Positions 1-51,073 of a stretch of 51,073 nt of DNA are shown one piece after another. The stretch's first letter is position 1; each line of letters begins with the position of its first letter. The notes below the pieces were generated by a model that worked only from the letters and a program-made list of their open reading frames with translations, had not been told where the DNA came from and ran no database searches. The DNA is taken from positions 1 to 51,073 of the IMG/VR virus record IMGVR_UViG_3300046786_000189. The stretch is one strand, 5' to 3'. Source of the stretch: a virus. Its lineage: Duplodnaviria > Caudoviricetes. The translations under genes were made by a program, and so were the position numbers.

Positions 1-1782
1 ACCTGACTGAATGGCTGCGTTTATTGCTGCTGATGCACCAGGCTTGACATAACCTGCTTGTTCTAGTTGTTCTGGATTCGCGGCTAATTTACCTAAGGCT
101 GCTGTTTTTGTTGCACCACTAGTAACTATGCCTGCGCCTGCTGCAACTGCATCTTTTGCAGGGCCCAAAGCTGCTGATACTGCCCCTTGTCCAACCAATG
201 TACCTGTGACATTCTTATCTAATGAGCCACCTACTGCAGGTACGTTTGGTACTGTTGCTGCTACAGCAGGCGATACTGGATTTTCAGGTGTTTGTGGGAC
301 GGCGCTGTTAGTAGTTTGTACTTTTTGCGATGGTTGAGGTGGTAGATTGTCTGAAGCGTTTGTACTAACTTTAACATCTACACCTTGATTAGCATTTGCC
401 CATGGGCTATGTGCAGGTGCTCTTGATACAATACTTGATAGTTTACCGGGTGCAGCAGCATAACCTTTTACACTGTCAAACAATGTATCCGAATGTGCCA
501 CGATGGGTAGTGGTTTGACTTTCTCTGGAACAGTAGAAGACGAACCCGTGTTCAAGTTAACGTTAGGTCCACCATTTATATATGTAGTCCCACTACTCTT
601 AACTGATGCATCACCGGCAGATTCAAAACTCATTGCACCATCTACTTTTAGTGTATGCTTACCCAACGTGTATGCTTCAAAATCAGTACCAACTAGTGCT
701 TTGGTTGTTTTTTCACTTTGAATTTGGACTGTCTCACCGCTAATATTCAATGCTTTCTTAGCGTTGATATTAATGTTATTGTCAGCGTGTAGGTTCAAAT
801 CACCCTGTGTTCTAATATTAACTGAGTTAGTAGAGTACATATCAATTGTACCTTCTTTACCCAATTCAATATAACTTTGACCATTGCTATGAATAATGAA
901 CAGTGTTTGACCATCATCACTCATTGTAATCTGGTGACCCAATGCTGTGCGAATACGTAGCATTTGATTTTGTCCAGTAATGTCGCCATCATCCATTACA
1001 ATACTATGTCCGCCGCGTCTAGCAATTATCTTTGCTTTATCAGGTGATGCGTTGGCTAGTTGACTTATATTTTGATCCGTGTACCCACCTTCGTAGATTG
1101 GTCTACCTGGTGTGCTCATACCAAACACACGTGATGGTGATTCACGCATACTAGAACTACTGATTACACCTCTAACAGCGTCACGTATCAAACCTTGCTT
1201 AAACAATATACTTGCTTGATAACTATGCACTGGTCTGGCTTCTGTGGGATAGTTACTACTGTCACTTAATCCAGTGTTCTTATCATTGATTTCTACAGTA
1301 GGCAATCTATCTGCACCACCTAAACTTTCTGCCTCACCCTCATTCAATATTACATTGCTTGATGCACCAACTGCAGGTGTCATATGTGTCAAGCCAGGTT
1401 GAGGTACACATCCTATGTAATATCCAAAATCTGTTTTACCTTGCAAGAATATACAAATAACTTCAGTACCTACATCAGGTGGGTTAGACCAGAATCCATA
1501 GCTATGTTGGTTGCCTAAGAAAGTTCCATAGTCTTTACTACTTGCGGTATTTGGAGTCACACCATAGAAAGGACTCATATAACTAACTGTTTTCCAGTTT
1601 CTACTGTCATTGGGATCTAAACCCCCAAAGTCTTCAATGTATACTCTTATTTTACCTGATTTAGTTTTATCATATGAACTCTTAACGATTCCCTTAACAG
1701 GATACAATATAGGATTAGACCCGCCTGCATCAGGTTTATGATTACTAGTAGTTCCTCTAGTTTTAATAATGTTATTACTCAT
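1..1782 (-). CDS. Baseplate central spike/hub, T4 gp5/VgrG-like N-terminal OB fold (3'-partial, runs off the window; absent from ORF track)
   Basis: Hand translation from ATG at 1782 (AGGA SD upstream): MSNNIIKTRG...VKGIVKSSYDKTKSGKIRVYIEDFGG...WKTVSYMSPFYG...SYGFWSNPPDVGTEVICIFLQGKTDFGYYIGC. This has the gp5/VgrG 'G.IRV...W...P.VG.EV...F..G' pattern. The same frame is open at base 1 (...QAGYVKPGASAAINAAIQSG). It lies in a baseplate cluster. Confidence 0.75.
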   Translation of the reverse strand, partial: MSNNIIKTRGTTSNHKPDAGGSNPILYPVKGIVKSSYDKTKSGKIRVYIEDFGGLDPNDSRNWKTVSYMSPFYGVTPNTASSKDYGTFLGNQHSYGFWSNPPDVGTEVICIFLQGKTDFGYYIGCVPQPGLTHMTPAVGASSNVILNEGEAESLGGADRLPTVEINDKNTGLSDSSNYPTEARPVHSYQASILFKQGLIRDAVRGVISSSSMRESPSRVFGMSTPGRPIYEGGYTDQNISQLANASPDKAKIIARRGGHSIVMDDGDITGQNQMLRIRTALGHQITMSDDGQTLFIIHSNGQSYIELGKEGTIDMYSTNSVNIRTQGDLNLHADNNININAKKALNISGETVQIQSEKTTKALVGTDFEAYTLGKHTLKVDGAMSFESAGDASVKSSGTTYINGGPNVNLNTGSSSTVPEKVKPLPIVAHSDTLFDSVKGYAAAPGKLSSIVSRAPAHSPWANANQGVDVKVSTNASDNLPPQPSQKVQTTNSAVPQTPENPVSPAVAATVPNVPAVGGSLDKNVTGTLVGQGAVSAALGPAKDAVAAGAGIVTSGATKTAALGKLAANPEQLEQAGYVKPGASAAINAAIQSG

Positions 1783-1792
1783 GTCCTATGCC

Positions 1793-4480
1793 TTATTTCT
1801 TTTTATAACTATTTTCGTCATATGGTCTAAATGCTGACAATATCGCAGAACCCCATGAAGATAAAGTAGAAGGTGACTGCTTTGTGTTTTGTGGCACACG
1901 TTGTTGTGTCTTTTCTCTGCCTGATGGAGGAGGTCTAGCTCCTACGTCAGAATCTGATGATGATTTCATTTTAGAAAACTTTGCCATATCTTTTCTATCA
2001 TAACTACCGTCATCGTCTAAAACCTGTCTGCCTTGTCCAGTATCCTGAGCAATGTCAACTCGTCTTGGGTCAGTTGCTGCAAAGTTTTTCCTAGCTTCTA
2101 AAGCGACTCCAGGATCTAACGATCCAGATACACCAGAACTAACTGGTAATGTTTTATCTGCTACCTCTGACGATTCATCCGTTGAACCACTATTAGAAGG
2201 TGCTCTAACATCTGGATTGTTGTTAGTATTTGATACTGTTTCTCGGTCAGTATTCTTTTTTGCTTTATTAGTAGCTGCTATATTTAGATTTTCAAATCCA
2301 GCAATAATCAAATCTAGTTCTTGTGTAAACTTACCTTTTGAGAATGTAGAAGTACATGCATTAACCATGTATGCAATACCTTGAATTCTACTCTTTAATT
2401 CAGGAGGATATCTATAAAACTCTATGTTCTCATTAGATACATTCATTATACCTTGCTTAAGGTCATAATCTTTAACTGCCTTAAAATTAATCTCAACAAA
2501 TACTTGTCCGCCGTTAGGATTGATTGTGTAGTCAGGGCCATAGAACGCACTGTATGGTCCATTGTTCATACCAACTGTCATCAGTAGATAATCAGGATCA
2601 CCTAGTATATTCAACTTTGCTCTGGCTTGTGATCCAGGGTCATATAGACTTGCACGGATGCTTGCTACCGGTTCACCTGCTTTACCGTATGATATAGATG
2701 TATTTTCGTTTTGTTTATAGTTATAAACAATAGGAATCTTTGGGTCGGTTACACCACTGGGTCCTTGTTTTACTGTACCAATAAAATACAGTGAGTTGTA
2801 TTGCTGTTCATATGATATGACTTCTGTATTTTTACCGGTGAACCAATAATTATATAGTTTGTGCGGGCCTTGATATGTACCAACTCTTTTCACATATGTT
2901 GATTGAACATAAGGTACAGTATATTCTCTAATTTCATATGTAATCTCGAATGCAAAGTCGTTTCTTTTTACGTCAAAGCCCAATGGAAGTACAATTGGGT
3001 TTACATTATACCACTTCAACGTAGTAGGTACTTGTGCTTCTTCATCTGTTTCAGATTCGTCTATTATTGTTTTCAATGCACTAGTAATGTAATCACTTTG
3101 TCCAATCACTTGGTCAATAACATCTAACAACGGTGTACCTTGATTTACGCTTACAGTTCTATTGTTTAAGTTTATAGTTTGTTTTGCATCAGTTGCATCA
3201 TTGTTTTCTGCACTTGTTTCAATATTATTAGCAGGAGCCTTAAACTTGTTAACTTCTCCTTTAGGTATAATACTAGCACTAGCAATGCTCTCACTATAGA
3301 ATCGTATGTTATACTTGTTTGGGATAGATGTTTTGCCTGTGGTCAACAAATTTTGTTCAGCTTCATTCATTGCCTGAATTAAACCAGTAACTGTTTTCTT
3401 TGTTGTAGGTTTTACAACTTTCAATCCTTCAGTGGCTGTATCAATTATTAATGAGTCACCGTTGTTTTGTCCAAACAATACATCTTGTACAGACTCACCA
3501 ACCAATTCAATTGGATTAGGTACCTGGGCACGTTTAACACCAAAACCTTCTTGTAGTCCGGTTTGTGCAGCCTTAATATTATACACAACCATTTTGCCAT
3601 CAAGTTTAAACTTGAAGTCTGTTATAGTTATGGGATAATATCTTGCAAACAACGCATTTTTTTCTATACTAGAAGTAGTACCGGGTGTTGCATACCTACT
3701 TCCTTCTACTAATTCCCCACGTTCATCATATCCATAAAACTTAATACCTAGCATATAGAATTGTGCTAATGCATTGGTATTTTCTTTTATGCCTTTTACA
3801 CGACTACTTGAAATAACATTCCATGCAGCTTCCCTAAGTTGTTGTGTAAAACTAAATCCATATGGTTCATAAATCTTAAATTCAAATGATACTGTATTAA
3901 TAGCACCATTAGCACTCTTACCTTGTAAGTACTTTTTAAAAACCAAATCATCTATGTATAAGTCTAAATCTATACCTGGTGCTCTTGATACGCCGTTGTC
4001 ATTGACTCCGCCACTTTGTGCTACTACAAACATGCCCGGCATGTTTGTTTTTCCACTCAACACATATGTTTGATATGCTTCGGGTGTTAACATGTATAAT
4101 GTTAATTGGTAGGTATAACTACTTAAATCTCCCAATGGGTTGTATGGACGGCGTCCAGGAGCTACTTTACTTTTACCATTACCATCTATAGGTCTACCTG
4201 CACCTAAACCTGCTCTACCTGCTTGTGTAGCTCCAGATTGTGCTTCTGATATTTTGCTTACGCCAGCATCACTTATAACCTCGTTTATACCATCAGTAGT
4301 GCCGTCATCAGCAGCGGTATCAGAAGAGGCTTCTTTGGTTTGACCATCTACTCCAGTGCTACTATCACCTGCTCTGTCATCATCACTACTATTGTTTGTA
4401 GGTACATCGGGGTTGTCACCCTGTTCATAGTAAGCAACATCTGGTAATACACCACCACTTGGATCTTGTTCTATTGCCAT
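1793..4480 (-). CDS. Large baseplate hub protein (gp27/GpD-like, putative)
   Basis: 895-aa ORF between the gp53-like gene and the gp5-like gene. C-terminal 'AKLNILGDPDYL...YMVNACTSTFSKGKFTQELDL' resembles hub proteins. Call is from synteny plus weak motif. Confidence 0.5.
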   Translation of the reverse strand: MAIEQDPSGGVLPDVAYYEQGDNPDVPTNNSSDDDRAGDSSTGVDGQTKEASSDTAADDGTTDGINEVISDAGVSKISEAQSGATQAGRAGLGAGRPIDGNGKSKVAPGRRPYNPLGDLSSYTYQLTLYMLTPEAYQTYVLSGKTNMPGMFVVAQSGGVNDNGVSRAPGIDLDLYIDDLVFKKYLQGKSANGAINTVSFEFKIYEPYGFSFTQQLREAAWNVISSSRVKGIKENTNALAQFYMLGIKFYGYDERGELVEGSRYATPGTTSSIEKNALFARYYPITITDFKFKLDGKMVVYNIKAAQTGLQEGFGVKRAQVPNPIELVGESVQDVLFGQNNGDSLIIDTATEGLKVVKPTTKKTVTGLIQAMNEAEQNLLTTGKTSIPNKYNIRFYSESIASASIIPKGEVNKFKAPANNIETSAENNDATDAKQTINLNNRTVSVNQGTPLLDVIDQVIGQSDYITSALKTIIDESETDEEAQVPTTLKWYNVNPIVLPLGFDVKRNDFAFEITYEIREYTVPYVQSTYVKRVGTYQGPHKLYNYWFTGKNTEVISYEQQYNSLYFIGTVKQGPSGVTDPKIPIVYNYKQNENTSISYGKAGEPVASIRASLYDPGSQARAKLNILGDPDYLLMTVGMNNGPYSAFYGPDYTINPNGGQVFVEINFKAVKDYDLKQGIMNVSNENIEFYRYPPELKSRIQGIAYMVNACTSTFSKGKFTQELDLIIAGFENLNIAATNKAKKNTDRETVSNTNNNPDVRAPSNSGSTDESSEVADKTLPVSSGVSGSLDPGVALEARKNFAATDPRRVDIAQDTGQGRQVLDDDGSYDRKDMAKFSKMKSSSDSDVGARPPPSGREKTQQRVPQNTKQSPSTLSSWGSAILSAFRPYDENSYKKK

Positions 4481-4779
4481 TATATTCCTAATACATTTTT
4501 AAGCACAGCAAGCTGTGGTATGTATATTCCAGTTCCAGTTTTAAAATCAAACAATGGATCTTTGATTCTATTTGGATTTCGTTGTGCGAACACCCACCAT
4601 AGTCTGCTATCGTTATATAAGTCAAATGCTAACATGTCTGGTCTATAATTGTATGTGGGGGTAATAACCCAATACATATCTGTTTCATTTTTTGGTATTG
4701 GTCTATCTATCATAACATCTAAAAAGTTGTTATTTACAATAGATGAATCATAATATGGACTTGCTTGTGAGTATGCCAT
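4480..4779 (-). CDS. Baseplate wedge protein, gp53-like (LysM-like)
   Basis: Motif 'YNYRPDMLAFDLYNDSRLWWVFAQRNP...IYIP' is typical of gp53/LysM-like wedge proteins. Start re-called at ATG 4779 (TAATG coupling to the upstream gene). Confidence 0.75.
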   Translation of the reverse strand: MAYSQASPYYDSSIVNNNFLDVMIDRPIPKNETDMYWVITPTYNYRPDMLAFDLYNDSRLWWVFAQRNPNRIKDPLFDFKTGTGIYIPQLAVLKNVLGI

Positions 4780-6023
4780 TACCACATACCTCCTGTGTTA
4801 TTCTTGCTTCCTCTGTTCAACTTACCAGTAGCATAATCACGCAAACTAAATGTGTTGCTGACATTATTGCGAGATACAATTGGTACACCTGTTATAACTA
4901 TTTGCATTTTAGTTGGAACATATGTTGCATCTGTGTTTGCCAAATCAGTAAATGCAGGCTCTGCTACTACCCCACCAAACTTTAATCCGGATGCAAATAA
5001 TCTACTTAACCCAGGAGCATATTTGTCAACTAGATTATTTTTATTCAATCTTCCTAAATTCACACCAGGTGCAACTGGAGAACTACCTGCACGAATGTAG
5101 TCTACATCATTTGGCAAAGAATAGTTGAAGTTTGTTATCGCCAGTGGATGATTATCAAATTGATATGGTCCATAACCACTTAAGAAACACAATGGAGGAG
5201 GAACACCATTGACAGGACTAGTATCTTTACCATAGAACATTTTTGTAACTGATTTGAAAAAGTGTACTACTGCCAATAGATACTTTGCTTCGGATGTATC
5301 TTGTGCTGTGAAGTCTGCGGTTATTTGAACGTCGCCTACATAACTACTTCTATATTGGTAAAACTTATAGTTAGTATGAGTTAACTCAGTTGGATCATAA
5401 CTGGCAGCATATGTTACGTTTATAGTTGGTGTATATGGAAACACTACACCATTTGTACCCTTCAATGGAAACAATACATCAGCTTGACCTGCAACGTTAT
5501 ACAAATATTGTGCACCTGGTGCTAAACTCAAACGTACACGCCAATCTTTTGCCTGTTGAAATATCGCAGTGTCTTGTTTAGTTGCTTGACCACGTGCATT
5601 ATTAGTTTCACCTGCGGTTGTACCATATTTGTATTCACCGGTGTAGTCTTCTGCTCCTGCCGCAACTATACCTGCAGTAGTACCGTCATCGGCTGCATTT
5701 AATGCAGCGTATACGCCCGGATCATTGTCAATTACTGTCTGTTCTGTAGGAGGATCGTCTAAGCCAGCTTGAGCATTTAATCTGGCTAGTTCATAAGGAT
5801 CTTCTTCTGGGTCAATTTCTACCGGAGACCCGATGTTTGCTTGTGCGGCGTCAAACTCATTCTGTGCCTGCTGTTGTTGATAATATTCAACTTCGGGGTC
5901 AGTAGCAGGTGGAATGGGTTCGGGCGCTACTTCAACGTTAGTAACTACAGCAGATTGAAGTTCGTATGCTGGCAGGTCACTTAAACCAGCGTCAGTGTTA
6001 GGGTTTATTGTTGGGTCTGCCAT
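4779..6023 (-). CDS. Baseplate/tail-tube initiator-like protein (gp48/gp54-like, putative) with acidic N-terminal extension
   Basis: Tube-fold-like motifs 'DWRVRLSLAP...VVFPYTPTI...HTNY...PPPLCFLSGYG...ITNFNYSLPNDVDY...VPT'. Start re-called at ATG 6023 (AAGGA SD and CTAAATA motif upstream). Confidence 0.55.
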   Translation of the reverse strand: MADPTINPNTDAGLSDLPAYELQSAVVTNVEVAPEPIPPATDPEVEYYQQQQAQNEFDAAQANIGSPVEIDPEEDPYELARLNAQAGLDDPPTEQTVIDNDPGVYAALNAADDGTTAGIVAAGAEDYTGEYKYGTTAGETNNARGQATKQDTAIFQQAKDWRVRLSLAPGAQYLYNVAGQADVLFPLKGTNGVVFPYTPTINVTYAASYDPTELTHTNYKFYQYRSSYVGDVQITADFTAQDTSEAKYLLAVVHFFKSVTKMFYGKDTSPVNGVPPPLCFLSGYGPYQFDNHPLAITNFNYSLPNDVDYIRAGSSPVAPGVNLGRLNKNNLVDKYAPGLSRLFASGLKFGGVVAEPAFTDLANTDATYVPTKMQIVITGVPIVSRNNVSNTFSLRDYATGKLNRGSKNNTGGMW

Positions 6024-6043
6024 TCTATTCGATTCCTTACTTA

Positions 6044-6059
6044 TATTTAGCACTAAATA
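6044..6059. promoter_or_regulatory. Back-to-back T4-late-like promoter motifs (CTAAATA on - at 6050-6044 and on + at 6053-6059)
   Basis: TATTTAG-CA-CTAAATA palindrome in a divergent intergenic region. It resembles the T4 late consensus TATAAATA. Confidence 0.55.
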
Positions 6060-6094
6060 AAAGTGCTATTTTTACCCTTTTCTCACCCAATCTA

Positions 6095-6123
6095 TTGTAA
6101 TTCTTAAACTAAAGTGTTACAAT
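6095..6123 (+). promoter_or_regulatory. Sigma70-type promoter for the late sigma factor gene
   Basis: TTGTAA (6095-6100), 17-bp spacer, extended -10 TG-n-TACAAT (6115-6123), 25 nt upstream of the ATG at 6149. Confidence 0.65.
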
Positions 6124-6148
6124 GTCTCATCACAAACTACGGAGAACT

Positions 6149-7063
6149 ATGAGTTTACCATCAAAAAAACCAGTTAATTATCTTAACAACAAAGACATTT
6201 TAAAAGAGATTCATGCAAGCAAAAACACATATTGCAAATACTTAGATCCAAAGACCGATCATTTCTACGATTTCATTGTGGATATGCCACAATCTAGTAT
6301 CAAAGAAAGTTTAGAATACGCACTAAAGCCAGAAACTATTCAACAAGCCCGTGAGACTAGGGCTGCTAGAATGGATATGGAAGATGGGTTACCTAAAGGG
6401 TCATACGATCCGATCAGCATACCCGTAACTGATTTAGTATTTAGGGTCATGACTTGGGATCACATTCCAGTAGCTCCCAAACAACCCAGAAAAGTAGATA
6501 AAAAGAAAACTGCAAAAGATATTTTTGAGTTTGACGATGAATCCGAAGAACTATTTGCTGATTTAGAAGATACAGTAAAAGACACCCTCGGTAAAGATGA
6601 GGTTGATGACATGGTACACGTCAAGGTCAACTTCCCACCATTCCAACATTTCAGATTAGATAGTACTAATACATTTAAATGCATTGGCAAAAGTCATTGG
6701 ATTGGTGATCTTGAGGATGGAGAATTCTCAAAGGATCAAGGAAATATCACAGATAAACTTGCCCGTATGTATATTATGATGTGTGAAAAATACGCTATGA
6801 AATTCAATTGGCGTGGTTACACATACAACGATGAGATGCGTAATAGTGCTATTCTACAGTTGACATACGTTGGATTGCGTTTCAACGAAGCCAAATCAGC
6901 AAACCCGTTTGCATATTACACAGCAGCTATTACTAATAGTTTTTGTCGTGTATTGAATTCAGAAAAACGTAATCAAAACATACGTGATGACATTTTAGAA
7001 ATGAATGGGCTGAACCCAAGTTGGTCAAGACAATCAAGCAGTTCAACTGTATACGAAGAATAA
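6149..7063 (+). CDS. gp55: Late-transcription sigma factor, T4 gp55-like
   Basis: N-terminal 'NYLNNKDILKEI' and C-terminal 'NWRGYTYNDEM...FNEAKSANPFAYYTAAITNSF' match gp55-family motifs. It lies upstream of gp47/gp46 as in T4-like phages. GGAG SD supports the start at 6149. Confidence 0.8.
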   Translation: MSLPSKKPVNYLNNKDILKEIHASKNTYCKYLDPKTDHFYDFIVDMPQSSIKESLEYALKPETIQQARETRAARMDMEDGLPKGSYDPISIPVTDLVFRVMTWDHIPVAPKQPRKVDKKKTAKDIFEFDDESEELFADLEDTVKDTLGKDEVDDMVHVKVNFPPFQHFRLDSTNTFKCIGKSHWIGDLEDGEFSKDQGNITDKLARMYIMMCEKYAMKFNWRGYTYNDEMRNSAILQLTYVGLRFNEAKSANPFAYYTAAITNSFCRVLNSEKRNQNIRDDILEMNGLNPSWSRQSSSSTVYEE

Positions 7064-7070
7064 TTTAACC

Positions 7071-7107
7071 AACAGAGTTGCGTTAGTAACTCTGTTTACA
7101 TTATACT
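7071..7107 (+). promoter_or_regulatory. Sigma70-type promoter overlapped by a 9-bp inverted repeat
   Basis: TTGCGT (7078-7083), 18 bp, TATACT (7102-7107). The inverted repeat AACAGAGTT-N8-AACTCTGTT spans 7071-7096. ATG at 7114 has no SD. Confidence 0.5.
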
Positions 7108-7113
7108 AAACGA

Positions 7114-8127
7114 ATGAGTAACCTTTTTAAGAAAGCCGCGGTCTTTACCGACATTCACTTTGGACTTAAGAGTAACAGTCTACAACACAATAGCGATTGC
7201 GAACGTTTTGTAGATTGGTTTATTGAGCAAGCCAAAAAAGAAAACTGTGAAACATGTTTCTTCTTGGGCGATTGGAATCATCATCGTGCAAGCATTAACA
7301 TTCATACTTTACAGTTTGGATTACAAGCATTGGAGAAACTAAATGCTAGCTTTGATAGAGTATATTTTATACCAGGCAATCACGATCTTTATTATCGTGA
7401 CCGTAGGGACATACATAGTGTTGAGTGGGCTAAACATCTACCAAACGTTGAGGTCGTCAATGACTTCAGAAAAGAAGGAGATGTAGTAATTGCACCCTGG
7501 CTTGTTCAGGATGATTACAAGAAACTACAAAAGATGGGTGGCAAATATCTATTTGGTCATCTAGAACTTCCTCACTTCTATATGAATGCTATGGTTGAGA
7601 TGCCCGATCATGGGGAAATTAACGAAGAACACATGAAGGGCTTTGACAAAGTGTTCAGTGGTCACTTTCATAAACGTCAAGCACGTAAGAACATTTGGTA
7701 CATTGGTAATGCATTCCCACATAACTATGCGGACGTTAACGATGATGCACGTGGTATGATGATACTAGAATGGGGACAAGAACCTATCTTCCGTTCATGG
7801 CCTAGACAACCTGTATTTCGTGTTCACAAACTCAGCGAAGTACTTGAGAATCCAGAAGGATTGCTATTGATTGATAGTCATGTTAGAGTACATCTTGACG
7901 TTGAAATTTCTTATGAAGAAGCTAACTTTTTACGTGAGACATGGATACCCGAACACAAACTACGTGAAATGGCATTGATACCTATGAAGGCTGACCAAGT
8001 TGAACAACAAGGTTTTGACGGACTCAAATTTGAATCTGTGGATCAAATCGTCATTGACCAAATTAACTCAATTGAATCAAAATCATTTGACAAGAAGATT
8101 CTATTGGAAATCTATAACAATCTATGA
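7114..8127 (+). CDS. gp47: Recombination endonuclease subunit, gp47/Mre11/SbcD-like metallophosphoesterase
   Basis: Phosphoesterase motifs DIHFG, LGDW, GNHD, GHLE and GHFH; adjacent to a Rad50-like ATPase. Confidence 0.92.
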   Translation: MSNLFKKAAVFTDIHFGLKSNSLQHNSDCERFVDWFIEQAKKENCETCFFLGDWNHHRASINIHTLQFGLQALEKLNASFDRVYFIPGNHDLYYRDRRDIHSVEWAKHLPNVEVVNDFRKEGDVVIAPWLVQDDYKKLQKMGGKYLFGHLELPHFYMNAMVEMPDHGEINEEHMKGFDKVFSGHFHKRQARKNIWYIGNAFPHNYADVNDDARGMMILEWGQEPIFRSWPRQPVFRVHKLSEVLENPEGLLLIDSHVRVHLDVEISYEEANFLRETWIPEHKLREMALIPMKADQVEQQGFDGLKFESVDQIVIDQINSIESKSFDKKILLEIYNNL

Positions 8128-8363
8128 AGAAATCAAAAGACAATTTAGAACATAGAATCCAATTAAAGAAGGATGAGATAAAGCGATATGAATTTGTTAT
8201 TGCTAATTATCCACCTGATAGAATGGAAAAGCACGGTAATCCTTTTCTAAAAAAACTCAATAATGAATTGAAGATACTTCAAAATGAACTTGAAGATAGA
8301 GAAGGCCGTAGAGAGATAAAAGCTAACTTAGGTTATAGCAGAATTGGTCGTAACAACGTATGA
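8124..8363 (+). CDS. Hypothetical protein (79 aa, basic, predicted helical)
   Basis: Fills the gap between gp47 and gp46 exactly, with ATGA start/stop overlaps at both ends. Confidence 0.65.
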   Translation: MKKSKDNLEHRIQLKKDEIKRYEFVIANYPPDRMEKHGNPFLKKLNNELKILQNELEDREGRREIKANLGYSRIGRNNV

Positions 8364-10432
8364 TAACATTAAAGAACATTACACTCAGAAACTTTTTAAG
8401 TATTGGTAACGTAACACAAGCAGTAGACTTTGATAAGAAAGACCTAACACTTATTCTAGGCGAGAACTTAGACTTAGGTGGTGACGGTGCTCGTAATGGT
8501 ACGGGCAAAACTACATTGATTCAAGGTCTATGCTATGCTTTGTTCGGTGTACCCATTAATAACATTCGCAAAGATAACTTAGTTAATCGCACGAATGGTA
8601 AGGGTATGCTAGTTACATTAGAGTTTAATGTTAATGGTAACGAATACAAGATTGAGCGTGGCCGCAAGCCAAACATTCTAAAGTTTTACGTTAACAACGT
8701 ACAACAAAAGAATCAGGACGATGCTCAAGGTGAGAACAAAGAAACACAAGGATTGATACAACGTACAATCAACATGACTCCGGACATGTTCCGTCACATT
8801 GTTGTATTGAATACATATAGTGAACCATTCCTTGCACTAAAATCTAACGAACAACGTGATATCATTGAACAACTATTGGGCATCACATTGTTGTCTGAGA
8901 AGGCTGAAGTCATTAAGGAAATGATTCGCAACACTAAGGATGATATCCAAAGTGAAGAATTCAAAGTAAAAGCCATTGAAGAAGCTAACAAACGTGTTAA
9001 GGAACAAATTGACAGCTTGAAGCGTAGACAAAAACTATGGCAATCAAAACATGACAGCGATTTACTTGCATTGGCTACTCAATACGATGAACTAATCAAA
9101 ATCGATATTGAAACAGAACTACAATCACATAGAGATTTATTAGTTTGGAATCAACAAAAGAAACAACAAGAAGCACACGAGGCTCTGGTTGCGCGCCACA
9201 CTGCATGGAAACAAAAACAAGATAAAGATATTAAGGCTTTGAAAGATAAGATGGATGTGTTAAGTCACATTGATTTTACATCCGAGTTGCAAGCACACAA
9301 AGATTTAGCTCTATACAATCAACAAGTTCAATTGAAAACTGCATACGACAGTAAGGTTGAAAGTTTGCGTAAAGAGATTACCAAAGAAGATAAGAACTAT
9401 AAGAAGTTAGAACAGGAAGTTAAAACATTACAAGAACACAAATGTTATGCTTGTGGACAAGACTTCCATGATGACCAACACACTACCGTTTTAAACAATA
9501 AAGTAGAATTACTAAACACTAGCAAAAGTCATTTGGATGATTTGAGATTTCAACTTGATGAATCAGTTGCTAGCCCAATTGTTGTAGGTGAGAAACCTAT
9601 TACACATTACAAAACTGAAGCAGAAGCAGTTCGTCAATCAACAGAAGTTGATAATATCAAAACACAGATAGCGGAGAAAACTAATGAAAATAACCCCTTT
9701 GACGCACAACTTCTTGAGACTCCTAGCGTTACTCTTGGCCGTCAACCCGTTACTCATTATGATACCGAAACGGAGGCTATTGAGCATAGAACAAAGGTAT
9801 CATCTTTACTATCACAAATTGAGAGCAAGGCGCAGGAGACTGATCCATATAGTGAGCAAGTCACTGATATGGAAACACAAGCCTTACAAGAAATAAACTT
9901 TGACAAGATTAATGAGTTAACGAGAACAATGGAACATCAGAAGTTCTTACTTGACTTATTGACCAGCAAAGATAGTTTTGTTCGTAAGAAAATTATTGAC
10001 CAAAACTTGAGTTATCTCAACGCACGACTAACTCACTACCTAGATAAGATTGGTCTACCGCATCAAGTTATTTTTAAGAATGACTTACAAGTTGAAATTA
10101 CAGAGTTGGGTCGTGAACTTGATTTTGATAACCTAAGTCGTGGCGAACGTAATCGTTTGATCTTAGGTCTCAGCTTTGCATTCCGAGACGTATGGGAGAA
10201 TCTGTATAGCCCGATCAATACATTATTTATTGATGAATTAATTGATTCTGGACTAGATACGATGGGCGTTGAGAATTCTATCGCTATTCTTAAGGACATG
10301 TCACGTAGGCGTCAAAAGTCTATTTGGCTTGTTTCTCACCGTGAAGAACTAGCTGGTAGAGTTCCTAACGTCTTGAAGGTAGTCAAAGAAAACGGATTCA
10401 CAAGCTACAATACTGCGGTAGATATAGAATAA
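8360..10432 (+). CDS. gp46: Recombination ATPase subunit, gp46/Rad50/SbcC-like
   Basis: Walker A GARNGTGKTT, coiled coil with central CYAC zinc hook, signature LSRGE, Walker B LFIDE and H-loop VSH. Confidence 0.93.
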   Translation: MITLKNITLRNFLSIGNVTQAVDFDKKDLTLILGENLDLGGDGARNGTGKTTLIQGLCYALFGVPINNIRKDNLVNRTNGKGMLVTLEFNVNGNEYKIERGRKPNILKFYVNNVQQKNQDDAQGENKETQGLIQRTINMTPDMFRHIVVLNTYSEPFLALKSNEQRDIIEQLLGITLLSEKAEVIKEMIRNTKDDIQSEEFKVKAIEEANKRVKEQIDSLKRRQKLWQSKHDSDLLALATQYDELIKIDIETELQSHRDLLVWNQQKKQQEAHEALVARHTAWKQKQDKDIKALKDKMDVLSHIDFTSELQAHKDLALYNQQVQLKTAYDSKVESLRKEITKEDKNYKKLEQEVKTLQEHKCYACGQDFHDDQHTTVLNNKVELLNTSKSHLDDLRFQLDESVASPIVVGEKPITHYKTEAEAVRQSTEVDNIKTQIAEKTNENNPFDAQLLETPSVTLGRQPVTHYDTETEAIEHRTKVSSLLSQIESKAQETDPYSEQVTDMETQALQEINFDKINELTRTMEHQKFLLDLLTSKDSFVRKKIIDQNLSYLNARLTHYLDKIGLPHQVIFKNDLQVEITELGRELDFDNLSRGERNRLILGLSFAFRDVWENLYSPINTLFIDELIDSGLDTMGVENSIAILKDMSRRRQKSIWLVSHREELAGRVPNVLKVVKENGFTSYNTAVDIE

Positions 10433-10465
10433 TTTTATACGTAGTTTTAGACGATAAGTAGTTGT

Positions 10466-11041
10466 ATGCCAAGTCCACAGAAAGCAAAAGGTTCAGGTTT
10501 CGAACGAGAAATAGCTAAGTTTCTTAGCGCAAAGTACGATGAGAGTTTCATTCGTGCTCCTGGATCCGGTGCATATGTGGGTGGCAAGAATCAAGTAAGA
10601 AAAGAAATGTTACATGAGGGACAGATTCGTTCTTTTAAGGGCGACATTGTTCCTGGACATTCTTTCAGCAAAATGAATGCAGAGTGCAAGTTTTACGCAG
10701 ACTTCCCGTTTCATCTATTACTTACAGGTGAATGCAAACAACTTGATTCGTGGTTAGACCAACTACTAGATGTTGAAGACGAGGGCGACATGAACATATT
10801 GTTTATGAAGTTCAATCGTATCGGCAAATTCGTTGTCGTACAACCAAAACTATCATGGGTTACTGATAATTTCATTTTCTATGCTAGTAAGAAGTACGGT
10901 GATTGGATCATCATAGAGTTTGATAACTTTTTCGAACATAACGCAGGTTTAGTAAAATTATATTCAGGCACCGAGCCAAAACCAAGCAATTCAACTGACA
11001 CCACGTCAAAATTTTCAATCAACACAATAGATATAACCTAA
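10466..11041 (+). CDS. PD-(D/E)XK nuclease, Hjc-like Holliday junction resolvase (putative)
   Basis: 'KAKGSGFERE...R.PGSGA...GDI...ECKFY' matches the E...GD...ExK pattern of Hjc-like phage resolvases. An ATAAGTA motif lies 5 nt upstream of the ATG. Confidence 0.7.
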   Translation: MPSPQKAKGSGFEREIAKFLSAKYDESFIRAPGSGAYVGGKNQVRKEMLHEGQIRSFKGDIVPGHSFSKMNAECKFYADFPFHLLLTGECKQLDSWLDQLLDVEDEGDMNILFMKFNRIGKFVVVQPKLSWVTDNFIFYASKKYGDWIIIEFDNFFEHNAGLVKLYSGTEPKPSNSTDTTSKFSINTIDIT

Positions 11042-11050
11042 CAATTAGTT

Positions 11051-11417
11051 GACTGTGTATGACAGTCCTCCTTGAGTCTGTACAGATAGTGCTGTGCCGA
11101 TAGAACTGGAGTCAGCATGAATAGTGATATTCATGGTATACCGAGAAGGCAATCGTCAAAGCGAACCTTCAATGAGTACATATCTAATTCTGTCTTGCGG
11201 ATATGTAACATGCGTTGCCGAAGAATCAAACCAACATAATGTTTGATAGCTTCACTACAGTCCCGAATACTTTACAGGGCAACCGGTAGCAGATAATAGC
11301 AATAATAGCTGATTGTCTGGGGAATAGACGGCAAAGGATGACGGGCATGGCAAGTTTCCATTGGTAGTGCTGAATAGCACTACCATGGCTTCAAAGCGGC
11401 AAGTATATTCCCCTCAA
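11051..11417 (+). ncRNA. Candidate large structured non-coding RNA (unassigned family)
   Basis: No ORF of 60 aa or more, and GC-richer than the flanks. About ten mutually compatible nested helices were found by hand, including CATGAATA-GTGA-TATTCATG (GNRA loop), TACATATC/GATATGTA, GTTGCC/GGCAAC, TACCG/CGGTA, CAGATAAT/ATTGTCTG (G-U), GGGAATA/TATTCCC, TGGTAGTGCT/AGCACTACCA and TTGAG/CTCAA. Confidence 0.6.
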
Positions 11418-11454
11418 ACATAATTAAGTAAAACAGTTAATAAAAATAAATCAG

Positions 11455-11518
11455 TCTAACCGAACGTAGTAGTGAGCGAAGCGAACTACAAGTGAAGGTA
11501 GATGACCGAAGGTCATCT
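11455..11518 (+). other. GAA-triloop hairpin cluster after an AT-rich tract (possible origin/ssDNA signal or terminator)
   Basis: GCGAAGC at 11476-11482 inside a GTAGT/ACTAC stem; perfect AGATGACC-GAA-GGTCATCT at 11500-11518; A/T-rich 11418-11452. Confidence 0.45.
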
Positions 11519-11564
11519 TTAAAGAGAAACGTAATTTGTGATAAATGACATACTACGGGTATTA

Positions 11565-11792
11565 TTAGAAGAATGCTAATCCTGTTTTCTTAGTAGTTTC
11601 TAAGTTATCATCAATCAATTCGTTAGCCATCTTCAATTCATCCGGGCTCATGTTTAACACATCTACATAGGATATACCACCACGCATATACCAAGAAATG
11701 CGTTGGGCGTTCTTCTTAACAGCCCTAACTTCTCTTTCCATTTGTTCTATCAGCTTCTCAATACCTGGGGCATCAAGATATAGAAGCCTCAT
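11565..11792 (-). CDS. Baseplate hub assembly protein, gp51-like (putative)
   Basis: Small ORF coupled (ATGA) downstream of the gp26-like gene; 'WYMRGGISY..VLNMS..E' pattern fits the gp26-gp51 synteny. Confidence 0.55.
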   Translation of the reverse strand: MRLLYLDAPGIEKLIEQMEREVRAVKKNAQRISWYMRGGISYVDVLNMSPDELKMANELIDDNLETTKKTGLAFF

Positions 11793-12616
11793 TCGAAAAA
11801 ATCAGAAATATTTAAGGTGAATGTTTGTTCGTATTCGTGACTACAATTTACACATTTCATATTCAATGGTTTCATCTGTGTAGTTTCACGAAGTTTTAAT
11901 CCAGTGTCTTTGATAAGTTCAAATACACTCTTTTCACTGTTTACAATGAATTCAAGGATAAACTCTTTTTCAGTAACTCTGGTATCGGGTGTTTGAATAT
12001 ACTCAATGGTGTTTGCCATAACATCCATAGTAGAGTTTGTAATCAATCGTAGCAATTCAGTTGATTTGGATGTACGTTCATCTTCATTTTCAATCAATTG
12101 TAGGTTCTGTAGAGCCTTTTGTATTTCAAATTGCTTGACTGAACTGTTAGTAACTTCTCTGTAATTCATTGGCTTGAATTTGATTTTTAAGTCATTGATT
12201 GTCAACAGTTGGTCATAGTCACCTGCTACAAAATTACCTAGAATGCGGCTTAGATTCACTCCGTATTTTGATTCTTCATTGCAACTTGGACAGGTAGACT
12301 CAATTTCCATTTCAGTACCATTAGTAGCAATACGAATAGCAACCAAAATAGCATCCATATCAAGATTATTGATTTTCCATGGATCTTTGATACTGGGAAC
12401 ACAGCTTTTGATAATATCACATACAGCCATACCATTATACAATGCGTCTGGGGTTTTAGCAGTGATTTCATCTAACGCTGTCATGGGATAAACTGGAAGT
12501 TCACCTGATTCCGGAATCGTCAACACAGTATTGTCGTAACCTACTCCTCTGCTAGGTAACTTCAAATAGATGCTTGGTCTGCGAAAATATTGTTTTAATG
12601 GGTTGTGATCGTGCAT
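11789..12616 (-). CDS. Baseplate hub assembly chaperone, gp26-like
   Basis: 'NPLKQYFRRP.IY.KLPS.G...PMTALDE...D.DAILVAIRIATNG...CPSC...CVNC' with two CxxC pairs. Start re-called at 12616 (CAGGAG SD). Confidence 0.75.
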   Translation of the reverse strand: MHDHNPLKQYFRRPSIYLKLPSRGVGYDNTVLTIPESGELPVYPMTALDEITAKTPDALYNGMAVCDIIKSCVPSIKDPWKINNLDMDAILVAIRIATNGTEMEIESTCPSCNEESKYGVNLSRILGNFVAGDYDQLLTINDLKIKFKPMNYREVTNSSVKQFEIQKALQNLQLIENEDERTSKSTELLRLITNSTMDVMANTIEYIQTPDTRVTEKEFILEFIVNSEKSVFELIKDTGLKLRETTQMKPLNMKCVNCSHEYEQTFTLNISDFFE

Positions 12617-12647
12617 GGTAACTCCTGAAACCGTTGATTTTTTACAA

Positions 12648-12672
12648 CTAAATACTATAGACAGATATTTAT
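12648..12672. promoter_or_regulatory. Overlapping face-to-face late promoter motifs
   Basis: CTAAATA on + (12648-12654) and ATAAATA on - (12672-12666) between the divergent gp26-like and tape-measure-like genes. Confidence 0.55.
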
Positions 12673-12684
12673 GAACCAAAAACC

Positions 12685-14772
12685 ATGGCAGATAATAATT
12701 TAACCGAAGCTGATAGACAAGTTCTTGAAGAATTCAGACGCATGACCAGAGCTACGGGTGATGCTGCCACAGACCTACAAAAAGCTAATACCAGAGCTGC
12801 TGAAACAGCTATGAGACTTCAGACCTCTATGACTCAAATGAGTAGTGGCGTCGTTAGTTTCAGTAAAGCGTTAGTTGATGGTCAGCAGGGTATGAGCAAA
12901 TACAGTGCAGGCGTCACTGAATTTGGTAACGGTATTTCTACTATCCTTAAAGGGTTTGGACCTTTTGGTATTGCTCTTGGTGTACTAGTCAAAGTATTAA
13001 CACTAGCCACTGGTGCTGTGTTAAAGAACAACGACCAAGTATTAGGTAACTATGACAAACTAAGTGAATTTGGTATTGCTGGTGGATTCACGGCAGAGAA
13101 ATTTCAAATCATGGCTCGTAACGCTGGCTACGCCGGCGAACGTTTGGGAGTGTTTGTTCCCATCATAGGAAAAGTAGGTTCAAGTCTATTAACGATTGGA
13201 AATTCTGCGTCTGACGGCATGAAGCGATTCATGGACATTGCAACCGTTGGGACAGATGTTAGAAACAAGTTTCAGAATTTGGGAGTTTCACAAGAGAAAT
13301 TAACAGAATCACAGGCTGACTATATCAGAATACAAGGTAGATATGGTGCATTGTATGTTAAGGATACCACGCAATTACGACAAGAATCACTGAGATATGC
13401 TAGAAACATAGTAGAGTTAGCCGCATTGACTGGACAAAGTATTGACCAAGTTAAGAAAGGTCAAGATGCTGATGCTGACGATTTGAAATTTAACTTAGCT
13501 ATTCGTAGAGAAGAAGCTAATCAGAACTATGATGTGGCTCAACGAATGAGAGATGCTAGTAGCAGAATACGCGGAACATTCACTGACGAAAAGTTTGTAG
13601 ATGGCTTCAGAGATATTATGGCTAACAATGCCGCAGTTAGTGAAAATGCAATTAACATCGTTAGAACATTGGGTGCACCAGTAGTTGAATGGACTAAGGC
13701 ATACAAAGCTGGCACCATGCCAATGGAAGAATTACTACAACGTATTCAAGATGGATACAAAACTAGAGAAAAAGAACTAGGTGTCGCATTAAGCGCAAAC
13801 GCAGAGTTACGTGAGGGTATGGGATACTCTAGTGAAGTTATAGCAGGCCTGGGTAAGAACATTCAAACTGGTATTGGTGGTATAATTTCTAATCAAACTA
13901 CTGCGGCAATGAAGTATAATGGTGAGTTGAAGGCTACACAAACTGCCAATGAAAATGCACGTATCGCATTATCAACTGCATTTGATAATTTGGTTGCATT
14001 GATATCAGGTCCTGTAAACAAAGCATTTACATTTGCTATGAATGGTGTTCGTGTAATGGTAAAAGGTATATTGAAAATACTTCCAAACGCTATAACAGGA
14101 ATGACCGATGATGAAATTGATGAAATGCTAGGTAGTGTTTCAGAAGTTCAAGAAAACTTAATTAAAAACGCAAAGAGACAAGCAGAAGTATTAGCAGAAA
14201 TGAAAACTGCTAAAACTGATACTACACCTATTACTGATATCATGGGTAATATAACCGGATACAGTGAAAGTGAAAAAGATGTACTAGATAAGAAATTACA
14301 AGAACTAAAACAACAAGAAAATAAACAACGTGCATTGATGGATAAACTTAATAAACGTGATTCAGGTGAAACATTGAATCCACTATTAGGTAAAGAGCCT
14401 GGTACAAAAACTGCTGGTCAACCTCAAATGGGCAGAGCCATCAATATACCAAACATGCCTAGTGGTGATGGTTCTATCACTATGCCTAGCGGTAAGAGTG
14501 TACCTATTAGTATCAGTAACTTACCTAGTCAGTTGAATAGTAGGGAAGAAAATCCATTATTGAGCGAAGCCATTGTAAACAAACTACGTGACTACGCAGC
14601 TTCTTCTGAATCAAAAGCAGTAGAAGTAACACTACCTGCATCAGATGTTACTAAGAAAAGAATATTAGAAGATGCGTTTGTCTTGTTAGCAGATAAACTA
14701 GATGATTTGGTTGAAAAGATGAAAGAAAACTCTGATATGCAGGGTGAAATATTAACTCTAGTTAAGAGATAA
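12685..14772 (+). CDS. Tape-measure-like protein, paralog 1
   Basis: 695 aa, Ala/Gly-rich and helical with a hydrophobic stretch (FGPFGIALGVLVKVLTLATGAV). Adjacent to hub assembly genes and colinear with the next ORF. Confidence 0.55.
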   Translation: MADNNLTEADRQVLEEFRRMTRATGDAATDLQKANTRAAETAMRLQTSMTQMSSGVVSFSKALVDGQQGMSKYSAGVTEFGNGISTILKGFGPFGIALGVLVKVLTLATGAVLKNNDQVLGNYDKLSEFGIAGGFTAEKFQIMARNAGYAGERLGVFVPIIGKVGSSLLTIGNSASDGMKRFMDIATVGTDVRNKFQNLGVSQEKLTESQADYIRIQGRYGALYVKDTTQLRQESLRYARNIVELAALTGQSIDQVKKGQDADADDLKFNLAIRREEANQNYDVAQRMRDASSRIRGTFTDEKFVDGFRDIMANNAAVSENAINIVRTLGAPVVEWTKAYKAGTMPMEELLQRIQDGYKTREKELGVALSANAELREGMGYSSEVIAGLGKNIQTGIGGIISNQTTAAMKYNGELKATQTANENARIALSTAFDNLVALISGPVNKAFTFAMNGVRVMVKGILKILPNAITGMTDDEIDEMLGSVSEVQENLIKNAKRQAEVLAEMKTAKTDTTPITDIMGNITGYSESEKDVLDKKLQELKQQENKQRALMDKLNKRDSGETLNPLLGKEPGTKTAGQPQMGRAINIPNMPSGDGSITMPSGKSVPISISNLPSQLNSREENPLLSEAIVNKLRDYAASSESKAVEVTLPASDVTKKRILEDAFVLLADKLDDLVEKMKENSDMQGEILTLVKR

Positions 14773-14774
14773 TA

Positions 14775-17096
14775 ATGAGTGATGACGTTAAACAAACAGT
14801 AGAACTTATTAACCAGTTACAGCGTGACGCTATGGATAACCTACGTCAATCCAATCGTGACGCTAGTGTGTCTGCTGATAGAGTCCAAACTGCATTTAAA
14901 GACTTTACTAAAGTAGTAAAATCAACTACTACTGCGTTTGCGTCAGGTGATAGCTCCTTTAAGAAATTTAATGCTTCAGTAGATGCCGCAACCGAAGCTA
15001 CAAGTAAAGCAGTTGGCAGTTTTGGTTTGTTAGGAGCTGCGGCAGCAGGTATAGTCAAAATAATAGGTGCAGTAACAAAAGGTGTATTTGATTATAATGA
15101 CAATATGCTTAAAGGCTATGACGCCTTAGCACAGTTTGGTACTGCAATAGGAACTAGCAGTGATGCACTTAACGATTTAGTAAACAATTCTGGTTTCACA
15201 TCAGTAACAATAGATGGGTTTGTAAAAGCATTTACTGAAGCTAACGGTGCGTTGCTTAATATGGGCAACACCTCTGCAGAGGCATTGGCACGATTCTCTG
15301 ATATACTACGTGTGTCTCCTGAAATTAGAGACCAAATGGTGAGACTTGGTTATTCACAAGACCAATTTGCAGCCATACAAGCCAAATACATTTCTCTCCA
15401 AGCATCGTATGGTATGAATCTAGCTAAGACTGGAAGAAATACTAGTTTTGAAGCAGTCGAATATGCCAAAACAATCAATACGTTGTCAGGCTTAACAGGT
15501 GAAGAGCGTGACAAAGTAGCCGCTAGACTAGCAGAAAATGCACGTGACGTTGCATTCACTTTAAAGATAAGAAGATTAAGACGTGAAGGTAATAATGAAG
15601 CTGCTGATAGATTAGAGAAAGCGGCTTACTTAGCATCAGTATCATTTGGTCCTACGTTGGGTGCAGGTGTTAGAGATTTCTTAGCTAATGGATTTGCTAC
15701 CACCAGACAAGGTGAAGCAGTTATAATGAATTCTCAAGGTTATGCTGCAAAATGGACAGAACAAATCGAAAAAGGTGAGATAGATCCATTACAATTTAAC
15801 CAGTTACTAGCTAAAGGATCATTAGCGTTAGTTCATTCAAATACTGAAGCATTACAATTGAGTAAGTCATATGAAGAAGATACTGGAATAACTGCACGTA
15901 GTATCGAAAATAGTATTAACTTACTCAAAGTAAAATCTATGAATGAAATGGATTCGTTTGTAGACAATATAACTAAACCAAAAGCATCTAAACTAAAAGA
16001 CACTCAAGCCACTCAATTGAGAACTGAAAGAATGGCTGCTATCGCTATGGATAAGATTGCAAGACAAGTATCAGGTCCAGTAAACAAAGCATTTGTACGA
16101 CTAGCAAATACTGTCACAAGATTTGCACAGGGTACAATAGAGTTTGCAGCTAGATTGGGAATTACTGGAGCCAAAGAACTTCAAGACTCAATGCTAACAG
16201 TGGAACAAATAGATTCTAGATTGGGACAAGTTGAAAATCAATCAAAAAGATTGTTTGAAGCTGAAAAAACTTTAACAGATACGGGTAGAATGACCCCAAA
16301 ACAACGCAAGGAAATTAGCGACTTGCGTAGATATTACACTGACGAATTGGTTAGATATAAAAAATTACGTAAAGCAAAGGTAACCGAAGCAGTACCAGCT
16401 GCAACAGAAACTACAACAGCTAAACCTACTACAACTGAAAATGGTTTTGAGCAAGCAACAAGTGCTGGATTGATACTTAAAGCAGGTGATGTTGCTGACA
16501 AGCCAGTAACTCAAGCAACATTAGAATTAGCAAAACGTGTACAAGCTGAACTTCCCGGCTTTGTAAAATTTACTAGTTTGAATGATAAGTATCACCAAAA
16601 AAATCTACCTGGTAGCTTACACGCTAAGGGACAAGCCTTTGACTTTGTGTTGGATCGTACACCTACAGTAGAAGAAGGTAGAAAGATTGTTGAGACATTA
16701 AAGAGTTGGGGCGCATCATATGTACAAGACGAATACAATTTCCCAAGTCCAGGCGCTGTGGGTAAAGGACACATTCACGCACAACTGAAAGCTATGTTTG
16801 GTGACATATTTGATGGTCCTAAATCTGGCTACAATATTGAAGCACACGGTAGAGAAGCGGTTATACCATTAATGGCGGACAACAGCATCCCGGTAACACT
16901 AAGTGGGTCAATGTTAACCGAAAAGATATCTACCCTTGTAGCTAAAGCGGTCAATCAAATAGTTACAAGTAAACAAGATGATAAGTTAGACATTGAAATT
17001 TTGAATATGCTTATGACTAAAGTAGAAGAATTGACCAATAGAATTGAATACAGTACTAATATACAGTCAGAAGTTAAAATGTTTATGAGCAGTTAA
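14775..17096 (+). CDS. Tape-measure-like protein, paralog 2, with peptidase M15-like (LAS) zinc domain
   Basis: Colinear with paralog 1. Extra domain has H-x6-D (SLHAKGQAFD, 16620-16643) and HxH (GHIH, 16770-16778), followed by 'AHGREAVIPL'. Confidence 0.6.
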   Translation: MSDDVKQTVELINQLQRDAMDNLRQSNRDASVSADRVQTAFKDFTKVVKSTTTAFASGDSSFKKFNASVDAATEATSKAVGSFGLLGAAAAGIVKIIGAVTKGVFDYNDNMLKGYDALAQFGTAIGTSSDALNDLVNNSGFTSVTIDGFVKAFTEANGALLNMGNTSAEALARFSDILRVSPEIRDQMVRLGYSQDQFAAIQAKYISLQASYGMNLAKTGRNTSFEAVEYAKTINTLSGLTGEERDKVAARLAENARDVAFTLKIRRLRREGNNEAADRLEKAAYLASVSFGPTLGAGVRDFLANGFATTRQGEAVIMNSQGYAAKWTEQIEKGEIDPLQFNQLLAKGSLALVHSNTEALQLSKSYEEDTGITARSIENSINLLKVKSMNEMDSFVDNITKPKASKLKDTQATQLRTERMAAIAMDKIARQVSGPVNKAFVRLANTVTRFAQGTIEFAARLGITGAKELQDSMLTVEQIDSRLGQVENQSKRLFEAEKTLTDTGRMTPKQRKEISDLRRYYTDELVRYKKLRKAKVTEAVPAATETTTAKPTTTENGFEQATSAGLILKAGDVADKPVTQATLELAKRVQAELPGFVKFTSLNDKYHQKNLPGSLHAKGQAFDFVLDRTPTVEEGRKIVETLKSWGASYVQDEYNFPSPGAVGKGHIHAQLKAMFGDIFDGPKSGYNIEAHGREAVIPLMADNSIPVTLSGSMLTEKISTLVAKAVNQIVTSKQDDKLDIEILNMLMTKVEELTNRIEYSTNIQSEVKMFMSS

Positions 17097-17112
17097 CGAT
17101 AAATATCTTACT

Positions 17113-18894
17113 ATGTCTTATAAAAAGCGTTTCTCTGGATCAAATCTAAACGGGCAAATGAGTCCAATTTCCGGCTCCAATAGCAATAGGGGTGCCTGGA
17201 ACAGCGGTGCTGGTATGAACAATACTGGTACTGGTGGTTGGAATAATGATGAGTTTGGATACAAAAACTATCAAAGTCGTTTACCTGAAGTTTATACTGG
17301 TCACCCAAATCGTATTGAGCGTTATAATCAATATGAAATGATGGATATTGATGCTGAAATCAATGCATGTTTAGACATTATTGCTGAGTTCAGCACACAG
17401 AAAAACGAACACAACAACACACCTTTTGATATAGAATTCAATGACGATCCTACCCCACATGAAGTAGAATTGATTAAAAAGCAACTACAACAGTGGTGTA
17501 AACTGAATGAATTAGGTACTAGAACATTTAAAATTTTCCGTAATTGTTTGAAATACGGAGATCAAGTATTTGTACGTGACCCAGAGAACTTCAAAATGTA
17601 CTGGGTTGACATGACTAAGGTCACTAAAGTCATCGTCAACGAATCAGAAGGTAAGAAGCCAGAGCAGTATGTAATTAAGGATATCAATCCTAACTTACAA
17701 AATTTAAGTATCGCTGAAAAGACAACAACAGATTTCCAAGCACAACCCCCAACAGCAGGTTATAGTGCTCCTTATAGTTACACAGTTCCTAACGAACCAT
17801 ATGGTACAACAGGATCACGTTTTACTTTGGGTATGAATGAAGCTGCAATTGATGCAAAGCACGTTGTTCATTTAAGTTTAACTGAAGGTTTGGACAGATA
17901 CTGGCCCTTTGGTCAGTCAATTTTAGAAAACATTTTCAAAGTTTATAAGCAAAAAGAACTATTAGAAGATGCTATTCTAATCTATCGTATATCACGTGCT
18001 CCTGAGCGCAGAGTGTTTAAAATTGACGTTGGTAACATGCCAAGTCATATGGCAATGGCATTCATTGACCGTGTAAAGAACGAGATTCACCAAAGACGTA
18101 TTCCAAGTCTTGGTGGAGGACAAAGTGTAGTAGATGCTACATACAATCCATTATCAATTAATGAAGATTACTTCTTCCCAGTAACAGCAGATGGTCGTGG
18201 TAGCGATGTTACTATGTTGCAGGGTGGACAAAACTTAGGTGAGATTGATGACTTACGCTACTTCAACAATAGGTTAGCACGTGGTTTGCGTGTGCCAAGT
18301 AGCTATCTTCCAACTGGACCTGAAGACAATCCTACTCCATTGAGTGATGGTCGTGTTGGTACAGCTATGATCCAAGAGTTCCGTTTCAATCAGTATTGTG
18401 AACGTCTACAAAAGTATGTTTGTGAAAAACTAAACGATGAGTTCAAGTTGTTCATGCGTTGGAGAGGGTTCAATATTGATAGTGGTTTGTTTGATTTAAA
18501 ATTTAACAGCCCACAAAACTTTGCCGCATATCGTCAAAGTGAACTAGATACAGCACGTGTAACAGTATTTCAAGCAATGGAAGCTTTCCCGTATATTAGC
18601 AAACGCTTTGCTATGGAACGATTCTTAGGATTAACCGAGCAAGAGATTGAAGAAAACAGTCGTTTATGGTTTGAAGAACGTGAGAAACCTGAAGATGCTG
18701 AAGGTCAAGGTAGTGACTTACGTAGTATTGGCATCAATCCAGGTGATATTGAATCTGATTCTGAACTTGCTGATGAGATGGAAAGTGAGCCAGGTGAAGA
18801 TTTAGAAGGCGGTGAGATGGGTAATCCAGCAGTTGCCGGAGCTGAACTTGGTGCCGGAGCTCCTCCCCCTCCCCCAGCACCATCAGGCGTATAA
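17113..18894 (+). CDS. gp20: Portal protein, T4 gp20-like
   Basis: 'LLEDAILIYRISRAPERRVFKIDVGNMP', 'EDYFFP...GRGS.V..L.GGQNLGEIDD..YF', 'L.VP.S.L'; acidic/Pro-rich tail. Confidence 0.95.
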   Translation: MSYKKRFSGSNLNGQMSPISGSNSNRGAWNSGAGMNNTGTGGWNNDEFGYKNYQSRLPEVYTGHPNRIERYNQYEMMDIDAEINACLDIIAEFSTQKNEHNNTPFDIEFNDDPTPHEVELIKKQLQQWCKLNELGTRTFKIFRNCLKYGDQVFVRDPENFKMYWVDMTKVTKVIVNESEGKKPEQYVIKDINPNLQNLSIAEKTTTDFQAQPPTAGYSAPYSYTVPNEPYGTTGSRFTLGMNEAAIDAKHVVHLSLTEGLDRYWPFGQSILENIFKVYKQKELLEDAILIYRISRAPERRVFKIDVGNMPSHMAMAFIDRVKNEIHQRRIPSLGGGQSVVDATYNPLSINEDYFFPVTADGRGSDVTMLQGGQNLGEIDDLRYFNNRLARGLRVPSSYLPTGPEDNPTPLSDGRVGTAMIQEFRFNQYCERLQKYVCEKLNDEFKLFMRWRGFNIDSGLFDLKFNSPQNFAAYRQSELDTARVTVFQAMEAFPYISKRFAMERFLGLTEQEIEENSRLWFEEREKPEDAEGQGSDLRSIGINPGDIESDSELADEMESEPGEDLEGGEMGNPAVAGAELGAGAPPPPPAPSGV

Positions 18895-18909
18895 TAGATA
18901 AATAATATT

Positions 18910-19140
18910 ATGAAACTTTTTGAAATGTTTGATCCAGCAATACCAGGGTATCAGGACGTAGGTTCTGATGAGAGCCGTGTTAAGTGGACAGAAACGAGAA
19001 AAGCAAAACTCACATTACGTCAGATTCGTAAATTACGAAAAATGAATGACGTTCGCAATTATGAAAAGGCAAAGAATCTAGGTAAGATTCGCAAACAGTA
19101 CACTCCTGCCCCAGAAGAAGGCACAATGCCCTCTCTTTGA
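18910..19140 (+). CDS. Small head-module protein (hypothetical, basic)
   Basis: 76-aa ORF between portal and core genes; ATAAATA 5 nt upstream of the ATG. Confidence 0.65.
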   Translation: MKLFEMFDPAIPGYQDVGSDESRVKWTETRKAKLTLRQIRKLRKMNDVRNYEKAKNLGKIRKQYTPAPEEGTMPSL

Positions 19141-19246
19141 TAGTATTTCAACCAAAAACGCAAAAAAATAGCACTTATTGAGCACATTTGGCGACTACTC
19201 GCTAAATAATCTTACACAAGCCATTTCTATTCAGGAGAACAAAACA

Positions 19247-20065
19247 ATGGATAACAAAAAATTTGAACAACTTATTGATTTGATTATCAATGAGAACGAA
19301 GAACAAGCACGTGCATTATTTCACGATATCGTAGTTGAAAAGAGCCGCGAAATTTATGAATCAATGATGTACGAAGAAGCTGACGACGGCGAAGAGCAAG
19401 TTGATGAAGCTAAAGAAGAAGATGAAGATGAAGAACAAGTTGACGAAGGTTTAGATACCGGCGATGAGATGGAAGGTCTAATGGACGAAATCTCTGGCGA
19501 TGAACAAGGTATGACCGAAGAAGATGACGAGTTTGCTGATATCGAAATTGACTCTGATGACGAAACTCCAGAAGGTGATTTAGAAGACCGCGTTGTTGAC
19601 CTAGAAGATAAACTAGACCAATTGATGGCTGAGTTTGAATCCCAATTAGCCGGTGATGACGGCGACATGGGTGATGATGACATGGACATGGGCGATGATG
19701 ACATGGGTGACGATGAAGGCGAAGATGACGCTATGATGGAAGCTGTAGAATTACAGAAAGTATCCGTTACACATGGTGACAATGGTCAAAACACAAAGAG
19801 CCCAGTAAGTGGCGGTTCTAAAGTATCTGCAAATGGTGCTAAGGCTGTTAACTTCACAGGCGACGGCGGCAAAGGTGGCACACAAGGTGGTTTATTGAAC
19901 CCAGCTACTAAAGACGTAAAAGGTGCTGGTCAATTCAAGAATGCACCAGGTAACAAAAGTGTAGACTTAACCGCAGCTCCAAAAGCCAAAGCTGGTGATG
20001 ACGGCGCTGATGCGAAAAGTCCAGTAGCAGAATCTAAGAAAACTGCTAAGAAGATTGTTAAGTAA
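19247..20065 (+). CDS. Highly acidic prohead core/internal protein (putative)
   Basis: D/E-rich middle and G/K-rich tail, located between portal and protease. Start re-called at 19247 (CAGGAG SD; CTAAATA at 19202-19208). Confidence 0.6.
   Translation: MDNKKFEQLIDLIINENEEQARALFHDIVVEKSREIYESMMYEEADDGEEQVDEAKEEDEDEEQVDEGLDTGDEMEGLMDEISGDEQGMTEEDDEFADIEIDSDDETPEGDLEDRVVDLEDKLDQLMAEFESQLAGDDGDMGDDDMDMGDDDMGDDEGEDDAMMEAVELQKVSVTHGDNGQNTKSPVSGGSKVSANGAKAVNFTGDGGKGGTQGGLLNPATKDVKGAGQFKNAPGNKSVDLTAAPKAKAGDDGADAKSPVAESKKTAKKIVK
19655..19730 (+). repeat. Short coding tandem repeat (GACATGGGYGAYGAT-like, encoding DMGDD)
   Basis: About three imperfect copies inside the acidic core gene. Confidence 0.5.
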
Positions 20066-20079
20066 GGAAACCTGAGATA

Positions 20080-20712
20080 ATGGCTTTGTATCTCAAAGAG
20101 CATCTAACATTCGACCGCGCAAGCATGGTGGTCGAATCAGTTAGTGACGGTGACAAGAAGAACCTCTATATGAAGGGGATCTTCATTCAGGGTGGGGTAA
20201 AAAACGCTAACGAGCGTGTTTACCCTGTTTCTGAAATTGAAAACGCTGTTAACGCTTTGAACGAACAAATTTCTACAGGTTACTCAGTCTTAGGTGAAGT
20301 CGATCACCCAGACGATTTAAAAATCAATTTAGACCGTGTATCACATATGATTACTCAGATGTGGATGGATGGTGCTAATGGTTTTGGAAAACTAAAGATT
20401 TTACCAACTCCAATGGGACAGTTAGTGTCTACAATGTTGGAGAGTGGTGTCAAACTCGGAGTCAGTAGTAGAGGTAGCGGTAACGTTAACGATATGAATG
20501 GCCAAGTCAGTGACTTTGAAATTGTCACTGTAGATATCGTTGCTCAACCAAGCGCACCAAACGCATATCCAAAAGCTATATACGAAGGTATGATGAACAT
20601 GAAAAATGGTCATAAGTTATTGGAGATTGCTAAGGACGCACAGAGCGACAAAAAAGTACAGAGATACCTGAAAGACGAAGTAGTTCGTCTTATCAAGGAC
20701 CTCAAGATATAA
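20080..20712 (+). CDS. gp21: Prohead core protease, T4 gp21-like
   Basis: 'GIFIQG...NANERVYP', 'LGEVDHP', 'TPMG', 'GVSSRGSG', 'DIVAQPSAPNAYP'. Confidence 0.95.
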   Translation: MALYLKEHLTFDRASMVVESVSDGDKKNLYMKGIFIQGGVKNANERVYPVSEIENAVNALNEQISTGYSVLGEVDHPDDLKINLDRVSHMITQMWMDGANGFGKLKILPTPMGQLVSTMLESGVKLGVSSRGSGNVNDMNGQVSDFEIVTVDIVAQPSAPNAYPKAIYEGMMNMKNGHKLLEIAKDAQSDKKVQRYLKDEVVRLIKDLKI

Positions 20713-20723
20713 AGGGAATAGAT

Positions 20724-21821
20724 ATGCTAGATGCAATCAAACCATTACTTGAGAGCGGAATTATCAATGAAGAAACCAGCGTTGCTATCAATGAAGCGTG
20801 GGAATCAAAGTTGAATGAAGCTCGTGAGCAAGTACGTGCTGAATTACGTGAAGAATTCGCACAACGTTACGAACACGATAAGAACGTGATGGTAGAAGCC
20901 CTTGATAAAATGGTTACAGAAGGTCTTTCAACAGAGATTGAAGAATTCAATCTAGAGAGACAAGCAATGAACGAAGACCGCGTAAAAGCACAACAAAAAT
21001 TGCGTGAAAGCGCAACTAAGTTCAACGATTTTATGGTTAGTAAACTAGCTGAAGAAATCAAAGAACTACGTGCAGAACGTAAGATTCAATTAGAAAGCCA
21101 GCAGAAACTAGAGCAATTCATTGTTCACGCTTTATCACGTGAAATCAAAGAATTTGCACAAGACAAGCAGGCAGTAGTTGAAGCTAAAGTTAAGTTAGTT
21201 GCTGAAGGTCGTAAACAACTTGAAGAATTGAAGTCACGTTTTGTGATTGAAAGTGCTAAGAGAATGAACGAATCTGTCACCAAACATCTTAAGGGTGAAA
21301 TGGCTCAATTGAAAGAAGATATTAAGATCGCACGTGAAAACGATTTTGGTCGTAAGATTTTCGAATCCTTTGCTAGCGAATTCAGTTCTACTCATTTAAA
21401 TGAGAAGGCTGAAACACGTAAGTTAATGGCAGCATTAACTGAAAAGGATCAACAATTAGCTGAATCCATCAAAACCGTCAACGAAGCTAAGAAGCTAGTT
21501 GAATCAAAAGAACGTGAAGTTCGAATTATCAAAGAATCCAATACCCGTCAAAAGGCAATGGATGAATTGCTAGGTACTCTAAATGAGGAAAAAGCAAAGG
21601 TAATGAAGGACTTACTAGAAAGCGTCCAAACCCCTCGTCTACAGGCCGCTTTTGACAAGTATCTACCAGCAGTACTAAACAATGCTCCAGTGAAGAAAGC
21701 TGAAAAGCAAGTAATCGCTGAAAGTGTTACAGAAGTAACTGGTGATAAATCTGCCGTAAAACAAGTTGAAGTCGAAGAACGTACCAACGTCATCGAACTA
21801 AGACGTTTGGCAGGGCTTTAA
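20724..21821 (+). CDS. Prohead scaffolding protein, gp22-like
   Basis: E/K-rich coiled coil between the protease and the major capsid gene; C-terminus 'LRRLAGL'. Confidence 0.75.
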   Translation: MLDAIKPLLESGIINEETSVAINEAWESKLNEAREQVRAELREEFAQRYEHDKNVMVEALDKMVTEGLSTEIEEFNLERQAMNEDRVKAQQKLRESATKFNDFMVSKLAEEIKELRAERKIQLESQQKLEQFIVHALSREIKEFAQDKQAVVEAKVKLVAEGRKQLEELKSRFVIESAKRMNESVTKHLKGEMAQLKEDIKIARENDFGRKIFESFASEFSSTHLNEKAETRKLMAALTEKDQQLAESIKTVNEAKKLVESKEREVRIIKESNTRQKAMDELLGTLNEEKAKVMKDLLESVQTPRLQAAFDKYLPAVLNNAPVKKAEKQVIAESVTEVTGDKSAVKQVEVEERTNVIELRRLAGL

Positions 21822-21851
21822 AAATAAAGACATAATTAGGAGAATATAAAC

Positions 21852-23048
21852 ATGTCACAAGTTCTATTAGAAAGCCGTTGGGACGAGACCAAAGAAGCCC
21901 TACTTGAAGGTCTTAAAGGTACTCGCCGCTCAACAATGGGTGTTATTTTAGAAAACACCAAAAAAGCACTATTGAAGGAATCTTCAGCAGGTACAACTAC
22001 AGCAGGTAACATCGCTACATTGAACCGTGTGATTCTACCAGTTATCCGTCGTGTAATGCCAACAGTTATCGCTAACGAGTTGGTAGGCGTACAGCCAATG
22101 ACAGGTCCAGTTGGTCAGATCCATACACTACGTGTACGTTATGCTCAGTCATTGAATGACACTTCAGCAGCAGCAACATCAGTTGTAGCAGGTGAAGAAG
22201 CTCTAAGCCCATTCAAGATTGCTCAGGCATATTCTACACAACCAAATGCTTCTGATTCATCTTCTATCTATACTGCTAACAACACAGCAGCATTAGAAGG
22301 TAATGGCGGTAAGCAGATTTCTGTACAGATTCTACGTCAAGCTGTTGAAGCTAAGTCACGTAAGTTGCAAGCACGTTGGACATTTGAGGCAGCACAAGAT
22401 GCACAGTCTCAACATGGTATCGACGTTGAAGCAGAAATCATGGCAGCTCTAGCACAAGAAATTACTGCTGAAATTGACCAAGAAATTCTATTGAGCCTAA
22501 GCTCTCTAGCAACAACAGAGTACACATATAACCAAGCTACCGTTTCTGGTACAGCTACATTCGTTGGTGACGAACACGCTGCTCTAGCAGTTCTAATCAA
22601 CCGTGTTGCTAACTTGATTGCACAACGCACACGCCGTGGTGCAGGTAACTGGGCAGTTGTATCTCCAGCAGCATTGACTGTTCTACAGTCAGCTACAACA
22701 TCAGCATTCGCACGTACTACAGAAGGTACATTCGAAGCACCAACAAATACAAAGTTCGTTGGTACATTGAACGGTGCAATGCGTGTGTTCGTAAACAGCT
22801 ATGCTCAAGACACACAACCAGTTCTAGTTGGTTACAAGGGTTCATCTGAGACAGATGCAGCGGCATTCTATTGCCCATACATCCCATTGATGAGTTCTGG
22901 TGTTGTTCTAGATCCTAACACATTCGAACCAGTAGTCAGCTTTATGACACGTTATGGTTATGTTGAGTTAACAAACACAGCATCATAATTCGGTAACGCT
23001 GCTGATTACCTAGGTGAGATCGCTGTTTCTAACCTAACATTCCAATAA
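21852..23048 (+). CDS. gp23: Major capsid protein, gp23-like; in-frame TAA at 22986-22988 interrupts the last 20 codons
   Basis: 'VIRRVMPTVIANELVGVQPMTGPVGQI', 'AKSRKLQARWTFEAAQD', 'EIDQEIL', 'FYCPYIPL', 'FMTRYG'. After the TAA the frame continues FGNAADYLGEIAVSNLTFQ to TAA at 23046-23048, just before the terminator. Confidence 0.93.
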
Positions 23049-23072
23049 TCAAATTTTGGAATCAAATCAAAA

Positions 23073-23092
23073 GGGACTTCGGTCCCTTTTTT
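23073..23092 (+). terminator. Rho-independent terminator after the capsid gene
   Basis: GGGAC-TTCG-GTCCC-TTTTTT (UUCG tetraloop), with an A-run upstream so possibly bidirectional. Confidence 0.9.
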
Positions 23093-23138
23093 GTTGGACA
23101 GATAAATACAATATCATTTTTATTAAAGGAATTTTAAC

Positions 23139-23726
23139 ATGGCAAGTCCTCCCCCACCATACGATGATATCACTGGTATCAGTCGTACAATAATGAAAGA
23201 TAACTTTGACACCACACTTAACAACTATGATGGTAACGCTCGTCCTGGCGAGTTAGTAGTTGATTTAACAGTAGATCCTCCAGCCGTATATGTCGGTAAC
23301 AACAATGGGGACTTGTCTGCTGTTGGTGGCGGAACTGGAGCAATTAACCCAACTTATGTAGATCCAGCACCAGTCTCAGGAAACTATATGACTGTTAATA
23401 CAGCGGACTATAGTGCTGTTATTATTACAGGTAATTTAACTGCTAACTTCACACTTAATTTACAAGCTGATGCACTTAGTCAGCCAGACGCCGGCGTAAC
23501 TGTTACTGCTGGTATGACCGTTATTTTTACCAACAGTGGATCAAACACTTATGGTATCACAGGTTTAAGAGCTGGCGGCTCTTGGGGCGGTAGCGACACT
23601 TTGATTACTGGAACTCCTGCTGCAGGAAAAACAGTATTAGCACAAGTATACCTAGCAGTAACCGGCGACGGTACACCAAACCCAGACAGAGTAGGCTATG
23701 TTGCCTATACAACAGTTAATAATTAA
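23139..23726 (+). CDS. Putative capsid decoration/head-fibre protein
   Basis: Has its own ATAAATA (23102-23108), AAGGA SD and terminator, directly after the capsid gene. N-terminal 'GELVVD...VYVG' module followed by a beta-rich domain. Confidence 0.45.
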   Translation: MASPPPPYDDITGISRTIMKDNFDTTLNNYDGNARPGELVVDLTVDPPAVYVGNNNGDLSAVGGGTGAINPTYVDPAPVSGNYMTVNTADYSAVIITGNLTANFTLNLQADALSQPDAGVTVTAGMTVIFTNSGSNTYGITGLRAGGSWGGSDTLITGTPAAGKTVLAQVYLAVTGDGTPNPDRVGYVAYTTVNN

Positions 23727-23754
23727 AATCAACCCTCGGGATGGGAAGGCAACT

Positions 23755-23778
23755 AAGCACACTTCGGTGTGCTTTTTT
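23755..23778 (+). terminator. Rho-independent terminator
   Basis: AAGCACAC-TTCG-GTGTGCTT-TTTT. Confidence 0.9.
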
Positions 23779-23849
23779 GTTGGTTGCCAAAACTCTCTAT
23801 TATAGAAAAATGATAAATAATAGATATACTTTACATATTGAGAATTTTC

Positions 23850-24575
23850 ATGGCAGCAAATCCTTTTAACTCAGTCGGCGGATATACAATTGGTATACCA
23901 CCCACTACAGTTATTGATAGTAATGGTAATGTTACTGCTGGTACTATTACTGCAACTGACATAACCGCATCAGGTGATACTAATATCACTGGAAATATAA
24001 CATTAGGTGGTGATATAGTTGCTAATGGATCAATCACTTCATCTATGTTTTATGGAGATTTCTCAGGAAATATTGTAGGAAATTTAGTAGTACCTGGCGA
24101 CAATACACAAGTGTTGTTTAATAATAATGGTAATGCTGGTGCGAGTTCAGGATTTACATTTGATAGTATTGCACAATTGGCTACGATTAGTGGTGATTTA
24201 GTTGCAAACACTATGACTTTGGGATCAGGTGTTTACCAATTATGTGAGTCTAAAGCATTGTTTGCAGACACAACATCAACTACAGCCGATCAAGTATTGT
24301 ATACTGTTAATGCTGGTACTATATCTGCACTAGATGTCACAATAGTAGCAACAGATGCAACTGGAGGTAATCGTCAGATTAGTAAATTATTTGCAACAGT
24401 ATGGGATGGGGAAGTAGGCTATTTTGAGTATGGTACGATTGATGTTCCGTTGCTTGGTCCTGGTGTCGCAGATTTTAAGGTAGTTTATAGTTTAGGTAAT
24501 GTACTTTTAACTGTAACTCCAATGACAGCAAACACAGTGACCTACAAAATAATGATGACGAGTTATAAAGAATAA
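23850..24575 (+). CDS. Virion fibre/structural protein 1
   Basis: N-terminal FNSVGG motif, a 'TQVLFNNNG..GASSGFTFD' module and a C-terminal beta domain shared with the next three genes. Start re-called at 23850; ATAAATA at 23813-23819. Confidence 0.6.
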   Translation: MAANPFNSVGGYTIGIPPTTVIDSNGNVTAGTITATDITASGDTNITGNITLGGDIVANGSITSSMFYGDFSGNIVGNLVVPGDNTQVLFNNNGNAGASSGFTFDSIAQLATISGDLVANTMTLGSGVYQLCESKALFADTTSTTADQVLYTVNAGTISALDVTIVATDATGGNRQISKLFATVWDGEVGYFEYGTIDVPLLGPGVADFKVVYSLGNVLLTVTPMTANTVTYKIMMTSYKE

Positions 24576-24587
24576 GGAAATATAAGA

Positions 24588-26423
24588 ATGGCAATTAGAA
24601 CCTTTAACTCAGTTGGCGGCTTCTCGGTAGGTGAAAACCCTTCTACCGTTATATTAGCTAACGGAGACATAACAACTACTAATGCGAATTTAACGGGTAA
24701 TCTTAATGCTTCTATTGTTAATACCGGTAGTGTTATAGCATCCGGGGATGTGAGTGCTAATACAATTAGAACAGATTATTATCTGTACGCAAACGGCGCA
24801 CCAGTAGACTTTCAACAAGCACAAGGATCTAATGGACAGATTCAATATAATTTAAACAATGATTTTGGTGCTAGTTCAAATTTAACTTTTGATGCCGCTA
24901 CCAATACATTTTTTACTTCAATTGGTAATATTCCTACATTAACATCTACTTCGGCTACTATAGCAACTGCGTCAATAACAGGTAGCGCAACAGTCGGGGA
25001 TACATTATCAGTAACTGGAAATGTTACGGGTGCTAATTTAATATCAAACAATATTGTATCTGGAACTACTTTTACAGGTACTAATCTTTCTATAACAAGT
25101 ACTGCTACGGTTGGTAATTTAAATATTACTGGTAACGTAACATCAAATCTTGTACCATCTAATCCTAATCTTGATTTGGGATCTCCAGAATCGCCATGGC
25201 GTGATTTGTGGATATCCGCTGGTACTATTAAAATGGTTTCTAGTACTGGAACTACAAACGTATCGTCTAGTGGCAATACTCTTATTACTACAAATGCTAA
25301 CGTTCCCGGAGATTTGTTAGCTGGTAATCTAACTGTACTTGGATTTAGTAATTTATTAGGAAACTTAACTATTGCAGGAAACTTAACAGTAGGTGGAAAT
25401 ACTACGTATGTTAACGTAGATGAAATTATTGTTAAAGATCCTATTATTGAATTGGGTGGCGCAAACAACGGCGGTAATGCTACGACCTTTGATGGCAAAG
25501 ATCGTGGTATGTTATTGCATAATTATTATGCAAACAATGCTGGCCCTATAAATCAATATTTAGGTTGGAAAACTAGTGATAATGAATTCCAAGCATTAAC
25601 TGCGGCAACAATTTCTAATGAAGTTATTTCTGGAGTAGCAGCTAACTTAAGAGTTAATGCGTTATTAGGTGATGTATTTGGTACCAATGTAAACGCTACA
25701 AATATTTCAGCTACAAACTTAACAGGTACATTACAAACTTCATCACAGACTAATATTACTCAAGTTGGTACATTAACTGATTTAAATGTTTCAGGTAATT
25801 TGGATGTAACTGGCACAGCAAGTTTAGGTGCTACTACTGTAGATTCATTAGTAGCTAGTGGAATTACATATCCATTAGCTGATGGCTCAGGTGGTCAGTT
25901 CTTAAAGACTTATGGTAATGGTGTATTAGCGTTTGCATCTGTAAGCAGTTCAGATTTGTCAAATGGCACTAGTAACATTGTAATTCAACAAAATAGTAAT
26001 GTAAATATGTCAGTTGGTGGCACTGCTAACGTAGGACAATTTACAACCAGTGGACTAGTAGTACAAGGTAATATCACAACAACAGGTAACGTTGGTATAG
26101 GATATACCAACATTAAGTGGGCATCACTAACTACCACAACTACTGTTACTGACCAAATAATTGCAAGTGTTCCCGCAGCTTCTATACGAGGAGTAGAATT
26201 CTTTGTTAAAGGTGAAGATACAACAGGAGGAAAATACGTAATATCTACTATACAAGCAGTTCACGACGGATCATCAGTTGATTACAATTCATATGGTACT
26301 GTTCGTATGGGAACATCACCGGGTACATTAGCAGTAGCGTATGCTTCTGGTAGTATTCGTTTAACAGTATCTCCATCAAGTACTAACAGCACAGTATGGA
26401 CAACACAATATAAAACAATATAA
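24588..26423 (+). CDS. Virion fibre protein 2
   Basis: T/S/N/G-rich, N-terminal FNSVGG, 'KDPIIELGG..DRG' module and shared C-terminal domain. Confidence 0.7.
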   Translation: MAIRTFNSVGGFSVGENPSTVILANGDITTTNANLTGNLNASIVNTGSVIASGDVSANTIRTDYYLYANGAPVDFQQAQGSNGQIQYNLNNDFGASSNLTFDAATNTFFTSIGNIPTLTSTSATIATASITGSATVGDTLSVTGNVTGANLISNNIVSGTTFTGTNLSITSTATVGNLNITGNVTSNLVPSNPNLDLGSPESPWRDLWISAGTIKMVSSTGTTNVSSSGNTLITTNANVPGDLLAGNLTVLGFSNLLGNLTIAGNLTVGGNTTYVNVDEIIVKDPIIELGGANNGGNATTFDGKDRGMLLHNYYANNAGPINQYLGWKTSDNEFQALTAATISNEVISGVAANLRVNALLGDVFGTNVNATNISATNLTGTLQTSSQTNITQVGTLTDLNVSGNLDVTGTASLGATTVDSLVASGITYPLADGSGGQFLKTYGNGVLAFASVSSSDLSNGTSNIVIQQNSNVNMSVGGTANVGQFTTSGLVVQGNITTTGNVGIGYTNIKWASLTTTTTVTDQIIASVPAASIRGVEFFVKGEDTTGGKYVISTIQAVHDGSSVDYNSYGTVRMGTSPGTLAVAYASGSIRLTVSPSSTNSTVWTTQYKTI

Positions 26424-26438
26424 TAACGAGACGGCTTT

Positions 26439-29400
26439 ATGGCAATTAAAAAGTTTAATACTGTTGCAGGTCTATCAGTTGGAGAGAATGCTGATATTGA
26501 AGTTATTGACAACGTTGGTAACGTTGATGCAAATAATTTCACTGTATCCGGTACTGCTGACCTAGGACCAATTGGTTCTGTTATTATTACAGGTGGTTCA
26601 AGTGGTTCTTTATTAGCAACAGATGGTAGTGGTAATCTGTTTTGGACACCTCCTAACCCCACACAACCTGCAGGTATAAGCACATCCGTACAATATAACG
26701 ATGCCGGAGCATTAGCCGGAGATTCTACCTTTGTCTATTATAGCAATACTGGAACATTGTTCACTACTACTTTTTCAGGTAGTGGATCTGAACTTACTAA
26801 CTTACCAGCAGCAAATATTTCAGGGACAGTTGCAAGTGCAGTAAGTGCATTGGTAGCTGGAACTGTTACAGGAGCCGCCCAAGGGAATATTACTAGTCTA
26901 GGTACGTTAACTGGTTTAACTGTGTCTGGTACAGGCGATATTAACACGTTAACGTCAAATAATGCTACTATAACCGGTCCATTGAGTGTAACGGGTAATA
27001 CAGTTATAACTGGTAACTTAACTGTAACTGGATCAGCAGTTTATGCTAATGTAACAAGTTTAAACATCAAAGACCCGTTAATAATACAAGGTGGAAACCC
27101 TAATGGTGAACCTTTAACATCAAATGATGGATTTGATAGAGGCGCTATTCTTAACTATTATACAACACAACCAATGGCAGGATTCATTGGATATGATAAT
27201 AGTCAGGGTATTTTTGTAGTTGCAAATGAGATAACCTATTCTGATAACATTGTAAACATAAACACATATGGTGACTTCAAAGCTAGTAGTTTTATTGGAT
27301 CAGGTCAATATCTTACTGATTTAAATGGAGCTAACGTAACAGGAACTGTAGCTAATGCGACATATGCAGTTACTGCAGGAAGTGCCACAACTTCTGTAGA
27401 AACAGTTACAGTAACCGCATCAGCACAACCAAACATTACAAGTTTAGGTACATTAACTGGATTAAATGTAGATAGTGGTTTAGTAGGATTAACAACTACT
27501 ACTCCTATAGGATTTACACAGATTTGGAATCAAGGTGCAGAGAAGTTTACTCTTATAGAAGGTGATGTAACTGATACTGCTAGCGATTCAACATCATTGT
27601 TAATAGACATGAAAGTTGACGGAACTAGTAAGTTTTCTGTCACTAAAGCAGGTGTTGTAAATGCTACTGGATTAAACGCAGCCAACATTGTATCACCTGG
27701 ATCAGATACTCAAATACTATTCAATCATACTGGTTATGTTAACGCAGCATCAGGATTAACTTTTAATCATAATACCAATGTACTCACTGTAATTGGTAAC
27801 ATAGTTTCAACTAATGCAAGTTTAGGAAATTTAGTTGTAGCTAATTACTTTTCTGGTGATGGAAGATTACTAACAAATATAGATGGCTCCCAAGTTACAG
27901 GTACAGTAGCAAACGCAACCGATGCAGTTACAGCACAGACCGCAGGCACTATAACAACAGCAGCCCAACCAAATATCACATCACTAGGAACACTAACTGG
28001 ATTTACAAGTACAGGGGTAATTGACTTAACCAGTGCAAGTAATGTCAGTTTAGGTAATGTATCCGAAGTTCATATTTTAGGTGGTGTCAATGGATACGTT
28101 TTAAGTACTGACGGATTAGGTAATTTAAGCTGGGTAACTCAAACTGGTGGCGGTGGTGGTACACCAGGTGGTTCTGACACACAAATTCAATATAATGATG
28201 CAGGTAATTTTGGTGGCACACCTAATATTACATACACTGCTGCCGCAAATAGACTAAATGCTACAAACGTAGCAGTTACTACGAGTATAACACGAAATGG
28301 TAGAAATGTAACTACATTCACTACAGCAAATGCTACACCAAGTAGTCCACTAGCTGGCGATCAATGGTATGACTCTGACAATGATAGAGTATATCAATAC
28401 ATGTATGACGGAGTATCTTACTTCTGGGTAGATGTAAGCACAGGATATATTGATGCAAACGTTGCAGTAACTGCTGGAACATTGGTTATCCGTGATGGCA
28501 GTGGCAACATATATGGTAACGTAATTGTAGGTACTACAGGACAGTTTAATAATGTAACAGCTTCAGGAAATATTTCTGGATCATATATTCTTGGTAACGG
28601 TAGTCAGTTAACTGGATTACCAGCTGGTTACGCAAATACAGACGCAGCCGCATACTTAGCATCTGGTAATATTACAACTGATATTGTAACTACTGCTAAT
28701 GTAGCTGGTGGTAATATCACTACTACTGGAAGTGTAAGTGGCACAGGAACTAATGTTACATTAGTTGCTGGAAATTATTCGTCTGTTTTTGATAACACCG
28801 GTAACATAACACTTGCAAATGGTATAGTAACATTATCCAGATTACAAGCTACAGGAAATGTCACTGGTTCATATTTCATAGGTGATGGTAGTCAACTAAC
28901 TGGATTGCCAGCTGGCTATGCAAATACAGATGCAGCCGCATACTTAGCATCTGGTAATATTACAACTAACATCGTAACTACGGCTAACGTTTCTGGAGCA
29001 AACTTAAATGCAACTCAAAACGTAGTTGGTGGCAATGTAATTTCTACTAATAATATGAACGTTCAGGGCGGAACTATAACTGTCGGAACTGGAGTTTTAG
29101 TAGTTGATGCAGGTAGTGCAGGAATATTTAACGTGGGCGTATCAAATGTAACATTGGGTCAAGGATCTAACGTTACAATGGGATCTTTAGTTGGAAATGT
29201 AACTGCTAGAAATAATTTGGTTGTAGGTAACGTTTTATATGGTACAACCGCAAATATACCTACAATCACATCATCTAACCTTACTGTAGCTGATACGTTA
29301 ACAGCAGGGGCGGTTAGGTTAAATGATTTATATAGTAGCAGAGCGCCAGTTGCGGTAACTACAAACACCGTAATTGACAGCTTTGCGGTAAATAAATACA

Positions 29401-29645
29401 GGTCAGCTAAATACACTATACGTGTTGGAAGTGATGACGGGTATCAAGCTGTAGAAGTATTACTAGTACATAATAATGTGAATTCAATAGTCACAGTATA
29501 TGGTAGTATCTCTACTGCGATTGGTGGGTCTGATATTATTACATTGTCTACAAGTATTGCCGGAGGCACTACTGTACAGTTAATAGCATCAAGTGTTAGT
29601 GCAAATACAACAGTTAATTTATTAGGAACATATGTAGCAGATTAA
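26439..29645 (+). CDS. Virion fibre protein 3
   Basis: N-terminal FNTVAG, AQPNITSLGTL repeats, 'GDQWYD' module and shared C-terminal domain (YRSAKYTI..YQAVEVLLVH). Confidence 0.7.
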   Translation: MAIKKFNTVAGLSVGENADIEVIDNVGNVDANNFTVSGTADLGPIGSVIITGGSSGSLLATDGSGNLFWTPPNPTQPAGISTSVQYNDAGALAGDSTFVYYSNTGTLFTTTFSGSGSELTNLPAANISGTVASAVSALVAGTVTGAAQGNITSLGTLTGLTVSGTGDINTLTSNNATITGPLSVTGNTVITGNLTVTGSAVYANVTSLNIKDPLIIQGGNPNGEPLTSNDGFDRGAILNYYTTQPMAGFIGYDNSQGIFVVANEITYSDNIVNINTYGDFKASSFIGSGQYLTDLNGANVTGTVANATYAVTAGSATTSVETVTVTASAQPNITSLGTLTGLNVDSGLVGLTTTTPIGFTQIWNQGAEKFTLIEGDVTDTASDSTSLLIDMKVDGTSKFSVTKAGVVNATGLNAANIVSPGSDTQILFNHTGYVNAASGLTFNHNTNVLTVIGNIVSTNASLGNLVVANYFSGDGRLLTNIDGSQVTGTVANATDAVTAQTAGTITTAAQPNITSLGTLTGFTSTGVIDLTSASNVSLGNVSEVHILGGVNGYVLSTDGLGNLSWVTQTGGGGGTPGGSDTQIQYNDAGNFGGTPNITYTAAANRLNATNVAVTTSITRNGRNVTTFTTANATPSSPLAGDQWYDSDNDRVYQYMYDGVSYFWVDVSTGYIDANVAVTAGTLVIRDGSGNIYGNVIVGTTGQFNNVTASGNISGSYILGNGSQLTGLPAGYANTDAAAYLASGNITTDIVTTANVAGGNITTTGSVSGTGTNVTLVAGNYSSVFDNTGNITLANGIVTLSRLQATGNVTGSYFIGDGSQLTGLPAGYANTDAAAYLASGNITTNIVTTANVSGANLNATQNVVGGNVISTNNMNVQGGTITVGTGVLVVDAGSAGIFNVGVSNVTLGQGSNVTMGSLVGNVTARNNLVVGNVLYGTTANIPTITSSNLTVADTLTAGAVRLNDLYSSRAPVAVTTNTVIDSFAVNKYRSAKYTIRVGSDDGYQAVEVLLVHNNVNSIVTVYGSISTAIGGSDIITLSTSIAGGTTVQLIASSVSANTTVNLLGTYVAD
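28575..28990 (+). repeat. Internal direct repeat (~120 nt, 288-nt period) in fibre gene 3
   Basis: GSQLTGLPAGYANTDAAAYLASGNITT occurs twice; 36-nt exact match between 28644-28679 and 28932-28967. Confidence 0.85.
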
Positions 29646-29669
29646 TGCTAACAAAAAAGGAAAACGAAA

Positions 29670-32540
29670 ATGACAACAAAGAATTTTAATGTTAAAAACG
29701 GTTTGACTACGGGTGCTATCACACTTGATGGATTAACTGGTAATATTACTTCAACTAACGCTGATTTAGGTAATTTAGCGGTAGCTAATTATTTTAGAGG
29801 TGACGGTAGTTTACTATCTAACATTAATGCAGGTAATATTGGTACAGTATCTACTGCTAACTATGCTGCATATGCAGGTAACGTAATTACTGCGAATCAA
29901 CCCTTAATTACTAGTGTTGGTACACTAACTTCTTTAACTGTAGGTAATAACACATCAAACACTCAGTTTGGTAATGGTACTATCAATGCTACCGGAACTA
30001 TCACAGGTGGATTTATTGCAGGCGATGGTAGCCTATTAACAAATATTACTGGAGCTAATGTAACAGGAACAGTATCAAATGCGACTACTGCTGTCGTTGC
30101 TGGTACAGTAACAACTGCTGCTCAACCAAATATTACAAGTGTTGGTACGCTAACAAGTTTAACTGTTACAAATACAACTCAAACTGGTACTGCTAAAATA
30201 GACAATTTAACTTCAACACGTGTTCCATTTGCAAATGCAGGATCATACTTAGTTGATAGTTCAGATTTAACCTTTACTACTGGTACTGGAACTTTAACAG
30301 CCGCTAATTTACAAGTAAACACAAATGCAAGTGTTGGTACATTGAGTGCTACAAACGTAAGTAGTAATTTAGTTCCAACAGGTAACGGAACTGTATCACT
30401 AGGTAGCTCAACAAATCGTTGGAAAGACTTATATGTAAGTGGCTCATCAATCTATATTGGTGGAACAACTATTACAGATGCAGCCGGTGTATTAACTACT
30501 GCTGACGCAAACATTACAGGAACATTGACTGCATCATTGTTAACCGGTACACTAACAACGGCTGCACAACCAAACATCACATCAGTTGGTACATTATCTA
30601 GTTTAGCTGTTACTGCTAACGCAAACGTAGGTGGATTAAAAACTGACAACTTATATTATGCAAACGGCACACCATGGAGCTTCTCATCTCCCGGTGGTGC
30701 TACAAACGATATTCAGTACAAGGATGGTAGCAGTTTTGCAGGTTCTTCTAACTTTACGTTCGATCCAGCTGCAAACTTATTATATGTAAATGGTACAGCA
30801 AACGTTAATGTATTGAACGTACTAAACGGTCCATCACAGTTCAACGGTAACTTAAACATCAATGGTAACATTAACGCAACAGGTAACTTGAACTACGAAA
30901 ATGTAACAGATTTGGTTATTGGTGATCCATTAATTTATATTGGTGCAAATAACACTTCATCTGACTCAGTTGATTTAGGTTTCATTGTATCATTTAATAA
31001 CGGTACGTATCAACATGGTGGTTTTGTACGCGACCACACTGATGATACATGGAAATTATTTGCTAACGTTATCGCAGAACCAACTACAACAGTTGACTTT
31101 GCAAATGCAGTATTAGCACCAATTGATGTTGGTGCATTGAATGCCACATCAGTTACATCTGCAGGAACAATATCCGGTGGATTATTAACTGGTACATTAA
31201 CAACAGCGGCACAGCCCAATGTAACAAGCGTTGGTACATTGTCTGGATTGACAAGTACAGGAACAATAGACTTTGGTGGTGCAAGTAACGTAACATTGGG
31301 TAGCAATGCAATCGTTCATATTAGTGGTGGTAGCTCAGGATATCTATTGACTACTGATGGATCTGGTACATTGTCTTGGACAGCACCTGCAGGCGGCGGT
31401 GGTATCGCTGGATCTAATACTCAAGTTCAGTTCAACGATAATGGAAGCTTTGCTGCAAGCTCAGACTTTACATTTAACAAAGGTACTAACACATTAAGCG
31501 TTACAAACCTTTCTATTAATAATTCTGGTGCTATTTCTGGTGCAAACTCAGTAAGCGCAACATATTTTGTAGGTAATGGTGCATTGTTAACCAGCATTAC
31601 TGGTGCTAGTGTAACTGGTACAGTAGCTAATGCAACCTATGCAACAAGCGCAGGTTCAGCCGATACAGCAACTACTGCAACAAGCGCAACTACAGCAGGT
31701 ACAGTAACAACATCAGCACAACCTAACATTACAAGTGTTGGTACATTAACAAGTTTATCTAGCTCTGGTGACATTTCTGCTAGTAACTTCATTGGTAATG
31801 GTTATCAATTAACAGGAATTAATGGTGCGAATGTATTAGGTACTGTAGCAAATGCAACATATGCAACTAGTGCAGGCTCAGCTGGTACAGCAACAAGTGC
31901 AACCACAGCAGGCACCGTAACAACTGCGGCGCAGCCAAATATCACAAGTGTTGGCACATTAACTAGCTTAACAAGCTCTGGTAATATCAGTGCTAGTTAC
32001 TTTATTGGTAATGGTAGCACATTAGGAAGTATTACAGGTGCTAACGTTACTGGTACTGTTGCAAATGCAACATATGCACTTACTTCAGGAACAGCAGATT
32101 CTGCAACAACTGCAGGTACTGTAACAACTGCTGCTCAACCAAATATTACAAGTGTAGGTACACTAACAAGTGTGTCAAGTTCAGGAGACATTACAAGTTC
32201 TACATATGTAAAAGCAAAAGGATTTACAGATAATCGCACAGCTATTACTGTAACAACAGCTACCTTAATTGATGAGTTCCCTCCAGCAACATTCCGTGGT
32301 GCTAAGTATACTATCAAAGGTGGCTCAACAAATGGTTATCAAATCTCTGACGTATTGTTAGTACATAACGATACCGACGCATTTATCACGATTAACAACG
32401 TTTGCTCTAACCCAACCGCAGATATTTTTGATGTTACAGCTAACGTTAACGGTACTTCTGGTAACGTAACTGTATACGCAACAAGAGTTGCAGCAGTTAC
32501 AACGACCGTGAATTTATCTACAATATATGTAAAAGATTAA
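29670..32540 (+). CDS. Virion fibre protein 4
   Basis: N-terminal FNVKNG, about 7 AQPNITSVGTL repeats, 'GDPLIYIGANN' module and shared C-terminal domain (FRGAKYTI..YQISDVLLVH). Confidence 0.7.
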   Translation: MTTKNFNVKNGLTTGAITLDGLTGNITSTNADLGNLAVANYFRGDGSLLSNINAGNIGTVSTANYAAYAGNVITANQPLITSVGTLTSLTVGNNTSNTQFGNGTINATGTITGGFIAGDGSLLTNITGANVTGTVSNATTAVVAGTVTTAAQPNITSVGTLTSLTVTNTTQTGTAKIDNLTSTRVPFANAGSYLVDSSDLTFTTGTGTLTAANLQVNTNASVGTLSATNVSSNLVPTGNGTVSLGSSTNRWKDLYVSGSSIYIGGTTITDAAGVLTTADANITGTLTASLLTGTLTTAAQPNITSVGTLSSLAVTANANVGGLKTDNLYYANGTPWSFSSPGGATNDIQYKDGSSFAGSSNFTFDPAANLLYVNGTANVNVLNVLNGPSQFNGNLNINGNINATGNLNYENVTDLVIGDPLIYIGANNTSSDSVDLGFIVSFNNGTYQHGGFVRDHTDDTWKLFANVIAEPTTTVDFANAVLAPIDVGALNATSVTSAGTISGGLLTGTLTTAAQPNVTSVGTLSGLTSTGTIDFGGASNVTLGSNAIVHISGGSSGYLLTTDGSGTLSWTAPAGGGGIAGSNTQVQFNDNGSFAASSDFTFNKGTNTLSVTNLSINNSGAISGANSVSATYFVGNGALLTSITGASVTGTVANATYATSAGSADTATTATSATTAGTVTTSAQPNITSVGTLTSLSSSGDISASNFIGNGYQLTGINGANVLGTVANATYATSAGSAGTATSATTAGTVTTAAQPNITSVGTLTSLTSSGNISASYFIGNGSTLGSITGANVTGTVANATYALTSGTADSATTAGTVTTAAQPNITSVGTLTSVSSSGDITSSTYVKAKGFTDNRTAITVTTATLIDEFPPATFRGAKYTIKGGSTNGYQISDVLLVHNDTDAFITINNVCSNPTADIFDVTANVNGTSGNVTVYATRVAAVTTTVNLSTIYVKD

Positions 32541-32588
32541 ATAACTGGATAACTTACAATTTAGAACTATCATAGGGAATATGGAACT

Positions 32589-35468
32589 GTGACAACAAAA
32601 TACTTTAACGTTAAGAACGGCTTAACAACCGGCAATATTATACTAGACGCAGGGAATAGTAGTATTGTCGCATCTGTTGTCACAGCAAATAACTCTGTTA
32701 ACTTTGGATCTGCGAGTAATGTTGCATTAGGTAGTAATACCAATGTTCATATTACAGGTGGTAGTTCTGGTCAATATTTACAAACAGATGGTGCTGGTAA
32801 TCTTTCATGGGCAACCATATCATCAAGCACTCCTTCTAATATTACTAACGGTACTAGTAATGTAAATATTGCAACCTCTAATGGCAACGTTACTGTTAGT
32901 GTCAATGGTACTGCTAACGTTGTAACGATAACAGCTAATGGTATTGAGACAAGCAATGTTACTGCAAATAACTTTATTGCAGGCAGTGGATCCGGTGGAA
33001 ACTTAACTGGTGCTGACTATATATTTGCTAATTATTTTGTTGGTAATGGTAGTTTATTAACATCTATAACCGGTGCTAACGTAATAGGTACTATAGCAAA
33101 TGCGGCATACGCAATAACTGCAGGTACTGTAACAACCAATGCACAACCAAATATCACATCAGTTGGTACACTAACAAGCCTAACATCTTCGGGTAATATT
33201 TCTGCTAGTTATTTCATTGGTAATGGTAGTCAATTAACTTCTATCACTGGTGCTAACGTCACTGGGTATGTCCCACTATCAACAAGTGCAAACACTGCAA
33301 CAACTGCAGGCACTGTAACAACTGCGGCACAACCAAATATTACATCAGTAGGCACACTAACTGGATTAACTAGTACTGGCGTTATTAACTTCTTAGGTAC
33401 AAGCAATGTTAGCTTAGGCAGTAACGCAAACGTTAAGATTACCGGTGGTAGTTCTGGTCAATATTTACAAACAAATGGATCAGGTAATTTGTCATGGGCT
33501 ACTATAGCATCTGTCACCCCAAGTAATATTACAAATGGAACAAGTAATGTAAACATTAGTGCTTCTGGTGGCAATATCACAGCAAGTGTTGGTGGTACTG
33601 CTAATGTAGTCACTATAACAACCAGTGGGTTAGTATTGTCTGGTAACTTAACTGCTAGTGGATTGACGTTAGGTAGTGGTACTGGCGGCAACTTAACAGA
33701 TGTAAACTATGTAGTTGCAAATTATTTTAGTGGTAATGGTAGTTTATTGACCTCTATTACGGGTGCTAATGTCACTGGCTACGTTCCATTAGCAACTGCG
33801 GCAAATACTGCAACATCAGCAACAACTGCCGGCACAGTAACAACAGCAGCACAACCAAACATCACATCAGTCGGTACACTAACAAGCCTAACATCTTCAG
33901 GTAATATCTCTGCTAGTTATTTCATTGGTAATGGCTATTCACTAACTGCAATAAACGGTAGCAATGTATTAGGTGTAGTAACAAGTGCAACAACTGCAGG
34001 CACTATAACAACTGCGGCACAACCAAATATTACTAGTGTCGGTACACTAACTGGATTAACAGTCAATGGAGTTATAACTCAAACTGGTAATCTTAATATA
34101 ACCGGCAACATCAATGTAACTGGAAATCTAAATTACAGTAATGTATCTGATTTGGTAGTTGGTGATCCGTTAATTTATATTGGTGCAAATAATACTGGTA
34201 ACTTGTATGATTTAGGTATTGTCGCTAGCTACAACGATGGTGGATATCAACATACTGGATTAGCACGTGACCATACAGATGGCGTATGGAAGTTATTTGA
34301 TGATGTAGTTAATGAGCCTACAACTACTATAGATTTTGCTAATGGCACATATGCTGGTTTCAAATCGGGTGCAATCTTTTCAACTGGAAATGTAACTGCT
34401 AGTTATTTCATTGGTAACGGTAGTCAATTGACTGGTTTACCTGCAGGATACTCAAACACAGATGCAGCCGCGTATCTGTCATCTGGCTCACTATCATCTA
34501 ATATAATAACCACCGGTAACATATCCGGGGCATATTTTATTGGTTCAGGTAGCACGTTAGCAAATATTACAGGTAGTAATGTAACTGGCTATGTTCCTCT
34601 AGCTACAGCAGCCAACACAGCAACAAGTGCAACATCAGCAACTACTGCAATTACTGCTGAAACTGTAACAACTGCGGCACAACCAAATATTACTAGTGTC
34701 GGTACATTAACAAGTTTAACTAGTTCAGGTAACATTTCTGCTAGTTATTTCATTGGTAATGGTAGTACTTTAACGTTTATAACAGGTGCTAATGTCACTG
34801 GATATGTTCCATTAGCAACAAGCGCAAACACAGCTACATCAGCTACAACTGCAGGTACCGTAACAACTAATGCTCAACCAAACATTACAAGTACAGGCAC
34901 GTTAACTGGATTAACAAGCACTGGTGTAATAGATTTTAATGGCACAAGTAATGTAAGTTTAGGTAGTGTAAGTAATTTACATATCTCAGGTGGTACTAGT
35001 GGGTATGTATTGAGTACTAATGGTTCTGGTACACTAAGTTGGGTAGCACAAACAGGCGGCGGTGGCAGTGCGTCTACTATTACAGTAGACAACTTTACTG
35101 GAAACGGAGTTCAAACATCATTCTTGTTGAGTGTAACTCCCGATAATATAAACAACACCACTTTAAACTATAATGGAGCTGTACAACTACGTTCTGGCTA
35201 TACATTGAATGGAGCTAACGTTGTATTTACAACACCTCCGGCAGCAAACTCATCAATAGAAGTTACAACAATCTCTCCAGTATTATCAGGAGCGGCAGGT
35301 AGTAATAACTATATTCAATATAACAGTGGTGGCTCATTGGCAGCTAGCGCAGATTTAACATTCAATCCATCAACAAGTACATTGAATGCAACAAACATAA
35401 CGGCTAATGGTACTCCAGTAGCATCAACAGGAAAAGCTATTGCAATGGCAATAGTATTTGGATTCTAA
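32589..35468 (+). CDS. Virion fibre protein 5
   Basis: GTG start, N-terminal FNVKNG, about 6 AQPNITSVGTL repeats and a 'FTGNGVQTSF.L' domain; C-terminus GKAIAMAIVFGF. Confidence 0.7.
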   Translation: MTTKYFNVKNGLTTGNIILDAGNSSIVASVVTANNSVNFGSASNVALGSNTNVHITGGSSGQYLQTDGAGNLSWATISSSTPSNITNGTSNVNIATSNGNVTVSVNGTANVVTITANGIETSNVTANNFIAGSGSGGNLTGADYIFANYFVGNGSLLTSITGANVIGTIANAAYAITAGTVTTNAQPNITSVGTLTSLTSSGNISASYFIGNGSQLTSITGANVTGYVPLSTSANTATTAGTVTTAAQPNITSVGTLTGLTSTGVINFLGTSNVSLGSNANVKITGGSSGQYLQTNGSGNLSWATIASVTPSNITNGTSNVNISASGGNITASVGGTANVVTITTSGLVLSGNLTASGLTLGSGTGGNLTDVNYVVANYFSGNGSLLTSITGANVTGYVPLATAANTATSATTAGTVTTAAQPNITSVGTLTSLTSSGNISASYFIGNGYSLTAINGSNVLGVVTSATTAGTITTAAQPNITSVGTLTGLTVNGVITQTGNLNITGNINVTGNLNYSNVSDLVVGDPLIYIGANNTGNLYDLGIVASYNDGGYQHTGLARDHTDGVWKLFDDVVNEPTTTIDFANGTYAGFKSGAIFSTGNVTASYFIGNGSQLTGLPAGYSNTDAAAYLSSGSLSSNIITTGNISGAYFIGSGSTLANITGSNVTGYVPLATAANTATSATSATTAITAETVTTAAQPNITSVGTLTSLTSSGNISASYFIGNGSTLTFITGANVTGYVPLATSANTATSATTAGTVTTNAQPNITSTGTLTGLTSTGVIDFNGTSNVSLGSVSNLHISGGTSGYVLSTNGSGTLSWVAQTGGGGSASTITVDNFTGNGVQTSFLLSVTPDNINNTTLNYNGAVQLRSGYTLNGANVVFTTPPAANSSIEVTTISPVLSGAAGSNNYIQYNSGGSLAASADLTFNPSTSTLNATNITANGTPVASTGKAIAMAIVFGF

Positions 35469-35477
35469 GGAAGAAAT

Positions 35478-35837
35478 ATGTCTAATCCCAATATAGTAAA
35501 CGTAACAACAATTTACGGTAATACAGCAGTAGCAAACGTTACCACCACACCAACATCAATTATTACCAATTCAGCAGCAAGCGGTAAGGTTTATAAAGTC
35601 AACGGTCTTATAGTTACTAACATTGATGCAACTAACCCAGCTACAATAACAGTAGACCTATATCGTAGTAGTACAGCATACAAAATAACAAATGGAGTAA
35701 CTGTTACTGTTAACACAAGTTACACTCCTATTGATAAAACATTAAGTCTTTACTTATTAGAAGGAGACGAAATTCGTTTAACCGCAAACGTAAATAGCAG
35801 ATTACAAGCAACTGCAACTTGGGAGGAAATTAGCTAA
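35478..35837 (+). CDS. Small fibre-associated adaptor protein (putative)
   Basis: 119-aa beta-rich ORF with AAGGA SD and TAATG coupling to the LamG gene. Confidence 0.55.
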   Translation: MSNPNIVNVTTIYGNTAVANVTTTPTSIITNSAASGKVYKVNGLIVTNIDATNPATITVDLYRSSTAYKITNGVTVTVNTSYTPIDKTLSLYLLEGDEIRLTANVNSRLQATATWEEIS

Positions 35838-38800
35838 TGTTTAACAGCGGTATTCGTGGTAGAAGGGCAAAAGACGGTGAAGGTACTGTTGCAGCACAGG
35901 CACAATTCGTGCAAGCGGCAAGCCCTCAACCTTCTATTACTTCTTGGAGTATTTCAGGAAGTGACGATAACGCTTTAGATCCAGCTGGCGGACAAACCGT
36001 TATTGTTAACGGTACTGGTTTTGCCAGTGGAGCAAGTGTAACAGTTGGTGGCTCACAGATTGGGGCAGTAACAGTTGCTAGCTCAACACAAATAACATTT
36101 ACTAGTCCAGCAAATGCAGGTGGAAGTTATACATTAATCGTTTATAATAGTTCAGGCGGCGCAGCTATTTTAGTGCCAGGATTAATATATTCAGCAGTAC
36201 CAACATGGACTACTAATGCAGGAAGTATTGGAACTTTCTATGAAACTACAGCAATTAGTAGTAACGTAGTAGCTACTAGCGATTCAGCAATGACATATAG
36301 TTTAGCTAGCGGATCGTTACCTAGTGGCGCAACATTATATGCAAACGGTGTAATTACTGGTACAAGTCCTGTAGATAGTGGAAGCACGACATATACATTT
36401 AACATTACTGCAACTGACGCAGAATTCCAAGATGTTACTAGAACATTCACAATGACTATCAACACAGACGTTGTAACATGGTCTAGTCCTGCTAGTGGCG
36501 CGACATATAACTTAGTGGGTAATGTTGCAATGTCCAATGTATCATTGAGTGCAACATCTGCCGCTGGGTATGGAGTTACGTATTCAGCAAATACATTACC
36601 ATCTGGAGTTTCATTAAGTGGTAATGTGATTTATGGTACACCTAATGTGGCAGCAAGTACAACAACACTACTAACAGCTACTGCAAATACAACAAACCGC
36701 ACTAGTACGAACACTATTAATTGGGTAGTAACATTGGGAGATCAATACTGGAATTTGACTACACTAGCATTGAATTCATTGCCTGTTACAACACCGTTTC
36801 AAAGTGATGCTAGTTTGAATAACAATAATATAAGTGTAGTGGCAGATACCAGAGCCAGTAATCGTAACCCATACCAAACGGGATATTACAGTAACTACTT
36901 TGATGGCAGTGGTGATTATTTGTCATTACCATACACTACAAATTTTAATTGCCCTACCAGTTTCACCATTGAATTTTGGGCATATCCGGTATCGAAAATT
37001 ACAAACTACCCTACCGTTTTTAGCAACTACAGCACTTACGCTGCTAATGGACTGATAGGAATTTTCTGTGGTCACGACTCAAACTCTACCAAATGGTCAG
37101 TTGCTTTTAACGGCACCGATGGAGTGTTGATTAGTACATCAACAGTTGTTTATAACAGATGGGTACATATTGCGGTTGTTAGAAATGGTACCGCAATGAC
37201 CATGTATGTCAATGGAGTAGCTGAATCTACCTCTACACAATCGGCTACACTGGCTGGAACACAAAACAGCATGTGGATGGGGGTAGCTGGCGATAACCCA
37301 AGCATTACATACTATAACGGATATGTAAGTAATTTACGTTTTGTCAAAGACACAGCAGTATATACTTCAAACTTTACCCCAAGCACAACACCATTGGTTA
37401 ACGTTAGTGGCACAAGTTTGTTGACCTGTCAAAGCTATAGATTAATTGACGCTAGTCCTAATAATTCTACTATAACTAAAAACGGCGATACTACTGTTTT
37501 ACCATTCAATCCATTTGCCACAGTCAATGATTATGGCACCACATATTACAGTACATACTTTGATGGCACTGGTGATTATTTGACTGCAACAATTGCTGCA
37601 TTAGGATCAAGCGACTGGACGATTGAAGCGTGGGTTTACCCAACCAGATCAGCCACAGAAGAAATACCAATCGGGTGCGGCCCTAATGCATCAGGAAGCT
37701 GGGAATTATTTTTAAGCTACCCAAGTTATTCTTCAAAAGTCAGATTTAACATTTATGGTGACACAAATGTGTACGTATCAAGTACAAACTACAATGCGAA
37801 TGCCTGGAATCACATTGCTGTTGTAAGGAGTAGCGGCACTATAACAGTTTACTTAAATGGTGTTGGAGGTACTAGCACAGCAATTAATCCGTCATATAAC
37901 AACAGCACTGTTACTGGATTGGTAATTGGTAGAGGTTATACTGACAGCACATCTGGATCGTTTATTGGGTCTGTTTCTAATGCCCGCATCACTAAAGGTC
38001 AAGCCCTTTACACCTCAAACTTTACTCCTGCTACTTCACCACTTACAACAACCAGTCAAGGTGCTACTGCAAGCAACGTATCAATATTAACCTGTCAAAA
38101 TGCCACATTGATTGATAACAGTACCAATGCACTCGCTATTACCAGCAACGGTCAAGCACAACCTCAACCAACCAGTCCATTCACAACCACAAACTATACC
38201 ACAGCGTCCACAACCATACCCACCTTGGGTTCAGGATACTTTGATGGTACTGGTGACTATTTGAATGCTGGCAGTATTGTGCCAGCATTTGGAACTAGTG
38301 CATACACTGTTGAATTTTGGGTATATCCCTTGTCATTATCTAGCGTACATGTTTATATTAGAAACAGTTCAACAGGAGGCTGGCAGGTTTACTATGATAC
38401 AACATCTGGAGTAGGAATATCGTCAGTTGGAACAGGTGGGTTTTTGTTTGCTGGGCTAGGAGCCTTAGTAGTAAATCAATGGAACCATGTTGCAATATGT
38501 AGAGATTCTACCGCATCGAATGCCACCCGTAATTATGTTAATGGTATATTAAAAGCAACGGGAACCGATTCGACCAATTGGACGGTTAACAATCCCTTGG
38601 TAATTGGAGCCAACTCATCTGGTACAGAAGCATTCAATGGATACATGTCTAATGCACGTATCATAAAAGGTACAGCACTCTACACCGCCAATTTCTACCC
38701 TAGCCCAACACCGCTAACAGCAGTCACCAACACACAATTGTTGACCTGTCAGTACAACGGTGGAAGCAACGACAGTCAATTTGTTGACACTAGTAACCTG

Positions 38801-41800
38801 CAAAATACAATTACTCGCGCCGGCAACACCACACAAGGCACAGTGTCACCGTTCAGTGCCACAGGATGGAGTGGGTATTTTGATGGTACTGGGGATTACA
38901 TTTCCCCAAACAACAGCACAGGCCTAGGCGCAGGAGATTTTACCATCGAAGCGTGGATATATCCAACCACAGCATTACAAAATGAAAAAATGGTGTTTGA
39001 CTGGAGACCTGCTTCTAGCGCTACCACACAACCTTTTCTTGAGCTTATAACCTCATCTAGTGTTCAGCACATAAGATTTAGAAATGCCAGTTATCCTAGT
39101 GGCATTGTGTCGGGTGGTACTGTGGTAACCAATGCATGGAATCATGTGGCAGTAACTAGATCGGGAAGTGGCAGCAATAACGTTAAGTTGTTTATAAATG
39201 GTGTATTAATTAATCAAGCCACTAATACAGATACATTTGCTGGTGCCGCTAACCGTCCTTACCTTGGAGCAAATGATGTGGCCAGTACCTTCTACACTGG
39301 TTATATCAGCAATGCTAGAATAGTAATTGGTACAGCACTTTATACCGCTGCATTTACACCAAGCACTACTCCATTGCGTGCAGTGTCAGGTACAAATTTG
39401 CTAACACTGCAAAGTCCTCAGTTCGTTGATAACAGTGCCAACAGATTTGCAATCACAGTATCCGGTGACACTAAAACTCAAAGTTTCTCACCATTTGGTG
39501 GAGTCACTGTAACTCCATACTACAGCAATTACTTTGATGGTACCGGTGACTATTTAAGTATAGCCGATAGTGCAGCACTTCAATTTGGCACAGGTAACTT
39601 TACAGTTGAATGTTGGGTGTATGAACCCGCACAATCGGGCCAATATAATACTGTGATAGGTAAATGGGGCACTGGTTTTGGTACTACCGGTGACTGGTCT
39701 TTAAGAACACGATTTAACAACGGAACACAATTTGCAGTTACCATTAGAAACACATCTGGCTGGTACGACATTCAAACCAACGTCAGTGTTAGTGACAATA
39801 CATGGCATCACCTTGCATTTGTTCGAGATTCTGCCACAACCATTAAGTTATATATTGATGGCGTGTTAAGCGCAACTCAAGCAGTATCGTCAACAGATAT
39901 TGTTGGCTCATCAGCAACTATGTCTATCGGTGGAAACGTTGCATCTTCAACTGGTGAAGTAGCGAGCACAGGATATATCAGCAATGTTCGCATAACCAAA
40001 GGTCAGGCAGTTTACACAGGTGCATTCACCCCACCCACTGCACCATTAGCAGCAACACAAAGCTCTGGAACTAACATTGCGGCAATCACACAAACTAGCT
40101 ACAGCAACTATTTTGATGGTACTGGTGATTATTTAAGTTTGGCAACAAACACCAGTATGGATTTCAGCACTGGTGATTTTACTGTAGAAGGTTGGGTGTA
40201 TCCCACTTCATTGGCAGCTGATTGGTTCCTTATTAGTGCTACTGGTAGTGGTGGATTATTTGTTGGATATGCTACTGGGATTGGATTTGGCTGGGGAAGA
40301 ACAGGGGTTGCATGGGATTATCGACCAGGTGTATTGACAGCTAATACTTGGCAGCATGTGGCTGTTACTCGCAGTGGCACTAGCATGAGAATATTTGTTA
40401 ACGGTACACAAGCAGGTACTACTCAATCTCTTTCTACTGCATACAATCTTGGTACAACCAGTACTACTATCGGAAGTCAGGGTGCAAATTATTATCTAAA
40501 TGGAATGATTTCTAACCTGCGTATAACAAAAGGTCTAGCACTTTACACTGCAAACTTTACACCAAGTACCACACCACTGACCATAAACAGTCAAGGTGCC
40601 ACTGCTGCCAACGTGAGTTTACTAACTTGTCAAAGCTCAATATTCACAGACAACAGCACCAACAGCCCCAATGCTATCACAGTAACTGGTAACACTGCAA
40701 TATCAGGATCAAATCCATTCAGTGGTAGTACCATGTTGTTGACCTCACAAAGTTCAACATTCACGGACAACAGTGTCAATGCATTTGCTATAACTGTTAA
40801 CGGTGATACAAAGCCAACCACAATTGCACCGTTCGCATCCACAACAACAACCCCCGTGAGTTACACTACTGCCGTAAACGGTGGTTCAATGTACTTTGAT
40901 GGTACTGGTGATTGTTTAACATTGCCAGTTAATACCGCAGGAACAATAATGGGCTATAGTGACTTCACAGTTGAAGCATGGATTTATCCAACTACATACT
41001 CAGGCACGGCACAGGTTATTGCTGCTGGACAAAACGATCAAGCAAGTACCACCGGAAGTTCATGGTGTCTTTATATTGCATCGGCAACTAATAGCGATAG
41101 CTATGCAGGTTCTACGGCCGTAGCACCTGCCAGTCCCAATCCTGTGAAAAATCAATGGAGTCACGTTGCTTATGTTAGATCAGGCACATCATTGAAAACT
41201 TATTTGAATGGTGTACAAGTTGGCTCTGCTAGTTTTGCTAGTGCTACTACTGCGGTTAACAACGGATCAACATCATATGCTCCAAGCATAGGAGCATTTT
41301 CTAACGGTGGCAGTCCTTTTGCTGGGTATATGTCTAACTTTAGAATTACCAAGAACGCATTGTATACTTCAGCATTTGTGCCACCAGTCAATCCTAATAC
41401 TAACACAATATATACCTCGTCAATGATTGCAGGGACTAATGGTTCAATCATTGACTACACTGGCAAAAACAATTTAGAAACAGTTGCTGACGCAAAACTA
41501 GCACCACAGAATCCTTACGGTGGCAGTTACTACAGCAACTATTTTGATGGTAGTTATGATTACTTAACTATCCCTAGCAGTGCTAGCCTTGGATTTGGTA
41601 CCGGCGATTTTACTATAGAAGCCTGGGTCTATCTAGCCTCATCGGGCGCAACAAACGGTTATATACTTTTTGATATGCGTAGTGCAGGCGGCACAGAAGT
41701 ACGTCCATCTATCCAACTAAATTCTAGTGGCACGGTATATTATTGGACACAGGCCACAAACAAAATCACCGGTGGAACTCTTACAACGGGACAGTGGACA

Positions 41801-42679
41801 CACCTTGCTGTTACTAGAGCCAGTGGAAGCACTAAATTATTCCTAAATGGAACACAGAGTGGTTCAACATATAGTGACTCAACAGATTACGGTTCATCTA
41901 ATCGCATGGTTATTGGAAACACTGCTGACTTTCCAGCATCATACAATGCAAGTTGGAATGGGTACGTATCTAATTTTAGAGTAGTAAAAGGCCAAGCTCT
42001 TTACACTGGTACATTTACACCAAGTACTTCGCCACTTACAACAACCAGTCAAAGTGCTACGGCTGGAAATGTATCACTATTAACCTGTCAAAGTAATACA
42101 ATTAAAGACAACAGTAACAATGCATTTACAATTACTGCTAGTGGTAACACTTCAGTGAATTCTATCAATCCTTTCCAAAACAATGGCACATACTCCATGT
42201 ACTTTGATGGCACTGGTGATTATTTAAAAGCCCCATCTAGTGCCAACTATCAATTTGGCACTGGTGATTTTACTATTGAATTCTGGGTGTATTTGAATAC
42301 AGTAGCTAGCAACCAAATTCTCTATGACAACAGAGTAACTGCAGGTCTTTATCCAACCATATACATGAGTACTTCCACAATCAAGTATTACACAAACTCA
42401 GCCGACCAGATCACCGGGGGAACATTAGCCACAGGGCAATGGTATTATATCGCACTTTGCAGAGCCAGTGGATCCACCAGACTTTTTGTTAACGGCACTC
42501 AGTCAGGATCAACCTATACTGACGCAAACAACTATCTAGTTGGTACACTCACAGTTGGTAGTGACGGGGCGGCGCCAGGGAGCTATCTAAACGGTTACAT
42601 TGACGATTTAAGAGTAACCAAGTACGCACGTTATACCACAACGTTTACCCCACCAACTTCTACATTCCAAACTAAGTAA
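35837..42679 (+). CDS. Giant adhesin: IPT/TIG-like and Ig-like domains followed by nine LamG/concanavalin A-like domains
   Basis: Nine repeats starting YFDG(T/S)GDYL with 'FTIE.W.YP', 'W.H.A.VR', 'LY.NG' and 'GY.SN.RI.KG.A.YT..FTP'. N-terminal 'GG.TV..NGTGF..GA.VTVG' and 'SGSLPSG.TL..NGVITGT'. Confidence 0.85.
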   Translation: MFNSGIRGRRAKDGEGTVAAQAQFVQAASPQPSITSWSISGSDDNALDPAGGQTVIVNGTGFASGASVTVGGSQIGAVTVASSTQITFTSPANAGGSYTLIVYNSSGGAAILVPGLIYSAVPTWTTNAGSIGTFYETTAISSNVVATSDSAMTYSLASGSLPSGATLYANGVITGTSPVDSGSTTYTFNITATDAEFQDVTRTFTMTINTDVVTWSSPASGATYNLVGNVAMSNVSLSATSAAGYGVTYSANTLPSGVSLSGNVIYGTPNVAASTTTLLTATANTTNRTSTNTINWVVTLGDQYWNLTTLALNSLPVTTPFQSDASLNNNNISVVADTRASNRNPYQTGYYSNYFDGSGDYLSLPYTTNFNCPTSFTIEFWAYPVSKITNYPTVFSNYSTYAANGLIGIFCGHDSNSTKWSVAFNGTDGVLISTSTVVYNRWVHIAVVRNGTAMTMYVNGVAESTSTQSATLAGTQNSMWMGVAGDNPSITYYNGYVSNLRFVKDTAVYTSNFTPSTTPLVNVSGTSLLTCQSYRLIDASPNNSTITKNGDTTVLPFNPFATVNDYGTTYYSTYFDGTGDYLTATIAALGSSDWTIEAWVYPTRSATEEIPIGCGPNASGSWELFLSYPSYSSKVRFNIYGDTNVYVSSTNYNANAWNHIAVVRSSGTITVYLNGVGGTSTAINPSYNNSTVTGLVIGRGYTDSTSGSFIGSVSNARITKGQALYTSNFTPATSPLTTTSQGATASNVSILTCQNATLIDNSTNALAITSNGQAQPQPTSPFTTTNYTTASTTIPTLGSGYFDGTGDYLNAGSIVPAFGTSAYTVEFWVYPLSLSSVHVYIRNSSTGGWQVYYDTTSGVGISSVGTGGFLFAGLGALVVNQWNHVAICRDSTASNATRNYVNGILKATGTDSTNWTVNNPLVIGANSSGTEAFNGYMSNARIIKGTALYTANFYPSPTPLTAVTNTQLLTCQYNGGSNDSQFVDTSNLQNTITRAGNTTQGTVSPFSATGWSGYFDGTGDYISPNNSTGLGAGDFTIEAWIYPTTALQNEKMVFDWRPASSATTQPFLELITSSSVQHIRFRNASYPSGIVSGGTVVTNAWNHVAVTRSGSGSNNVKLFINGVLINQATNTDTFAGAANRPYLGANDVASTFYTGYISNARIVIGTALYTAAFTPSTTPLRAVSGTNLLTLQSPQFVDNSANRFAITVSGDTKTQSFSPFGGVTVTPYYSNYFDGTGDYLSIADSAALQFGTGNFTVECWVYEPAQSGQYNTVIGKWGTGFGTTGDWSLRTRFNNGTQFAVTIRNTSGWYDIQTNVSVSDNTWHHLAFVRDSATTIKLYIDGVLSATQAVSSTDIVGSSATMSIGGNVASSTGEVASTGYISNVRITKGQAVYTGAFTPPTAPLAATQSSGTNIAAITQTSYSNYFDGTGDYLSLATNTSMDFSTGDFTVEGWVYPTSLAADWFLISATGSGGLFVGYATGIGFGWGRTGVAWDYRPGVLTANTWQHVAVTRSGTSMRIFVNGTQAGTTQSLSTAYNLGTTSTTIGSQGANYYLNGMISNLRITKGLALYTANFTPSTTPLTINSQGATAANVSLLTCQSSIFTDNSTNSPNAITVTGNTAISGSNPFSGSTMLLTSQSSTFTDNSVNAFAITVNGDTKPTTIAPFASTTTTPVSYTTAVNGGSMYFDGTGDCLTLPVNTAGTIMGYSDFTVEAWIYPTTYSGTAQVIAAGQNDQASTTGSSWCLYIASATNSDSYAGSTAVAPASPNPVKNQWSHVAYVRSGTSLKTYLNGVQVGSASFASATTAVNNGSTSYAPSIGAFSNGGSPFAGYMSNFRITKNALYTSAFVPPVNPNTNTIYTSSMIAGTNGSIIDYTGKNNLETVADAKLAPQNPYGGSYYSNYFDGSYDYLTIPSSASLGFGTGDFTIEAWVYLASSGATNGYILFDMRSAGGTEVRPSIQLNSSGTVYYWTQATNKITGGTLTTGQWTHLAVTRASGSTKLFLNGTQSGSTYSDSTDYGSSNRMVIGNTADFPASYNASWNGYVSNFRVVKGQALYTGTFTPSTSPLTTTSQSATAGNVSLLTCQSNTIKDNSNNAFTITASGNTSVNSINPFQNNGTYSMYFDGTGDYLKAPSSANYQFGTGDFTIEFWVYLNTVASNQILYDNRVTAGLYPTIYMSTSTIKYYTNSADQITGGTLATGQWYYIALCRASGSTRLFVNGTQSGSTYTDANNYLVGTLTVGSDGAAPGSYLNGYIDDLRVTKYARYTTTFTPPTSTFQTK

Positions 42680-42724
42680 CAGGACAATATAATATTTGAG
42701 CTAAATACTATAAAGAGATAACAA

Positions 42725-45577
42725 ATGGCAATCACACTACTACAACCCTTTAACTTAGATCCTACTGGTAACTATACGTTTGGTAATGTTACTGCTAGTT
42801 ATTTTATTGGTAATGGTAGTCAATTAACTGGATTAGCCTCAGGGTATTCAAACACTGACGCCGCTGCGTATCTAGCTTCAGGTACAGTTTCTTCCAACAT
42901 CATAACCTCTGGGAATGTTTCTGGATCATATTTTATTGGATCAGGAAGTCAATTAGGTAATATTACTGGTGGTAACGTTACTGGCTATGTTCCATTAGCA
43001 ACATCAGCTAATACAGCAACAACTGCTACATCAGCAACTACTGCAGGGACAGTAACAACAGCAGCCCAACCAAACATAACATCAGTTGGTACATTAAGTG
43101 GATTGGCAATAACCGGTGATGCAACACAAACAGGTAATCTTGAAATAACAGGAAATCTTAGTGTAACTGGAACATTCAATGTAACAAATGGTAGCGTTAT
43201 CGTAGGAAACTTATTACCTAGTGCAAACGTTACTTATAGCTTAGGTTCACCTACACAACGCTGGAAAGATATATATCTAGCAAGCAACACTATCTATTTG
43301 GGTAACGTTGCGTTAAGTACAACAGCAAATGATTTAACAGTTACTGGTAATGTAAACGCAAATAATATTGTATCTAATAATAGAGTTATTGCAAATACAT
43401 TAGTAAGTAATATAGCTAATGGTACAGCACCTTTAACAGTAACTTCTATTACAAGGGTAGCTAATTTAAACGTAAGCTATGCTAACGTATCTGATTATGA
43501 GGTAGTAACTACACAAACAACTGGAACGTTCTATCCAACATTCGTAAATAGTAATACTACAGGTAACTATGCACTAGCTTCTAATAGTGCAATTTCATTC
43601 AATGCCGCTACTGGAACACTATCATCAACTAAATTTAATGGTGATGGAAGTCAATTAGGTAGTTTAACTGGCGCTAATGTAACTGGCTACGTGCCATTAG
43701 CAACAAGTGCTAATACAGCATCAAGTGCAACCACAGCCGGCACTGTAACAACTGCGGCTCAACCAAACATAACATCAGTTGGGACATTAACTGGTCTAAC
43801 TGTATCATCTACAATATCTGGATCAGTATCTGGTACTGCGGCAACAGTAACAACAGCGGCTCAACCTAACATTACAAGTGTTGGAACATTAACTGGATTG
43901 ACAAGTACTGGAATTATCAACTTCTTAGGTACAAGTAATGTTAGCTTAGGTTCAAATGCCAATGTTAAAATTACAGGTGGAAGTTCTGGTCAGTACCTGC
44001 AGACAGATGGTTCAGGTAGTTTGACATGGGCTACTGTTAGTGCTAGTGGTTCTAGTTCTAACATTACTAACGGAACAAGTAATGTAAATATCGCAACATC
44101 TGGTGGCAATATCACTGCTAGCGTAGGTGGAACTGCTAATATAGTTACTATTACAACTACTGGATTAGTTTTATCAGGTAATTTAACTGCCAACTCATTA
44201 ACATTAGGTACAGGTACAGGTGGCAATCTAACAGATGTAAACTATGTAGTTGCGAATTATTTCAGTGGCAATGGTAATTTACTAGCGTATATCACAGGTT
44301 CTAATGTAATTGGTTACGTTCCATTAGCAACAGCTTCTAATACCGCAACAAGTGCAACCACAGCTGGCACTGTAACAACAGCAGCCCAACCTAACATTAC
44401 TAGTGTCGGTACACTGTCTGGCTTAACAAGTACAGGTGTTATTGACTTCCTAAGTACAAGCAATGTGAGTTTGGGTAGTGTAACAAACTTGCATATTACT
44501 GGTGGAACAAATGGATATGTATTAAGTACTGATGGATCTGGTACATTAAGTTGGATTGCACAATCCGGCGGTGGTGGTGGCGGAGGCTCTAACATCGTCA
44601 ATGGAACAAGTAATGTAAATATCGCAACATCTGGTGGTAATATTACTGCTAGTGTAGGGGGTACCGCTGATGTAGTTACTATTACTACTACCGGGCTTGT
44701 AACTTCAGGTAATATTTCTGCTAGTTATTTCTTGGGTAATGGTAGTGCATTAAGTTCTATAACCGGGGCTAACGTAATCGGTGAAGTAACATACGCTAAC
44801 GTAACTGATTATTCTAATGTAACTGCACAAACTACAGGTACATTCTATCCAGTATTTGTGAATGGTAACACAACAGCAAACTATTCTTTAGGTAGTAATA
44901 GTGCATTAGCATTTAATGCAGCAACTGGAGTATTGTCAGTAGGAACAGTTGGTGCAGGTGTCATATCCGGTGTTAACACAGTAACAGCTAACAATTTTAT
45001 AGGTAATTTAACCGGTACAGTTTCTGGATCAGTGTCTGGAACAGCAGCAACAGTAACGACCGCTGCACAACCAAACATTACCAGTACAGGTACATTGACT
45101 AGCTTAACTGTTTCAGGTCTTCTTACTGCTACTTCAACTGGTATAAAAGTTACTACTATTCAAGATAGTACTGGAACTACAGCAATAACAACAGGATATG
45201 GATCGGTCGCAGGCGCTGCAGGAGTATATTCAGATTTAACTGTAGGCACTAGTGGCACAGGAAGCGTTACTGTTAACGGAAACGTTACAGCAGTAGATAT
45301 TAATAACACATCTGACGAAAGATTAAAGGAAAACGCACAACCAATTACAAATCCATTGGCAATCTTGTCTCAGTTGTTTGGTATGTCTTTCAACTGGATT
45401 GCAGACGGTCGCAAGTCTTATGGTCTAATGGCTCAGGAAGTTGAAAAAGTATTACCTGAATTAGTTCTTACTGACGAAAATGGTAAAAAATCTGTCAACT
45501 ACATACCTTTGATTGCATTCTTAATTGAAGCTGTTAAAAATCAACAGCAAGAAATTGATAATCTAAAGAAAAGATAA
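42725..45577 (+). CDS. Fibre protein 6 with C-terminal intramolecular chaperone (peptidase S74-like)
   Basis: About 5 AQPNITSVGTL repeats; from 45311 'SDERLKEN...GLMAQEVEKVLPELV...VNY...LIEAVK' plus a coiled coil. CTAAATA at 42701-42707. Confidence 0.85.
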   Translation: MAITLLQPFNLDPTGNYTFGNVTASYFIGNGSQLTGLASGYSNTDAAAYLASGTVSSNIITSGNVSGSYFIGSGSQLGNITGGNVTGYVPLATSANTATTATSATTAGTVTTAAQPNITSVGTLSGLAITGDATQTGNLEITGNLSVTGTFNVTNGSVIVGNLLPSANVTYSLGSPTQRWKDIYLASNTIYLGNVALSTTANDLTVTGNVNANNIVSNNRVIANTLVSNIANGTAPLTVTSITRVANLNVSYANVSDYEVVTTQTTGTFYPTFVNSNTTGNYALASNSAISFNAATGTLSSTKFNGDGSQLGSLTGANVTGYVPLATSANTASSATTAGTVTTAAQPNITSVGTLTGLTVSSTISGSVSGTAATVTTAAQPNITSVGTLTGLTSTGIINFLGTSNVSLGSNANVKITGGSSGQYLQTDGSGSLTWATVSASGSSSNITNGTSNVNIATSGGNITASVGGTANIVTITTTGLVLSGNLTANSLTLGTGTGGNLTDVNYVVANYFSGNGNLLAYITGSNVIGYVPLATASNTATSATTAGTVTTAAQPNITSVGTLSGLTSTGVIDFLSTSNVSLGSVTNLHITGGTNGYVLSTDGSGTLSWIAQSGGGGGGGSNIVNGTSNVNIATSGGNITASVGGTADVVTITTTGLVTSGNISASYFLGNGSALSSITGANVIGEVTYANVTDYSNVTAQTTGTFYPVFVNGNTTANYSLGSNSALAFNAATGVLSVGTVGAGVISGVNTVTANNFIGNLTGTVSGSVSGTAATVTTAAQPNITSTGTLTSLTVSGLLTATSTGIKVTTIQDSTGTTAITTGYGSVAGAAGVYSDLTVGTSGTGSVTVNGNVTAVDINNTSDERLKENAQPITNPLAILSQLFGMSFNWIADGRKSYGLMAQEVEKVLPELVLTDENGKKSVNYIPLIAFLIEAVKNQQQEIDNLKKR

Positions 45578-45607
45578 ATAATTTAAGCCGAGTTCAAAGG
45601 AGCGAAG

Positions 45608-46000
45608 ATGGCAATTAAAACTAGCGGTACAACCGTCATTGATAACAACAGGTTATTTTATCCTGTAAATTCTGCGTCTACCCGCGCCGCACCTACCATT
45701 TCTGCAGGCACACTAACTTTGGATCTGCAAACAGCTACGATGTTTGATGTATCACTCAACGCAGCTATCACTACATTGACTATTTCTAATATACCTACTT
45801 CAGGTTCTACTGGGTCGTTTATACTAACATTAACTGCTGACGGCACTGCAAGATCCGTTACATGGCCCGGAAGTTTCAGATGGCCAGGTGGTACGGCACC
45901 AACATTAACGTCAACTCTTAATAAAACAGATATTATAACTTGTATCACCGATGACGGCGGTACGGTTTGGTACGCATTCATTTCAGGGCAAAATTTCTAA
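45608..46000 (+). CDS. Small fibre tip/adaptor protein (putative)
   Basis: 'WPGSFRWPGGTAPTLTS...DIIT..TDDGG..WY' phage fibre-end pattern; AAAGGAG SD; ATAAATA at 45574-45580. Confidence 0.55.
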   Translation: MAIKTSGTTVIDNNRLFYPVNSASTRAAPTISAGTLTLDLQTATMFDVSLNAAITTLTISNIPTSGSTGSFILTLTADGTARSVTWPGSFRWPGGTAPTLTSTLNKTDIITCITDDGGTVWYAFISGQNF

Positions 46001-46602
46001 TGGCTAAGTACGCATTTATTGAAAACAACGAGATCATTGGTTTATACAATGATCTACCTAGAAACTGGAGAAACATCAGCAATTTTTATGCTTTAGAGAC
46101 AGAACCAGAATATTTAGATTCTTTGGGATGGAAATTAGTTCAACGAGCAACAACTCCTGAATACGATAATACTACACAGTATCTATCTCAATCTACATAT
46201 AATATTGTAGATAACCAAGTAATTGAAACAATAGAAGTATTAGATATAGCAACTCCTACCACTGAACAACTAGAATTAAAAAGAAGTAGCGACCATGATG
46301 TTGCTATGAGAGCACTACGTGACCGTAGAAATGCATTATTAGCCGCTACTGATAAAACTCAATTGTCAGACATTATTAAAAAGAATGGTCCTGAATTATC
46401 ATTGCAATACGAAACATATAGACAAGCATTAAGAGATTTAGCAAATACATATGATGCTGATCCTAACTTTGTAAATGTTGACACTGCTATATTTCCTACT
46501 GAACCTTCTATTCAACCAACTGAGTCACCTTCTGATCCTGAAATACCAATATCTGATCCACCTGTAACAGAAAATTTACCTGAAGATACAGGAGGAGTAT
46601 AA
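46000..46602 (+). CDS. Tail fibre assembly chaperone-like protein
   Basis: 'LRDRRNALLAATDKTQLSD...YRQALRDL' motif. Start re-called at ATG 46000 (TAATG overlap). Confidence 0.7.
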   Translation: MAKYAFIENNEIIGLYNDLPRNWRNISNFYALETEPEYLDSLGWKLVQRATTPEYDNTTQYLSQSTYNIVDNQVIETIEVLDIATPTTEQLELKRSSDHDVAMRALRDRRNALLAATDKTQLSDIIKKNGPELSLQYETYRQALRDLANTYDADPNFVNVDTAIFPTEPSIQPTESPSDPEIPISDPPVTENLPEDTGGV

Positions 46603-49600
46603 TGTCATTAATTGGTGCTAATCAATTACTTGCCGTAACAGCCGTAAGTGCTGCACCTCCACCGGGCCCTGGTCAAAATTCATTATATACATGGGGTACT
46701 AACACAGCCGGCCAACTTGGTTTAAGTTTAAACACCACAGTTGCTAAATCAAGCCCGTCGTTGGTATCATCTAGTTGGTCACAAATTAGTGTAGGCAATA
46801 GTCACACTATGGCTATTAAAACAAACGGAACATTATGGACTTGGGGTTATAACGCCAGTGGTCAATTGGGTGATAGTACTACCATTAGTAAATCAAGCCC
46901 AATACAAATAGGTAGTGCTACTAATTGGTCTAAAGTAGACACCGGTGACCTGTTTTCAATGGCGTTAAACACGTCAGGAGCATTATATACATGGGGAGAC
47001 AATGCGTTTCTTGGTAACCTAGGCGATGGTACTGCGATCAGCAAAAGTAGTCCGGTACAAGTTAACGGAACTTGGATTGATATGGCAGCCGGCAATCAAG
47101 TTGCGTTTGGTGTTAAATCCGATAACACATTATGGGGTTGGGGGTATGGACTTTATGGTACTCTTGGGTTGGGAACTACTGTTTCTAGAAGTAGCCCTAC
47201 ACAAATTACTACTAGTACATTGGTAGTTTGGAGTAGTGTAACTGCCAGCGCACCCGCGACTGGTAATAATCCGCATGTAATCGCAACATCTACAACTGGT
47301 GCAATGTATGCATGGGGTAGAGTAACAGAAGGTCAAATGGGCACACCGGTGTCATTTGTATCTATGATTCCCATGACTACCGGCCAACTAGCAATAAGGT
47401 CAGATAACACATTGTGGGGCTGGGGCGCAAATCATTTTCTTGGATTCAACACTACTGTGGGATTTAGATCCAGCCCAACTCAAATTTTAGCTAATGGTGG
47501 AGGAGTACGTGCTGTAAACCCAACCAACGCTGGATGGGTCGCAACTACATTGGATGGAAACATTTGGACATGTGGATTAAATATACCATCGACATACTAC
47601 GGAGATAATAAGGCCACTGCAGTGGCACCAACCTTTCAATACTCCAGTCCAATTCAAGTAAAAGCAAGTCAAGGTGAGTGGTATAATGCCTGGTCATCTC
47701 CGTACGCAATGTACGCTATAAAAAATAATGGTACATTATGGTCTTGGGGAGATTATGGCGCTACGTTAGGGAACAATACTTCAATAGCAAGATCAAGTCC
47801 GGTTCAAGTTGGGTCAGCAACTGATTGGATTACGGGTATACGACAAATGAATCCTATGCCTGGCGGCTTCTTGGGTTTATATTATTTAAAAAATGATGAC
47901 ACATTATGGAATCTTGGCTCAGCGAACGCAATAACATATGGTTTTAATACTAGCGCCGCTCGGTCAAGTCCGTCACAAATAACAGGTGCTTGGAAACATA
48001 TTAGTGAAAGTGTATCCGGTTCTAGTCCTAATTTTATATATGGTGTAAAGACTGATGGAACCTTGTGGTTTTGGGGTAACGAGGTAAATGACGCCGGTGG
48101 CGGAAAACCGGGTTTAAATGGACTTAACACTACTATAACTGTTATTAGATCCAGTCCGACTCAGATACCCGCTGTATCCTATTCTTGGGTTCGGGCTCCA
48201 AGTTTAGTTTCTTGCGCCAATGGCTACACTGCGGCTATCGGTGGAGTTACTGCCAACGGAGCAACATGGGGTTGGGGATTTAATCAAAATGCAAATATTA
48301 GAACTGGACAGACTGGTCCACAGGGTCCAATAGGTGTCCCAATATGGTGTAGTGGCAATTCTGCAATATTTTCTAATGGTGCATTATATATGTGGGGTAG
48401 CAATTACGGTGGGTTGTTTGGGAACGGTTCTACAAACTCAACAGTCTTAAAACGTTCAAGCCCAGTTCAAGCGGGTACTGGTATGGCAGACACTGTTAGG
48501 TACTATAGGTACACTAGAACATATAGTAGAGACCCTAACTTTATGATAGCTAACCAAGATGATGACACATTATGGTCTTGGGGCCAAGGTTGGCAGGGTC
48601 AACTAGGACAAAATACAACTCTTAGTAGAAGCGCTCCAACACAAATTGCAGGAAGTTGGGTAATGGCTTCAGCAGTCAGACATGCTGCGTCACCAGATTA
48701 CACATCTGTACATGCATTAAAAAATGATGGACTTGTGTATACTTGGGGTGATAATAGATTCGGTCAATTAGGAGATAACACAACTCAAAGTAAATCTAGT
48801 CCAACACAAATTTCTGCATCTAAGTCATTTGTGACAGTAGGGGGTGGAGCCACTGCAGGAATTGCAGTCGCAACAGATGGAACATTGTGGACTTGGGGAG
48901 ATAATACATATGGTGCATTGGGTGACGGAACTACAATCTCCAAGTCTAGTCCAACCCAAATAGGATCTAGAACTGATTGGGGAACATGGTTAGGAGCGGT
49001 GTCAACTAACGGAATTGCTACATGGGCTATTGATACTAGTGGTAGATTATATGGTTGGGGCGGTTCCACTACATATAATATATCTATTGGTGATAGTAGT
49101 ACAGTAAGTCGTTCAAGTCCTGTGCAGATTGGTAGCGCCACTGATTGGTGGCTAATATCTGCAGGCACAAGGCATGCAGGTGGTGTCCGCCAAACAAATG
49201 ATCTTGGTGGCACAGCCGCATATTGGGGTGGATTATATACATGGGGTGACAACACATATGGGCAATTAGGCACAAGTGCTGATACTCTACCTCGTAGTAG
49301 CCCAGTAGCTATCCAGGTTAGTAGTACTAGACCAACGTATTGGGTATCATGTAACGCTAATTCAACTTCAGCATCGGTTTATATGAAATTTAGTCAGGTG
49401 ATTCGATGGGGCCGCGCTGACAGCATTTCCGGTGCCGGCCCATATACTATAGAAGATGCCCCCGCTAATAATACACTTAATTCACTGTCTAACCCAACCA
49501 TCGTTTCTTGGAACCCGGCAGTTACTGTTGCCGGTCTCGGCGGCGCCAATGCTTTCAGCAACCCGGTGCAAGTAATGCTTGAATATCAACCATTTGTAAC

Positions 49601-50219
49601 TAAGTATGGTTTTAATATTTTTAATTCTTTACAAAATCAATCGTTTTATATGCAATTTTCAGGCGCTGAAGGCGGCTCACTTAATTATTTGACAAGAAAT
49701 GGAATTTATGCAGCCGGCGAAAATCGAGGTGGCTCGTTTGGGTATGGTTATTCGGTGCCTAACAATACCGGGACAACCGCAATTATTTGGAGTAGTCCTA
49801 TACAAGTTGGAACAGTTAGTGGAGCTTTTCCACCACAAGATTTCTATTCACCAGTAAAAGTAAATAATAATACTTGGTCAAAAATAGCAGCCGGTGGGTA
49901 TAGTTCATATGGTATAGATAATGCCGGTAAGCTGTATGCATGGGGCCAAGGAACATCAGGTCAATTAGGCTTAGGAACAGCAGTAAACTACTCATCACCC
50001 ACACAAGTTGGTTCAGCAACTGATTGGGGTAACATAAAAGCGGGATTTGATTCTGCAATGGCTATTAACACCGGCAACGTAGCATATACATGGGGTAACA
50101 ATGCTTCAAGTCAGTTAGGTGACAATTCAACCATAAATAAATCTAGCCCAACACAAATTGGAACTACCATTATTACTGGAGATATGGGCAGAGTTAACGG
50201 TGGCTATATCCAAGCATAA
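46602..50219 (+). CDS. RCC1/BLIP-II-like repeat beta-propeller protein (about 21 blades), probable receptor-binding/adhesin
   Basis: Repeats of 'GTLW.WG.N..GQLGD.TT.S(K/R)SSP.QIG...W'. Confidence 0.85.
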   Translation: MSLIGANQLLAVTAVSAAPPPGPGQNSLYTWGTNTAGQLGLSLNTTVAKSSPSLVSSSWSQISVGNSHTMAIKTNGTLWTWGYNASGQLGDSTTISKSSPIQIGSATNWSKVDTGDLFSMALNTSGALYTWGDNAFLGNLGDGTAISKSSPVQVNGTWIDMAAGNQVAFGVKSDNTLWGWGYGLYGTLGLGTTVSRSSPTQITTSTLVVWSSVTASAPATGNNPHVIATSTTGAMYAWGRVTEGQMGTPVSFVSMIPMTTGQLAIRSDNTLWGWGANHFLGFNTTVGFRSSPTQILANGGGVRAVNPTNAGWVATTLDGNIWTCGLNIPSTYYGDNKATAVAPTFQYSSPIQVKASQGEWYNAWSSPYAMYAIKNNGTLWSWGDYGATLGNNTSIARSSPVQVGSATDWITGIRQMNPMPGGFLGLYYLKNDDTLWNLGSANAITYGFNTSAARSSPSQITGAWKHISESVSGSSPNFIYGVKTDGTLWFWGNEVNDAGGGKPGLNGLNTTITVIRSSPTQIPAVSYSWVRAPSLVSCANGYTAAIGGVTANGATWGWGFNQNANIRTGQTGPQGPIGVPIWCSGNSAIFSNGALYMWGSNYGGLFGNGSTNSTVLKRSSPVQAGTGMADTVRYYRYTRTYSRDPNFMIANQDDDTLWSWGQGWQGQLGQNTTLSRSAPTQIAGSWVMASAVRHAASPDYTSVHALKNDGLVYTWGDNRFGQLGDNTTQSKSSPTQISASKSFVTVGGGATAGIAVATDGTLWTWGDNTYGALGDGTTISKSSPTQIGSRTDWGTWLGAVSTNGIATWAIDTSGRLYGWGGSTTYNISIGDSSTVSRSSPVQIGSATDWWLISAGTRHAGGVRQTNDLGGTAAYWGGLYTWGDNTYGQLGTSADTLPRSSPVAIQVSSTRPTYWVSCNANSTSASVYMKFSQVIRWGRADSISGAGPYTIEDAPANNTLNSLSNPTIVSWNPAVTVAGLGGANAFSNPVQVMLEYQPFVTKYGFNIFNSLQNQSFYMQFSGAEGGSLNYLTRNGIYAAGENRGGSFGYGYSVPNNTGTTAIIWSSPIQVGTVSGAFPPQDFYSPVKVNNNTWSKIAAGGYSSYGIDNAGKLYAWGQGTSGQLGLGTAVNYSSPTQVGSATDWGNIKAGFDSAMAINTGNVAYTWGNNASSQLGDNSTINKSSPTQIGTTIITGDMGRVNGGYIQA

Positions 50220-50242
50220 TTTTTGTTTTGTATAATTTACGA

Positions 50243-50268
50243 CTAAGTATTGTATTGAATACTTAGGA
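50243..50268 (+). promoter_or_regulatory. Late-promoter motif inside a hairpin that overlaps the SD of the glycosyltransferase gene
   Basis: CTAAGTATT (50243-50251), N6, AATACTTAG (50258-50266); AGGA at 50265-50268. Confidence 0.5.
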
Positions 50269-50277
50269 TTAGAATAA

Positions 50278-51073
50278 ATGCATGATTTAGATTTGATGGT
50301 AAACCTTCAACTAGAAGGAAAACACAAAGAAGCTAGAGAAATATCTGAGAAACTAGAAGCATTAGGTCCAGATAGGATTTTAGACGTTAGTGGTAATGTT
50401 AGTTCAGATATATGGTTAAGACATAGTTTTAACCGCGGATGGTTTTTACTACAAAAAGGCGACTACCAAGCCGGATCTAAAGCATTAGAAAATGGTAGAT
50501 TAATAAGTGTATATGGTAGCGCACGACTTGCAACAAAGGCACCACTGTATAATCCAAATGAACATGATATTAAGGGAAAAACCATCATCTTATCATCAGA
50601 AGGTGGAATAGGTGATGAAATTATTCACGCTAGATTTGTATCAAGTCTTAAAAATCTAGGCGCAGGGAAAGTATACATTGCATGTGCAAATGATTTAGTA
50701 ACGGTGTTCAAACGAATTGAGGGAGTAGAAGATGCCATACCTCATAACAAGATCAATACAATTGAGCACGACTATTGGTTACCTGCATTCAGTGCAGGAT
50801 GGGTATGTGGACATACGTTTGAAGATTTACCGAACAAAAAATATCTGTCATCTAACCCTACATATGTAGATAAATTTAAAAATATTATTAATAGTGATAA
50901 AATCAACGTTGGAATACGTTGGGCAGGCAACCCTAAATTTGAACACCAGCAATATCGTAAGTTTCCTACCGAGTTCATGACCAACTTGGCAAAGTACAAA
51001 GAACTACAAATCTATAGTTTACAACGTGATGAAAATCTAATACAATTACCGGACAACATAATTGACCTACAAC
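50278..51073 (+). CDS. TPR-like plus GT-B glycosyltransferase (GT9/heptosyltransferase-like), 3'-partial; absent from ORF track
   Basis: Hand translation: MHDLDLMVNLQLEGKH...FNRGWFLLQKGDYQAG...IKGKTIILSSEGGIGDEIIHARF...INVGIRWAGNPKFEHQQYRKFP...IYSLQRD; open to the window end. Confidence 0.75.
   Translation, partial: MHDLDLMVNLQLEGKHKEAREISEKLEALGPDRILDVSGNVSSDIWLRHSFNRGWFLLQKGDYQAGSKALENGRLISVYGSARLATKAPLYNPNEHDIKGKTIILSSEGGIGDEIIHARFVSSLKNLGAGKVYIACANDLVTVFKRIEGVEDAIPHNKINTIEHDYWLPAFSAGWVCGHTFEDLPNKKYLSSNPTYVDKFKNIINSDKINVGIRWAGNPKFEHQQYRKFPTEFMTNLAKYKELQIYSLQRDENLIQLPDNIIDLQ

Follow-up and report, generated by a model that had tools for sequence, protein, structure and literature searches.

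Several described systems resemble the locus examined here. A section of the ColE1 literature describes the persistent hybrid that RNA II forms and its role in priming (PMC5043065), and part of another report describes ssiA/n'-pas, exposed downstream of the ColE1 primer (PMC3167613). For phage T4, portions of one account describe origins at which R-loops lie on an AT-rich unwinding element, with middle promoters at oriF and oriG (PMC3016281). In an excerpt of the bridge RNA analysis, covariation by identity with an element's own top strand is read as pairing to the bottom DNA strand (PMC11208160). Our literature search found the initiation of jumbo T4-like phage replication unmapped and found no structured primer RNA of the ColE1 kind for a phage. 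Here, we describe a pseudoknotted RNA of such phages in which one short word occurs twice, and we give about an even chance to the proposal that it is a cis-acting, R-loop-forming primer at a jumbo phage replication origin, similar to ColE1 RNA II.

RESULTS

A noncoding gap beside a resolvase gene

By its gene content, the window (the whole stretch of 51,073 nucleotides that was analyzed) is a piece of a T4-like jumbo phage genome. It carries, in order, genes for a late sigma factor, gp47, gp46, and a resolvase; gp51-like and gp26-like genes on the opposite strand; and then portal and capsid genes. The resolvase gene (positions 10466 to 11041, plus strand) encodes a PD-(D/E)XK nuclease, a RusA-like Holliday junction resolvase (PF24608, E = 8.7e-23; phrog_244), the closest cultured relatives of which are those of SCTP-2, PA5oct, and Phosso at 38 to 48% identity. 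An ATAAGTA word of late-promoter type (10454 to 10460, plus strand) lies 5' of the resolvase gene and is a candidate source of the transcript; in 31 of 42 loci with full flanks, the word lies within the 40 nt before the resolvase. The gp51-like and gp26-like baseplate-hub genes occupy 11565 to 12619 on the minus strand (PF12322, phrog_150), and a slippery T TTT TTC (11795 to 11801, minus strand) lies where the gp26-like ORF ends and overlaps the gp51-like ORF. Their 3' end is the usual neighbor of the RNA, at times with intervening genes, in five large genomes and also in loci L384, L395, and L397. The original prediction had placed a structured RNA in the gap between resolvase and gp51-like genes, and our ORF check found the gap (11042 to 11564) indeed devoid of coding frames of 60 aa or more. 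Of 117 distinct upstream regions, 4 (L053, L220, L375, and L397) carry iteron-like tandem repeats of 10 to 13 bp immediately 5' of the RNA, compared to 0 to 1 in shuffles; such repeats were not seen in the window.

A conserved fold with two pseudoknots

Conservation places the RNA gene at 11051 to 11403 on the plus strand, the conserved element ending near 11403. The plus strand of 11051 to 11417, the span originally predicted, has a folding energy of −113.9 kcal/mol (z = −3.5), which none of 100 shuffles equaled, while the minus strand gave a z-score of −1.27; the comparison with shuffles thus came out in favor of the prediction. The local helices proposed at the outset lie where they had been drawn. 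Covariation in 39 or 121 sequences was seen for 11051 to 11067, 11116 to 11135, ACCG/CGGT, GAAGG/CCTTC, TACATATC/GATATGTA, GTTGCC/GGCAAC, GAAG/CTTC plus its inner stem, and 11291 to 11318. For the stem at 11362 to 11385, pairing held up in 99% of cells, but its sequence is almost invariant across the 39 RNAs. The two closing stems did not survive: TTGAG/CTCAA was paired in 50% of cells and GGGAATA/TATTCCC in 70%, neither better than shuffles, of which 229/500 matched the two stems on percent paired and 107/500 on covariation. Positions 11068 to 11071 pair with 11108 to 11111 rather than as these stems would have it. Nor is the fold a single nested structure, as had been claimed, because 11320 to 11331 forms two pseudoknots, with 11261 to 11264 and with 11190 to 11195.

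The revised structure comprises 78 pairs, with 95.7% of cells paired and two-sided change at 53 pairs among 39 aligned sequences. It was reached by 0/500 shuffles, and sliding the partners lowered pairing to 32 to 42%. Mutual information (MI) over 121 distinct RNAs recovered the same helices, and the two pseudoknots rank among the strongest covariation signals. The 5' domain (11051 to 11135) contains P1 (11051 to 11067), P2 (CTCC at 11068 to 11071 with GGAG at 11108 to 11111), which has a conserved TTGA/GA internal loop and a variable P2a, and P3 (11116 to 11135). The core junction (11140 to 11287) is built of ACCG/CGGT, GAAGG/CCTTC, ATG/CAT plus TACATATC/GATATGTA, GTTGCC/GGCAAC, and GAAG/CTTC, each with compensatory changes in the 39 sequences. 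Pseudoknot 1 (11190 to 11331) joins CTGTCT (11190 to 11195) to AGACGG (11326 to 11331), with two-sided change in 5/6 pairs, 99% pairing, and MI z-scores of up to 24. Pseudoknot 2 (11261 to 11323) joins TCCC (11261 to 11264) to GGGA (11320 to 11323), together with CT (11270 to 11271) and AG (11288 to 11289); two-sided change was found in 3/4 pairs, with 96% pairing and an MI z-score of 28. The 3' module includes a short helix, P10 (11336 to 11338 with 11390 to 11392), and a terminal hairpin, TGGTAGTGC/GCACTACCA (11362 to 11385), which is almost invariant within a subtype. A loop word, CACTAC (11253 to 11258), is complementary to the 5' arm of this hairpin (11364 to 11369), and the pairing compensates in several subtypes (mean run of 4.6 for own versus 4.1 for cross partners in 16 hand-picked cases), which is suggestive only of a possible folding switch.

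Three candidate features were rejected. Anti-Shine-Dalgarno mimicry by CCTCCT was dropped as the segment pairs with GGAG instead, with one compensatory change. A long-range GCCG/CGGC stem was discarded by eye, its 5' partner not being conserved. A mini-ORF, MASFHW*, at 11347 behind AGGA kept its frame in 48/95 sequences and had no start in 28/123. Among five expression runs considered, none contained half of the stretch. Contigs of relatives, which are uninformative on transcription either way, covered the RNA twice at 80% likeness (two short contigs, depth 2 to 3) and not at all at 90%. Given the covariation, the wobble-type changes, and the GNRA loops, a novel structured plus-strand phage noncoding RNA, as predicted from sequence, is well supported.

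A family carried by giant T4-like phages

The RNA was present in 54 of 56 resolvase loci; the remaining two comprised one truncated locus and one with a diverged form. A pattern for the type I 3' hairpin matched an estimated 430 stretches in IMG/VR, from which 120 were taken, and the MI alignment holds 121 distinct RNAs; L155, a chance hairpin, was excluded from type I counts. A motif of the diverged locus L056 led to a second subtype, type II, with about 440 stretches, 120 of which were sampled to yield 97 distinct full-length RNAs. Type II resembles type I in topology and differs in sequence. Among 80 loci with more distant resolvases, 67 matched a sequence-only pan-family model without base pairs (R1), which was built partly from the tested loci so that their rows match by construction, and 9 more matched the type I profile, giving 76/80; the pan-family alignment (A2) includes one row, L230, in the wrong orientation. 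In all 76, the RNA lies on the resolvase strand. The family reaches into diverged freshwater and marine subtypes, and hundreds of giant T4-like phages of lakes and seas carry it.

No Rfam 15 family matched the subtypes tested, either at the gathering score or at E values of 0.5 to 10; the best overlap was IMES-2 (10 bits, E = 8), and ColE1, the control, gave RNAI. Known ribozyme families were likewise not matched in this search, and RNA I (RF00106), the one antisense family considered, had no match at the locus. The earlier statement that tRNA and tmRNA signatures are lacking agrees with ARAGORN, which reported none, and with the poor conservation of the mini-ORF as a tag frame. A relative, G002, encodes a permuted tmRNA with the tag ANDSQFALAA, at a site apart from this RNA, and 34 tRNA genes (L187:6402-6878; L180; L197). 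In cellular genomes, 9 pattern matches were obtained, none supported by a model. A blastn search of 50,697 phage records with four subtypes as queries found no real match in cultured phages, and the models gave no significant match in PA5oct and Phosso (Phosso, E = 2.2, minus strand). Both phages have a largely noncoding gap of 1 to 1.5 kb between the gp26-like region and the resolvase (PA5oct, L177:1980-3490; Phosso, L179:2490-3500) that contains long hairpins and GA-type motifs, and the Phosso gap abuts an RNase HI gene. None of the four noncoding RNAs in Table 1 of PMC7318152, the portion of that source considered, lies at the PA5oct/Phosso gap, with the proviso that the table's numbering may differ from that of NC_071039. 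Noncoding elements of about 650 nt that follow the resolvase, end in GA hairpins, and match no model were observed at L407:3010-3700 and L409:3010-3650; possibly, they are a further subtype. A literature search over titles and abstract openings returned no description of the RNA or of a phage primer RNA. Candidate lists of phage structured RNAs have reportedly been published and could hold fragments of the family.

The nuclease is a neighbor

Directly upstream of the RNA, type I loci with enough flank carry the resolvase in 71/72 cases, the exception (L120) having a GIY-YIG-like gene. In type II, by comparison, the nearest upstream gene is GIY-YIG-like in 49/69 loci, the resolvase in 5/69, and another gene in 15/69. 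The GIY-YIG-like nuclease has 142 to 147 aa (L120:588-1031), and its best match is PHROG 447, labeled NAD synthetase. By tblastn, gp46 is followed by either the resolvase or the GIY-YIG-like nuclease in five large genomes. The slot holds one nuclease type per genome when G002, G004, G007, and G008 are set against G006, and L267 carries both. The exchange may represent non-orthologous replacement of a junction nuclease. The complete genome G006 has the RNA and no resolvase match, and in L384, L395, L397, and their relatives the RNA sits between gp26/51 and the resolvase start, i.e., upstream of the resolvase. The RNA had been suggested to be an RNP partner of the PD-(D/E)XK nuclease; the 5/69 count in type II, G006, and the RNA lying upstream of the resolvase in diverged loci disfavor this role. 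The resolvase is a neighbor and not an obligate partner, and no obligate linkage of the RNA to one effector family was found.

Genome position and replication genes

The RNA lies 3.5 to 5.6 kb from a genome-wide divergent switch in gene direction in 5/5 genomes (330 to 367 kb, three subtypes). Because the gene order is conserved, this counts as one observation, and the switch may reflect only transcription layout. GC skew at four-fold sites, computed for two genomes, follows the coding strand with no clear independent flip at the locus. In the genomes searched, the hairpin-anchored RNA occurs once per genome. A scan of 139/315 ORFs of one relative revealed a T4-type replisome: polymerase, helicase, primase, SSB, UvsX/Y, a UvsW-like helicase, and clamp loader. 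A 5'-3' exonuclease is encoded in 5/5 genomes, and none of the 5 genomes searched per family gave an RNase HI family gene. PF00078, the reverse transcriptase family, had no match in 5 large genomes (3 rated complete), a search that could miss a very distant member.

Two copies of one word change together

In the subtypes inspected, the 3' module keeps the same order: short helix, bulge with word 1, hairpin, and word 2. Word 1 (GGGC-AT-GGCAAGT, 11343 to 11355, plus strand) occupies the bulge between P10 and the terminal hairpin, and word 2 (AAGC-GGCAAGT, 11394 to 11404, plus strand) marks the place on the template strand to which word 1 is predicted to bind. The words are 6 to 9 nt long, with about 12 to 20 joint changes per subtype. 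In type I, 11345/11396 is the only strong covariation of identity type (MI, 121 RNAs), the letter being identical in 102 of the 103 sequences (of 121) that could be parsed; on a tree of the 5' part, each copy changed 12 to 13 times and both together about 13 times, joint changes thus equaling single ones. In type II, two positions show 0.97 to 0.98 identity between the words, and each underwent 16 to 21 single and about 20 to 21 joint changes, a count that keeps about 9/97 mis-anchored rows. The longest word common to both copies measured 7.3 nt in type II and 5.5 nt in type I; with shuffled partners, the values were 5.5 and 5.0 nt, respectively. Whole words were swapped in both copies, among them GTTGAA, AGTAAT, GATAAT, CAGCAT, AAGCAG, CGGTAA, ACATGAAG, AGATCAAG, ACGAAAT, ATGGTAAA, GGAAAT, CCAAG, ACAGGAA, GGACAG, and GGTAAT. 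That many unrelated words occur twice is as expected for self-recognition.

A complementary third partner was absent from the top-ranked column pairs (RNA of types I and II and tail of type II), and pairing to the bottom DNA strand would produce just such covariation, in the same sense and without a complement. The mismatches at the word edges, counted among relatives that are not phylogenetically independent and next to an AT-rich tail that biases the word 2 edges toward A, mostly fit wobble pairing of RNA word 1 with template DNA at word 2. Written as word 1/word 2, the type II 3' edge has G/A 35 and T/C 15 times versus A/G 2 times (n = 74), position 7 of type II has G/A 55 times versus A/G at most once (n = 97), and the type I 5' edge has T/C in 72/112. 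The type II 5' edge, with C/T in 59/74, has the wrong polarity for this interpretation, and 11 C/T cases occur at the type II 3' edge, at least some of them in mis-anchored rows.

An AT-rich tract and DNA-type hairpins follow word 2

Word 2 is followed by a tract of 78% A+T (11404 to 11458), a candidate unwinding element, and then by two hairpins that combine tandem G-A pairs with C-GAA-G triloops (11459 to 11518, plus strand). These hairpins are of DNA type and, on the displaced strand, could serve for single-strand initiation or as a primosome site; in type II, they can begin only about 15 to 30 nt past word 2. The hairpin core lies on the RNA strand in 86/129 type I tails and on the other strand in none. 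cGNAg is a triloop motif stable in DNA. A loop census of types I and II, restricted to perfect stems of at least 4 pairs, gave 141 GNRA loops (69 + 72) and 2 + 0 cGNAg loops in the RNA body, and 141 cGNAg triloops (93 + 48) and 18 GNRA loops (12 + 6) in the tail. Folding of the tail as RNA was also predicted (−21.6 kcal/mol). In 83/162 tails, the hairpins are followed by TAAATG (11541 to 11547 in the window), which is on the RNA strand and points toward the end of the gp51-like gene.

The pattern CGAACG-N-GAGCGNAGCGA-N-GTGA, which was composed after viewing both sequences, occurs once in the window (11461 to 11495), once in ColE1 (1323 to 1350), and never in shuffles. Because RNA I maps to 645 to 749 of the ColE1 minus strand, the ColE1 copy, in a stretch that we take to be pas-BL, is on the RNA II strand, about 130 to 155 nt past the origin. 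An HMM of the tails did not find ColE1. Viral matches to the GA-hairpin pattern numbered 60, with 15 at this RNA, 5 in ColE1-like sequences, and 40 in other settings. These settings include contig ends of phages of 43 to 44 kb and repeats at about 1-kb spacing in a giant-virus bin (L493, L507, L526, and L544; L499 and L523 to L525). Since the pattern is post hoc and 40/60 matches lie elsewhere, it is a general folded motif and not a ColE1 homologue.

DISCUSSION

Three roles had been offered for this RNA: partner of the nuclease, ColE1 RNA II-like primer, and ribozyme. In our analysis, the primer appears to fit the new evidence best; what was observed in its favor is the fold, the jointly changing twin word, the AT-rich tract, and the strand-specific hairpins with DNA-type loops. 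Also counted in its favor are the wobble-type mismatches at the word edges, the absence of a third partner among the top-ranked column pairs, the hairpin pattern and twin G6 runs of ColE1, the R-loop origins of T4, the place of the RNA near the switch in gene direction, its single copy in the genomes searched, and the encoded T4-type replisome and 5'-3' exonuclease. As we picture it, the RNA would be made at the end of a gp55-gp47-gp46-nuclease operon and fold during synthesis, such that bulged word 1 is presented beside the point where word 2 exits the polymerase. Base pairing of word 1 to the template strand at word 2, over 7 to 9 bp, would block rewinding of the duplex, and the downstream transcript would stay hybridized across the AT-rich tract. 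The displaced, RNA-like strand could then fold its GA/GNA hairpins, leading to loading of a helicase-primase (the phage gp41/gp61 homologues or host PriA), and a trimmed RNA 3' end would prime the phage polymerase. Several findings count against such a primer: the predicted hybrid of the two words is short, with a bulge of 1 to 2 nt required in type I; the type II hairpins can begin only about 15 to 30 nt past word 2; the pattern shared with ColE1 is post hoc and occurs in other settings, and the tail HMM missed ColE1; the likely promoter is of late type versus the middle promoters of T4 oriF/oriG; no RNase HI gene was found; there is no independent skew flip; and the type II 5' edge has the wrong polarity. 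The broader claim is doubtful, though possible, that the RNA founds a self-targeting class, ornate and protein independent, which invades its own DNA through a reprogrammable word of 7 to 9 nt and opens and primes the origin of a jumbo phage clade. If so, the choice of word would be free as long as both copies agree, and R-loops could be directed to chosen sites by retargeting the RNA.

Other roles would account for part of these data. It is unlikely that the molecule acts as a free ornate RNA or RNP, be it scaffold or ribozyme, in which the twin words are two equal sites for a protein dimer, an outside RNA, or parallel same-base pairing. The elaborate pseudoknotted core and invariant unpaired bases are more than an R-loop seems to need, the words begin a few nucleotides after opposite P10 ends in a pseudo-two-fold layout, and a third strand with G and U at its edges would also explain the wobble-type mismatches; however, the top-ranked pairs include no third covarying column, the words take many unrelated sequences while neighboring proteins remain 55 to 80% identical, and the DNA-type tail stays linked on one strand. 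We regard as quite improbable a guide RNA whose word 1 brings a phage enzyme (resolvase, GIY-YIG nuclease, helicase, or terminase) to the RNA's own locus, where the enzyme would nick, recombine, or initiate packaging. Two unrelated nuclease folds swap at the slot, other genes intervene in 15/69 cases, some diverged loci have the RNA on the upstream side of the resolvase, and the lists examined contain no second guide segment covarying with the top strand, even though the donor loop of IS110 bridge RNA offers a parallel in recognizing its own element, a nuclease gene is nearest upstream in 71/72 type I and 54/69 type II loci, and the promoter-like word is of late type.

There is also a slim chance that the element is a cis-regulatory 3' untranslated region (terminator, stabilizer, or translation switch) between convergent operons, with tail hairpins that act as RNA. 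Convergent genes do flank it in the window and its tail does fold as RNA (−21.6 kcal/mol), but L384, L395, and L397 have a co-directional arrangement, a search of the RNA end yielded no terminator-like site, the mini-ORF at 11347 is not conserved (frame in 48/95, no start in 28/123), and the twin word would be left unexplained. That the twin words are template-jump signals by which a reverse transcriptase copies the hairpin repeatedly, in telomerase- or DRT-like fashion, is barely credible: word-hairpin-word with identity covariation does resemble a realignment template, but the 5 large genomes gave no PF00078 match, and a cDNA realigning at the dominant mismatch, G in word 1 with A in word 2, would face a C-A mispair.

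Whatever its function, the RNA represents a pseudoknotted family that is new and deeply conserved, counts hundreds of diverse members, and is suited to structure work. Moreover, the twin word offers a sharp genetic test, in which one copy is broken and the pair is then re-matched with a new word; function is thus directly testable, which is unusual for a large ornate RNA.

The proposed primer shares with ColE1 RNA II a structured noncoding transcript in which a run is repeated upstream and near the 3' end, the twin G6 runs of RNA II lying at 928 to 933 and 1175 to 1180, as well as a GA-rich hairpin motif, of the general pattern noted above, downstream on the RNA-sense strand. In ColE1, the G runs are reported to nucleate the persistent hybrid between G stretch and C stretch. 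The phage RNA, by contrast, is about 350 nt long with two pseudoknots and a freely varying word, whereas RNA II has 555 nt and a G run; ColE1 has no sequence match to either subtype HMM or to the pan-family model, and the phage locus, without an RNA I match or an RNase HI gene found, belongs to phages of 300 to 500 kb with their own replisome. With T4 oriF/oriG, as the sections considered describe them, the locus has in common a T4-type replisome and a transcript, here a predicted one, followed by an AT-rich element. Those R-loops, according to the same sections, need no specific sequence and no structured RNA and start from middle promoters, while at the jumbo phage locus the RNA is ornate and conserved, the words match, and the promoter word is of late type. 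Large pseudoknotted noncoding RNAs, some of them phage-borne, are also known in GOLLD, ROOL, OLE, and HEARO, as far as the excerpts on them go, but the phage RNA has no Rfam match in the subtypes tested. Finally, the IS110 bridge RNA, in the part of its analysis drawn on here, likewise contains a segment, placed in an internal loop, that shows identity covariation with the top strand of its own element; the phage RNA differs in having no recombinase or mobile element, a single word, and a target within or at the end of its own gene.
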